The notes under the pieces: model-generated
The model's input: only the letters and a program-made list of their open reading frames with translations
Told to the model about the DNA's origin: nothing
The model's database searches: none
Shown here: one piece after another, positions 1 to 64,000 of the stretch
Position numbering within the stretch: the first letter of the stretch is position 1
How the letters are laid out: every line of letters starts with the position of its first letter
Position numbers and translations under genes: made by a program
Origin: Octopus vulgaris
Lineage: Eukaryota
NCBI GenBank assembly: GCA_951406725.2
Contig: OX597822.1
Location: 93,434,001-93,498,000, forward strand
Length of the DNA stretch: 64,000 nucleotides
Direction: 5' to 3'

Positions 1-398
1 AAGTGAAGAAAGGCTGTGCACTGAGTCAATCCCACTCACTAAGCAACAGCAGCCATAATCCGAAAAGAAGAACAAGTCAACATCATCGGTAACCACTGAG
101 CCGCAGGTTTTATGTCGGAGTTATCCCAGTTACCTGAGTTGCCTTCTTCTAGAAGGATGCCCTAACAAAGGCTAGGAGTCCTTCACTCCCAATGGTTTAA
201 CCGCGCGATCGGGTATTCAGTCCGATTATTTCTATGTCCCCGCGCATGATACACCCTTAAAACATTTATTAGATGGCCGTTGACTCTCAAGAGTTCCTCC
301 GCCCTTTGACGGGTTTTGTTTTTCATCCCGCAGGGTGTCCAATAAACAATAAACAACCTCATCATCAAGCAAGCTTGGTCGGGTCGTCGGCGACTAAA
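1..398. mobile_element. Non-LTR retrotransposon terminal/leader fragment abutting (CATA)n
   Basis: GC-richer unique sequence ending abruptly in (CATA)n. The minus strand carries GGGCATCCTTCTAGAAGAAGGCAACTC...AAAACC, resembling 5' leader motifs of RTE/R4-type LINEs. Orientation and clade uncertain. Confidence 0.45.
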
Positions 399-553
399 CA
401 TACATACATACATACATACATACATACATACATACATACATACATACATACATACATACATACATACATACATACATACGTACGTTAGGGCATCCTTCTA
501 GGAGAAGGTAACTCAGGTAACTGGGATAACTCCGATATAAAACCTGCGGCTCA
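97..553. repeat. 70-bp inverted repeat (97-166 / 484-553) enclosing (CATA)n
   Basis: tgagccgcaggttttat...ggatgccctaac is the reverse complement of gttagggcatcc...aacctgcggctca, with about 3 mismatches. Confidence 0.9.
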
Positions 554-1261
554 TATATACATACATACGTACATACATACATACATACGTACATACATAC
601 ATACGTACGTACGTACGTACGTACGTACATACATACATAGATAGATACATACATACATACATAGATACATACATACATGCATACATAAAAGGAATTTGCA
701 AATCCAGTGCTCAAGATACATTTTTAGCTTCATACGTATTAATATTATTGGGGCAACAGGATACATACCCACCCGACTGGAACAAAGTATGGCTGAACTT
801 GGGATTTTGGGGAGAGAATGCAAATTCTTAATTCATATTTTACAAATGATCACGATATCGGGAACTATAAACATCAGCAAGACCTTCTTAAGTTTTAAAG
901 GATCATGGTTAAAAGAAGATACTTCCCTCCACAACCTTGGTACCAAGTAGGTGGCTGGTCGAAGTTTACTCTAGAGCTAAAGAGATAGAGAAGAACATAC
1001 ATACACACATACACATACATACATACATACATACATACATACATACATACATGCATACATACATACATACACATACACATACATACATACATACATACAT
1101 ACATACACATACACATACATACATACATACATACATACATACATACATACATACACACATACATACATACATACACATACATACACACATACATACATAC
1201 ATATATATACATGCATGCATACATACACATACATACATACACACATACACATACATACATG

Positions 1262-1293
<32 letters not shown>

Positions 1294-1520
1294 CATACAT
1301 ACATACACACATACACATACATACATACATACAAACATACATACACATATATACATGCATGCATACATACATGCGTGCATGTAATGGTAGACCCTCATAG
1401 TCCGAGAAAGACGGTTCTGCAATTTCCGGCTGAACATCCTGCACAAATGATTTACAAACATACATACATACAGACAGACAGACAGACAGACATACACACA
1501 CGTGCGTGCGCGCACACACA
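399..1520. repeat. Compound (CATA)n/(CA)n microsatellite field with embedded retroelement pieces
   Basis: Directly visible tandem repeats. Confidence 0.95.
689..996 (+). mobile_element. 3' end of R4/Dong-like RLE LINE (C-terminus + 3' UTR)
   Basis: ORF 696-950 (FIRINIIGATGYIPTRLEQSMAELG...LQMITISGTINISKTF) matches the C-terminus of the RLE-type LINE at 49970-50690 (VIIGALGYV...LEKLG). Flanked by (CATA)n on both sides. Confidence 0.7.
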
Positions 1521-1587
1521 CAGGAACACCTCCACCGCCGTCGCAGCCACCCCACCATAACTACTACTACTACTTCTACTACTACTT

Positions 1588-1619
<32 letters not shown>

Positions 1620-1910
1620 GCTGCTGCTGCTACTGCTGCTTGCTACCGCCGCCGCCACTACCACCACAGAGTAATAAAATTTGCTTCAGATTAAAACATT
1701 TCTTCATTAGAATCCGATTAAAATTCCACTGAGATGAAAAATTCCACTTGTATTTATTGTGGAGGAGGGAGGCCAGGGTAACAACGTCTGGCAGGAACGG
1801 AACTTTGAATTACAGGCCAGCTGGAGCAGTAATAAAATATTGCTTCAATCAAACTAAAAACTTCATGTTGTACTGCAAACATGATTGTTGTTGTTGTTGT
1901 TGTTGTTGTT

Positions 1911-2065
1911 AGTGAAGGCGCGTCGCTTAGTGGTTAGGGTATCAGCTAACGATTGCAAAGTCGTAAGTTCAATTCCGGACAACGCGTTGTGTCATTGAGA
2001 AAGACATTTTATTTTTCACGTTGCTCCAGTCCACTCAGCAGGTAAAAATCGAGTAGTACCCATAT
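1911..2065 (+). mobile_element. Old tRNA-derived SINE
   Basis: A-box-like gcttagtgg and B-box-like agttcaattcc, then ttcacgttgctccagtccactcagc. Reverse copies near 3870-4017 and 16900-17040. Confidence 0.6.
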
Positions 2066-2149
2066 TGCTATTTATCATGCATAGGGAATTCGGATAATAA
2101 GGGTTGCATGGACCACGAACCATATGCGATTTGAAGATGTCGAAAAATT

Positions 2150-2998
2150 CGTTTGCCTGCATCCGGATTTCGAATCTCCGCACTTATAACAGAGTCAATT
2201 TGGCTTAAGTGTAACTTTTCCTTCAACCTAATCAAATTGAGCGCATGTGACAGGCCATGTTTCTGTCATTCAACGCTATACATTCGACAGGTAACTTCTC
2301 CAAATATCTTATTGTTCGTAAGTAGGTCCATAAGTTTCAATAACATAATGCGGAAAACCCTCGCGATTAAGTCGTGTCGGTGATGGGGCTTTTGACCTTG
2401 CAGAATATTTTCAGTAACTTCAGTCCATTTAGAATTGCTTGTGAATGTAACGAAATGGTCTGGAGAGCCAAAGTTTCTAATATACGTCATAGCATTTTGG
2501 GCTTTTTCTAGCATGTATCTTGGTCCTCTGGCTGACATTTCGAATGTCATCGTCATTCGCAATAGCATCCGGCAAGTGGACGTAGGATTCAGCAGGTAGA
2601 ATTCCTTGTTTTCTTTTATATAAAGAAGGCGCTCACCCTTCACTTTAGCGTACATGTCTACCATGAACTGCTGGAAAAGGTCACGGCATTTGAGTAAGTG
2701 GCTCACCGGTTCACAAACCATGATAATGAAGGCGTAGAAGTCGTTGCTACTCATAGACTGTTTGATAGTTATGTCCGGTTAGTAGATAAAGTCGTGGTAT
2801 GTCGAAGTGATAGCCGTCTTGCTCTTCCCAGAATATGATTGGGTAGTGTAGAGCATTATATGAATGATGAGTCTCAGATACCCTTCGTAATAACAATATC
2901 CCTGTGGTTACACTGATCGCCAACTAAGACACAGGCAACCTCTTCAGTGATGGGGCCGTTGTATCGACCTGAGTGCTGTCCAACGGGTCTCTTGTCAG
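2150..2998 (-). mobile_element. Helitron RepHel fragment, Rep region (decayed)
   Basis: LFQQFMVDMYAKV..ERLLYI, GPRYM...QNAMTYIRNFGSPDHFVTFTSNSKWTEV and RHDLIARVF are Helitron Rep-region motifs. Frameshifted. Confidence 0.9.
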
Positions 2999-3000
2999 CT

Positions 3001-3128
3001 CAAAAGAGACCGATAGAATAAGTACTAGGCTTACAAAGAATAAGTCCTGGGGTCGATTTGCTCGACTAAAGGCGGTGCTCCAACATGGCCACAGTCAAAT
3101 GCCTGAAACAAGTAAAAGAGTAAAAGAG
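3001..3128 (+). mobile_element. 3' part of CORE-like SINE (family A)
   Basis: caaaagagaccgatagaataagtactagg...aaacaagtaaaagagtaaaagag, the same tail as 55400-55540. Confidence 0.85.
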
Positions 3129-3547
3129 GTTTTAAAAATTAAGTACTAGAGTCGATTCATACAGCTAAAATTTTTCAAAGCGATGCCCCAGCATGACCGC
3201 AGTCTAAACATGCAAAAGGTAAACGATACAGAACAGTGTAGTTCTGTTTTCAATGTAGTTTAGTTGTAATTCTGTACTGTGGTGTAATGCAGTGTACACT
3301 ATCAGTAATATTTCAGGGTTCCATGATATAAAGAGGAGATTACCGATCCCTGTTCAAAAATATCGTTATTTTTTACCTTTTAAAAAAAAATATACAGTGG
3401 AATCTTGAATGTTTCATAAATATTTATTTCTTTAACATTTAATGTGACCCGAAAACTGAATTACACATTTTGATATGCACTATTTTGCTGTGTTATACCG
3501 TCTTGTGATTTAGTTGTAATTCAATATAATGCAATTCGTCGTCAGCT

Positions 3548-3757
3548 TCTTCTTCTTCTTCTTCTTCTTCTTCTTCTTCTTCTTCTTCTTCTTCTTCTTC
3601 TTCTTCTTCTTCTTCTTCTTCTTCTTCTTCTTCTTCTTCTTCTTCTTCTTCTTCTTCTTCTTCTTCTTCTTCTTCTTCTTCTTCTTCTTCTTCTTCTTCT
3701 TCTTCTTCTTCTTCTTCTTCTTCTTCTTCTTCTGGATCTGGATCTGGATCTGGATTC
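3548..3757. repeat. (TTC)n microsatellite followed by (TCTGGA)n
   Basis: Directly visible. Confidence 0.95.
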
Positions 3758-6243
3758 ACAGTACGGATTGAATTATTCATCCTTTGAATCGCTGAATACA
3801 AAACGTGGCTCGTGAGACCGCTATTTGGTTGATTTACCTAGGTCACCATCTCACCCATGTACGTCAATCCGTTACCCCATTTACGGCCGAGTGGACTGGA
3901 GCAACGAGAAATTAAGTGTTTTGTCCAAGAGCACAACTCATAGACGGTCCAGAAATTGAAACCACAATCTGTCGATCGTGAGTGCAATACCCTAACCGGT
4001 ACGCTACGCGTCTTCACAATGTATAGATATATTTAATTGTAGCTCAGCGTTATGTTACATAGCCAAATGCAGTGTTTACTTATAAGTCACTAAAATCCTT
4101 TCTAATATAGGCACAAGGCCTAAAATTTTGATGGGGAGGCGAAGGAGTAGTCGATTACATCGTCCCTCAGAATTTGACTACTGCTTATTTTATCGCCCCT
4201 GAAAGGATGAAGGGCAGATTTGGTCACAACGGAAATGTAATATAAGGTAGTGTTGTATGTTGTAATGTTAAGTCAGTGTGGTTATGCTTTAAGTGTGGCT
4301 GAAATGCTCAATTTATTTCTAGTTTCTGTATACAGACATAAGCATATATAGCTTTTCCACGTTATTTTTGTTATTCCCTCAGTCCCCTTCTTCCCGAAGA
4401 ACATTAGATAGTCCTTCCTTTAACATTTCCTCGCTAGTTTACTAAGTTTTAATGGTTATTTAAAATGGTTGGAATTCATGGAATCGGCAGTTCAAATCTC
4501 TCAAGTGTTTGATTATGATTTAGAGCAGGGATCGGCACAGTGATCACTATTGTCCCCACCCAACATGTGCAGTGCGTACGGAGGCCACATTTAGGATTTT
4601 GATAACAACTGATAAGATCCATTTTAATGTTGTCGTTGTGTTTTGGTTGCAACAAAAGTAGCACAAAAATAACAGAGAAGGTTTGGATATTTCACAAAGT
4701 TCGCTGCTTAAATAGAAATGATCTGAGTAAATATTCTGCAAAATACATAATATTTTAGATAAAATATAAACAAAGCAAAAAAAAAAAAAAAATTCCCAAT
4801 TCACTGATTATCTTAGAAACTATACGTGCTGCTGAAAAACCTCCGACAGTTTTGAAATCAGCATTGAGAATACTCCCCAAAGTAGAGTCATACTCATGTA
4901 ATATTCTACAGTTTGGTTGACTGGTTTGCTAAGTGGTCGATATTTTGGTTCTCTTGGCCCCATTTAGCAGTGTTCTATAACCAACAACCTTGTGATTTCA
5001 GGCAAGATAAAACTTAGGCGGTCTCGCAACTCACTGTACAGGCAGAAGACAGAACTTAAGCTTAGCAAACCACTTGATAATTCCCCTGTGTTTCAGTTGT
5101 TTATATATTTAAATTATTTACTCTTTTAGTATGAATGCTTTTAGCTAGAAACAAAATGTAAAGACACTCACCAGCTTAGAAAATTTAAAGAGAACTTACA
5201 TAACATTAAATTTTACTTCATTTAAATAAGAGTAACTTTTTGACGATGTAAAACTCTAAATTCCACCATATTACCAAAAACTGGGACTTTGCATTAAATT
5301 GTACGACATTCTTAAAAAATAGGGTCTATTAATTTTTCTCTGAGCCTGCCTTTAACTGTAGTTTGTATCGAGTCGTCGGAGGTCTAAACATAGTTTATTT
5401 TACGACACAATATGAAGAAATATGAAACGAGAGTTATCAGCTGCCTTCGCCAAACTTTCTACAATTATGCAAATGGAAACTAAACATAATAAAATTAATA
5501 TTCTGTAACAAAAATAAAAGAAAGAAAGCAACTGTAGTAATTGCTGTAGAGCAAACGGTAAACTGTAAGCAGAGAAAATTTCTCAACAATTACGAAATTT
5601 AAGCATCGAGCATTGATTTACTTTCTGCCAAAAAATCTGTTCTTCATCTCCCTAATGGTTAAAGAAAATCTCTTACAGGTCTCCGTGGGACGGCCAATCA
5701 CTCAAACCGTCATATAGCTGTAAACTGTTGTATTAAATAATGATCTGTAGGTGTACTTCGTAGGTATGGCGGTAGCCTTCTCAAAATACTTTGGTTGGTA
5801 ACTAAAAACTTAGAGAAATGATATTAGATTATTTCTATGTGGTTCTTTTTTTTTTGTTTTAGGTCTGGACATTTGGCGCAGACGATATAGTCCAGAATTA
5901 GACGAGCATATTGAAGTATCAGGATTCTGTTAAACGCGGAATTTCGCACAAAGGTTTCAAATCAGGCTTATGCTTAGAAGCATAAAGAATTTTTTTTTTA
6001 TGATGAATTGTTGTGTTCTACGATCAATGTCGTTCCACCTGTGACTATCCCGTCTTTTGTGCAAACAAAATTGTAAGGATTGTCCACTAGCAGGTCGAGA
6101 GACTATCCCGAAAATGGATGGACACATTTAATGGCGAATTTTGAACTCAGAACGCAGTGAGCTTTGATAAATGTCGCAAGCCATTCCACCCGATGTGCTA
6201 ACAAACTCTCCCACTTTCTGTTTTACACTCTATTAATTTATAA

Positions 6244-6412
6244 TCTCTGTTTGATAATAGCCGTCATAAAGGTTGGTTGGTTGGTTGGTTGGTCTCTCCA
6301 TTTACATCGCCTAGAGAGAGAGGAAGAGAGAGTAAGAAAGAGTTGACGTAAGTGGTGCAGGATTAGTCGTGGCAGGTACTGGGCAAAGAAACACTTTCAA
6401 ACATACATACAT

Positions 6413-6477
<65 letters not shown>

Positions 6478-6810
6478 TACATACATATATACATGTATAT
6501 TAAAATTTTACTAGTTTCATCTTGTCTCTTTGTTTTCTGTCCGTGATGATATATGGACAATTAAGGTGGGTTTTAGAGTCAGATCATGGCTGCTATTTTC
6601 AGCATGGTGGTATCACGTAGATACCCTAATTTATAATTTTAATAATTATTACCTTTGAAGGTTATTTTTTCCATGCTGACCACTTGATAAATTCGTAATT
6701 TTATTTTTAAATTAATGATCTTATCCTTATTTATACATACATACACACATACATACAGACATACAGACATACACACACACACATACACACATACACACAT
6801 GCACACGCAT

Positions 6811-6846
<36 letters not shown>

Positions 6847-7174
6847 GAGGGAGGGAGAGAGAGCGGCGTAACGTCAATTTTGCTTTCCGCTACTAATTTC
6901 GATTCTTAAACATTCTAAAAACTACATACTTCTTTGATAAAATTTTGTACGGATAACTTTGTGATTATGTTGATGAAATTTCGAACAATAATAACATATA
7001 TTTATGCCAAATATACAAATAAGAAATTTGCTTTATTTAGTTTTATTTTAAGGTAATAAATACTTTCCTTTTGAGAATTGGTATTCCTTTCATCATTTTG
7101 TACAAGCACAAAAAGTTTCATGAAAATTGAATACTTCCAAAGTTACCCCCACCATACGTTGGGTAACATACTAG
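6244..7174 (+). mobile_element. Non-autonomous Helitron
   Basis: Starts A|TC(tctgtttgataatagcc). Ends with imperfect hairpin cccaccatacgttggg, a short spacer and CTAG|T. Confidence 0.55.
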
Positions 7175-7268
7175 TAATATGATTGAAGAGATGCTGGGAC
7201 CCAGTAGTGGTCAGCTTATAATCTAGTATATATATATACACAGTTACATACATACGTACATGCCTACA

Positions 7269-7347
<79 letters not shown>

Positions 7348-7393
7348 GTATCTGTGTGTGTGTGTGTGCGTAAGTGCGTGTGTATGTGTGTGC

Positions 7394-7425
<32 letters not shown>

Positions 7426-7818
7426 GTGTACACATAACATATATACATATATAAAGAACAGAAATGGGTAGAGGTCAGTACAACGGTTCCAGACGCGTTT
7501 TTTTATTGATGAACAAACCAATTATATCGTTACGCCATACTTGGAACCTTCTCTACGTTGGATCTGGAACTTAAAGTGGACCATGAAACTGCATTTCGGA
7601 GTTCCTCTGTATATGACTTTATACATGTGTGTATATTTAGAGCGATGGGTTTTTTCATCTGTTCATGTGGAAGAGTATGAAAGTAGTGAGACAAGTCCAC
7701 GTATGCATTAACATCTACGAGTGTCCATATATTCTGTTAAAACTCAGATGTGCTCTTCTCAACCCTAATTTGGTATCCTTACTTTGATTCAACTGAATCC
7801 TGCAAATCATTGATAATA

Positions 7819-8240
7819 CAGGGTGTCCATAAAGTCCCTTTACAATTTTAAAATCTTATTACAAAGGCAGTTGACAAGATATTTTAACCAGATTTGTTTT
7901 ATTGTAATCAGTGTTTATTAAAGTTTTTTTCAACTGTTATTTAATAAACCTCAATATGGGCACCCCAGATTCTTATATAGTGTCTGTTTAATTTCCTTGA
8001 AACATGATAAGTCGCCTCGTCACTAAAACACACTCGCTTGAGGAATGCTTCATCCTCAGTTTATAGGGGTTCAGTGAATCAGTTCCCTTCAATCAACAGA
8101 GTATCTGAAACACAAAATTTTAATATCAATAAAAACTTTAATAAACAATTATTAAAATAAAATAAATCTGGTTAAAATATCTCATCAACCGCCTTTGTAA
8201 TAATTTTTTTAAATTGTAAAGAGACTTTATGGACACCGTG
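7819..8240. mobile_element. Tc1/mariner MITE
   Basis: About 110-bp TIRs (cagggtgtccataaagtccctttacaattt... / ...aaattgtaaagagactttatggacaccgtg) flanked by TA on both sides. Confidence 0.9.
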
Positions 8241-8518
8241 TATATACAGTATATATTTGTATATCAATTAACAATAGTTAACAACAGAAAATGAAACACA
8301 GTAAGACAGTCTTTCCGTTTTCATATCTTGACGAAATACTGTTGGCACAAAGTCCGAAATATTCGGGGAGGCAGGGTTAGTCTATTACATTGACCCCGAG
8401 GGTCAATAGGTGCTTATTTTTATCGACCCCGAAAGAATAAATTCGTCAGAATAGAGTATATAATTAGGAGTGGTATAAGGTTATCGGAGTAGTGTATACA
8501 GTCGGGGAAGAGGGCATG

Positions 8519-8712
8519 TATATAATTCAACAGAACAGTATCTATAATTGGTGAGGTATATAATTCACCAGAACAGTGTGTATAATTGGTGAGGTATATA
8601 ATTCACCAGAACAGTATGTATAATTGGCGGGGTATATAATTCACCAGAACAGTGTGTATAATTGGCGAGGTATATAATTCACCAGAATAGGGTGTATAAT
8701 AGGAAGGAAATA
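8519..8712. repeat. 38-bp minisatellite, about 5 copies
   Basis: Unit tataattcaccagaacagtgtgtataattggtgaggta. Confidence 0.9.
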
Positions 8713-9184
8713 TATAATTGACTAAAGTAGTGTATATCATTTGGGAGAGGGTGTATATAATGCAGTAAGATAGTGTATATATTTAGTTAAAAGAAAAAAT
8801 ACGTCAACAGAATTAAAGATCATTCAAATTAGAAACATTTGCTTAAGTGTGTTATTGACACACACGCACAACATACACGTAGACACGCATTTATAAATGT
8901 TGCATTCTACTAATATACGCACCATGTTTCTCTTTCCCCCCTCTCACTCCCTCAAATGCCCTCTATCATTCTGCCCCCCCCCCCCACCACTCTTTCTGTA
9001 ATTAGCTAAGTAATTGAATATATTCATTTATATGTAGGAATTCGTCTATAAACATCCACGCATACTTATGCATACACGCATACACACATATTTATATATA
9101 TAATATATTCATATATAATATATATAATGTATGTGTGCGTATGTGTGTGCACATTCTCAAACATGCATGTATGTGTGTATGTAT

Positions 9185-9326
9185 GAGTGAAGGTGTGTAT
9201 AGATGCATAGACACACACATTCTCACACACATACAAACATATACACACAGACACATATATATTATTCTATTTATATTTATTTTAATATTCATATTTTGTG
9301 TGCTTATATATATATATGTATGTATG

Positions 9327-9373
<47 letters not shown>

Positions 9374-9505
9374 GTGTATGTATGCGTGAAGGTGTGTATA
9401 CATGCATAGACACACATACATACATACATACATATACACACAGACACTTCTATATTACTTTATTTATATTTATTTTAATATTAAAATTCATATTTTGTAT
9501 GTGTG
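9185..9505. repeat. Local tandem duplication of about 110 bp (9188-9300 / 9386-9500)
   Basis: gtgaaggtgtgtata...catagacacaca...tttatatttattttaatatt occurs twice, separated by (TA)n. Confidence 0.7.
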
Positions 9506-9520
9506 TGTATATATATGTGT

Positions 9521-9721
<201 letters not shown>

Positions 9722-10412
9722 TGTATGTATATTAGATTATAACATTTTAACATTTCTTTCAGTCGTATTGAGCACTATACTTATTACATAACGATATACT
9801 GAAAATATATTGTGATATACATACATGTGTACACACACGCACATATATATATATGTGTGTGTGTGTGCATGTAAGTGTGCGCGCATGTGTGTGTACGTGT
9901 GTGTGAGTCAGAATATTCATAAAAGCATAATTTTGTCTACAAGTATCATTTCCAACACTTATAAATAATGTCTATAAATTTAAGTATTATTTCGCGCGTG
10001 TGTATGTGTTCGTGAGTATGTGTAAGTTTATGTTTGTGTGTGTGTATTTGTGTTTATGTGTGTGTATGTGTGCCTGCGTGCATGCGCGCACATGTGTCCG
10101 TGCATACAAAATGGTGTGCTAACACTATTGTGACGAATTTTACCATACGGTGGTGCATGTAGATAGTTTATTAACCAGCCAGATATCACACCATCCACCA
10201 ATTTGGAGACATTAATACAGTTATGACATATTACATATATCATATTTGACATGTAAAGCATGTGTTGCATATATACATATATATATTATATCTATTGTAG
10301 ATATGAATGTATTACATATATGTACACTTATGTGCGCGTATATATATATATAATGGCATGTTACGTATGCGTACATACATACGTGCATGTATGTGTATGC
10401 GTTTATATATGT

Positions 10413-10514
<102 letters not shown>

Positions 10515-11778
10515 ATAGATATACATACATATGTATATGTATAGATAGATAGGTAGATAGATAGATATATGTATATAATGTACATAGGTATGTACGTATA
10601 GACACACATACACCCAGACAAACAAATACATACATATTTTATCAGACAAGTAGAGGGAAGACCCATATTTACTTATTTCGGCATCTCTAGAGTATTTTTA
10701 GTACAAACCCCTAAGGATGTTTTTCGCTGCTGTCTTACAATTCATCTCTAATTGAAGAGACGTTCGGATCTCATAGTAGTTAAGGTATTAAGATCTCGTC
10801 GTTTGGGAATACACAATTGACGTCATTTCTAGACAAACAACATTGACACGAGCAAAATATTCCTAGATTTAGAGACAGCATAAAAATAGGATTTTTTTTT
10901 CATTAAGCTTCTCTTTTATTTCTATCATTCACACTTGGCTATTTGTGTGTTCTGAAACTTCTTAATACTTGATTTCTAAATACTAGTCATTTTAGACTTT
11001 AATAATTGATTTATTTTAGTAAAATTTTCACAATTTCAACCTATTCATAAGCAGTTTTCTTCATTATAATATAAATAGGCCAGGAAAATGAGAAGTTTCG
11101 ACAACTCTCAGTTGGTATAAAGGAAGAAAGTACAGTAGGCAGAAATATTCAGATTGAAGGTACACCACTGGTTTTACCGTAGCCTTATTTGCAAAACCTC
11201 GATAGATTGATTAACCATTTCGCCGGACCATCCGAAAATACGTATTAATAATTCAACACACCTCAAATCTATTACTTATACACCGACAATGCCATAGGTA
11301 TCACGCAACTTACCCACTTAAACACGACTGTTCGTTGTTTACAATGGTTCTACTTTCTCTTAGATCAATGTGTATTGGTGTTCGATATTATCACTGACGC
11401 TCTCATGTTTCTTACCTTTCATAGCGTTAGCTAAGGATAACTTTAAGCTAAATAAACCAAGAATTTCTCAAAATTTTGGTTTTTCCACTAACTAGCTGTG
11501 TAAGTAATGCATATAAACACACGATACACACAATGCCACGTGTAGTTGTGCAGGGAACAAACTTGGCACTCACGGGAATTTCAATTTCTTCTTCATAATC
11601 TATCTAGTACTTAAAGTACTTGTGCATCACATACTTTAACACCAATGGCACACATAAATGCATTTACTATACTTTGCAGCATGGAAAACAAACTTTTGTT
11701 TTAAACATACTTTGGAAATTACCATGCGTCTTCCACAATGCTAATCGAGAAGTTGTTGCTGTGGTTTTCTTAGGGTTA

Positions 11779-11900
11779 ATTGAAACCCGCCTCTTACAAA
11801 GAGTTATCCGCTGTCATACATATAAAATTCAAAAGACAAAGGTCTTTTGAATTTTATATTTATGACAGCGGATAACTCTTTGTAAGAGGCGGGTTTCAAT
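11779..11900. repeat. Near-perfect 59-bp-arm palindrome, 4-nt loop
   Basis: Arms 11779-11837 and 11842-11900, one mismatch, loop AAAG. Confidence 0.95.
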
Positions 11901-12183
11901 GTAACACAACAGCCCATTAGATACATTAAAAAGAAATGTAATATTGAAGATTTCCACTTCTTTTACCGATTCTTTTTTAAAAAATGATTATACAACGACC
12001 GATCAGCGAATAGTATCAGTTAAAGCCATTACACACAGTCTAGCAGAGCTTGTGGTAGGTTGTACCCAGGGTGTGGTCGGCAACCGGCATAGTTGGGCAC
12101 CAGTAGTTGATAGGTAGACAGCAGTGGCGGGTATGATACGATCACCATGGTGTATCGCTTGAATAATCGCAGAGCAGTTAAAG

Positions 12184-12426
12184 CACTGGTTCTCAACCAA
12201 TTTTTACCTAAGGACTCCTTTAATTTTCGTCAGGTGGACCCTCACGGCCATTCGAAGTTTAAAAACTATTATATTTTTATAATGAAATTTTATTGGGAAC
12301 TGTATTAAAAAAAAATTGTTAAAATATTGTGTATTGTAGAAGTATAACCATTTTATTATGCATAAATTTTAACAAAATCTTATGTGAGCTCCCAAGGGCC
12401 ATATGGGTCTCAGTTGAGAGCCACTG
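12184..12426. mobile_element. hAT (Charlie-like) MITE
   Basis: TIR cactggttctcaac / gttgagagccactg with perfect 8-bp TSD AGTTAAAG (12176-12183, 12427-12434). Confidence 0.9.
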
Positions 12427-13637
12427 AGTTAAAGCGAAGAACACACCGTTGTGTACTACAACAACACCAGGCAACAGGTCATGGTCATTGTCTGGTGGTT
12501 TCGTTCAACGACAGACGTGATCTCTCCACTCCGCTGGTTTGCACACCAATTTTGTCTGCATGTCTCTGCCAGGCACTGCCCGATCATGTGGATGGGGCTT
12601 CGATTAGTAAAAATTAATTTTCTCTAACAATTAGGGTGGATAGTTTTTGGTAAGTTGAATCATATCATGATCAGCAAATTTCCTTGTGTGTCCGTGGTTG
12701 ATAGAGAGAACATACTAAAGCATTCGTCCAGCAGTGGATTGAACAACATGTGCAAAGCAAGAATGACGATGAAGCTGTTGTTTGTTTGTTTGTTTGCCTT
12801 ACAAAGGATCCGAATCGATTTTTTTCTGCCCCTGCCTCGTGTCTCAAATTCCTGTCTTTCTCATTCTCTTTCTAAGTCTGCAACTCTTTTTCCATTTTCA
12901 TGCGCAGGCGCGCAAGCAGCAAGTGCACAGGCAAACACACACACACACGCACACACACACACATAAACACACACACACTCACACACTCACACACTCACAC
13001 ATTCACACACTCACACATTCACACACTCACACACTCACACACACACACACATAAACACACACACACACTCACACACACACACATTCACACACTCACACAC
13101 ACACACACACTCACACACACACATACAAACACACCCCTGCTTTTACACACATATGGATATGCGTGGTTTGTACCCTAAAACAAAACTTACAAACCAGCGC
13201 CGACCGTTTTTAACTTTATAATTCACCTTTGCTTTTTTAAATCTCTATGATTTCTTTCTTTCTTCGTTAAGTTCCTTATTCTTTTATTTTTTTCAATTCC
13301 TTATCTAACTCTTATGTCCAGAGATATTCTCGTTGATCCATCTCGACTCATTATATCCAGTTCGTTGTAAGCAGTGAATATTTCTCCCTTTTCATAGAAA
13401 TATTTTTTCGTGGATGAGAAAGTCATATGAATGTGTCACCAATTCCTGGCATTGTCTTTTATAAGTCTCACTTTGCGTAATACAAGTTGGATTAGATCTG
13501 TCAATCTCACCGAAATCCATATGATTATATCACGCGCGCGCACGCACACATCTAAATAACTAAACAGCTCATATACACATATATGTGTGTGTGTGTATAC
13601 ATATATATGTCTGTGCATGTATATGTATATGTATATG

Positions 13638-13683
<46 letters not shown>

Positions 13684-14106
13684 TTGCTAATACCGCTGGC
13701 GGTGCCCCAGCATGACCGCAGCCTCAAGGCTGAAGCATAGAAAAGAATAAAAGAATAAAAGAATAAAAGTATCAACTTATATATGTGAGATATGTGTGTA
13801 TACATATATGTATATATGTACATACATATGCATAAACGCATATATGCATATACACACACTAACTTACCAACTCACTCTACACACACACATTTTTTATACC
13901 CAGTTCTCAACATAGCATAGTGCCACTAATACACACACGTATACAGTCTTACAACACACTATCTCAGAAAGATACTTGTCTGCGTATTGCAGACATGCGC
14001 AAATGTACAAACAGACGTAGAAAGAAAAACACATGACACAGAGAGGATCACGCACATATGTAAATCTAATCTCCATTCTTTACTCAGATAAGTACGCGCA
14101 CACATG

Positions 14107-14141
<35 letters not shown>

Positions 14142-16280
14142 TGTAGCATGCATACAGTTTCACCTACATTTCCCGCTCATTTTATTTCTCTGGTCACCCT
14201 GTTGAACCTTCTTCTCCTCCTACTTCCGGTCAGTCAACGGCTTCCATGTAGACAAGTTACACGTGAGGATCTTTGCCTCGATTATTCCTTTTATACTTTT
14301 CACCTTGTCCTTCCTTCTCTCTTTTTATTCTACAACTTATACCGAAGAAATATTATTTCGGAAACGTCAAAATTAACTTTTTGCATTTCTCTAAGTAACA
14401 AATTGCTAATTTTAAACTAATGTAGAGATTCTTATGAGTAAGAAGCCACTCTGAAATAAATGACTCAAAGTGAGTAATTTTGTTTCTTTATGAACGGATT
14501 ATAGTATTTTCCTCCTTCTTGTTGTAATATTATTTCTCATAGGGAAATAAATATATACATATATGAAAAGTAGATGCTGCAGGGACACATGCATATACAC
14601 ACGGATACGTACGTATATATGTATGTGTGTGTAAGTGTGTGTTTGTGTGTATGTGTGTGTGTGAGAGAGAGAGAGAGCGAGAGAGAGGAGTATCAACAGC
14701 CTGTTATTACTCCTTATTAACTTCTGAGTTTATGCATAAATTCACTTTCATTTGGAATACATTTAACCGCGGCAATGACCGTGTTTATAGATCGATATGC
14801 ATGGAGGATGATCAACTGATTCTAGATGGCTACATAAAGGTTGCTATTACGTTGCACATTCAAATGAAATATCTAGACAATTTCATGAAACTGGCTACGT
14901 AAATGCTAAACTGGGAGATAAGACCTTTTTAAGAAAATCAAAATAAAATACACCTGGAATTATCTCCTAATTTTACGGTTAAATAAAACATTACATAAGT
15001 CATTGACTAATATCATTTACAGCTCTCTCTACTGTTTAATTTCTAGGTAACATTTCAAATCTGCCGACGTTAAATATAGTAACACTAACTTAACTAAAAG
15101 TTTGAGTAAATTCAATGCATAACAAATACCCAGAGTTAATATTTTCTTTTAAAATATATTTCTTCTAGTACAGGGCATGTTATGCTTTCCCTGTATATTC
15201 TCATGTGAAGAGATATTTTTCCTAGCAAAAAAACTAAAATCTGTTCTTTGTCACTATCCGGTTTATTGATTCTTTTAAGGAATTGGCTGTGTAATTCCCA
15301 TGTGGTGTTCATTTTCTCAATTGTTCTGTTTCTTTATTTCTTTACTCAAATCTTTCATGTGTTTGTCTTTCTGGCGTATGCGTCATTACGATGTTTGTAT
15401 TCTCCGGTGTGTGTGCAATTAGATCGCCTGTTTCTACTAAATATACATATTTTTTTGTTTCTCTATGAACGGAGTATAGTATTTTTTTTTCTCCTTCATG
15501 TTGTGATATTATTTCTCATAGAGCATTTTGTTTTGCTTTGTTTTATTTACCCCCTCTCCGTGTGGGTGTCTAGATCAACTGTAATGTTTTATAACCTAAC
15601 TCCAGCTGCGTAAGATCTCCGCCTTCATTTTGTTTAGGTACATAGAAATTGTGTGTTACTGATTTTAGATAATTTTCCTTTGTGTTTAATATTTAAAATA
15701 TGACTTCACTTTCAGTTTATTTCATTGATGTTGGGAAAACAATGAAAGGTCTGATAGTTTCCATCTTATTTTGGCTTTGTAACTCACTTTTTTTCTCTGT
15801 AGAATTATTCTCCTCAGCTTACGGTGTATTCCTTTGAGATCTCTTATATTCTGACATGTTGGCACTTATAACTCACCCCAATTTTACTGAATACGCTTCA
15901 TTTTTTTTTTTTTTTACTTCGAGCTCTTCTTTTCTCAGTAAAACCATTCTGTCATATTAATCAATACGAAATCCCATGATCACTAAATCAGTTTTAAACT
16001 TTCAAAAGGATTTTCAAGTTTTACCCCTGACATTCTCTACACAATCTAATAATAAAACGTGGCGACTTTCTTTGTCATTGTTAATATATCAACGTTGTAT
16101 TTAATAGGATAAGGGAAAGGCATTAGTTGTGATGGTCTTTACGGGCCCATTTTGAATATGAACCGTTAGACAGTTATTGTTGTTGATACTATATCGTTTT
16201 ATTCTTTCATTAAAAATATTCTCTCCTACAGATTGCTAAACAAAATTCAACAAGTTTAAACGCTTTTCAGCGTCCACATT

Positions 16281-16509
16281 CTTTTATTCTTTTACTTGTT
16301 TCAGTCATTTGACTGCGGCCATGCTGGAACACCGCCTTTAGTCGAGCAAATCGACCCCAGGACTTATTCTTTATAAGCGTAGTACTTATTCTATCGGTCT
16401 CTTTTGTCAAACCGCTAAGTTACGGGGACGTAAACACACCAGCATCGATTGTCAAGCGATGTTGGGGAGGGGGACAAACACAGACACACACACACATACA
16501 CACATACAC

Positions 16510-16550
<41 letters not shown>

Positions 16551-16736
16551 AATATATATATATACATATATACGACGGGCTTCTTTCAGTTTCCGTCTAC
16601 CAAATCTACTCACAAGGCTCTGGTCGGTCCGAGTCTATAGTAGAAGACACTTGCCCAAGGTGCCACGCAGTGGGACTGAACCCGGAACCATGTGGCTGGT
16701 AAGCAAGCTACTTACCACACAGCTTATCCTGCGCCT
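16281..16736 (-). mobile_element. Full-length tRNA-derived CORE-like SINE (family A)
   Basis: Minus strand: A box gctgtgtggt, B box gggttcagtccc, CORE-like caccttgggcaagtg, internal (TA)/(TG) repeat, tail acaagtaaaagaataaaag. Confidence 0.9.
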
Positions 16737-17159
16737 CTTGTGGACTAATACTGTGGTATTTGTTCTTATAATGGATATAATATATAATGCTGTTATGACT
16801 GCGTGTACTATGCTTTCGCTTGTTGTTTGAGGTGATTGCTTTGATATAGACACCGTCTCGGCCCTCTCGGCTCAGTAGAACATTTCGGGCGTGATAACTG
16901 AGCTGGTGGAATTTCAACTGAGTAAACTGGAGCAACGTGAAATGAAGTGCTTGCTCAAAGGTACTTCATTACAAGAAATTGAACCTACGACCTTTATGAT
17001 AGTGATTTCAATACCCTAACCACTTGGCAATGCTCCATCATTAGAAATATTAATGTTCTTTCATGTACATAGTTTACTTGTCTCTAGATCAGTAAGGTTT
17101 GTATCCGAAATCTTTGAACTTTTTCATATTCTTCTTTTGTTCATTATTACTATTACAAA

Positions 17160-17830
17160 GGCGACAAGCTGGCAGAATCGTTAGCACGTCGGGCGAAATG
17201 CTTAGCGGTATTTCGTCTGCCGTTACGTTGTGAGTTCAAATTCCGCCGAGGTCGACTTTGCCTTTCATCCTTTCGGGGTCGATAAATTAAGTACCAGTTA
17301 AGCACTGGGGTCGATATAATCGACTTAATACCTATGTCTGTCCATGTTTGTCTCCTCTATGTTCAGCGCCTTGTGGGTAATAAAGAAATAGGTATTTTGT
17401 CTGTCTTTGAAGGCGGTGAGCTGGCAGAAACGTTAGCACGCCGGGCGAGATGCTTAACGGTATTTCGTCTGCGTTACGTTGTGAGTTCAAATTCCGCCGA
17501 GGTCGACTTTGCCTTTCATCCTTTCGGGGTCGATAAATTAAGTACCAGTTACGCACTGGGGTCGATGTAATCGATTTAATACCTATGTCTGTCCTTGTTT
17601 GTCCCCATCTGTGTTTAGCCCCTTGTGGGTAATAAAGAAATAGGTATTTTGTCTGTCTTTACGTTCTGAATTCAAATTCCGTCGAGGTTGACTTTGCCTT
17701 TCATCCTTTCGGGGTCGATTAAATAAGTACCAGGTACGTACTGGGTCGATATAATCGACTTAATCCGTCTGTCTTGTCCCTGTTTGTCCCCCCTGTGTTT
17801 AGCCCCTTGTGGGTAGTAAAGAAATAAGAA
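17160..17830 (+). mobile_element. Tandem array of three Meta-domain-like SINE units (family B)
   Basis: gaggtcgactttgcctttcatcctttcggggtcgat...agtaccag occurs three times. tRNA-like head gagctggcagaa...gagttcaaattc in the first two units. Confidence 0.9.
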
Positions 17831-18274
17831 ATGTCATCACGACGGACAAAATGCCTAGCAGCATTTCGGCCGTCTTTACGTTGTGAGTTCAAACTCCATC
17901 TAAGTCGACTTATTTTTCGGGGTCAATGAAATAAGCACCATTCAAGTACTTCGAATTTTCAGGCTTTGTGCCAGTAGTTTAAAGGATTATTACTATCACG
18001 TGATTTTGATATCAGTCATGTGAAAGCATCATGTGTCAGTATAACTGATATCAAAATAAGCTTGTTGCTAGGCTCCTGCTGAGTTTCGAACCATCGTTCT
18101 ATGATATTCCCAGCAAAGAACTACAACTTACCATAGGCAATATGTCACCATAAAAGGCTTTAGCACCTATGCGAACATGGCTTGACCACTCAGCGTTAGC
18201 TGATCAGTTGTGGTCAAAAAGGCGAACTCCAATAGGAGTGCGTGTGTTTTCCCGCCAAAACTATTTGCTTCATA

Positions 18275-18475
18275 TCTTTTATCTTTTAATTGTTTAAGCT
18301 ATTTGATAGCCGCCATGCTGGGGCCGCAATGTATCGACCCTAATGCTTAATTTTTACAAAGTCTGGTACTTACTCTATCGGTCTCTTATGTCAAACTGCT
18401 AAGTTACAGTGACATAAACACAACAGCACCAGTGGTAAGGGACAAACATTGACACAAATACACACACACACACAG

Positions 18476-18510
<35 letters not shown>

Positions 18511-18605
18511 CGACGGGCTTCTTTCACTCACAAGGTGCCATATAGTGGGACTGAACACTGGACCATGTGGCTGGGAAGCAAGCTTCTTACCACACAGCCT
18601 CGCCT
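18275..18605 (-). mobile_element. Family A SINE, degenerate and internally deleted
   Basis: tctatcggtctc, cgacgggcttctttca and aagcaagcttcttaccacacagcc segments. Confidence 0.75.
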
Positions 18606-18982
18606 CATGAAACTTTTGCTTACGTCTATTATTTGTAGGCTTTCATGTTATTAATTATTGTTGACAGTAGGTTCGTATCGTAATATCTTATACCTTTGAG
18701 ATAGATGTATACCGTTCTTTAAAAATTTTCGGCAGAATCCCAGGTGTTTTGTTCTGTTAGAGATATTTGAGTTTAAAAGCATCGCACCGGAAGTTCAATG
18801 ATCTTATACTCAACATTTGTGAACTTAAACTGAATTTTGTTCTTGGGTCATGCGCGTTTATGTTGTTTTATATAGCTTGTTTACTCCTTGAAGAATATTT
18901 AATAATTCTAACTTTGAACATTTTTCCTTCTCCAGCAAACCTCGTAGAAATTCCACGTGTTTTGCCAGTGAATATGGATACA

Positions 18983-19284
<302 letters not shown>

Positions 19285-19432
19285 CTTATCAGATTGACTC
19301 CCCACAAAATTTCGGGCCTTGTGCCTAGAGTAGAAAGGATTATTGTGTTAATTAGGTTAACAGAGAGCTCATTTTTGCAAAGTAGCGAATTTGTAGAACT
19401 ATTCTATCTTCAAAAAAATTAATTACTGTTTA

Positions 19433-19749
19433 TGAGGCGCGTTCAAAAAGTATTCGACTTTAGTTTGTCACAATTAATGCCGCATCGGCAAAATCCTTTG
19501 GGTGTAAGGTGACACCACCCAAGGAGGAACAGACACGGTCCACCGGTGCTCCGCACTGGCGGGCCGCGTCCGTTCCTGCTTGTTACGCCTAATGTACAGA
19601 CGTCCAGTGCGCGCTCGTCGGATTTTCGTTTTATCCAAACGCACCCAGGAAAGATATTGCATCAAGTTTTGCCAAAAGCTTGGTGATACTCTCAAGCTCA
19701 AACCATCCACAAGATTAATAAAGTCGGATACTTTTTGAACTCACATCGT
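19433..19749 (+). mobile_element. Internally deleted mariner MITE
   Basis: TIRs gttcaaaaagtattcgacttt / aaagtcggatactttttgaac. Internal RTQERYCIKFCQKLGDT resembles a mariner transposase N-terminus. Confidence 0.8.
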
Positions 19750-19959
19750 GCTCCTGCTTTTCATGCTCAGAGTTCAAATCCCGCCGCTATCGTAATATAA
19801 CTCTTCTTTTCACGGGTAAAAATGTTCATGTTTCAATAGTATTTTTGGTGCGCGACACAAAAGGTTGGTAGGAAGGCGGGTAATATGGTAATCTCCGTGC
19901 TGTTGTTTTGCATTTCTAATAAAATATATAGAAATTATAAAAATGATTTTTAAAAATAG

Positions 19960-20052
19960 CCAGTACAATACTGTTTCTACTTCGCGGATTTTCGCCTACT
20001 ACGGGGGTGGGGATTGGAACGTAACACCCGCGGTAATCGAGGAATTACTGTA
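19960..20052 (+). mobile_element. Tigger/pogo-like right end
   Basis: ttcgcggattttcgc...ggaacgtaacacccgcggtaatcgaggaattactgTA resembles Tigger termini. Confidence 0.6.
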
Positions 20053-21722
20053 TTGTATTTGTTTCCATCGTCGAACATCAGCGTGTAAAAATCTCTCCTC
20101 AGAATTTTAGAACCGAGGGCAGGTTTTCAGTTCCAAGCTGGTTATTCCATATAGAGTACATAGTCTTCGTATTGAGATAAATTTGATTAAATTGTAAATA
20201 AGATTCGTGAAGTAAATTTGAGGTCTTGAAGGTAGAGATGAACTGTGATGTTTTAAGCGGCGCCTTACACCACGCGAACTTATTTTATGGAATTTTCTTT
20301 CATTTTTTTTTATTCTCTGTTTCCTCTCCTTAGCAGCTTGGCTTCTAGTGCTTTGCTTAAACTGCAGTTCCAAAGTTAATCGTTTAGAAATTTTCGCATT
20401 TCTTTCACTATTAGCTACATGTTTTATAGCTGGTGAAAGCAGAAAAATAAATAAATAAAAAGCAAGTGTGCTGTTGACGAGTAGATTTGATGTAAACAAA
20501 CAGCAGGTGTTGCGTATTTGGTTACTGATATTATTAATAACGTCTTCTAAATTACGCTTCTGTTTATAATCAAGCGAAAATGGGATATACTTGAAGCTAT
20601 TTCGCTTGTAGTTGGAAGGCACGATCAGCTCTGTTGTTTGCGTGTGGCTACCGAAGTTTCACTATACTTACTGAGCAGTCAACATGAGAATCTCTACAGA
20701 TTCACTATACTTACCAGAGACAACAGCCAAACCCTCGTTATATCACAAAATATTGGATACTTTTAAAGTGGCAGAATGGCTATGGGTTTACCACCTTTGT
20801 TTATAAGCCTGCTTAACCACAACTGAACTAGAGTAAAACAACATTGTGTGGTATTATATTTGTCAGGGCGTTGAGTGAAACGTCTGTCTAAACTTGTGAT
20901 AATATTCAGAAGTACCATCAGCAATGCAGGCAAGAACGAAAAGCTAATTAGAATGAATTATGTGACGAAGGAAAGGCAATATTGGTTGGTGACTGATATT
21001 ATTTTAACTATTTTTGTAAACATGGGAGAAAACTTTTAACATTTTCTGGTCTTATTAGACCTCTTTAGCGAATCACAGACACACACTTATTTGCCCAAAT
21101 AAAACTGGAAAACTGGGGAAGTTTAATAATACTGAAAAGCCCCAAGAGTTATCTCCAGTATTACAGCAATAATTAGTTTCTAATTTGGGCGCAAGGCCAG
21201 CAATTTCGATGGAGGGTGTATGACATCGACCCCGGTCCTCAACTGGTAGGGTTTTTTTTTATCGACTCCTGAAAGGATAAAAGGCAAATTCGAATCTGAA
21301 ATAATTAAAACATTATTAGTTATTGAACTTAATATTGTATTTCTTGAGTACATAATTATTTCTAATTATCTAATTAGCTATATTAAACATGTTCACACTA
21401 ACTTAAGCAAATGTTGATAATTAAGTAGGGGCTAATATAATAAATGTAGTGAAGGGTGGAGAACATATCGCTAACTTAATTAATTCTGGAGGATTAATTT
21501 AGTTTCCTGTAGTTTTTAATCAGCAAGAAGTCACAAAAGTAACTCAAGGGCCGTGAGTTTCGTGTATGATAATTATCAAAATGACGTACACGCACACATA
21601 AATTAGTATCACGTTTTGTTATATCAAAAAGGATTTCACTCGAAGTTAAAACGTTAACATCTATGACAACAATTATCTAAATCTTTAATATAAAACAAAA
21701 CAACTGAGAAATCTCATGTAAA

Positions 21723-21779
<57 letters not shown>

Positions 21780-22036
21780 TATATATCTTTGAAAAAATTA
21801 TTTTCTTAAATTAAAATTCTGTATTAATCTGAGTATTTTGAGGGGGAGGGGGTTCTAAAAAAACATTTTATACATATACACCACCGATTTTCCGGTATCC
21901 TTCGTTCAAAAACCTTGTTGGATTAACCATTTTGCTGGACCATGCATACATACATACACACATGCACATAGTCGACATTAAAATCTGAATCAAAGAATGA
22001 CGTCGCTTGGTGTTCACTTGATCTATAAGAAATACC

Positions 22037-22421
22037 GTGGAGGCGCAATGGCCCAGTGGTTAGGGCAGCGGACTCACGGTCGGAGGATCGCGGTTTCGAT
22101 TCCCAGACCGGGCATTGTGAGTGTTTATTGAGCGAAAACACCTAAAGCTCCACGAGGCTCCGGCAGGGGATGGTGGTGAACCCTGCTGTACTCTTTCACC
22201 ACAACTTTCTCTCGCACTTTCTTCTTGTTTCTTTTGTACCTGTATTTCAAAGGGCCAGCCTTGTCACACTCTGTGTCACGCTGATTCTCCCCGAGAACTA
22301 CGTTAAGGGTACACGTGTCTGTGGAGTGCTCAGCCACTTGCACGTTAATATCACGAGCAAGCTGTTCCGTTGATCGTATCAGCTGGGACCCTCATCGTCG
22401 CAACCGACGGAGTGCTCCTAT
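22037..22421 (+). mobile_element. Full-length tRNA-derived SINE (family C, tail type 1)
   Basis: A box tggcccagtgg, B box ggtttcgattcc. Perfect 13-bp TSD TATAAGAAATACC (22024-22036 / 22422-22434). Confidence 0.95.
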
Positions 22422-23719
22422 TATAAGAAATACCAGCTAAATTTCTCCCTCTACAAAATCAACATCTCATCAGGTTGGTTACACTGGATAATGCAGTCCT
22501 GGATGTACTGATTCTGAAAATCAGATGGTATGGTCACGGTTGGAACGTTTTTAATCACATGTTGATACGATCAGGGAAGACCGGGATATGATACACGGCA
22601 ACAACAAAAGTAGGCTTTGGGTTGTAATATACCGGGGGGCGACAGAAAAACCTTCCTTATTTTACTAATCAAGAATAGCGAATCTGGGGGTTTTGCTTAC
22701 CGCACGTATAGTATTTTATACAGCCATACACGTCTAGTATTGTTATAAAGACAAAGGTATGGCCGAATGGCTAGGAATGTCACTTTGTAATCAACATATC
22801 CCAGGTTCGATAGTGTGTGGCATATTGGGCAAGTGTATTTTACCATCACCTCAGGCCAATCCACACTTTCTCAGTGAAATTAGACAGAAACCTGTGCAGA
22901 AGCTTGAACAATGGATGGATGGATTGTACCTGTAATTCAATTCCCGCACAGTGTTTCTGTCACTCATTCAACTCGATGATTACGCTAAGGATTAAGAGGC
23001 GATCCTTCGGTATTGGCACATAGACTGTCGGTATGAGGAGACGACGTCATCCACCCCCTTTTTCAACCTAGCCTCTATGTCTGTTATGAGGGAAGTTTAT
23101 GTGGGTGAAGGACGTCGTCTGTTAATACCGAAGGACTTCCGGGTTAAACACATTCATGTCTGCGGAATACACGGCCACATACAATTTAAAGACAATGAAT
23201 GTGATGGTCGAACAATTGACGCAGTCACCGTCGAAAAGGACGCAAACCCAGTCGTTTTATTAGGGTTTGTGCTTGATCAGGCGTTGACCTGATAGGTGGC
23301 GGTAGTGGGCTTCTCAACAGAGCAACAATTCCAGTTTATGATTACCACACCGCAGTGGAAGGAGGAAGCGGATGAGGAAAAGGAGGAGGAGGAGAAGGGG
23401 AAGGGTCCATGAAACAGATATTTTAAACCATAACACAACTGTTATTTACTTTCACGCCGCTCAAAACCTTTGATAAAACAAAATTCTTTTGTCTCTTACT
23501 CACCGCCATTCGCTCCGTTTCTTTCGTCATTTGCCCATCACTTACCTCTAACCCCCCCCTCCACATAATTTTCTTCATTCTCTTCACTTATGCTCGTTCA
23601 TGTTTGTATGGAGCTACATAGGGAGGTCTTCGTGTTTGTCTCTAATTTCTTACTGTACGGCTCACTATTCCTTACACGTTCTAATCACACACTCACACAC
23701 GTATTTATATATACATGTA

Positions 23720-23755
<36 letters not shown>

Positions 23756-23759
23756 TAAA

Positions 23760-25165
23760 AATACATACATACATACATGCATGCATACATAGATGTATAT
23801 ATACATCGATATTATCATATATACTATATCATTTCTATTCTGAGTAAGGGGGACCTTTTTGTATGTATACATATATACTGTTTTGTATTCAATGTATATC
23901 GATCTGAGGTAGGTACGTACATATATGTTTATATATATATATATATTTTATTAACATATATATATATATATATATATATACACATGCATGTATGCTTGTG
24001 TATGTGCACATATATATCTATACATATATGCACACACATTTGCACGTGTGTGTATATGTTTGTATCAGCCTGGTCCTTTTCCTTTTTTTATCATCTACAA
24101 AGCCTTATAAAGATAGTCTCTATCTTTCACTTTTGGTATTTTTCTTTTTCACACATAGACATTGCTTTTCTCGCTCCACCACAAGTCTTTCACTTCTTTT
24201 CTCTATCCGTCTCCCTCACACTTATAACGCATATATATGTAGGTAAGTGTTTTAATGCCCAAAATCCAAGCATTCCTCATATCAAGAAAACCGCGTCGTA
24301 CACTTCTCATCTAGATTCCCTGACGGTCGTATCAAATGTTGGCTATCACTGTCATTGAGGAATTCTCCCGGCGAACGTACGTACTTTATATCATTAGGAC
24401 GGCATCTTAATGACAGACTCTTATCTTCAGGTACAAAAATACATCAGGCTCTAACAATTGCTAGCGCACAACAAAGCTCAAATGAGGCTTTCATAATGAA
24501 GTGTGCTGTATGGGTGTTCAACTACACGTATCCTGGATCGCATCCAGAGAAAGGTCTCTCGATTGATTAGCCTTCTTCTTGTCTTTAGACATGCTGTCTC
24601 CTCCCTATTTGGTTTTCTAATGCTACTATACTGACCTCACTTCCTCAGAGCTGGTTAGTCTCTTACCTCCTCCATTTAGTACTCCTGATCCACTAATCTG
24701 TCTACCTGCCATCAACTTTGTTGTGTTCAATCCCCTAGCACTGCACCCAATACCTCCTTCTTAGAGCATTGGCCTTCTGGAATCAACACCCTGCCCATGT
24801 CTTCCCTGTACTGTACAAATTAACAAACAACAGTTTAAACGGAAGTTCTGCGGGGCATAGATTTTACTGGTCCCGAAATCTACAAGGGCCATGGGGCACT
24901 AAACATTCTCCAAGACTAGACAATTACACACACACACACACACACACACATACACACACACACAGATAGATAGATAGATAAATAGATAGACAGACAGATA
25001 TATTTATATATATATATATATAGATATAGATACATACATACATACATGCATGCATACATAGATGTATATATACATCGATATTATCATATATACTATATCA
25101 TTTCTATTCTGAGTAAGGGGGACCTTTTTGTATGTATACATATATACTGTTTTGTATTCAATGTA
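23760..25165. repeat. About 135-bp exact direct repeat (23760-23896 / 25029-25165)
   Basis: catacatagatgtatatatacatcgatattatc...ctgagtaagggggacctttttg...ttcaatgtat is identical in both places; ORFs 23777 and 25046 share their first 41 aa. Confidence 0.9.
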
Positions 25166-25218
25166 TTTAATATTCTTTGTATATCGACCTGCGTAACTTC
25201 CTTATCTCTATATACTAC

Positions 25219-25264
<46 letters not shown>

Positions 25265-25268
<4 letters not shown>

Positions 25269-25776
25269 AATATTAGGGAATAAATCCAAATTTACAGGGA
25301 AAAATCAGATTTAGGATTGAATCCAATTTTATAGTAAAATATTATATAATATTAATTAGAGACAAAACCACTATTTGCAAATCAAACAAAGAAAGACTTA
25401 AGCCAATACATCAAAATAAATTCCTTTCTAGAAGGTATTGGAATATCTTTCAATGATGAATTCCAAAACAGCGGTTCTATCTTACCTGTAAATTCCATAA
25501 TTTACGAAGTTGAGGTATTACACTCAATATACGCAATTTATCAATATATTAAATAATAATAAATATTAGGGAATAAATCCAAATTTACAGGGAAAAATCA
25601 GATTTAAAACTTGCAAAGAAGGTTTTGAAACCACCTGAAGAATGTCTCATAGAAGTGCTGACACGAAACGATCGTAGTGGTTATTTTAATTATATTTAAT
25701 TTATATAAAATTTTTTTTGATGTATTGGCTTAAGTCTTTCTTTGTTTGATTTGCATAATAGTGGTTTTGTCTCTAA

Positions 25777-25790
<14 letters not shown>
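25265..25790. mobile_element. Penelope-like element remnant with direct and inverted pLTR pieces
   Basis: 49-bp direct repeat 25265-25313 / 25558-25606, about 73-bp inverted repeat 25344-25416 / 25715-25788, hammerhead motif inside, flanked by (TA)n. Confidence 0.75.
25629..25682 (+). ncRNA. Minimal type-I hammerhead ribozyme
   Basis: AACCAC-CUGAAGA-aUGUC...GACAc-GAA-ACGAUCGU-A-GUGGUU: 6-bp stem I, palindromic stem III, GUA cleavage triplet. Confidence 0.85.
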
Positions 25791-25843
<53 letters not shown>

Positions 25844-26072
25844 CACACATACACACACACAATGCTGTTACCAGTTCAAATGTGCTTGAGGCATATTAGA
25901 AACCCATAAGAGAGTCATTCACTGTATTTTGCAATGGATACAATTTCTCGCTTTAGACAAATGGATGTAAATTCACAGGAGTCAGTTCACACAGTTCACA
26001 GGGCCCTCTAACCAGACTGGGATGCCTGCATTTCGTAGCAGAGACCGGAAAGGCAATCGCTGCAAATTGACG

Positions 26073-26140
<68 letters not shown>

Positions 26141-26143
<3 letters not shown>

Positions 26144-26450
26144 TTCCTCGTCAGGGAAACGTTGTTGTGTTGCATTTGTTAAATAATTGTAAACCGTAAC
26201 CCTCCCCCTTTCGGAGAAGGGGCTTTGGTTATTGTTCAAAAATTGAATTGTGTCCCTGTTTGGGGAATTTGACAATATTTTCACCGTCTTTACGGAAGCA
26301 TTTTTGTTAAAATGCCTTCGATACAAGAAAGTCCAAAAATGAATTTCGCTGCAGCCGTACACTTCTATACAAGAGGGAGGACAAGATCCAGTTGATAGAA
26401 ATGGCAAGAGACGGGCCTACAATTCCAGTCTGTTATATATTTTGAGTATT
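26141..26450 (-). mobile_element. Probable Penelope-like 3' fragment ending in a truncated hammerhead half
   Basis: Decayed GLSCIEGILT...VKIL resembles a PLE endonuclease C-terminus, followed by CUGACGA (26154-26148) cut off by (TA)n. Confidence 0.4.
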
Positions 26451-26610
26451 GTTATCACTAGCGATATCAAGATATAACTTTGTATTTTGTATTTTATGTG
26501 TAGATGTGTATATATAGATGTACATGTAATATGTACACATATATATATACACATATATACATTCATAATATATCTACCCATACACACATACGCACACACA
26601 CACACATGCA

Positions 26611-26746
26611 TAGGGGCAGGTAAAGCTGTGTGGTAACAAACTACGTTCCAAACACATGGTCCTGGGTTCAGTCCCACTGTGTGGTGACTTGGCATGTGTC
26701 TTCTGCTGTAGCCTCAGACCAACAAAAACTTTCTCAGTGGATTTTG
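26611..26746 (+). mobile_element. Family A SINE 5' half
   Basis: gctgtgtggtaa...gggttcagtcccactg...tgtcttctgctgtagcctc. Confidence 0.75.
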
Positions 26747-27029
26747 TACATATATACATACATATATATACATGCATACGTAATATTCGGCATAAACACT
26801 CTACCACTACAACTAATAACTGTTGGGAACACTTTCAAACCTGCCTTACATACAAACCGGAATCTCAAAAACATTGTCACTTTACATCTCATTCATTTCA
26901 TTCCCAACACAGGGAAATAAAACTTACTTCTCACTACGGGACAATGGATGATGGTAACAGATATCTACCACATGCTACCTTATCAAGTGAAGTATATTGT
27001 CATCCACTTCACCTCTAACCTTCATAGCG

Positions 27030-28228
27030 TACGGAAATTCAAAGAGCCCTGAAAGACATCCGAGACTGTCAGGCTCCAATGGGAGGTGTAACGCTTCTGT
27101 TTTCAGGTGATTTCAGGCAAACTCTTCCTGTCATTCCGAAAGGCACTGGAGCAGACGAAGTCCAAGCATGCCTAAAGTCCTCTACTCTGTGGCATCATGT
27201 TACAATCCTCAGTCTCACCACTAACATGAGAGCTCAGCTACACGGCTACAAAATGTCCACAAAGTTTGCACAGGACATTTTGACACTTGGTGAAGGCAAG
27301 ATGCCTCTCGATGCTGCAGGACAAATGGAAGTGTGGTCATTTTCCTCTGTTGCAAGATGCCTGTAGATGACCTAAAAAACAAAGTCTTTCCCAACTTCAC
27401 ACAAAACTACCAAAATCACAATTGGCTGTGTGAAAGAGCAATATTAGCTCCAAAAAACATCGCTGTTAACAAAATTAATCAACAGCTAATGCATTCTCTT
27501 TCCGGCACTATACACACTTACAAGTCTGTTGATACAATTCCAGATATAAATGAAGTTGTGAACTATCCTCCTGAATTTCTCAATTCACTGGAGCCTCCTG
27601 GACTACCTCCACACATATAGCACTTAAAGTTGGAACTCCTGTAATGCTACTCCGCAATCTGGAACCACCAAGACTTTGCAATGGAACACGACTGGTGATA
27701 AAGAAAATGATGTCACATGTTATCGAGGCGATCATTCTTTCTGGATGTGGAAAAGGTGATGACGTCTTTATTCCAAGAATTCCTCTTACTCCATCAGGAG
27801 CAGAAATTCCATTTACATTCAGAAGACTACAATTCCCCCTTTGTGTCAGCTTTGCCATGTCCATTAACAAATCTCAGGGTCAAACCCTCTCTGTAGCTTG
27901 TCTTCTCTTGAAAGAGCCCTGCTTCTCGCATGGGCAACTGTATGTTGGCTGCTCAAGAGTAGGAACCAAAAGAAACCTTTTTGTATATGCTCCACAAGGA
28001 AAAACAAAGAACATTGTTTACAACGAGGTGTTATAATCTCAACAGCCAGGAGATATATACATGATCCTTTTTTTTAACAAACTTCATGTACTTTCTTGTA
28101 TTTATATTAATATACATGTATGTGTGTGTGTGTGTGTGTGTGGGTGTGTGTGTGTATCCGTATATATAAACAGAAAAGTCTAATTCTTCAATTGAATGTA
28201 ACCGGGCAACGCCGGGTATCTCTGCTAG
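27030..28228 (+). mobile_element. Helitron 3' portion: Pif1-like helicase pseudogene plus 3' terminus
   Basis: GGVTLLFSGDFRQTLPVIP, AILAPKN, EFLNSL, MLLRNL..RLCNGTRL, RLQFP..FAMSINKSQGQTL and FSHGQLYV..SRV. Hairpin accgggcaacgccgggt, then CTAG|T at 28225-28228. Confidence 0.95.
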
Positions 28229-28251
28229 TTTTATATATATATATATATATT

Positions 28252-28470
28252 CTTTTACTCTTTTACTCTTTTACTTGTTTCAGTCATTTGACTGCGGCCA
28301 TGCTGGAGCACCGCCTTTAATCGAGCAACTCGACCCCGAGACTTATTCTTTTGTAAGCCCAGTACTTATTCTATCGTCTCTTTTGCCGAACCGCTAAGTA
28401 ACGGGGACATAAACACACCAGCATCGGTTGTCAAGCAATGCTAGGGGGACAAACACAGATACACAAACAC
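28252..28470 (-). mobile_element. Family A SINE 3' half
   Basis: ttttactcttttacttgtttcagtcatttgactgcggccatgctgg... Confidence 0.9.
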
Positions 28471-28526
28471 ACACACACACGCATATATATATATATACAA
28501 TATATATATATATATATATACATTAA

Positions 28527-28582
<56 letters not shown>

Positions 28583-29018
28583 CATGTATATAATATGTAT
28601 AATACATATACACACAAACACAAGCACGCGCGCGCACACTCACACATTTACATATACACAAAAATTTCCAGCACAACTTGCACGTATGGAAAGAAGAAAA
28701 AAGGGTCGGACAATGAGGAGAGAGGGAATATGAGGGAGAAAGCGACAGAGTGTGGAGAGAATATGAACAAGAGCGAGAAGGGGAGGAGGGAGAAAGCCTG
28801 AAAGAGTTGTTTCTCAAAGACTCAGTCAAGTTTCCTTTGATGTCCTCAAACAACAACAATGGCAACAATAACAACCACAATAACACTAGCGACAACACAT
28901 TCCTCAAGGTCTTCACAATAACTTTACACAATTACTTCTATGATAGCAAGCATATTTCAATGCATTTTTCCATTGACAAAAAACATGCCATCACACACAT
29001 AAACACACACGCGCGCGT

Positions 29019-29064
<46 letters not shown>

Positions 29065-29384
29065 ATATATATATACACATATATTTAAACACACATAACA
29101 CGTCAGTTTATCTGTTCAGGAACATAATTATACACAATTATCTACACGAGAACACAGTACACACACACACAGAGACACACACACACGCACACACACACAC
29201 ACACACATACACGCATGCATACAAGCACGCACACACACACATGCACACACACATATATACATACATAAATATATATACACACACAAACATACACATACAT
29301 ATATACATATGTATGTATATATATATATATATGTATATGTATACATATATGTATATATACATATCTATACATATTTACATACAT

Positions 29385-29442
29385 TGGTACCAAGTAGGTG
29401 GCTGGTCAAAGTTTATTCTAAAATTAAAGAAATAGAGAAGAA
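29385..29442 (+). mobile_element. 5'-truncated 3' UTR stub of the R4-like LINE seen at 689-996
   Basis: tggtaccaagtaggtggctggtc..agtttat..tcta...aaaga.atagagaagaa is nearly identical to 938-996 and lies inside (CATA)n. Confidence 0.8.
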
Positions 29443-29518
29443 CATACATACACACATATACATACACAGATACATACATACATACATACATACATACATA
29501 CATACATACATACATACA

Positions 29519-29554
<36 letters not shown>

Positions 29555-29604
29555 CATACATACATACATACATACATACATACATGCATACATACATACA
29601 TACA

Positions 29605-29640
<36 letters not shown>

Positions 29641-29909
29641 TATGCATGCATACATACATACATACATACATACATACATACATACATACATACACACATA
29701 TGTATGTATGTGTATGCATGCATGTATATATATGTATATATATATATATATATATTATTAATAATATCAGTGACTTAGCATGCGTGAAAAACCCATAAAG
29801 GTAAAAATTAGTAACTAAGGGTACTAGCAAGTGGTACCCGCATTCTACCATAGCTATGTTAGATTACCGGTACCACCTGTTAGTACCCTAAATTATGAAT
29901 ATATATATA

Positions 29910-31396
29910 CTAGCGGGACCCGTGGAATTTCCACGAACCGATTAATATAATCTTGAGCAAATAATAAGCCTTTTCCGCAAATATATGTGCGTGTATAGAA
30001 TGAGATACTTAGCGTATATTTGTTCAGTTCTATTTACAAATACATAAAATTTAGCTATTAATTCAATCCTTCTTTAACATGCAATGCTCATAGGCTGGGA
30101 AAATAAACAACACATAGTGAAACTTGGGCGTGTCCACCATGTCTGCAAGATTGCCAATGCCAATCAGTCCGTGGTACTTCCCCTTTCCCAATATAGAATC
30201 ATGCAAGTTTCTTCCGATATGAATACATAAAATAATAGACCTATATATGTACAAAACTATATAATACACGTCACACAGGAATAGTTTCCTCTTTTGAAAG
30301 ATATTAGTTATATATATATATGTATGTATGTACATGTATGTATATATATATATATATACTTGATAACTGTAAGCACCTGTATATGCCAGCTAGTGGTATA
30401 GGTGATAGGATATTATGCATTGATATAAGTTGTTCAATAAAGCCCGAAACATATGTACCGCAGAATCCTTTGCGTCCGGTTTTTCTTTTGATATATATAT
30501 ATATATAAATTAGAATAAAACCACCTTTCAGCAATTCAATTATGAAAAATTAAATTATACCATTAGAAAAATTACATATTATAGAAAGATTAAATATAAG
30601 TTAAAACATATAACAATGATTAAGTAAAGTGAAAAATAATAAATAAATAATAATGTATGTATGTATACATATAAACCAAGGACACATACATAATGCAATC
30701 AAGGGTCTATAGGATTTCTGTAAACACTCCGCTCCTTGAAGTCAGTACCTCTCGGCAGATAATGTTCTTAGTAACAGTTCGCCTTCTTCTTTTTCCTTGT
30801 CTGTCTCCATTACCTTAGCCCTTACATCTGAGAGTTTGTGAGCTCTAGAGTATGCCACATACAACTGCCCGTGACTGAACACTAGCAGGTAAGAACAATC
30901 CCACCTTCCCCAATGTCTGCCCCTGTGACTTGTTAATAGTCATGGCATATGACAAACGGACAGAAAAGTGGGTTCTCCCCAAGGTGAATGGCAACTTAGG
31001 GTCGCTTGGAGCCAGCTTTATTCTTGGGGTGAGGACACGTCTGCCAATTAGTGAGCCGCTAATCAAGAAAGTCACGATTGAATGTTGATGCATGGCCACC
31101 ACTTTTCAGCTTTGTACCATTGCAGAGTCCATTTTGGATAGAAATGTTACGAAGAAGCATTACTATTAAGCCGGGTTTTAAACTTAATTTATGAGGAGGT
31201 ACTCCTGCTGGTGTCAAAGAGTTTAGAAATTCAAGTGGATAGCGCTCAGCCTCTGCAGGATCACCTGTCAAAACTTTATCTGTACTATAATAGGTACGGC
31301 AGTCACTTGGAAGTTGTCTCAAAATTTCTTCATTGATCAGGAGGCAGTCTTTGGCGAAAGAATTACTCTGCTTTTTCTTTCCAGCCAACACAGTTG
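29910..31396 (-). mobile_element. Second Helitron family, helicase pseudogene plus 3' end
   Basis: YPLEFLNSLTPAGVPPHKLSLK..MLLRNI...GLCNGT and YAMTINKSQGQTL. Minus-strand 3' hairpin cgtggaaattccacg, then CTAG at 29913-29910. Confidence 0.9.
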
Positions 31397-31572
31397 GCAA
31401 AAATGAATTGCATTTTAGAGGGTCGGCCTTGTCACATTCTGTGTTACGCTGAACCCCGCTGACAACTACGTGTCTGTGGAGTGCTTAGCCACTTGCACGT
31501 TAACTTCACGAGCAGGCTGTTCCGTTGATCGGATCAACTGGAACTCTCGTCATCGTAACCGACAGAGTGCTA
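31397..31572 (+). mobile_element. SINE tail type 1 fragment
   Basis: ccttgtcaca...gtgtctgtggagtgc..agccacttgcacgtt...gtaaccgac, as in 22260-22418. Confidence 0.8.
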
Positions 31573-31687
31573 GTTACTTTATAACTAAGATGACTTCAAA
31601 TACGAATTGAATTCGTGTTGATGTTTTGGCTGCCTGGAAAATAGTTCTCTATCAAAGTCTCCGTAATTTATTGTGTGTATTGAACTA

Positions 31688-31889
31688 AAGGTGGCGAGCT
31701 GGCAGAATCGTTGTCACGACTGGAAAATGCTTAGCGGTATTTCGTCCGTTACGCCGGGGTCTGGGTCTACTCTGCCTTTCATCCTTTCGGGGTCGATAAA
31801 ATAAGTACCAGTTGAGCACTGGAGTCGATTAAATCAACTTACTCCCTCCCCCGAAGTTGCTGGTCTTGTGCCAAAATTTGAAACCATTA
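31688..31889 (+). mobile_element. Family B SINE with TSD
   Basis: ggcgagctggcagaatcg...gcctttcatcctttcggggtcgataaa; tgtgtattgaacta is duplicated on both flanks. Confidence 0.85.
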
Positions 31890-33111
31890 TGTGTATTGAA
31901 CTACATTTTTTTAGTTTAGTAAAAATAAATGAAACAGCTTTTTATCTTTCCCAGGAGGGTCGGGTTTCAATCCTGGATGGAACCGCAAATATTTTACTTG
32001 CTCGATGTCGCTTCAGTTGACGTGTAGTGAAGCGTTAGCAGAAGGATTCGGATCAATGGTAATGTTTACGGATCAATGAAACGCTGTTATTGAAGCAACA
32101 ATCTTCTTAGCTCAACATAACTTACCAAAGGAAAGAAAGAACAAGAAATCTGGAATGAAGTCTGGTAGTTTACATCAATATCAATGGTTGAATCTAACCT
32201 TCCAGGTTTCGATTCTAAGACAGGAGTTTATGTCCTATTTCCCTTCACTTATGTTGCTGAAAGGTCCCCTATGCAATCACTCTTACGGACTTGATAAAGA
32301 GGACATTGGAAAATATAGTGGCAGATATGCAACTGATGGGATGGGCATGCCCGGAATGCTGATCGTACGTTACCCAGATCTGAGGTTAAATAACAATATC
32401 AAGGTAGTATAAGGTAGTATAAGATTAGTGAACCGACTTTGCAATAAGGGTTCGATTCCTTGACGAGGTTGTTTTTTTTTTTCACCTGGGAGAAATTGAT
32501 GTTTGATAAACTAAGAGAAATCAGTCTTTTATAGTTTGAACAGTTTTTGGTTTGTTAAGATATGAACATCACAGCATACCATTTCAGTTCCCCGAAACAT
32601 ATGTGAAGCTAAGTGATTAACGTTTATGATCAGAATTAATCACCTGAGCACGTGAACACCTCATCCAACTACCAGTATAGAGAAGTCAGTAACGGCCCTC
32701 CTGAGGTTTTCACCCAGGCCCGACAAAACCAGACTAGAAAGGAACTTCAGTGAACTGGTTTTAGCTCAAGGAATTTGGTGCTGTTCCGATTCTTGAACAA
32801 AGTGCGTAAATCTTTGCCTATCCTACATAAAGTGGTGACACATCTTAAGTCAAAATAGAGGCATATTAACATTTTGGAAACTGTTCCATATTGTCAATAT
32901 TTAACCATCTCAGATGACAATCTACGAAATACTGCTTTAAAAAATTCAGTATTGTGTTTTATTACAAAGAATTAATAACTCCCACGCACAGTATCTTTTT
33001 CCTGATATGACATTTTAAAAAATCTTTATTTTTTCTTTTAACTTCTCCTGACCCAACTTCAATTATAAGAAAGGCTTGCAAGGAATTTTCTTTTTCTTGC
33101 TCTCATTGCTG

Positions 33112-33548
33112 TCTTCTTCTTCTTCTTCTTCTTCTTCTTCTTCTTCTTCTTCTTCTTCTTCTTCTTCTTCTTCTTCTTCTTCTTCTTCTTCTTCTTCTTC
33201 TTCTTCTTCTTCTTCCAATCAGGACTCACGCCATTAGCCACAAAGAATAATCTCGAATTCGAGCCTACTCTAAGCTACTAAAAATGCGTGTGGCAGCTTG
33301 AAGATCCACCCACCACACGCGATAGACTGGCGGTTGCACGGGCGCGAAAGCTACGTTGTTATCCTCATTCTGTAAACGGTGGCTTTTAACGGGTGGAGAG
33401 TTGAACCATCCTGGGGTACAGAGGGTTCGCAATCTAGACTAGGGTCTGAAAGTTTACCACACCATAGTGGGTTACACCATGGTTCCTCTGCTTTGTGGAA
33501 GAAGTAGGAAGAAAGAGTGAGAGAAAGTTGTGGTGAAAGAGTACAGCG
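33112..33548 (-). mobile_element. Family C SINE body with alternative tail (type 3) ending in (AAG)n
   Basis: Minus strand ctgtactctttcaccacaactttctctcactctttcttcct matches family C, then about 280 bp of unrelated tail and a long (AAG)n run. Confidence 0.6.
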
Positions 33549-33639
33549 TTTTCTAAGGACAACCGATTTCCACGAAAGAACATATCTTTTCTTTATGGTC
33601 CCACACAACAATATTTGGGTGATGTATGTATGCATTCAT

Positions 33640-33860
33640 GCATCATTCAAAATGTGACCGCCTGTGTACCGTTGGCGATTTTTTCCTCCGTCTGCTCTTC
33701 CTTGGATCTTTCCTTTTCCTATGTTTCTGACGAAGAGCTCCACTCGAAACGTTAAATCCTCCTTCTTTCTTTCCTTTCCTGAGCGTCCAATAACACTATA
33801 CTTGTTCCATGTCCTCACGTTGTTATGTTTTCTCTTTGTGTTTTCATGTTTGGATTAACT
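33640..33860 (+). mobile_element. Penelope-like pLTR fragment inside (TATG)n
   Basis: Pyrimidine-rich segment containing a hammerhead motif, bounded by (TATG)n. Confidence 0.55.
33723..33757 (+). ncRNA. Minimal type-I hammerhead ribozyme (dimer type)
   Basis: UUU-CUGACGA-a-GAG-cucca-CUC-GAA-ACGU-U-AAA; 4-nt palindromic stem III. Confidence 0.7.
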
Positions 33861-35229
33861 ATGTATGTATGTATGTATGTATATATGTATTTATGTATGT
33901 ATGTATGTATTCATGCATGTGTGTATGTATGTATGTATGTATGTATGTATGTATGTATGTATGTATGTATTATGTATGTATTCATGCATGTGTGTATGTA
34001 TGTTACTGGTAATATGGATTAATAAATTCAGGTAGATATCTATAAAGCACACTCAATTGTAGCATTTTTATAGTTATTTTTTATCCCTTCGTTGTCTACA
34101 GACGTCATCGTAAGTTTAAATGCTAAACGGGATTTCCTTAAAAAAGCAATACTTCTTACCGCTCTTTTTGTTTGCGTTCATATATTATATTATAGCTATT
34201 ATGTCAGTTCGTTTAACATTCAGTTTGTTATGGCTGGCCCTGTTAACTGTGTCTGCATAGACTTCGGATATATTGGACTGAATGGTATTTTGTAACTTTT
34301 TCTATATCGAAACATGTTGGCAAAATAGAAATGATCGTCAGTCCTATATGGTGAAATCATCAAATAAAGATGTGATATTCTCCATCTTTGTTGTTGTTGT
34401 TGTTGTTGTTGCCGTTGTGTGTTGTTGCTGTGCTGTTGTTGTGTGGTTGTGTTGTGTTGTTGTGTGTGTGTGTGTGTGTGCGTCTGTCTTGGTGTGCTTA
34501 CGTCCAAGTATCTTAGCGGTTCGGCATACCAGAGTAATGGAATAATAATACCAGGCTTAAAAAGAAAATAAGTGCTGGGGTCTATATCTTCGACTAACAA
34601 ATTTTTCAAGGTGGCCACAGTCTAATAACTGAAACAAGTAAAAGAATGTTAAAAGAAAGAACGAAAGAAAGAAAGGGAAAAAGAAAGGAAACTAAAAAAA
34701 AGAAACCAAATAATTCACTATTTATAGCAAACATAATAATGAACTTTTTAATTTAATTAAACGGATTTACTTAAACGATAAGCCGTGAATAATGTTTGTT
34801 TCCCCCGCCACACACACACACGCACCGATATTCATTCTCAGTTGTTACCATTTCATTTCATTTCATTTACATCATTATCAAACTAGAAAAAAAAAAGAAC
34901 TAAACAAAACGAAATCTCAGATTGCTTCACCGAGGACAGATATGAAACTGTTAGTGAAGTAGATTCGATTATTTTTAAATATATTTATATTTCTAGTAAA
35001 AAAAATTGATGAAATACAAAAGCCATCGAAGGGATTTTTTTTTCTATTGTAAAACGGCGAACTGTCAGAATCGGACAAAATATTTTGAGGCTTTTCCTCT
35101 AGTTTTCTACGTTCTGAACTAAAATTTCACCGAGGTCGATTTTGTTTTTCCTTTTTAACTCCAACACCTAAAATTTCAGGCCTTGTGCCTCTTAGCAGAA
35201 AGGTGTCTTTCTTTTCTTTTCTTTTCTTT

Positions 35230-35261
<32 letters not shown>

Positions 35262-35263
35262 TT

Positions 35264-35322
<59 letters not shown>

Positions 35323-35387
35323 GGGAGAATCGTTAGTGCGTTGACCAAAATATTTTAAGTTATTTCTTCCTGCCCTTTACATTCTGA

Positions 35388-36522
35388 GGGCTGATCTCCT
35401 TGTTTGGCTCACACTTTTCAAGTCCTCAAATTTTGTTCCGGTTGATTTCAAATTTGGTGTATTGATGTAGTTTTGTATTCTAATTATGCAAATGATTAGA
35501 ATACAAAATTAATTAATTAATAAAAAGTTGATAGCTTTTAAAGTTTGTAAATTTTGGGTAATTTTAGCCGTTCGGAAGTCAGACCTATTGGTACTTGCTT
35601 TCATTGTAACAAACCAAGTTATAATCTGCTAACCGAGGAAGGGTGCTATATAAGCAGTGGGTTTTCGGAAGAGTGTGTCGCGAGATGAGACATGCTTTCT
35701 TTATGCAGTGCCATGTCAAAATCACAGCACACTGGGGGAAAGCCTACGTCTGTCAATTCTTCCAGGAACCACAATTTTCAGTGGCTTGTGGAGAGCCTAC
35801 TCTCTCGTTCTTAAAATTGATAATTATAATTTTTGACATAAAACAATGAACCGCATCGTTGAGTTTATTAACTCGAAAGATGTTACCCACACGCAGTGAG
35901 TGTAAAGCGCATGGGCCTCTGTAAAACGAAGTTATAAACGATGCGGTGGCATCCACCGTTCTATGGTTGACATAAATTCTGCGAGTTTATGTGACGCAGG
36001 AGAAACGAAATTGTAATTTGTTTCGACAAACTCCGAGAGTGCATCGCAAACTTTCATCTTTGAATCTTAGCTACAAAACATGCATTTTTCACAAGAACTG
36101 AACTACGGTGTTCTTTCTGATTTTTATTTTATTATGTTTTTATAATTTATAGTTCGTAATCTAGCATTCAGTATGTTTTTGTTTGTTTTTTTTTTTGTAC
36201 TTTTTTGCAAAAAAATTTCATTGAGGATTTTATTTCTTTTGATATTTTTTACCTACCTGTTCCAGCATTTCACATGACTTTATTCATTAAAACTGGGAAC
36301 TACCGTCGTTGAACGTTTTGTCGTCGTAATGTTGTCATCACGCACAAAATGCGAGCTTCCAATTCCTGCTTTCTGATTGGGTAAAAATAATCAATGTCTA
36401 AACCGCTGAGACATTTTCCCCCAAAATTTCTGGCAAAGTGAAAAATTACATCAATATACCGAATTTGAAAATTTTCACTAAATTTTCTAATTTCAAAGTG
36501 GGAGCCAAGCAGAGAAGACCCC
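35388..36522. mobile_element. Non-autonomous DNA transposon nested in a family B SINE
   Basis: Imperfect TIR tgtttggctcacacttt / aaagtgggagccaagca plus subterminal IR ttcaaatttggtgtattgatgta / tacatcaatataccgaatttgaa. SINE halves lie on either side. Confidence 0.65.
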
Positions 36523-36646
36523 CGAGGTCGAATGCTGTTGAGTCGATAAAATAGGCCCCAGGTGAGTCGATGGAATCAATTTACCCTCTTCCCTAAAAAT
36601 ATTACTTTTGCCAAAATTTGAAGCCTTTATTGTTATTTTTAAACAA

Positions 36647-36850
36647 AGCAGAATCGTTAGCGCGCTGGATGAAACGCTTGCTAGTATTTCTCCTGTCGCT
36701 ACGTTCTGAGTTCAAATTCCGCAGAGGTCGATTTTTCCTTTCATCCTTTCAGGGTCGATAAATTAAGTACCAGTAAAACACTAGGATCAATGTAATCGAC
36801 AAGTCCCCTCCCCTCAAGTTTCAGCCCATGTGCCTTTATTAGAAAGGGTT
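36647..36850 (+). mobile_element. Family B SINE
   Basis: gcagaatcgttagc...gagttcaaattccgc.gaggtcga...cctttcatcctttc. Confidence 0.85.
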
Positions 36851-37415
36851 ATTTTTAAACTTCTATTTCGATATAACTGGAACTGTAATCATAATGGAAT
36901 TCTGTAATTTTGGTTTTTAATTTGATCTTAGAACGGATGTTGAGAGCCAATAACAACAACATTCCATGTTTTGTTTATCTTGTTATTTATTTATCTTAAT
37001 TTCCAGACATGTTTTCTTTCATTTCATAAATATAATAAAAATCTATATCTAAAAATAAAAATAAATAAAATAAAGTAAATGAAATAAAAGAATTTAAGGG
37101 TACTTTTTTTTTTCTGTCATTCGTTGCACCTCCCTCTGGCACATACAGTTTCAATTTTCAGCTACAACTTGTGGGGAAATATTTCTGAAATTGGTGCAGG
37201 GTCACTGCTTATGACTTTCTGTAACCGATATTTCAAATAAACTTTGTTGCTTTTTAATTTGTTACATTTAATCCGTGCGTGTGTGTATGAGTGTGTGTTT
37301 ATGTCTGTGTATATATATATAGATGTATATATATAGAGATGTATATATATATACATATATACATATATACATGCATATATGTGTAATACGCACACACACA
37401 TACACACACATATAT

Positions 37416-37478
<63 letters not shown>

Positions 37479-37672
37479 GCATAAGTAATATATATTAATG
37501 GAATATATATAACATGTAACATGTAATATTTATATATATATGTAACACATGAAAATATATATAACATATGTAATATATATATATATGTATGTATGTATGT
37601 AATATATGTAATATATACATGTAATGTATATATGTATGTATTTGTGTAATATATGTAATATACATACATGTA

Positions 37673-37723
<51 letters not shown>

Positions 37724-37958
37724 GTGTGTGTGTGCGTATATGTAAAACATATATATATTATGTAACATATATGTAATATGTATATAGGATACTGTGTGGA
37801 CTAAGATCCCCGTTGACAGACCGCTGGTATTTATAGAGTGTTAAACACTTTCGCTGTGCAAATTAAGGACTCCTTCATAGAGTAACTACTGCATTTGTTG
37901 AGCATATAAAGAGTTTGACTGCTTGTCTCCCTGGAAACTGTCAGAATGATGTGGACGC

Positions 37959-37997
37959 CTCTGATGAAAACCCAATAAAGTTCGAAAATCGATTAAG
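37959..37997 (+). ncRNA. Minimal type-I hammerhead motif (eroded stem I)
   Basis: CU-CUGAUGA-aAAC-ccaauaaa-GUUc-GAA-AAUCGAUU-A-AG; palindromic stem III. Confidence 0.65.
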
Positions 37998-38045
37998 ATT
38001 GTTTATCGTTTCTTCAGTCTGCGGAGAATTGGCTAAAATTTACCC

Positions 38046-38257
38046 TCTTTTATTCTTTTACTCGTTTCATTCATTTGACTGTGGCCATGTTGGAGCACCG
38101 CCTTTAGTCGAGCAAATCGACCCCAGGACTTATTCTTTGTAAGCCTAGTACTTATTCTTCCGGTCTCTTTTGCCGAGCCGCTAAGTTACGAAGACGTAAA
38201 CACACCAGCATCGGCTGTCAAACGACGTTGGGGAGACAAACACAGACACACAAACAT

Positions 38258-38328
<71 letters not shown>

Positions 38329-38494
38329 TATATATATATATACATATATACAACGGGCTTCTTTCAGTTTCCGTCTACCAAATCCACTCACAAGGCTTTG
38401 GTCGGCCTGAGGCTATAGTAGACACTTGCCCAAGCTGCCACGCAATGGGACTGAACCCGGAACCATGTGGTTGGTAAACAAGCTACTTACCACA
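38046..38494 (-). mobile_element. Family A SINE
   Basis: Near full-length match to 16281-16736. Confidence 0.9.
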
Positions 38495-38549
38495 GATAAT
38501 ATATATATGTATACGTACTATATATATATATGTAATATACAATTATATA

Positions 38550-38607
<58 letters not shown>

Positions 38608-38695
38608 TGCACCTGTGTGTGTGTGTAATATATATATACATATGCTATATATAAATATATGTCATGTATATGTGGGTGTGTACGTGTGTGTGCGT

Positions 38696-38838
38696 GTGTG
38701 GCCGTGTGGTAAGAAGCTTGCTTCCAAACCATATACTTCCGGGTTCAGTGTCTTCGGCAAGTGTCTTCTATAGCCTCGGTCCGACCGAAGCCCTGTGAGT
38801 GGATTTGGTAGACGGAAACTGTAATAAGCCTGACGTGT
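38696..38838 (+). mobile_element. Family A SINE 5' half, head-to-head with the previous copy
   Basis: gtggccgtgtggtaagaagcttgc...gtgagtggatttggtagacggaaactg. Confidence 0.8.
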
Positions 38839-38994
38839 ATATATATTATATTATATACATACATAGAAATAGATAATATAATTGCAACATATTTTGTTTT
38901 TGTATATTTTTATTTTTCTTGAGTTTGTGCTTTCCTTCACTTTTTTTTCTTGTCATCGTCGCTGTGGGGCTTTTTTCTTTCTAATTCTTGATCC

Positions 38995-39375
38995 GTGGAG
39001 GCGAAGTGGTCCAGTGGTTAGGGTAGCGGACTTGCGGTCACAGGATCGCGGTTTCGATTCCGAAACCGGGCGTTGTAAGTGTTTATTGAGCGAAAACACC
39101 TAAAACTCCACGCGGCTCCGGCAGGGGGGTGGTGGCAAACCCTGCAATACTCTTTTACCACAACTTTCTCTCATTCTTTCTTCCTGTTTCTGTTGTACCT
39201 GTATTTCAAAGGACTAGCCTTGTCACACTCTGTGTCACGCTGAATCTCTCCGAGTACTGCGTTAAGGGTACACGTGTTGGTGGAGTGCTCAGCCACTTGC
39301 ACGTAAATTTCACGAGCAGGCTGTTCAGTTGATCGGGTCAATTGGAACCCTCCTCGTCGTAACCGACGGAGTGAC
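38995..39375 (+). mobile_element. Family C SINE, tail type 1
   Basis: Matches 22037-22421; degenerate TSD aattcttgatcc / aatccttgaacc. Confidence 0.9.
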
Positions 39376-40079
39376 CCCGAATCCTTGAACCACAGGTTAT
39401 TATTCCATAAATAAGACGATTTAATTTCTCCAAACAAGCTATACTATTCCACTAACGACCTTATAAATACCAAAAGTCTTGATTGCAATTCTGGAAATTA
39501 AAAACTTGTTCTTACTAATGTTGCTGTGAAGTATTTATAAATAAATCATTCAATATTTTATAATATTATATTATATTTGTAATTAGGTTCTTAAGTCACA
39601 TTTTAATCGAGCTAATCGCACTGATTGACTCTGATTAGTTCTTGCTGTGACCAAAATGACGGTAACAGGCAGTTTGTACCGATTCCCTGAGAAATTCTTT
39701 AATGAGTACTACCCATGGTGCACCACGGAACTATAACATACGCATGTTTTTTTTTATTCGCTCCACGGTGGAAAGTGAGGAGGAGGAGGAGGTGGTGGTG
39801 GTGGTGGAGGTGGCGGTTGTGGAGGTGGAGATTGTCGTTCAGAGTTCGGTTATATATCTACCGTTAAAATCAGCGTGGTGTCAACAGGAGGTAAACATGG
39901 ATATGATGACAGCAGTCGTTATAATAAGACAACATAGCAACCCCTGGAGTTTGGCACTAAAGTAACTACCTTATCCCTTCCTACTTCCTTGCTTCCAATA
40001 GCAATACCACACGATTGCTTCATGATGAGCGACAGTAATGATGATAAAGACAAGGTACAAGGTCAGAATTTATGACAGA

Positions 40080-40252
40080 GGAAAGGTTATAGTCTATCGA
40101 TGGAGAAAAGTTTATAGTCTATCGATGGAGAAAAGGTTATAGTCTATCGATGCAGAAAAGGTTATAGTCTATCGATGGAGAAAAGGTTATAGTCTATCGA
40201 TGGAGAAAAGGTTATAGTCTATCGATGGAGAAAAAGTTATAGTCTATTGATA
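40080..40252. repeat. 25-bp minisatellite, about 7 copies
   Basis: Unit gaaaaggttatagtctatcgatgga, head-to-tail with no spacers. Confidence 0.95.
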
Positions 40253-40532
40253 TGATACTTACATAGCCTATTGATATGATACTGAAATTCGTTGCATGGG
40301 TGTAGCTGGTTGTATGAACCTAGGTACTTGAATGGTACTTATTCTGTTGGCCGCAGATGAGTAAGAGGGGAAAAATTAAACGCAGGGAATTTGATCTCGG
40401 AACGTAAGTAACATAAGTAAATATGGTTAGGTCATTTAGTTCATTGCCTCTTACTGATTCAGCCAGCCTTCTCCCAAATATTGATACGACGGTTAACTAC
40501 TTCCAATACTGAATTTAAACTAAGTATTTTTC

Positions 40533-40621
<89 letters not shown>

Positions 40622-41265
40622 TCTAGCGCCCATAATTCGACTTTTACTTCTTACCAATATCAAGTTTCTTTTTAATTGCTTGTTGTTTCGATTGGTTGTT
40701 GTTATTATTCTCCTTGTTTTCTCATCGATAAGTCCCAAGTCAGACCGGATTGAACATGTTTATTATTAAAGGCGTTCCGCTCGTAATCACTCTGCTTTCT
40801 TGTACATTTATATGTTCTTTCTCATTAAAGTTTTGTGGGAGATTTGGTTGTGATTTTCGGCAGATCGAGCAACAACATGAAGGGTCTCTACATTGGCTTG
40901 TTCACACTGTTGATATTGTTATAGTTTTTATTGATAGCGTTGCTCAAATCAGCTCTGGCCGAGTAGGACCCTCCTATCTTTTTCTCCTGACATAACATAT
41001 CTAGGACTTCACTAGACTATGTATCTGTCCTTTTTCAGAGGGTTAGTGTGAGATTTTAAGGAATTTGGCTGATATTTTTGTATGGATGTTTACGCTGAGA
41101 TTTGGTAGTGGTGGTTAACGACACAAATGTAGTTCACTATTTCTATTAATTTCTTTAAGTTCTAAGTTCATAATCACTAGAATTTTTTTTATTTGGTTCA
41201 GTCCTTTAACATATTTGTTTTTCCCAAAACTTGTGCCAAGTAACAAATAAATATTCTTTTCTACT

Positions 41266-41398
41266 CTAGGCACAAGCCCCGAAACTTTTGGGGAGGGGGT
41301 CAGTCGATTAGATCAACCCCAGTACGCAACTGGCATTTGAGTTATCGATCCTGAAAGGATGAAAGGCAAAGTCGACCTTGGCAGAATTTGAACTCAGA
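41266..41398 (-). mobile_element. Family B SINE fragment
   Basis: gaaaggatgaaaggcaaagtcgacc...gaatttgaactcag. Confidence 0.8.
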
Positions 41399-41419
41399 AA
41401 ACAAATAAATATTATAGAA

Positions 41420-42075
41420 GCAACGCAGTTTATCACGTAGTGACAATGTCTCTAACCGTTTGCTTGAATAAATCTTGGTGTAACCTATCCAAAGTGCTAC
41501 TGAAACGTAGTTTTCTAATGAGAACAATTAGAGCAAAGACCATAATAGAGGGAGGGATCAAGTTCGATTGAGGTAAGCAAAATACAATGTGATAGAAACA
41601 AACACACACACATGCAGGAAGTAAATAGACACCTTTAATTTTCAAAATCTTTTATTTGATATTAAATGGTTGAAGGAGAGGTTTTCTTCTAGCTGCTCGT
41701 CCATAATACTCAAGCTTAAGCAGATACGTAACACACGTTCTTGGACTAACTTCTAGCTGTTTTGCAATGTCTGAAGCCTTCGAACGGGGTTCGTTTTCCA
41801 CAATTCTCTTCAAACAGAGAAGCTTCCTTTCCGAGGGTCCAGGTCGGCCGGGACGAGAATCTGTTGATTCTTTTCTTTGGCTTTGAATTGCACTATAATT
41901 CTATTAACAGTAGCAAGAAGAATTTGAAGATTTTCGGCAATTTTTTGCTGGCTAAGACCAGCCTCAGATGGCCCAACAATACGACCTCTTTGAGAATCTG
42001 AGAGTTTTACTGAATCGTTTGTGCGTGGCATGGTTACTCTTCGCAAATGTTTAATATAATGGCACCTGGAATGAA
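41420..42075 (-). mobile_element. Tc1-like transposase remnant
   Basis: MPR...LSDSQRGRIVG..EAGLSQQKIAENLQI..ATVNRII resembles the Tc1 paired-like HTH. Downstream frames are decayed. Confidence 0.75.
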
Positions 42076-42144
42076 AAAGAAACATATTAAGACGCTTATA
42101 TCAGAAATTTTGAAAATTAAATGTGTCTATTTACTTCCTGCTTG

Positions 42145-42213
<69 letters not shown>

Positions 42214-42263
42214 TATGTGTATATACATTATTTACAAATTTTGCGAGATGTGAAGTATATAAT

Positions 42264-42797
42264 TTTGGGGGTTGTCCGAAAAGTTCGTGCCGATTTATAT
42301 GGTAGCTTACCTTTCGACTTATTTTAGAACATTGTTGAATCCATAAAATAGGATTTGACTACACCTCCATTTAGAGCACAGTTTAAGCTATCTTTTTGTG
42401 GAAGAAGGTTTATGTTCTTATAACCTGTGTTAATTCTGTAACCCTTTAAAATGGAAGATAAGAAAGTTCACTTTAGGCACTTGATGCTTTGGCAACCAGA
42501 CAAAAATTGCTGCAGCTTGGCTGGGATGTGTTACCCCACCATCCATATTCACCAGATATTGCTCCTTCGGATGTCCACTAATTCAGATCTCTGCAGAATA
42601 GTCTTAATGGTAAAAACTTCAATTCCTTGGATGACGTAAAAAGATACCTTGATGAATTCTTTGCCATGAAACCACCTGACTTCTGGGAAGAGGGTAATTT
42701 CAAGTTAAAAGAAATATGGAGATGCATTGTGCAACAAAATGGTTCATATTTGGTTGATTAAAAATGTAATGGCACGAACTTTCCGGACAACCCAATA
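42264..42797 (+). mobile_element. Internally deleted mariner element
   Basis: TIRs gggttgtccgaaaagttcgtgcc / ggcacgaactttccggacaacccaata. MEDKKVHFRHLML is fused to LGWDVLPHHPYSPDIAPSD..FRSLQNSLNG...GSY. Confidence 0.95.
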
Positions 42798-44215
42798 GAT
42801 AAATAATGTATTGAATATTGGGTTAAAAAACTCTTGGGTGGTAAGAAGTTGAAGGCTGCCCGCTGGACTTGGATCTACATTTAACGTCTGTCATGTGTAT
42901 AGAAAAGCACACTACTGCATTTACTAATCCCCAAACCTCAGAAACAGCGGTAAAGAATTTCCTGGATTCTCGGTTGGGGCCTGCGAAACTTGAGCCGAAT
43001 CAAGCTGTTTTAAATAACATATGCAAATCCTACTAAATGTGTTGAGCGCTCTTTTTTTTTGTGTCTACTCGTACACACACATACAAACACACACGCACAC
43101 ACACACACATACACACACAAGTATTACCGTTACATCTAAAATCAGAATATTTTTAGATGTAGTAAAGTTGTTTTATACAGATGTTATTTCACAGAGCGTG
43201 GTGTAACCTGGTCAAATTCACTAAAATTTCAGGACTACTTCTATATTGCAGACAAAGGAGCCAGGGTGGCGCATATAATCTTTTTAACTCTAGTAAAAGA
43301 CTAGTTTTTCAATTAAATATTTTATGTATCTACTCAATAAAAAAAAAGGAAACTATCCTACATGTGTAAATTAGTTGAATTTTATCAGATGCGAGAGTTT
43401 CTAAGTTTCGAGATACACATTCCCTCAGAATTTAAAATAAAATCTAAACCAAACCCATGAAATTTTGGACGGCTCTTGGGTTATAAGATTGAGTTAGTAG
43501 CCCGTTAGCATGCAACAACAAAACGAAAGAATACTTTAAAAAATAAAATTTTAAAAATGTCAGAAAGGTCTTCAAGTAACATTTATTCAAGCAGATAATC
43601 ATCAGAAATAAATCATATGATATATTTTAACGGAATGTTGGTAACTCCCTAGTCGTCAAGATAACCTCAACGGTTTACTTGCAGTAGTTACTTATACAGT
43701 AGAAAAAAAATATGAAAATGAAAAGAAAAAGTTTAATAAATGTCTTGAGTTACATGGTAAAACAGCATTACGTAGTGGAAGTTACACTATGAAACAAACT
43801 GAATAACAGCTGGAGTTACTTGTTTAAAAAACAATATTGATACATGATTGGTATTTATGCGATAACAAATCTCTGCAGGACTCTCTCTCTCTCTCTCTCA
43901 CACACACACTCATACATACACACACAGGAACGCACGTACACACGCACCATGCATACACAAACACACATAAACACACGCACGTATCATTTATCTTTTTTAC
44001 TTATTTCAGTCATTGGGCTGGGGCACCGTTTAGTCGAACGGATCGATCCCAGTACTTGTCTTATTTTTAACCCAGATATTCAGATATTTACTCTATCGGT
44101 GCCTTTTGCCGAATCGCTAAGTTACTGGGGCCTGGGGGGGGGTCTAAAACGCCAACATTGGTTATAAAGCGGTGGTGAGGAATAACTTGTGTGCGTATGT
44201 GTATGTGTCTATGTG

Positions 44216-44247
<32 letters not shown>

Positions 44248-44254
<7 letters not shown>

Positions 44255-45079
44255 GCAAGATTTTTTATGTGAAGTCGTGTGTAGGGGAAACAGCAAGAAG
44301 CATAGGAGAGCGGGTAAATGGACATTGGAGACAACTCAAGGAAGGTAAAAGCTCGTCGATTCTGTACCAACACGCCGAACAGGAACACGGGGGATCAATC
44401 AACAACATAGAAATTAAAATATTGTCCACGCATAGAACAGATGCAACAATCAGACAAATTACAGAAGCTACACACATAATAGAAAATAAACCTAGCCTGA
44501 ATAGAAAACTAGAATGGAACAATAGCACACACCACAACATATGACGGTAGAGGATCCCGAAAACATACACAGATAAATAAACAAATAGAAATAAATAACT
44601 ATATATTTTTATTTATTTATTATTATTACTACTAGTATTGTTGTTATACATACATACATACATACAAGCATATGTAATGATAATAATAAAGGGATGTAAA
44701 CACATGAACAAAATAAGAATAAACAAAAACAACAACAAAAACAAATTACATGAACGTATATAAACAGAAGATACAAATATTACAGGCATCCCCCCACATA
44801 CACTAAATAAACATAGACCCACATAGAGATATAAGCATGCGCAAATGAAGACATACAATAGAAATACAAAATGACTGACGGTTAGTAAGGAGAGACACAA
44901 ATAAGAAAGAAGAAAACAAAGGACCACTGATGCGGTCACAGGAGTGTGACGAAAGAACTCTGGCCGAAATAAGATTAAGATTAATGTAAAAAATTAATAG
45001 CACTGAAGCAAAGTAACACCAAATATATAGTGCGTGTGATTTTATTGGCTAAACTGGCAAAATGACCATTCCGAAATAT

Positions 45080-45085
<6 letters not shown>
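44248..45085 (+). mobile_element. Penelope-like element 3' part: GIY-YIG endonuclease fragment plus pLTR
   Basis: VGETARSIGERVNGH...LYQH...H...IKIL......R.ITEA.HI...KPSLN is the PLE GIY-YIG signature. A hammerhead-like motif lies about 380 bp downstream. Confidence 0.9.
44922..44965 (+). ncRNA. Hammerhead-like motif with A9 to C change
   Basis: CCA-CUGAUGC-g-GUCACA-ggag-UGUGAC-GAA-AGAACU-C-UGG. Confidence 0.65.
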
Positions 45086-45142
<57 letters not shown>

Positions 45143-45192
45143 GTATGAATGTATATATGATATAATTTTGTTTGTATATGTATATATATATA

Positions 45193-45394
45193 TTTTCCTT
45201 TATTCTTTTACTTGTTTAAGTCATTTGACTGGGGCCATGCTGGCGCACCGCCTTTACTCGAACAAATCGACCCCAAGGACTTATTCTTTGTAAGCCTAGT
45301 ACTTATTCTATCGGTCGCTTTTGCCGAACCACTAGGTTAAATATATCAATATTCGTTGTCAAGCGATGGTGGGGGAACAAACATAGACACACAA

Positions 45395-45476
<82 letters not shown>

Positions 45477-45616
45477 GACAGGCTTCTTTCAGTTTCTGCC
45501 AACCAAATTCACTCACAAGGCTTTGGTCGGCCCGAGGCTACAGTAAAAGACACTTGCCCAAGATGCCCTGCAGTAGGACAGAATCAAGAACCATGTAGTT
45601 CAGAAGCAAGCTTCTT
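45193..45616 (-). mobile_element. Family A SINE interrupted in its tRNA-like head; remainder at 47159-47193
   Basis: The SINE stops at gaagcaagcttctt and resumes at gaagctagcttcttaccatacagccactcctg. Confidence 0.9.
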
Positions 45617-47158
45617 TATTTAATTAAATTGGCCATATAGGCCTTACAAAGAGAAGCTTGTGGGCTGGACATGGACAAGATGAGATGAAATGAAACAAAA
45701 TGATACGGAAGAGAGGGATGTCGGCGCCCACCGACCAACAAACCCTCGAATACAAAGTTTCTTACAACAATTCTCTTTGTCAAGTCTCCCAAGCCAAGTG
45801 ACTTGCCGCCTGCACACAACTCTGCATCGACAAGTCGGGGCCTGCAAAGAGGAAAGCAAATTCTTCCTTATGAAAAGTCGCTGTGACCTTTGACAGAATT
45901 TTTTCAGTTACTACCTCCGCAGCCACCTGCGGAGGCCATATCGGAGTACTTGAGCAGACCGAGTACACACGTTCTCGGTCACCCAAGCCGTCCAAAAATT
46001 TACTTACTGTCCCTCCGTCGTGGTAAAGGAAGACAAACACCTCCTCTACACAGGAAGGGACCACACACTGCTCAGTCAGTGGCACACTTCCCACTGACGG
46101 AACCCTATCCGCAGGTGGCACACATCCCACCTGCGGCTCCCTCAAGTATCACCGGGTACCTGTACCCGGCCATTTTTAGGAAATCCGGAAGCATCATGTC
46201 TCCCACGGCCACCGGGGTCCACAGGGTCAAATTTGCCTTTGACCCCTCCCAGTCGACCGCGGGAGTAATCTTCACACTCAATAGCCTGGGCCCGCTATCC
46301 CGCCTCCGTGCCCGGGGGCATCCCGCACACCCAGGCTCTTCTTATCTTCCTCCCACAATAAGTGGGGAGGAACAAAATTTCTTCTCCCTCAAGGGGCTCG
46401 CTGGCAAATCTGCCAGCTTCCTCGGGGGTACCAAACAGCAACCACACCGTTGCAAATTTGGTCCCCCGTGAAATATACTTTATAGTTGGCAGGTAGTCTG
46501 CCAACTCTTTCTCTATTACGCTCTTGTCAAAGAGGGCGATGGCACCACACGACCTAGAATAGGTCCGTAGTACCACCGTCCTCTTCTCAAGATCTTTAAT
46601 CCACTGTTTGGGTGAGACCACCTCCCACTCCAAAGCAGCGGCACCGTTTATTTTTGTCATATGCAAAAGAAAGTCTTAATAGTTCCAAAAAAAAAGTCCA
46701 AAGGTCAAGAGAATGTAAAAAAGGTACACAAAAAAGACAAAAAAACAAAGTAAGTCCAAAAATTAATTAGCTGTTCAAAAGGAAAGAAAAAATGTGTATA
46801 GGTTCCTTGGTATAAATCTTTTTTGTTGTCCGGTAATTCAAACACAATACAGCCAACGGTAACTGCAACAGCAACAGGTTCTATTCGGGCGAGGATACGC
46901 CCCACCAAAAATGAATTCAATCAATTCTCAATACACAAAAACAGCAGCCGCCAAGAGCAGGCGAAATTGTCCCAGAGCTGGGCACAATTTACTGAAAAAA
47001 TAATTCGCATGCAATAAATTATGCCCAGCTCACAACAAACAAAATCACCTACCTCGACAACATTCTCTGTTTTTGTTCTTTTTTTCTTTTTAGGACGGAG
47101 CTCAAAGCTCACGTCCTCATCGTTCAGTGTCAAGAAGTCAACTCCACGACCGGAATCG
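45617..47158 (-). mobile_element. Rearranged/deleted L1/Tx1-like LINE insertion, 1.54 kb, 14-bp TSD
   Basis: TSD gaagc(a/t)agcttctt. ORF1-like frames 46666-46110 (KRTVVLRTYS...YISRGTKFAT...YRYPVILEG..C..CG). Clade assignment is inference. Confidence 0.6.
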
Positions 47159-47194
47159 GAAGCTAGCTTCTTACCATACAGCCACTCCTGCGCA

Positions 47195-47252
<58 letters not shown>

Positions 47253-47834
47253 TGTGTATGTATGTATATGTGAGAACAGCTTTTCCTTTTAAAGCATTGA
47301 AAAGCACAACTGTTTTAATCTTTTCTTTTATTAGTTTTCTTCTACTTGCATTTTTGCGTATCAAGCCCTAATAATTCGTTCGGAATAACAAAACCCTCGA
47401 ATTAATCTTTATCAGTATTTGCCGGCTTTCTTAGTCGTATCTTCAGAATGTGGAGTTGTATTGTCTCCTCTGCTGTCCTTTTCATAGTTGAGCGGTTTAT
47501 GTTTATACAAATTTCCCCATCAGAATTTAACCGTTAGAGCGTTAAAGCGTCATCAACTTCGTAATTTGTGACGTGCGTATATTTTATGTTAATTGTAAGT
47601 TTTGTGTTGGCTGCAATTAGTATTACTTTCACTGTTAATCGTTTATTTCTCTTGGGAATTCTTGCCAATGCATCAGTTAGAAACAAGAAGTTTGCAACTT
47701 CCATTTTTACTGTTAAATTCATAAATTAGATTAGTCATTCGTAGCTGTTTCTTGGGCTTACATCGTTGCAGTGTGTTAAATTGTTGCTTTTGTTTTTAAC
47801 TATTGTTTTTATAACATATTATTAGTGTTAGTGA

Positions 47835-48035
47835 GGCAACGAGATGGCAGAATCGTAAGCACGCTGCACGAAATGCTTAGCGGCATTTCATCCGTCTTGT
47901 TCTGAGCTCAAATTCCGCCGAAATTAACATCCTTTCGGGATCGATAAAATAAATACCAACTGAGTATTTGAGTCGATATAATCGACTTACCCCTCTCCCG
48001 AAATTGCTAACCTTGTGCCAAAATTTGAAACCAAT
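47835..48035 (+). mobile_element. Family B SINE
   Basis: ggcagaatcg...catcctttcggga tcgataaaat...ccttgtgccaaaatttgaaacc. Confidence 0.8.
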
Positions 48036-48385
48036 ATATTATTAACGTTAGTTAATGGTCTGGTGTGATGTACTTTGTGCTTCGTTTATGAAATGTTTCA
48101 TAATTTCTACAACCTGGCCTACATTTAATTTGTGTATCACACACTCTGTGTGTAACACGTCTATTTTTAGTAGCAGTAGTGTTCAATGTACTCGTTGAAT
48201 AGTATTTCCGTATATATACTTCAGTAGCTTGGTTTACTGGTATGTTGCAATATCCGTTCTAAGTTAGTATTTGTTTATTTTGTGAATTTCTTTGCTTTCT
48301 TCAATGGATTTATGTATACGCGTGTATGTATACATATACAAACATGCCAGCATATACAAAAATGATGACGATGATTTAATATATA

Positions 48386-49585
48386 TCTATATCTATAAAA
48401 TTCAGTGTGTGTGTGAGTGTGTTTCCTCTATGCACGGCCAAACCAATGGATCAATCTGTACCAAATTTGGCATGAAGGTTTTTCATTATTCGGGGAAGGT
48501 TCTAGCGGGGTCAAATTTTGGCCCTTGCCCATATAGGGAGCTATAGCTCCCCGCCCATATGACCCTTCCGACTTTTTTTCAGCGGTATAATACCAAATTT
48601 GGCATGAAGGTTTTTCATTACTCGAGGAAAGTTCTATGGGGGAGGGGTCAAATTTTGTCCCATGCCCATATGAGGGGCTTTAGACCCCTATACGATCCTT
48701 CCGATTTTTTCAGCGGTATATTGTTTCACTTTTATTCTTTCACTTTTCATAAGACTATAATATTGTTTCACTTTTATTCTTTCACTTTGATAAGACTATG
48801 ATATTGTTTCACGTTTATTGAGACTTCCCCAAGATCAGCAAACGCATGCTGCAGCATGTCAAATAGAGTCTCAAGACAAGCGAGATGACACTTTCTCAAG
48901 ATCAGCAAACGCATGCTGTAGCACGCCAGATGGAATCTCAATACAGAAGGGAGATGTGACTTTCCCAAAACTTCCAAATGAAGCGAATGGTATGTGCTGC
49001 TCAGGCGGTACGGTAAAGTTGCCGGCACTACCGGCTCCTCCTCAACCTCTTATAGTACTTTCATCTAGTCAAAGGATTTTCTGAATAATATCAGACAACT
49101 CTGCAATTCAAATGACATTGTTTGGTGCATCTAAGGAAATAGTTGAACATGGATTTATGCCAACGTTCAAAGTTCAAGGGCAAATCTATCACCTCATTGC
49201 TTCCCTGTTACTCACAAATGAACAACTTCCTCCAAATTTACTTCGTGAGTGATGTAGGACAACAAACCCGAAGGTGTCAAAACTTCAGACGATGGGTCGT
49301 GTTAGATGCAGCGCCAACTGCCGCAAAGGAGAGTATATCTACTGACAGCTTTTCAGTGCGTTAAAAAATCACATACCCACCACCCACAATTTCCATGACA
49401 GGTTAGGGCCTGGAATACACAGACAGAGGCATGACATATCGCTTAGTCGAATTAACTCATCATTTACTCACAAATGTTTTGTCGTCATTGCTACACTCTT
49501 CCGTACCACCTGTTTCAACATAGCAGTAATATATATACAGACTATGCCTTTTTTAATTCTAAGCAACGCCGGTTATCTCTGCTAG
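48386..49585 (+). mobile_element. Non-autonomous Helitron with both ends
   Basis: 5' A|TCtatatctataaaa and 3' gcaacgccggttatctctgCTAG|T. Internal RepHel N-terminal remnants (MCCSGG.VKLP, GFMPTFKVQGQIYH, FLQIYF) and internal tandem duplications. Confidence 0.85.
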
Positions 49586-49889
49586 TATATATGAATATAA
49601 GAGAGGGTACAGAAACGTTCCTGGATTTAAGGGTATTGCAAAAGGCCTGGTTGGAGGCCCAAATGTTCGAGTTCTTTCTGTGTTCTTTATGTATGTCATT
49701 GTTCAGTTTTATTTCAAGATTTCATGCCGATAGAGAAAGAGGCGATTCCTAACTTAGATTCAAAGCTCCTTCAGTGGAATTTCAACATGAACAAGGCATT
49801 TTTGTTTGTATGTTTGTATGTATGTATGTATGTATGTATGTATGTATGTATGTATGTATGTACGTATGGATGTATGTATGTATGAATGT

Positions 49890-50689
49890 ATGTGTCTATA
49901 TGTGCAGATTTGTATGTTTTGCTTTATGTATGTATTCTAATGCATATAGATGCGTATCTAGACATGCTCATATATATTTAAATGCTAAACGTCTGAAAGT
50001 TTTACAGATTTTTCAGTTCCTGCGATAGATCTATAGTCTTCGAATTAGCTTTCTCTTTTCTGATTTTGAGAAGCCTAATTTCTCAAGATTGGTATTTTGG
50101 CAGTGTGCTACATATCCCAGAGCTCCAATAATTACAGATATAAACCTGAACTTATAATCTGGATAGAGTAACTGCAGATTTCTCAAGAGTTCAGTGTAGG
50201 TGTTCTCTTTTTCACTGATCTTCAGCTTTATCTAACATCCGTTGGGCAGTTAATTTCCACAACTATACACAGTTTCTCTTCTCAATCCCAAATCATTATA
50301 TCAGGTCTGTTGTGCTTACATTTTATTGAGGTGTTCACTGGGACATTCCACCAGTAATCCTTTTTATTATGAGTGGCTATGGCTTCTGCCATACTGTGGG
50401 TTCATACTGACGGATTTCATTATAGAGTGTCCTAGCCGCAACGTCATGTCTCATCGGGAGATAATGCCGTGATGACATTTTCGGACAACTGCTTATGATG
50501 TGGGTGATATCTTCGGTGTTAACTCCTCAAAGTATGCATCGGTTGTTACATTTTACTGTTTTTCCTGCATCTCTATCCCTTTTGTGCATCAGGTATTTGG
50601 TTGATATTTCCTGTTCCTGCATTGCAAACGCATACCCTTCAAAGTGGGAGGTAATAATCCGGCTATTGGTCTCTGATAAACTGCTTTCA
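49890..50689 (-). mobile_element. R4/Dong-like LINE 3' fragment with restriction-like endonuclease
   Basis: Minus strand: AMQEQEISTKY..C...C....EDITHIISSC...RHD...WWNVP...KHNRPDIMIWD...C.VVE..CP (CCHC zinc finger, RHD, PD-D/E motifs). (CATA)n at both ends. Confidence 0.85.
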
Positions 50690-50869
50690 TGTATGTATGT
50701 GTCTCCTTAAAATGGGAAGAAAGGCGGCCAATTCAACCTGGTGAGCCAGCTATAAGGATAAGCGCTTTATGGATGCGAAACCTTTGGTCACTCTATGACC
50801 GACTATATAATTTACTTCCTCTGTGTGTGTGTGTGGAGAGAGAGGAGAGGGGGGAGAGGAAGGAGAGAG

Positions 50870-51013
50870 ACGACGGGTTTCTTTCAGCTTCCGTTTAATA
50901 AATCCATTCACAAGGCTTTGGTCGACACTTAACCAAGGTGCCACACCAAGAGACTGAACCCAGAATCATGCGTTTGGGAAGCAAATTTCTCGCCACATAG
51001 TCACGCCTGTGCC
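50870..51013 (-). mobile_element. Family A SINE 5' half
   Basis: cgacgggtttctttcagcttccg...ccaaggtgccac...gactgaaccc. Confidence 0.75.
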
Positions 51014-51464
51014 AAATAGTAATTTATTCTAGTCTCTTTCATGTGTGGAATATTTCAACCTGTAATTATTTGCTGAATGTGTTTATCTGTCAAGACTCTT
51101 TAACACGAGGAACCTTCATTTGCCGAGACGAAGATTTCTTCATAGTAACTTGCAATGAACTATATCGCTTTTGTCATTAGCTGTTAAAAAAACGTGGATT
51201 TCATCTCTCTGTCACCTGTCTTTTACCAAAAAATATTTTTCATATGCTTTATTTATTTTTTTTTTTTTCGAACTCATCATCACCACTTCAAACCCCGTCC
51301 CACCCAGCACATCATGCCGAACCCATTTTGACACTCCTTTTAACCCACTCCCCCACACATGAACACGCACATAAACACACAAACACACGCACGCACACGC
51401 ACGCACACACACACACACACACACACACGCGCAGGCACGCACTTATGCACGCTTTCTCTCTTTC

Positions 51465-51499
<35 letters not shown>

Positions 51500-51868
51500 C
51501 TCTATCACTCTCTCGCTCGGTTGCTTATCCACACACTATACAAGCTATGCGTAATTTTTCTCCTCAAAAACATTCTCTTTAGAACCGATTTCCTCCCCAT
51601 ATGGTTCAACTAATTATTAACCATCAACAGTTCAAAAGAAAACATTAACGTCACCAAATTTCGTCCGCCCTTTTTTTACGCTTCTTCTCATTCCAGACGG
51701 CTATTTAAGGCCGAACGACTCAATCATTCTTTTTTTCGTTGAAACAACAAGAAAACGTTCAGGCAGTTAATATATAGAACCTTTTTATTTTATTTTAAAC
51801 TGAGTGTTTATTTGAGGCATTGTATACGTAACTACATCATGGTGTACGTACAGCAACCTACCTACCTA

Positions 51869-51943
<75 letters not shown>

Positions 51944-51944
51944 G

Positions 51945-52263
51945 TTATTTTTTTTATTTATGCGCCCTTTTCAAGCCCAGCCAGGCTCATGGGCCCGGTT
52001 TCCCGGTTTCTGTGGCGTATGTGTTTCCACAGCTGGACGAGATGCCAGTCCATCGCAGCGTTACTCAAGAAACAGGAAGAAAGAATGAGAGAAAGTTGGG
52101 GTGAAAGAGTACAACAGGGGTCGCCACCATCCCTTCCTGGAGCCCCGTGGAGCTTTTAGGTGTTTTCGTTCAATAAACATACACAACGCCCGGTCTGGGA
52201 ATCGAAACCGCGATCCTCCGACCGTGAGTCCGCTGCCCTAACCACTGGCCATTGCGCCTCCAC
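51945..52263 (-). mobile_element. Family C SINE with alternative tail (type 2)
   Basis: Same head as 22037, but continues gagtaacgctgcgatggactggcatctcgtccag...gggcgcataaataaaaaa. Confidence 0.85.
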
Positions 52264-52301
52264 ACGTATATATGTGTATATCTATTATATGTAAGGATGT
52301 G

Positions 52302-52962
52302 CGAGGTGGTATCAAAAGTTCCCGGACAAGTCATGTTTAATAAAAAAACAACTTATTTACCAAAGTTTTAACATCATCTCCTTTGTAACAGTCACCTTGC
52401 ACAGCAATACACCCGTCCCTGCGTTCCTGCCACTTTTGGAATCCGGCCTGGAAGTGGTTTACCGTAAGCAAGTCGAGGACCTTCTGCGATTGAATCTGGA
52501 TCTCGAAAACGGTGTTGAAACGGCGACCTTTGAGCTGCCTTTCCATCTCGGGGAAGAGATGGAAGTCCGTAGGTGCTAAAGATGGCGAATAGGGTGGGTG
52601 CAGAAGCGATATCGTGTTATTTTTGACGAGAAAATCCAATACTTCACGCTCCACATCCGGTCGCTTTTGCCTCGTTGCCCTGAGCTTGCCGAAGCATGCT
52701 CAATGTCTCTGTAGCAGACTTCCCAAGTTTAACGCAATATTTCACGTTGGCTCTTTGTTTCTGCCCATGACACAATCGCAAACTACTGTATACATGTGAT
52801 CACAAAAATGCAAATTTCACAGCTTACGAAGTGAACACAGTGATGTTACTTGGCACACTACCGCATGAAGGGCACTGCTAGCTCTCACTGCGCGTACACC
52901 TATGTGCTGCCATCTGTTGACACACCACAGAAATAGTCTGGGAACTTTATGATTCTATCTCC
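52302..52962 (-). mobile_element. Internally deleted mariner element
   Basis: TIRs cgaggtggtatcaaaagttcccggac / gtctgggaactttatgattctatctc. HPPYSPSLAPTDFHLFP...LKGRRF...WQER...CI..QGD. Confidence 0.9.
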
Positions 52963-53109
52963 CATATTGGATTGGCTGAAAAGTCCGTTCGATTCTTGTT
53001 GACACTGAAATTAAAGCACGCTAACAAGTTGCTAGCTTGAGCCTGTCCTTTGCGAAAGCTCACTCGTTAGGTACTTTATTATTCAACATGATTAAAAGTA
53101 CGACCTAAA

Positions 53110-53385
53110 CGAGGGGGTGCCCAAAAGATGTCGGAATTTTGCAATATTATTATATTCACTTCTTTCTGTATACTCTTTTACTTGTTTTAGTCATTTGACT
53201 GCGGTCATGCTGGAGCACCGCCTTTAGTCGAGCAAATCGACCCCGGGACTTATTCTTTGTAAGCCCAGTACTTATTCTATCGGTCTCTTTTGCCGAACCG
53301 CTAAGTGACGGGGACGTAAACACACCAACATCGGTTGTCAAGCAATGCTAGGGGGACAAACACAGACACACAAACATATACACAC

Positions 53386-53426
<41 letters not shown>

Positions 53427-53852
53427 TACGACAGGCTTCTTTCAGTTTCCGTCTACCAAATCCACTCACAAGGCATTGGTCGGCCCGAGGCTATAGCAGA
53501 AGACACTTGCCCAAGATGCCACGCATCCGGAACCCGGAACCATGTGGTTGGTAAGCAAGCTACTTACCACACAGCCACTCCATGTTTACACTTTATCGCC
53601 TTCAAAGGATTCTTCATTTGAAGCAATGCATCGGTCCAGATGCGTTTTCCACTATTCGATGCAGCCCTTTGAACTCTTGCGTCTTTTTTTTAAGCATCTC
53701 TGTCTTTTTTTTCTTCACCTCTTCCACATCTGCAAAATGTTTTCCTTTAAGGACCTTTTTCATTCGGGGTAAAAGAAAAAGTCGCGGGGAGTAAGATCAG
53801 CGAATACGGAGAGTAGGTAAATGAAGTCATGCTATTTTTTGCAAAAACTATC
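53110..53852 (-). mobile_element. Mariner transposase C-terminal remnant interrupted by a SINE
   Basis: Frameshifted PYS.DL...DFF....K..LKGKHFADVEEVK...W...LDRCIASN...FEGD; TIR-like cgagggggtgcccaaaag at 53110. Confidence 0.7.
53170..53581 (-). mobile_element. Family A SINE (young subfamily)
   Basis: Near full-length copy. Confidence 0.9.
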
Positions 53853-54804
53853 TCATAAAGTTCAATTATCGCTTTCATACATTCGTAGTAATCATTAGAT
53901 TTCAAAATGTATTTAACTGACAGTTGAGTTCTTAACAACTGTAGTAAAATAACTGACTTCTTCCCTCTTTATACCTCTTAGAAAGCTCCTACAAGCTGAA
54001 TTTTTGGAATACGGTTTTGACCAATCCTCATGCATCTTAAACGACACGGTTTACCGGGCGTATTGATATTACTGGCATAGATCCATTAGAACAAACAATG
54101 GATAGATGTTCGCAAATGCAGATATGAACTGCAAAAGCAGAAATTTCTTCTACTGCATTAAATGCCCTAATTGCGAGTAAATATATATTGGCGAGGCAGA
54201 GAATGCATTATCGGAACACTGACAAGTCCACAGAAAACAAATCCAGAGCACTAACAAAACAAATCCAGAGTGAATATACAGAAACATGTGGTCAGAAAAT
54301 GTTTCTAATTTTTCCTTTCTACAAACTACATGATACAAGTGAGGTTGGAAGAAAGATATAAGAAAAACGTTTTATCAAAATGTTGAAACCTGTTCTGAAC
54401 GAAAATAACAACAATAATATAACAGCCAGTGGATTAAAACATATCTTTAACATTATGAAGATAAACAAATTACAGAAGCCTCCCACCAATTGAAATAAAA
54501 ACGATTGAAACCAAGTAAGTTTGCTCACTCATAAAACCATTACATGTAAACCGCAGGCCAAATGGTTATAATAAAGGCGGCATCTATGCCAGTAATATCA
54601 GTAGGCCCGGGTAACCGTGACGTTTAAGAAGCATGCGGATTGGTCAAAACCGTATTCCTAAAATTCAGCTTATTGGAGTCTCCTAAGAGGTATAAAAAGT
54701 AAAAGAGTCAGTCATTTTACTGTCAAAACTCAACTGTCAGCTGAATACATTTTGAAATTTGATGATTACTACGAACATATGAAAGCGCTAATTGAACTTC
54801 ATGA
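53853..54804. mobile_element. Foldback/MITE-like element with about 230-bp inverted repeats
   Basis: 53853-54082 is the degenerate reverse complement of 54582-54804 (e.g. aatacggttttgaccaatcc / ggattggtcaaaaccgtatt). Confidence 0.8.
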
Positions 54805-55126
54805 ATATTGCAAAGCATTTTTTTCATGTTTAACACACTTCAACACTGTAAAACTGTTTCTTTTTAATACAATAAGAAACGTGAAAACCAGACTATGTTT
54901 TAAATGTATTAAAGTAATATATTATCCTTTACACACACAAATTTGGAATGTGTGTGTGTGTATGTATATATATACACACACATAATACATACATACATAC
55001 ATACGTACATACATAATACTCACATATATAAGCATATATATATATATATGTACACATACATATATATACATACTCACATATGTAAGTATATATATACATA
55101 TATATGCATAAGTATACATATATATG

Positions 55127-55267
55127 TGAGTGGCTGTGTGGTAAGTAGCTTGCTAACCAACCTCATGGTTCCGGGTTCAGTCCCACTGCGTGGCATCTTG
55201 GGCAAGTTTCTTCTGCTATAGCCCCGGGCCGACCAATGTCTTGTGAAAGAAGCCTGTCGTATATATG

Positions 55268-55318
<51 letters not shown>

Positions 55319-55539
55319 ATGTGTGTGTGTGTCTGTGTTTGTCCCCCTAGCATTGCTTGACAACCGATGCTGGTGTGTTTACGTCCCCGTCACTTAGCGG
55401 TTCGGCAAAAGAGACCGATAGAATAAGTACTGGGTTTACAAAGAATAAGTCTCGGGGTCGATTTGCTCGACTAAAAGGCGGTGCTCCAGCATGGCCGCAG
55501 TCAAATGACTGAAACAAGTAAAAGAGTAAAAGAGAAAGA

Positions 55540-55540
<1 letters not shown>
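55127..55540 (+). mobile_element. Family A SINE (young subfamily)
   Basis: gagtggctgtgtggtaagtagc...aaacaagtaaaagagtaaaagag. Confidence 0.9.
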
Positions 55541-55577
<37 letters not shown>

Positions 55578-56004
55578 GTGTGTGTGTGTTTATATATGTG
55601 CGTATATATATACATACTTTTACATACATGTATACATGCATGCCGTTATATATAGATTACATTATAAACAAAAGCATACATGTTATAATTTCTCAGGAGG
55701 CGGGCTCTCGAACGAAATTGACAAAATTTGAAGAACAGAACAAGAACACTCATTTGCCTAACCAGATTAACTCTGGTCTTAAGTATTTTATTATCTTCAA
55801 CTCAGTGAATCAAGTCAGCCGCTTTTTCACGTTGTTGGGTGAAGGTGAGAGAGCCTTATTTCACCATAAGAATTGAACCTCGTTGAGAAGCAAGCTTCTT
55901 ACCACACAATCAGGCCTGTGCCTATACGTGTATGGTTAGTAAACATTAACCGTCACACCGTCATGATTATAGGGAGTTATTTCAGAAATCTGAAGTTCTA
56001 AAGT

Positions 56005-56470
56005 ATCTTCTTTTATCTTTTTATGACTGTGGCCACGCTGGGGCATAACCTTGACGGATTTAAGTTGAACAAATCGATACGAGAACTGTTTTGTTTAAAA
56101 ATCTGGTACTTATTCTATTGGTCACCTTTGCCGAACCGTAAAGTTACGGAGAAGCAAACAAACCAACAACGGTTGTCAAGCAGGCGGAGATCCAAGCACA
56201 AAGACAACAACACACTTCTATCTGTCTAGCTATCTATTTATCTATCTTTACACACACCACACACACGAACACACACGCACGCACACACACACACACACAG
56301 CGCACGCACTCGCGCGACAGATTTCTTTCAGTTTCGTCTGTCAAATCCACTTACAAAATCGACCCGCGGCTATTGTAGAAGACACTTACCCAAAGTGCTA
56401 CGTAGTGGGTCTGAACCCGAAACCATGTGGGTGGGAAGCAAGCTTCTTGCCACACAGCCACGCCTGCGCC
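56005..56470 (-). mobile_element. Family A SINE, older copy
   Basis: tgactgtggccacgctggggca...aagcaagcttcttgccacacagccacgcctgcgc. Confidence 0.8.
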
Positions 56471-56609
56471 ATCAGTATCCCAAGGACTATTTCATGAGGT
56501 GTAGTCGATCAGATCAGCCCTTTAATTCAAACAGGAATTTAATTTAAATAGGAATTTGAAAATATTTGGGTCTTCTTGGCTTTCTCCCTTTTTTTCTTTT
56601 ACTATTCTT

Positions 56610-57494
56610 CGTCCATCATCATCATCGTCATCCTCACAATCACTAGCTTCAGCATCACCACTATCACCGCCACCACTACTACTAACACCATCACCAACAC
56701 CACTATCACCATCATCAGCAACACCATCTGCCGAGGTCGACTTTGCCTTTCATCCTTTCGGGGTCGATAAATAAAGTACCAGTTTCCCACTGGGGTCGAT
56801 GTAATCGACTTAATATCCCTTTGTCTGTTTTTGTTTGTCCCCTCTATGTTTAGCCCCTTGTGGGCAGTAAAGAAATACATCATTACCACTGTCACCCGTT
56901 TTCATCATCGTTGTCACCACCATCACCACCACCACCATCACAACCATCATTACCACCACCACCATCACCATCATCATCAACATCAATAGCACCATCACTT
57001 TTATCATCGTACCTCTGTCGAACGACAGCGCCACCACTGGTATGTACTCCTACCATCATTATCATCATTGCTACCATCATCGACCAGCCCGTAATCACTA
57101 GCTTTTCCTCATCTCCATTAATAACGGCTGTCATCAACAATACTGTTGTTATCATCGCTGTTATCACTACCACATCCTCATCCACCACATCTTCCTCCTC
57201 CTCCTCAGTCACATCGTCGTCATCGCCGTCATCACCAACACCGACATCAACGTAATCACAACAACTGAAAACCACCTGCATTATTACCAACATCCACCAA
57301 AACTACCATTGTCATCATCATCATCATCGTCGTCGTCGTCATCATCATCATCATCATCATCAGCATCGTCTTCGTCGTCGTCGTCGTCGTCGTCATTACT
57401 TCCTGCATCGTCAACATCAACAAAATATCGACGTACCTCATCAACCATTCTTCTCTCCTACCATCGTCAAACCTTCCACACCATCACCATCCCT

Positions 57495-57573
<79 letters not shown>

Positions 57574-57579
57574 CCCCAT

Positions 57580-57621
<42 letters not shown>

Positions 57622-57730
57622 CATCGTCAATACAAGAAGTACCATTATCGCCCCCCGCAGTCGCCACTACTACCACTGCCACCGCCGCCACTAGCACCAG
57701 CACCAGCAGCAGCACCACCACCACCACAGA
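56610..57730. repeat. Degenerate trinucleotide field (CAT/CAC/CGT/CTA/CTG)n with a family B SINE piece at 56728-56878
   Basis: Directly visible low-complexity sequence. Confidence 0.85.
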
Positions 57731-58169
57731 TTCCCATCTAAGACGGTTCACCATGAAATAAAAAAATAAAAGACCACAAACTAGATCCCTTTTGTGTTAC
57801 GGTTGTTGTTTGTGGGGTATTTTTCTTGCATGTCTACATACAACCCTGCATACACACCCTGCATATTCTCCCTGAACTGTAAATATATACTTATGTATGT
57901 ATGTATGTATGTATGTATGTATGTATGTATGTACGTATGTACGTATGTACGTATGTATGTATGTATGTATATGTGTGTGTATGCGTACGTCTTTGTGTGC
58001 TCTTCTCACCTCCCTCTCTTTATGTATATATACGGAAATGTATTTGCATAGTAAGTGACCTGATCTGAGATCGTGTGCTGAAACAAAAACAATTGCAGCG
58101 TGGAAGGTGTTTATAAGCCATTTAAAAATACACAAAAGCCGTTAGATTCACTTCAACATTTAAATTTAA

Positions 58170-58220
58170 TTTGTCAAAATATTTTCGTCGCTTTGAGGAC
58201 GCGACCTGTTCACTGACAAA
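58170..58220 (-). ncRNA. Type-I hammerhead ribozyme, G3-C8 core variant (intact copy)
   Basis: UUUGUCA-GUGAACA-g-GUCGC-guccucaaa-GCGAC-GAA-AAUAUU-U-UGACAAA. Confidence 0.8.
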
Positions 58221-58239
58221 ATTCCGTGCAACAAGGAAT

Positions 58240-58290
58240 TTTGTCAGTGAACAGGTCGCGGTCTCAAAGTGCCGAAAATATTTTGACAAA
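58240..58290 (+). ncRNA. Type-I hammerhead ribozyme, G3-C8 core variant (stem II mismatch)
   Basis: UUUGUCA-GUGAACA-g-GUCGC-ggucucaaa-GUGCC-GAA-AAUAUU-U-UGACAAA. Confidence 0.7.
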
Positions 58291-59111
58291 TTAAATTTAA
58301 ATGTTGAAGTGAATCTAACGGCTTTTGTGTATTTTTAAATGGCTTATAAACACCTTCCACGCTGCAATTGTTTATACACATGCACACACACACATATATA
58401 TATTATTACACACATGTCGATGCACAGTCCCTAGGGATTTTCCTAAAAATGTAAACACCACTATCACTATCATCACCCTCACCCTAACCATCTTCAATCT
58501 TTCCATCGCCTTCACTAAAACCACTACCACACCAACAACACCAACACAACCCCATCACTATCACACCATCATGTAGCTTACAATGTCTTTCAACATAACT
58601 ACAATATCTAGTCATACATTCATTATTTCTGCTTTCTCCTTCCATTTGTTCATCACAAACACATAGATGTGTGTGTGTGCGGCGCGAACACACACGCATT
58701 CACACGCATGCGCGGCCCCGCACACACACACGCAGTTACGCATAAGCGCATCATCCGACAGCGAACAATAATCAAATCTTACCACAAGTATTGGTTGTTG
58801 TAATAATTCCTCGAAATTCATGGTCTCCGCCCTGTTGATCTATCTATGGTGTCTCAGATGTTTTCTGAGCCCTATTTTGATTGTAAAGATTCCTCTTCAT
58901 TCTAAAAGATGGTTTCATATTGCAGACATGTTGCCCTCTCACACTTTTCTCTTTCAATTCAATCATTTCAAAGTTGCTGTTCTTTCGTGGTTGATGGCCC
59001 ACCAAAGTTTCCAGTCCTAGGAATTGCTTTCCCTGCGTAAGAAGGAAAAAGGGGTTAGTAAAAAAAGAAACGCCAATCTTATTGCTTTCAATTCGTTTTT
59101 CATGTCTTTCC

Positions 59112-59450
59112 TTACCTATGGTCATGAATGCTGGGTAAAAACCAAAAGAGTGTGAACGCGAATACAATCGACCGAAATAGGGTTTACCCAAAGGATCTCT
59201 GGAACCCTGTTACTCGACAGGGTGCATAACTCGGAGATTAGGGAGTCTCTCCAGGTCGAACTCCTACTTATACGCATCGGTAACACGGACATGTGATCAG
59301 AATGTCTCAAGAAAGAATTACAAGACGGATGCTTCAAACCAAGCTAACCGGTGGGAAATCTAGGGATAGACCAAGGATAAGACGGTTAGATAATATCTAT
59401 AATCTCAGTTGGCCACGCTTGGGAATTTAGCCGGAAACTCTACTGGAAAC
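59112..59450 (+). mobile_element. RTE-clade LINE C-terminal fragment
   Basis: YGHECW...RISG..LLDRVHNSEIRE.L...GHV.RM..ERI.RR......G...R.RPR.R.LD. Confidence 0.8.
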
Positions 59451-59513
59451 TCTGATAGAACCATATAGAAGCCTTTCTCATGTTCGGTTAGCATGTATGT
59501 ATGTGTGGATGCG

Positions 59514-59564
<51 letters not shown>

Positions 59565-60329
59565 CTAACCAAGCCTTTCTTACATTCATTTACCTTTAAG
59601 TTGGAAGTAATTTGCGTTGGTTTATGTTCGTCTTACATCCGCACAACATGACCATTGCACTTTAATTTCTTCTCCATTTTGAAGTCTTCAATACCATTTC
59701 TTCTAGTTTCATGCAGTCACTTAAACAAAATGGATTGTATTTTCGGGGTTTTTCCGTATCTAACAGTATTCTACGATATTCTACGAATAATATAAGCGAC
59801 TGTAAAAGACATCGATCTTACTAATATCATTTAAATTTCAAATAGTTCTTTGATAATCTTTCAGTCTCCTTTACCTGCAGAGATCCCATTTTCAGAACCA
59901 AAAGTAGTTTCGTCATTTAAAGAAAATGTAAAACGTTGACATACCGTAAATTCTACTCAAAATTTTATTAATCTTCAGTTCTTAGGTTCTAAGCTACAAC
60001 ATCTTTAACGAATCAAATAAAGAGACTCTATGTTTCGTTGAACTTCTTAGAAATAAAGTCACAGCACTTTTAAATCACATCTCACCATCTTAAGAATGCG
60101 ATAGACACATTCAGTATAATGTAACCCGAAAAAGTCTGTACCTCAAAATAAAATGATGCAATGGTCACGGCTGGAAAGCTGTAATCGTTGTGTCATTGTG
60201 AACATAGGTCTATTCCATTTCAAAACGACAACAGCACAAACTTTGAAGTTGAAAAAAAAAATATTGGGTTATATCCTGGTTCAGTGCCATTATCAGTATC
60301 GTCTTTTCCATTATATTACTGGAATTTGT

Positions 60330-60720
60330 GGGAAGGAAGGAAGCACTCCGTCGGTTACGACGACGAGGGTTCCGGTTGATCCGATCAACGGAACAGCCTG
60401 CTCGTGAAATTAACGTGTAAGTGGCTGAGCACTCCACAGACACGTGCACCCTTAACGTAGTTCTCGGGGATATTCAGCGTAACACAGAGAGTGACAAGGC
60501 AGGCCCTTTGAAATACAGGTACAACAGAAACAGGAAGTAAGAGTGAGAGAAAGTTGTGGTGAAAGAGTACAGCAGGGATCACCACCATCCCTGCCGGAGC
60601 CTCGTGGAGCTTTAGGTGTTTTCGCTCAATAAACACTAACAACGCCCGGTCTGGGAATCGAAACCGCGATCCTACGACCGCGAGTCCGCTGCCCTAACCA
60701 CTGGGCCATTGCGCCTCCTC
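60330..60720 (-). mobile_element. Full-length family C SINE, tail type 1
   Basis: 12-bp TSD ACTGGAATTTGT (60318-60329 / 60721-60732); (TTCC)n tail. Confidence 0.95.
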
Positions 60721-61340
60721 ACTGGAATTTGTACTCATCTAAAAACAAAACTTAATGCATTTAGTCTATCGTTCTGTAATTTCTGTTACTATACTGATTA
60801 TATAAATCACATACCCTTACGTTCTCAGTTGTTCGAATCTCTGTAGATTAACTTTGCCTTTAATTCCTGTGGAAGATGGGGCAAATAACACATGTAACTA
60901 TATACTCGTGCCGGTTCAATCAATTATACCGCTCCCTCATTCGGTATAGAGCCAAAGATAGGAATAGATGATTTTTCTTTTGCCAAATCACAAGTCATAT
61001 TCTTTGAACTGTACATATATTCTAATGAGTGACTTTTATTTGTATTGATATGAATAATGTAACAACAGTTACAGGTTTCCAGCCGTGACCATTGCATCAT
61101 TTGACTTTAGAAATGTTTGCACAGACTTATACTAAATTCATCCGTTGCATAATTTATATCAGGTACAGCAAATCATTTAGACTAATTCAAATCCCATTGT
61201 ACCACATCTACGTGACAAATGTTGATTGTACAGATACAAAGCTTTATTTTGATTTTAGAGAAAAAAAGAAACAAAAGAGATAACAGCATGAGATGTTCTT
61301 GCTTAAGGATAAGATAATCTTAATCGTATTATGGGCCCCT

Positions 61341-61553
61341 GGCGGCGAGCTGGCAGAACCGTTTGCACGCCGGGTGAAATGCTTAACGGTATTTCGTCTG
61401 CCGCTACGTTCTGAGTTCAAATTCCGCCGAGGTCGACTTTGCCTTTCATCCTTTCGGGGTCGATAAATTAAGTACCAGTTACGCACTGGGGTCGATGTAA
61501 TCGACTTAATACCTATGTCTGTCCTGGTTTGTCCCTTCTATGTTTAGTCCCTT
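61341..61553 (+). mobile_element. Family B SINE
   Basis: ggcggcgagctggcagaa...gccgaggtcgactttgcctttcatcctttcggggtcgataaattaagtaccag. Confidence 0.9.
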
Positions 61554-62384
61554 AGGCACAGCAGTGTAGTTGAGCTCATTATGCATACATTCAACGTATT
61601 TGTCACAACATGTTTACTTTTAGTGCGATTTAAGCTGTCTTTTGAAAATAGCACTAAAATTTATTTGAGTTTTCAAATATTTTATTCACCCGCCTCGCTG
61701 AGTTTATATCCAATTAATTAATATTGTGAAAGTGATAGAGCATTATGAATCACTGCATATAATGAATATATTTGTTGATTTTTGACACTCCAAATTTAAG
61801 GTGTGTGAATAGAAGATAAAAATGAGAGATGAAAAAGTACCATGTGGAGTAACACGATCAACCCGTACGAATCTCGAAATAGCTCTCCCTAAGTTGAATT
61901 AACTCGCCCTGATATAAGTGTCGGCCCAGAAGATTCTAGAATATTTCGGCAAGAAAATTTGCACACTTCCTTTGAAGTTGCCGCCTCAGTCATAAATACG
62001 TTCTCCAATGTTTAAATCAAATCATTCGCGTAGGTGTTGATACCAAGATTTGTGAGGCTCCTGGTACACTGTTTGTCTATGCCTGGTTCTTTGCTCTGAT
62101 AGCAACAACATGAAACAGAAACTAGGCCACGGACTTGACTAGCTTGGAATTAACATTGTTTTTTACTCTCTGTAACTGAAATGGAGCAATGTAGAACTGT
62201 TCCTGAAATGAAATAACCATAATATTCCAACCACAAAGAAATGGCTTTATGCTATTTACACAACAGAATTGGCATCAACACAAGAACTGTGTGTTATTGT
62301 ATGAGATCATCTTACGATGAGGTGCCAAATGACGGAGACAGAGAGAGAGAGACATAGTCGGAAAGAAACAGAGGAAGCTCTTTT

Positions 62385-62473
<89 letters not shown>

Positions 62474-62691
62474 GGTTATGAGTACTTCAACTACTTAAAG
62501 CTAGAAAAAAGTGAAGGCAATTTATAGTTTTGGTCGTTAGTTACTTCACTAGAAAATATTTCGTTTAACGTAACAACCAGTTGCATTGTCGTCTTCTCCC
62601 AACTCCGTGTCATTCTAGCTTGCCAGGGATGCCATCATATTTGCTTTCGGTTGTTATTTATTGGAAAGTTTATCTTCAAGATGATGGATAT

Positions 62692-62728
<37 letters not shown>

Positions 62729-62876
62729 CCTATCACCTCTGTCCCCTACTTTATTTATTTATTACTTTACTTGAGACGTTTTGTCGAGGTTACGGACTTT
62801 TGGAAACATGACATTTCGAAATGAAATTCTTTATCATAAAATTATTTCATCTGTGAAATTGTAAAACCAGCTGATA

Positions 62877-62921
<45 letters not shown>

Positions 62922-63353
62922 TCTTCTCTCTCTCTCTCTCTCTCTCTTTTTTTCTCTCTCTCTCTCCCTCGTGAAATCCTTCATAATAAATGTATCTATA
63001 TTCAAACACACATACTATGTAATGTTGTCTGCCTCTCTGCTTAGACGAGAAGTAGAAGAGGTTTCTTCTACTCCACCATTAACGTTTTGTCTTTTTTTCT
63101 TCACTTTTCTTTCGCGATTTATTTTTGTCTGTCATGTTATTGTTGATTTACCTGACAATATTGTCGCCATTTGACTTGCTATTTTTGACATTTGTTTTGC
63201 TAGATTTCCATCTTAGACGTGACCGATGAATAACAAGCAACAGTTCTACACTTGACATGAATCAACGAAATTCACTAAATTACGTCTCACAACATCAGTT
63301 ACAAAACATAATAGTCAAGATTAAGTAAGCCTTCTTTTCAAAGAGGAAGGATA

Positions 63354-63773
<420 letters not shown>

Positions 63774-64000
63774 ACTTCTTGTCATATTTTCTTATATTTT
63801 TATATATATTTCATTGGCGTGCAGTATCTCTCTCAGTCTCTCTATTTCCACCTCTCTCTCACCATCTCTTTCTATCACTATCTTTCCTCCTCTTTCTCTC
63901 TCCCACCCTCACACCCTCTCTATTATCCCTCCTCTCTCTCTCTCTATTACGCAAATATTTTTAAAATGTATCCTCTCGTCCCTGTTTTGTAAAACACACA

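Follow-up and report, generated by a model that had tools for sequence, protein, structure and literature searches.

A head-to-head pair of Penelope-like element ends in Octopus vulgaris carrying a predicted natural G3-C8 hammerhead motif

A palindrome in the genome of Octopus vulgaris, at 58,087-58,373 of a 64-kb stretch of DNA (the window), raises the question of why two hammerhead-like motifs stand head to head at one locus, and whether a hammerhead core that reads GUGAACA, with both partners of the 3-8 pair exchanged, can be anything other than the remnant of a ribozyme. It is established for C3-G8 that the 3-8 pair holds the 2'-OH of position 8 at the cut. An earlier note on this DNA, made from its letters, read the palindrome as carrying two variant ribozymes spread by a Penelope-like element (PLE). 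In this study, we examined the two motifs, the element that carries them and its relatives in the same genome.

Read outward, both arms of the palindrome have the same parts, namely a stem I of UUUGUCA/UGACAAA with 7/7 pairs, the core G3-U4-G5-A6-A7-C8-A9, GAAA, a self-complementary AAUAUU and UUU. G3, C8 and U17 could be mapped in both arms, in agreement with the swapped core and the two cut positions first proposed (Table 1). Both motifs also contain an extra G between A9 and G10.1, which is absent from the earlier note. Its stem II, GUCGC/GCGAC, is correct for the left arm (5/5 pairs) but not for the right arm, which reads GUCGC/GUGCC; one position of this helix is a U·C mismatch and another a G·U wobble, so its mismatches represent damage and not covariation. 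Compared with the canonical consensus (C3 U4 G5 A6 N7 G8 A9 ... G12 A13 A14 A15 U16 H17), both arms have G3 and C8 in place of the literal C3 and G8. When variant cores are admitted, as for the minimal hammerheads of PLEs, the motif has a base pair between positions 3 and 8 (here G-C), U4 G5 A6, A9, G12 A13 A14, A15.1-U16.1 and H17, as well as a palindromic, unstable stem III (AAUAUU here, AAUU in the related family C and AAAGCUUU in the related family F). Stems I and II, G10.1-C11.1 and the extra base after A9 are present in the left arm and in the majority of the family, the right stem II being damaged. The fold z-scores are -2.43 for the left motif and -0.67 for the right one; neither monomer folds much better than its shuffles (5 of 200 shuffles were equally good for the left), and the AAUAUU duplex by itself contributes only -0.2 kcal/mol. 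A relaxed hammerhead descriptor found the left arm only, with 0 matches in 50 block-shuffled windows, and the Rfam hammerhead models gave no match in the window at the gathering score.

The palindrome itself, the sole copy within the window, was described earlier as 139-bp arms around a 9-nt loop. It is real but larger, as that reading had stopped at the first mismatch: the arms (58087-58228 and 58232-58373) are 142 nt each, with a 3-nt spacer and 96% complementarity, and the left arm continues beyond the palindrome into the 'tail' of the element. Five positions differ between the arms. None of them is in the core, as noted before, but the same note had placed all of them in stem or loop II, where only four lie; the fifth is near the centre, and the outer 102 nt downstream of stem II show no difference. 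The suggestion that the stem II mismatches are a sign of selection is not supported, given the broken right stem II and the fact that stem II is the most variable part of the motif across the family; this variability, in a helix that contains CpG, explains much of the clustering. A read-through transcript of 58028-58380 is predicted to fold as a single long hairpin of -233 kcal/mol. Any transcript of the palindrome would contain the antisense arm along with the sense motif and let the two pair, so that neither motif is likely to be active at this locus.

Table 1. Positions in the window of the palindrome's parts and of a related hammerhead used for comparison
Feature	Position	Strand	Remarks
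Left hammerhead motif	58170..58220	-	G3 58213, C8 58208; additional G at 58206; cleavage predicted after U17 58177; both stems, I and II, intact
Right hammerhead motif	58240..58290	+	G3 58247, C8 58252; cleavage predicted after U17 58283; damage to stem II at 58270 and 58272
Left arm, PLE pseudo-LTR end (5'-truncated) plus tail of about 56 nt	58031..58229	-	begins 16 nt upstream of G3
Tail, left arm only	58031..58086	-	between the family's two 3'-end clusters, +122..128 and +183..189 from G3
First 30 codons of the element's RT-endonuclease ORF	58031..58121	-	ATG 58121; start same as in the complete copy
Head-to-head junction, 3-bp overlap TGC common to both arms	58227..58229	.	arms read against family copies
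Right arm, pseudo-LTR end without tail	58227..58373	+	begins 20 nt upstream of G3
Family B hammerhead (comparison), C3-G8	44921..44965	+	core CUGAUGC at 44927-44933; behind endonuclease fragment 44272-44541

The motif belongs to a large family. With copy counts taken as exact 17-mer matches in the 2.8-Gb genome, a 17-mer over the G3-C8 core gave 7,916 matches (reversed control 0), and a 17-mer at the start of the open reading frame (ORF) described below gave 8,398 (control 1). A genomic family that preserves the GUGANCA/GAAA/stem architecture, which the earlier note had made a condition of its proposal, therefore exists, and its positions 3 and 8 have not decayed at random: 52 of the 59 copies picked by the ORF start have G3-C8. 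The family comprises two subfamilies with different loop II; members of both share the right arm's A-to-C change at stem II position 11.2 (loci L004, L012, L015, L019, L022, L026 and L033).

The parent protein, reached by walking upstream from longer copies, is a 1025-codon open frame with YVDD, a CX3CxxC linker (CQSNCAVC) and, at the C-terminus, a GIY-YIG domain (PF01541, 25.4 bits versus a cut-off of 22.6). Its reverse transcriptase (RT) motifs were read by eye; there was no Pfam RT match, the match to a solved RT structure is weak (E 0.036), and one homologue carries the label RT-domain protein. A complete copy, in which frame breaks are present (locus L392), consists of an inverted truncated copy, a pseudo-LTR, the ORF and a second pseudo-LTR, with the motif in both pseudo-LTRs on the same strand, at 4242 and 8503, 4,261 nt apart. 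G3 precedes the ORF start by about 105 nt, which places the motif in the 5' leader. A single ORF that joins RT to a C-terminal GIY-YIG, together with pseudo-LTRs, an inverted 5'-truncated copy and an optional tail, is the organization of an EN+ PLE, and the linkage of the motif to such an ORF bears out its proposed spread by a Penelope-like element. The linker conforms to CX2-5CxxC, by which Neptune and Nematis elements are defined (PMC8557442, in the part available). Judged by its sequence, the element is an EN+ Penelope-like element and, by its linker, of putative Neptune/Nematis type. It shares with the Neptune/Nematis EN+ PLEs (Craig et al. 2021, PMC8557442) the C-terminal GIY-YIG, the linker, partial tandems, the inverted 5'-truncated copy, a tail at one end and (TA)n targets, but its tail is about 56 nt instead of the 30-40 nt given in the accessible text of that paper. 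Since nearly all of the 246 matches to homologues of the parent protein come without DNA context, the motif was followed within the O. vulgaris genome only. A metagenome scan with the protein alignment gave two loci with ORF pieces that lack flanks, and the exact G3-C8 pattern had 0 matches in viral contigs.

Hammerheads in tandem are known from the animal non-LTR retrozymes (bioRxiv 10.64898/2026.07.22.740005; PMC7229834; both available in part). The window locus is an inverted pair and not a head-to-tail tandem; at locus L393, however, seven same-strand motifs stand 166-192 nt apart in a tandem array of the G3-C8 unit, which resembles these retrozymes. Two such retrozyme-like arrays (L393:8637-9715 and L394:5796-6367) lie beside an ORF start, and adjoining each of them is one G3·G8 unit.

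Evidence on the 3-8 pair also comes from the relatives of the window's family (family A). Family C, found with a G3-C8 pattern with shorter loops, has C at N7, a 7-nt loop II and AAUU as stem III; its flanks align with those of family A, and it is the older of the two. Between C and A there are differences at N7, in loop II and in the stem III palindrome (AAUU in C, AAUAUU in A), and one stem I pair differs in both of its bases; G3, C8 and the remaining core positions are the same. Family B is a sister element (protein 56% identical) that has C3-G8 at the same place and differs from family A by both-sided changes in stems I and II. A pattern with positions 3, 7, 8 and 9 left free gave 165 matches (control 0); of the 100 listed, 88 were analysed after removal of 12 family-A loop variants. 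Positions 3 and 8 are paired in 73 of the 88 (G-C 35, C-G 17, U·G 11, U-A 6, G·U 3, A-U 1), and the mutual information is 0.58 bits for 3-8 versus 0.26 for 3-7 and 0.09 for 3-9. As copies are not independent, the family-level pattern is what counts: with families assigned by eye, the majority state is G-C in A (8/8) and C (27/41), C-G in B (9/9) and E (6/7), U·G in D (10/20) and U-A in F (2/3). In a hand-picked alignment, 19 of 21 rows are paired at 3-8, and slid controls are far lower. In line with the compensatory change claimed before, positions 3 and 8 covary between related families (G-C, C-G, U-A and U·G).

A flank tree of 82 of the 88 rows (six with cut flanks were omitted) gives support to B+E+F (99/98), to D and to F. 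The tree is unrooted, fails to separate A from C and places D within A on a long branch, so we propose no order of events; as far as it shows, G3-C8 would represent one evolutionary event, and a chance double change at 3 and 8 is complementary about one third of the time. The upstream PLE protein was found by tblastn for families A, B and E only, family C is linked by flank similarity, and D and F have no protein link. The U·G majority of family D and the C9 of family B indicate that relatives of the element tolerate weak cores. One genome offers a natural 3-8 series (C-G, G-C, U-A and U·G, with A or C at 9) on a near-constant stem II for kinetics.

Several members of this series were observed in passing. 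The window itself contains, at 44272-45085 on the plus strand, a truncated family B PLE with an endonuclease end, a pseudo-LTR bearing a C3-G8, C9 hammerhead, and (TA)n flanks; older B copies have A9, so the A9-to-C change spread in an active lineage. The old family D (loci L265, L266, L268, L289, L308, L315 and others) has U3·G8 in 10 of 20 copies with U-A and C-G minorities, and its U3·G8 is possibly a wobble step between C-G and U-A. Family F (L280, L284, L324) combines U3-A8 and C9 with a stem III that is a perfect palindrome of 8 nt. A canonical CUGAUGA minimal hammerhead occurs in at least one other family of very high abundance (27,082 pattern matches genome-wide versus 7,841 for the control).

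Minimal hammerheads in PLE pseudo-LTRs have been described before (Cervera and de la Pena 2014, PMC4209133). The motif reported here is like them in being type I, in its pseudo-LTR location, in the extra base between 9 and 10.1, in G10.1-C11.1, in the palindromic stem III, in its thousands of dispersed copies and in the occurrence of opposite-strand pairs, there 100-700 bp apart; it is unlike them in having G3-C8 instead of C3-G8, and G as the extra base where their consensus has H. In the portion of that work available, the representative motifs of Fig. S3 start with CUGA or UUGA and none with GUGA, the only 3-8 covariant being U3-A8 in Schistosoma. U3-A8 is also the natural 3-8 covariation reported among core variants by Perreault et al. 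(2011, PMC3088659), the accessible part of which gives no G3-C8. In the available portions of PMC11167929, PMC8495972 and PMC3884650, G3-C8 occurs only as an engineered change, which partly rescues the hammerhead (PMC8495972, PMC11167929). In the PAc element, an anole Poseidon PLE, the hammerhead needs protein, and cutting, which is lost when either position is changed singly, is partly restored in the C3G/G8C double mutant (Frangieh et al. 2024, PMC11167929). This mutant has the same letters at 3 and 8 as the octopus motif, engineered there and natural and family-wide here; moreover, the motif here lies wholly upstream of the ORF, and the protein has a Zn-finger linker that Poseidon lacks. 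No natural G3-C8 hammerhead was found in a literature coverage that excluded the largest PLE hammerhead survey (Lünse 2017), other key hammerhead papers and bioRxiv supplements. A laboratory-made G3-C8 and the U3-A8 analogue are thus already published, and the octopus family is likely, from its sequences, the natural form of a variant so far seen only as a laboratory mutant. The expectation that CUGANGA-based searches miss it also held, as the descriptors in the available parts of PMC8557442 and PMC4209133 would not catch G3-C8; such searches would overlook whole families of thousands of copies each.

Cutting in vivo may be reflected in where the copies begin. Among 102 pieces, 36 have their 5' end at -29..-17 from G3, 59 contain the entire motif and 2 reach further upstream; 1 of the 102 begins within 2 nt of the predicted cut (+37). 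There is no peak of genomic 5' ends at the predicted cut among these pieces, and cutting has therefore left no clear trace; the 10 that start at +37..+46 lie in an AT-rich stretch, and several are explained by junction homology. The base before the -23 start is G in 15 of 24 copies, where the element itself has a pyrimidine, and among the genome-wide cases with G or A at this place, it is G in 90 of the 100 listed of 951 matches. Hundreds of copies genome-wide (e.g., L352-L391) begin with an untemplated G just before -23. From work on LINE-1, cap copying is known to give one extra G. The untemplated G is likely a cap signature marking the transcription start; in paired arms, the extra G may also be shared with the partner arm. 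From the starts upstream of the cut and the untemplated G, the usual insertion template is likely capped, uncut RNA. Such a template gives no sign of cutting, but it does not show that the motif is inactive.

The reading that we favor, with fair confidence, is that the locus consists of head-to-head PLE pseudo-LTR ends with a natural G3-C8 motif that is predicted to be slow and to cut as a dimer or with an element protein. The motif would fold as a minimal type-I hammerhead in which the G3-C8 pair is predicted to hold the position-8 2'-OH at the cut. Cutting would be slow and would take place as a dimer through AAUAUU or with the element protein, and a point against this reading is that the minimal PLE hammerheads published so far cut poorly (PMC4209133, in the part available). 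Transcription would start 23 nt upstream of G3 to give a capped RNA, and most insertions would be copied from uncut RNA. Selection acting on the master copies would keep the motif, the selected property being a fold for which the 3-8 pair is required. The change from C-G to G-C would have passed through a mismatched step, which could be survived if cutting is dispensable for one insertion round. If this reading is true, the Watson-Crick exchange so far missing joins the natural variants of the hammerhead core, and phylogeny lends support to the active fold's 3-8 pair. A more detailed version, which we put forward tentatively as somewhat short of an even case, is a hitherto undescribed G3-C8 hammerhead, natural and active, that is fixed in a PLE family numbering more than 8,000 copies, within a lineage using C-G, G-C, U-A and U·G, and that acts as a slow protein- or dimer-gated switch in a capped 5' leader, with insertions made from uncut RNA and the two strands primed at different internal sites.

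The most serious alternative is that the motif descends from a hammerhead but is dead or does not cut, with G3 and C8 fixed by drift in a master lineage and the structure kept in the 5' leader for protein binding or translation control. It would account for the many copies that start upstream of an intact cut site and span it, and it is in keeping with the finding that hammerhead mutants of the anole PLE insert normally in vitro, with no RNA ends at the cut site (PMC11167929, as far as available), and that Naiad PLEs thrive without hammerheads (PMC8557442, likewise). It would also make the mismatched step from C-G to G-C easier to understand, as G8C alone cuts the rate 100,000-fold (accessible part of PMC8495972). 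However, all six related families are paired at 3-8 in their majority state, and between C and A the only core change is at N7, a free position. In addition, U4-G5-A6, GAAA, U16.1-H17 and a self-complementary or closed stem III are kept in the six families, although the search patterns prescribed stem II and some core positions, whose conservation in families C-F is therefore partly built in. We consider a dead motif unlikely, though deserving of attention.

Conceivably, the copies have a sharp 5' boundary upstream of the motif because a splice acceptor lies there, and they derive from spliced RNA, as in the case of the Penelope intron, which ends at helix I. Just upstream are a CTAAC that resembles a branch point, a run of pyrimidines and CAG, and the intron of D. 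virilis ends at the 5' side of helix I (PMC4209133, in the part available). However, upstream of the single G no common sequence is seen in any of the 40 G-start copies fetched, and, simple repeats aside, the upstream kilobase of the element matches none of them, so that no spliced upstream exon appears among them. This explanation, which we regard as improbable, bears on the 5' end of the RNA and not on the G3-C8 pair.

As for the palindrome, the favored reading of joined pseudo-LTR ends is consistent with the way in which the family inserts. Insertions were sampled at 70 loci by the ORF-start 17-mer among the first 100 matches listed, and 64 sites were scored. The arrangement is head to head at 38 of the 64 sites, a proportion in which paired insertions are over-sampled because either arm can match. 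In 34 of the 38 pairs, one arm is tailed and the other tail-less, ending at +183..189 and +122..128 from G3, respectively. The window locus fits this pattern, with a tailed left arm, a right arm that ends at 58373 and a 3-bp overlap between them. The palindrome is an insertion by-product, namely two short PLE pseudo-LTR ends joined head to head. In vitro, the protein of the anole PAc element cuts the two strands and extends them, beginning at two internal sites between which the tail lies (PMC11167929, in its available part), and the AT-rich targets of PAc are a further likeness to the octopus element. By analogy, reverse transcription here would start at two internal sites early in the ORF, the palindrome would likely form when both DNA strands at one cut are extended, and both window arms may derive from one such event. 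These end statistics bear on two open PLE questions, the purpose of the hammerhead and the formation of inverted insertions, in that copies probably come mostly from uncut RNA and paired arms nearly always come from different start sites.

A two-ribozyme unit, in which two hammerheads cooperate, for example in divergent transcripts that cut as a dimer, is highly improbable. In its favor, the core is complete in both arms, 9 of the 38 sampled pairs have two complete motifs and the outer 102 nt are identical. Against it, the two motifs have opposite orientations and no single transcript contains both hammerheads, the read-through transcript is a long hairpin, the element's promoter sequence is absent between the arms, the right stem II is broken, and the arms of 35 sampled pairs show 131 differences in 2,324 positions, as expected from free decay, with the 5/142 of the window locus within the range of the other pairs. 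Homogenisation between arms was also considered as a general process and rejected, as 5 positions are shared and 131 differ in the 35 pairs.

Dispersed short SINE-like repeats lie around the locus, at 56727-56859 and 61423-61553 and at 55130-55232 and 56359-56461. Elsewhere in the window, open frames at 2266-2778 on the minus strand and 27575-28036 on the plus strand resemble, by eye, what we take to be fragments of a Helitron replication initiator and a PIF1-type helicase.
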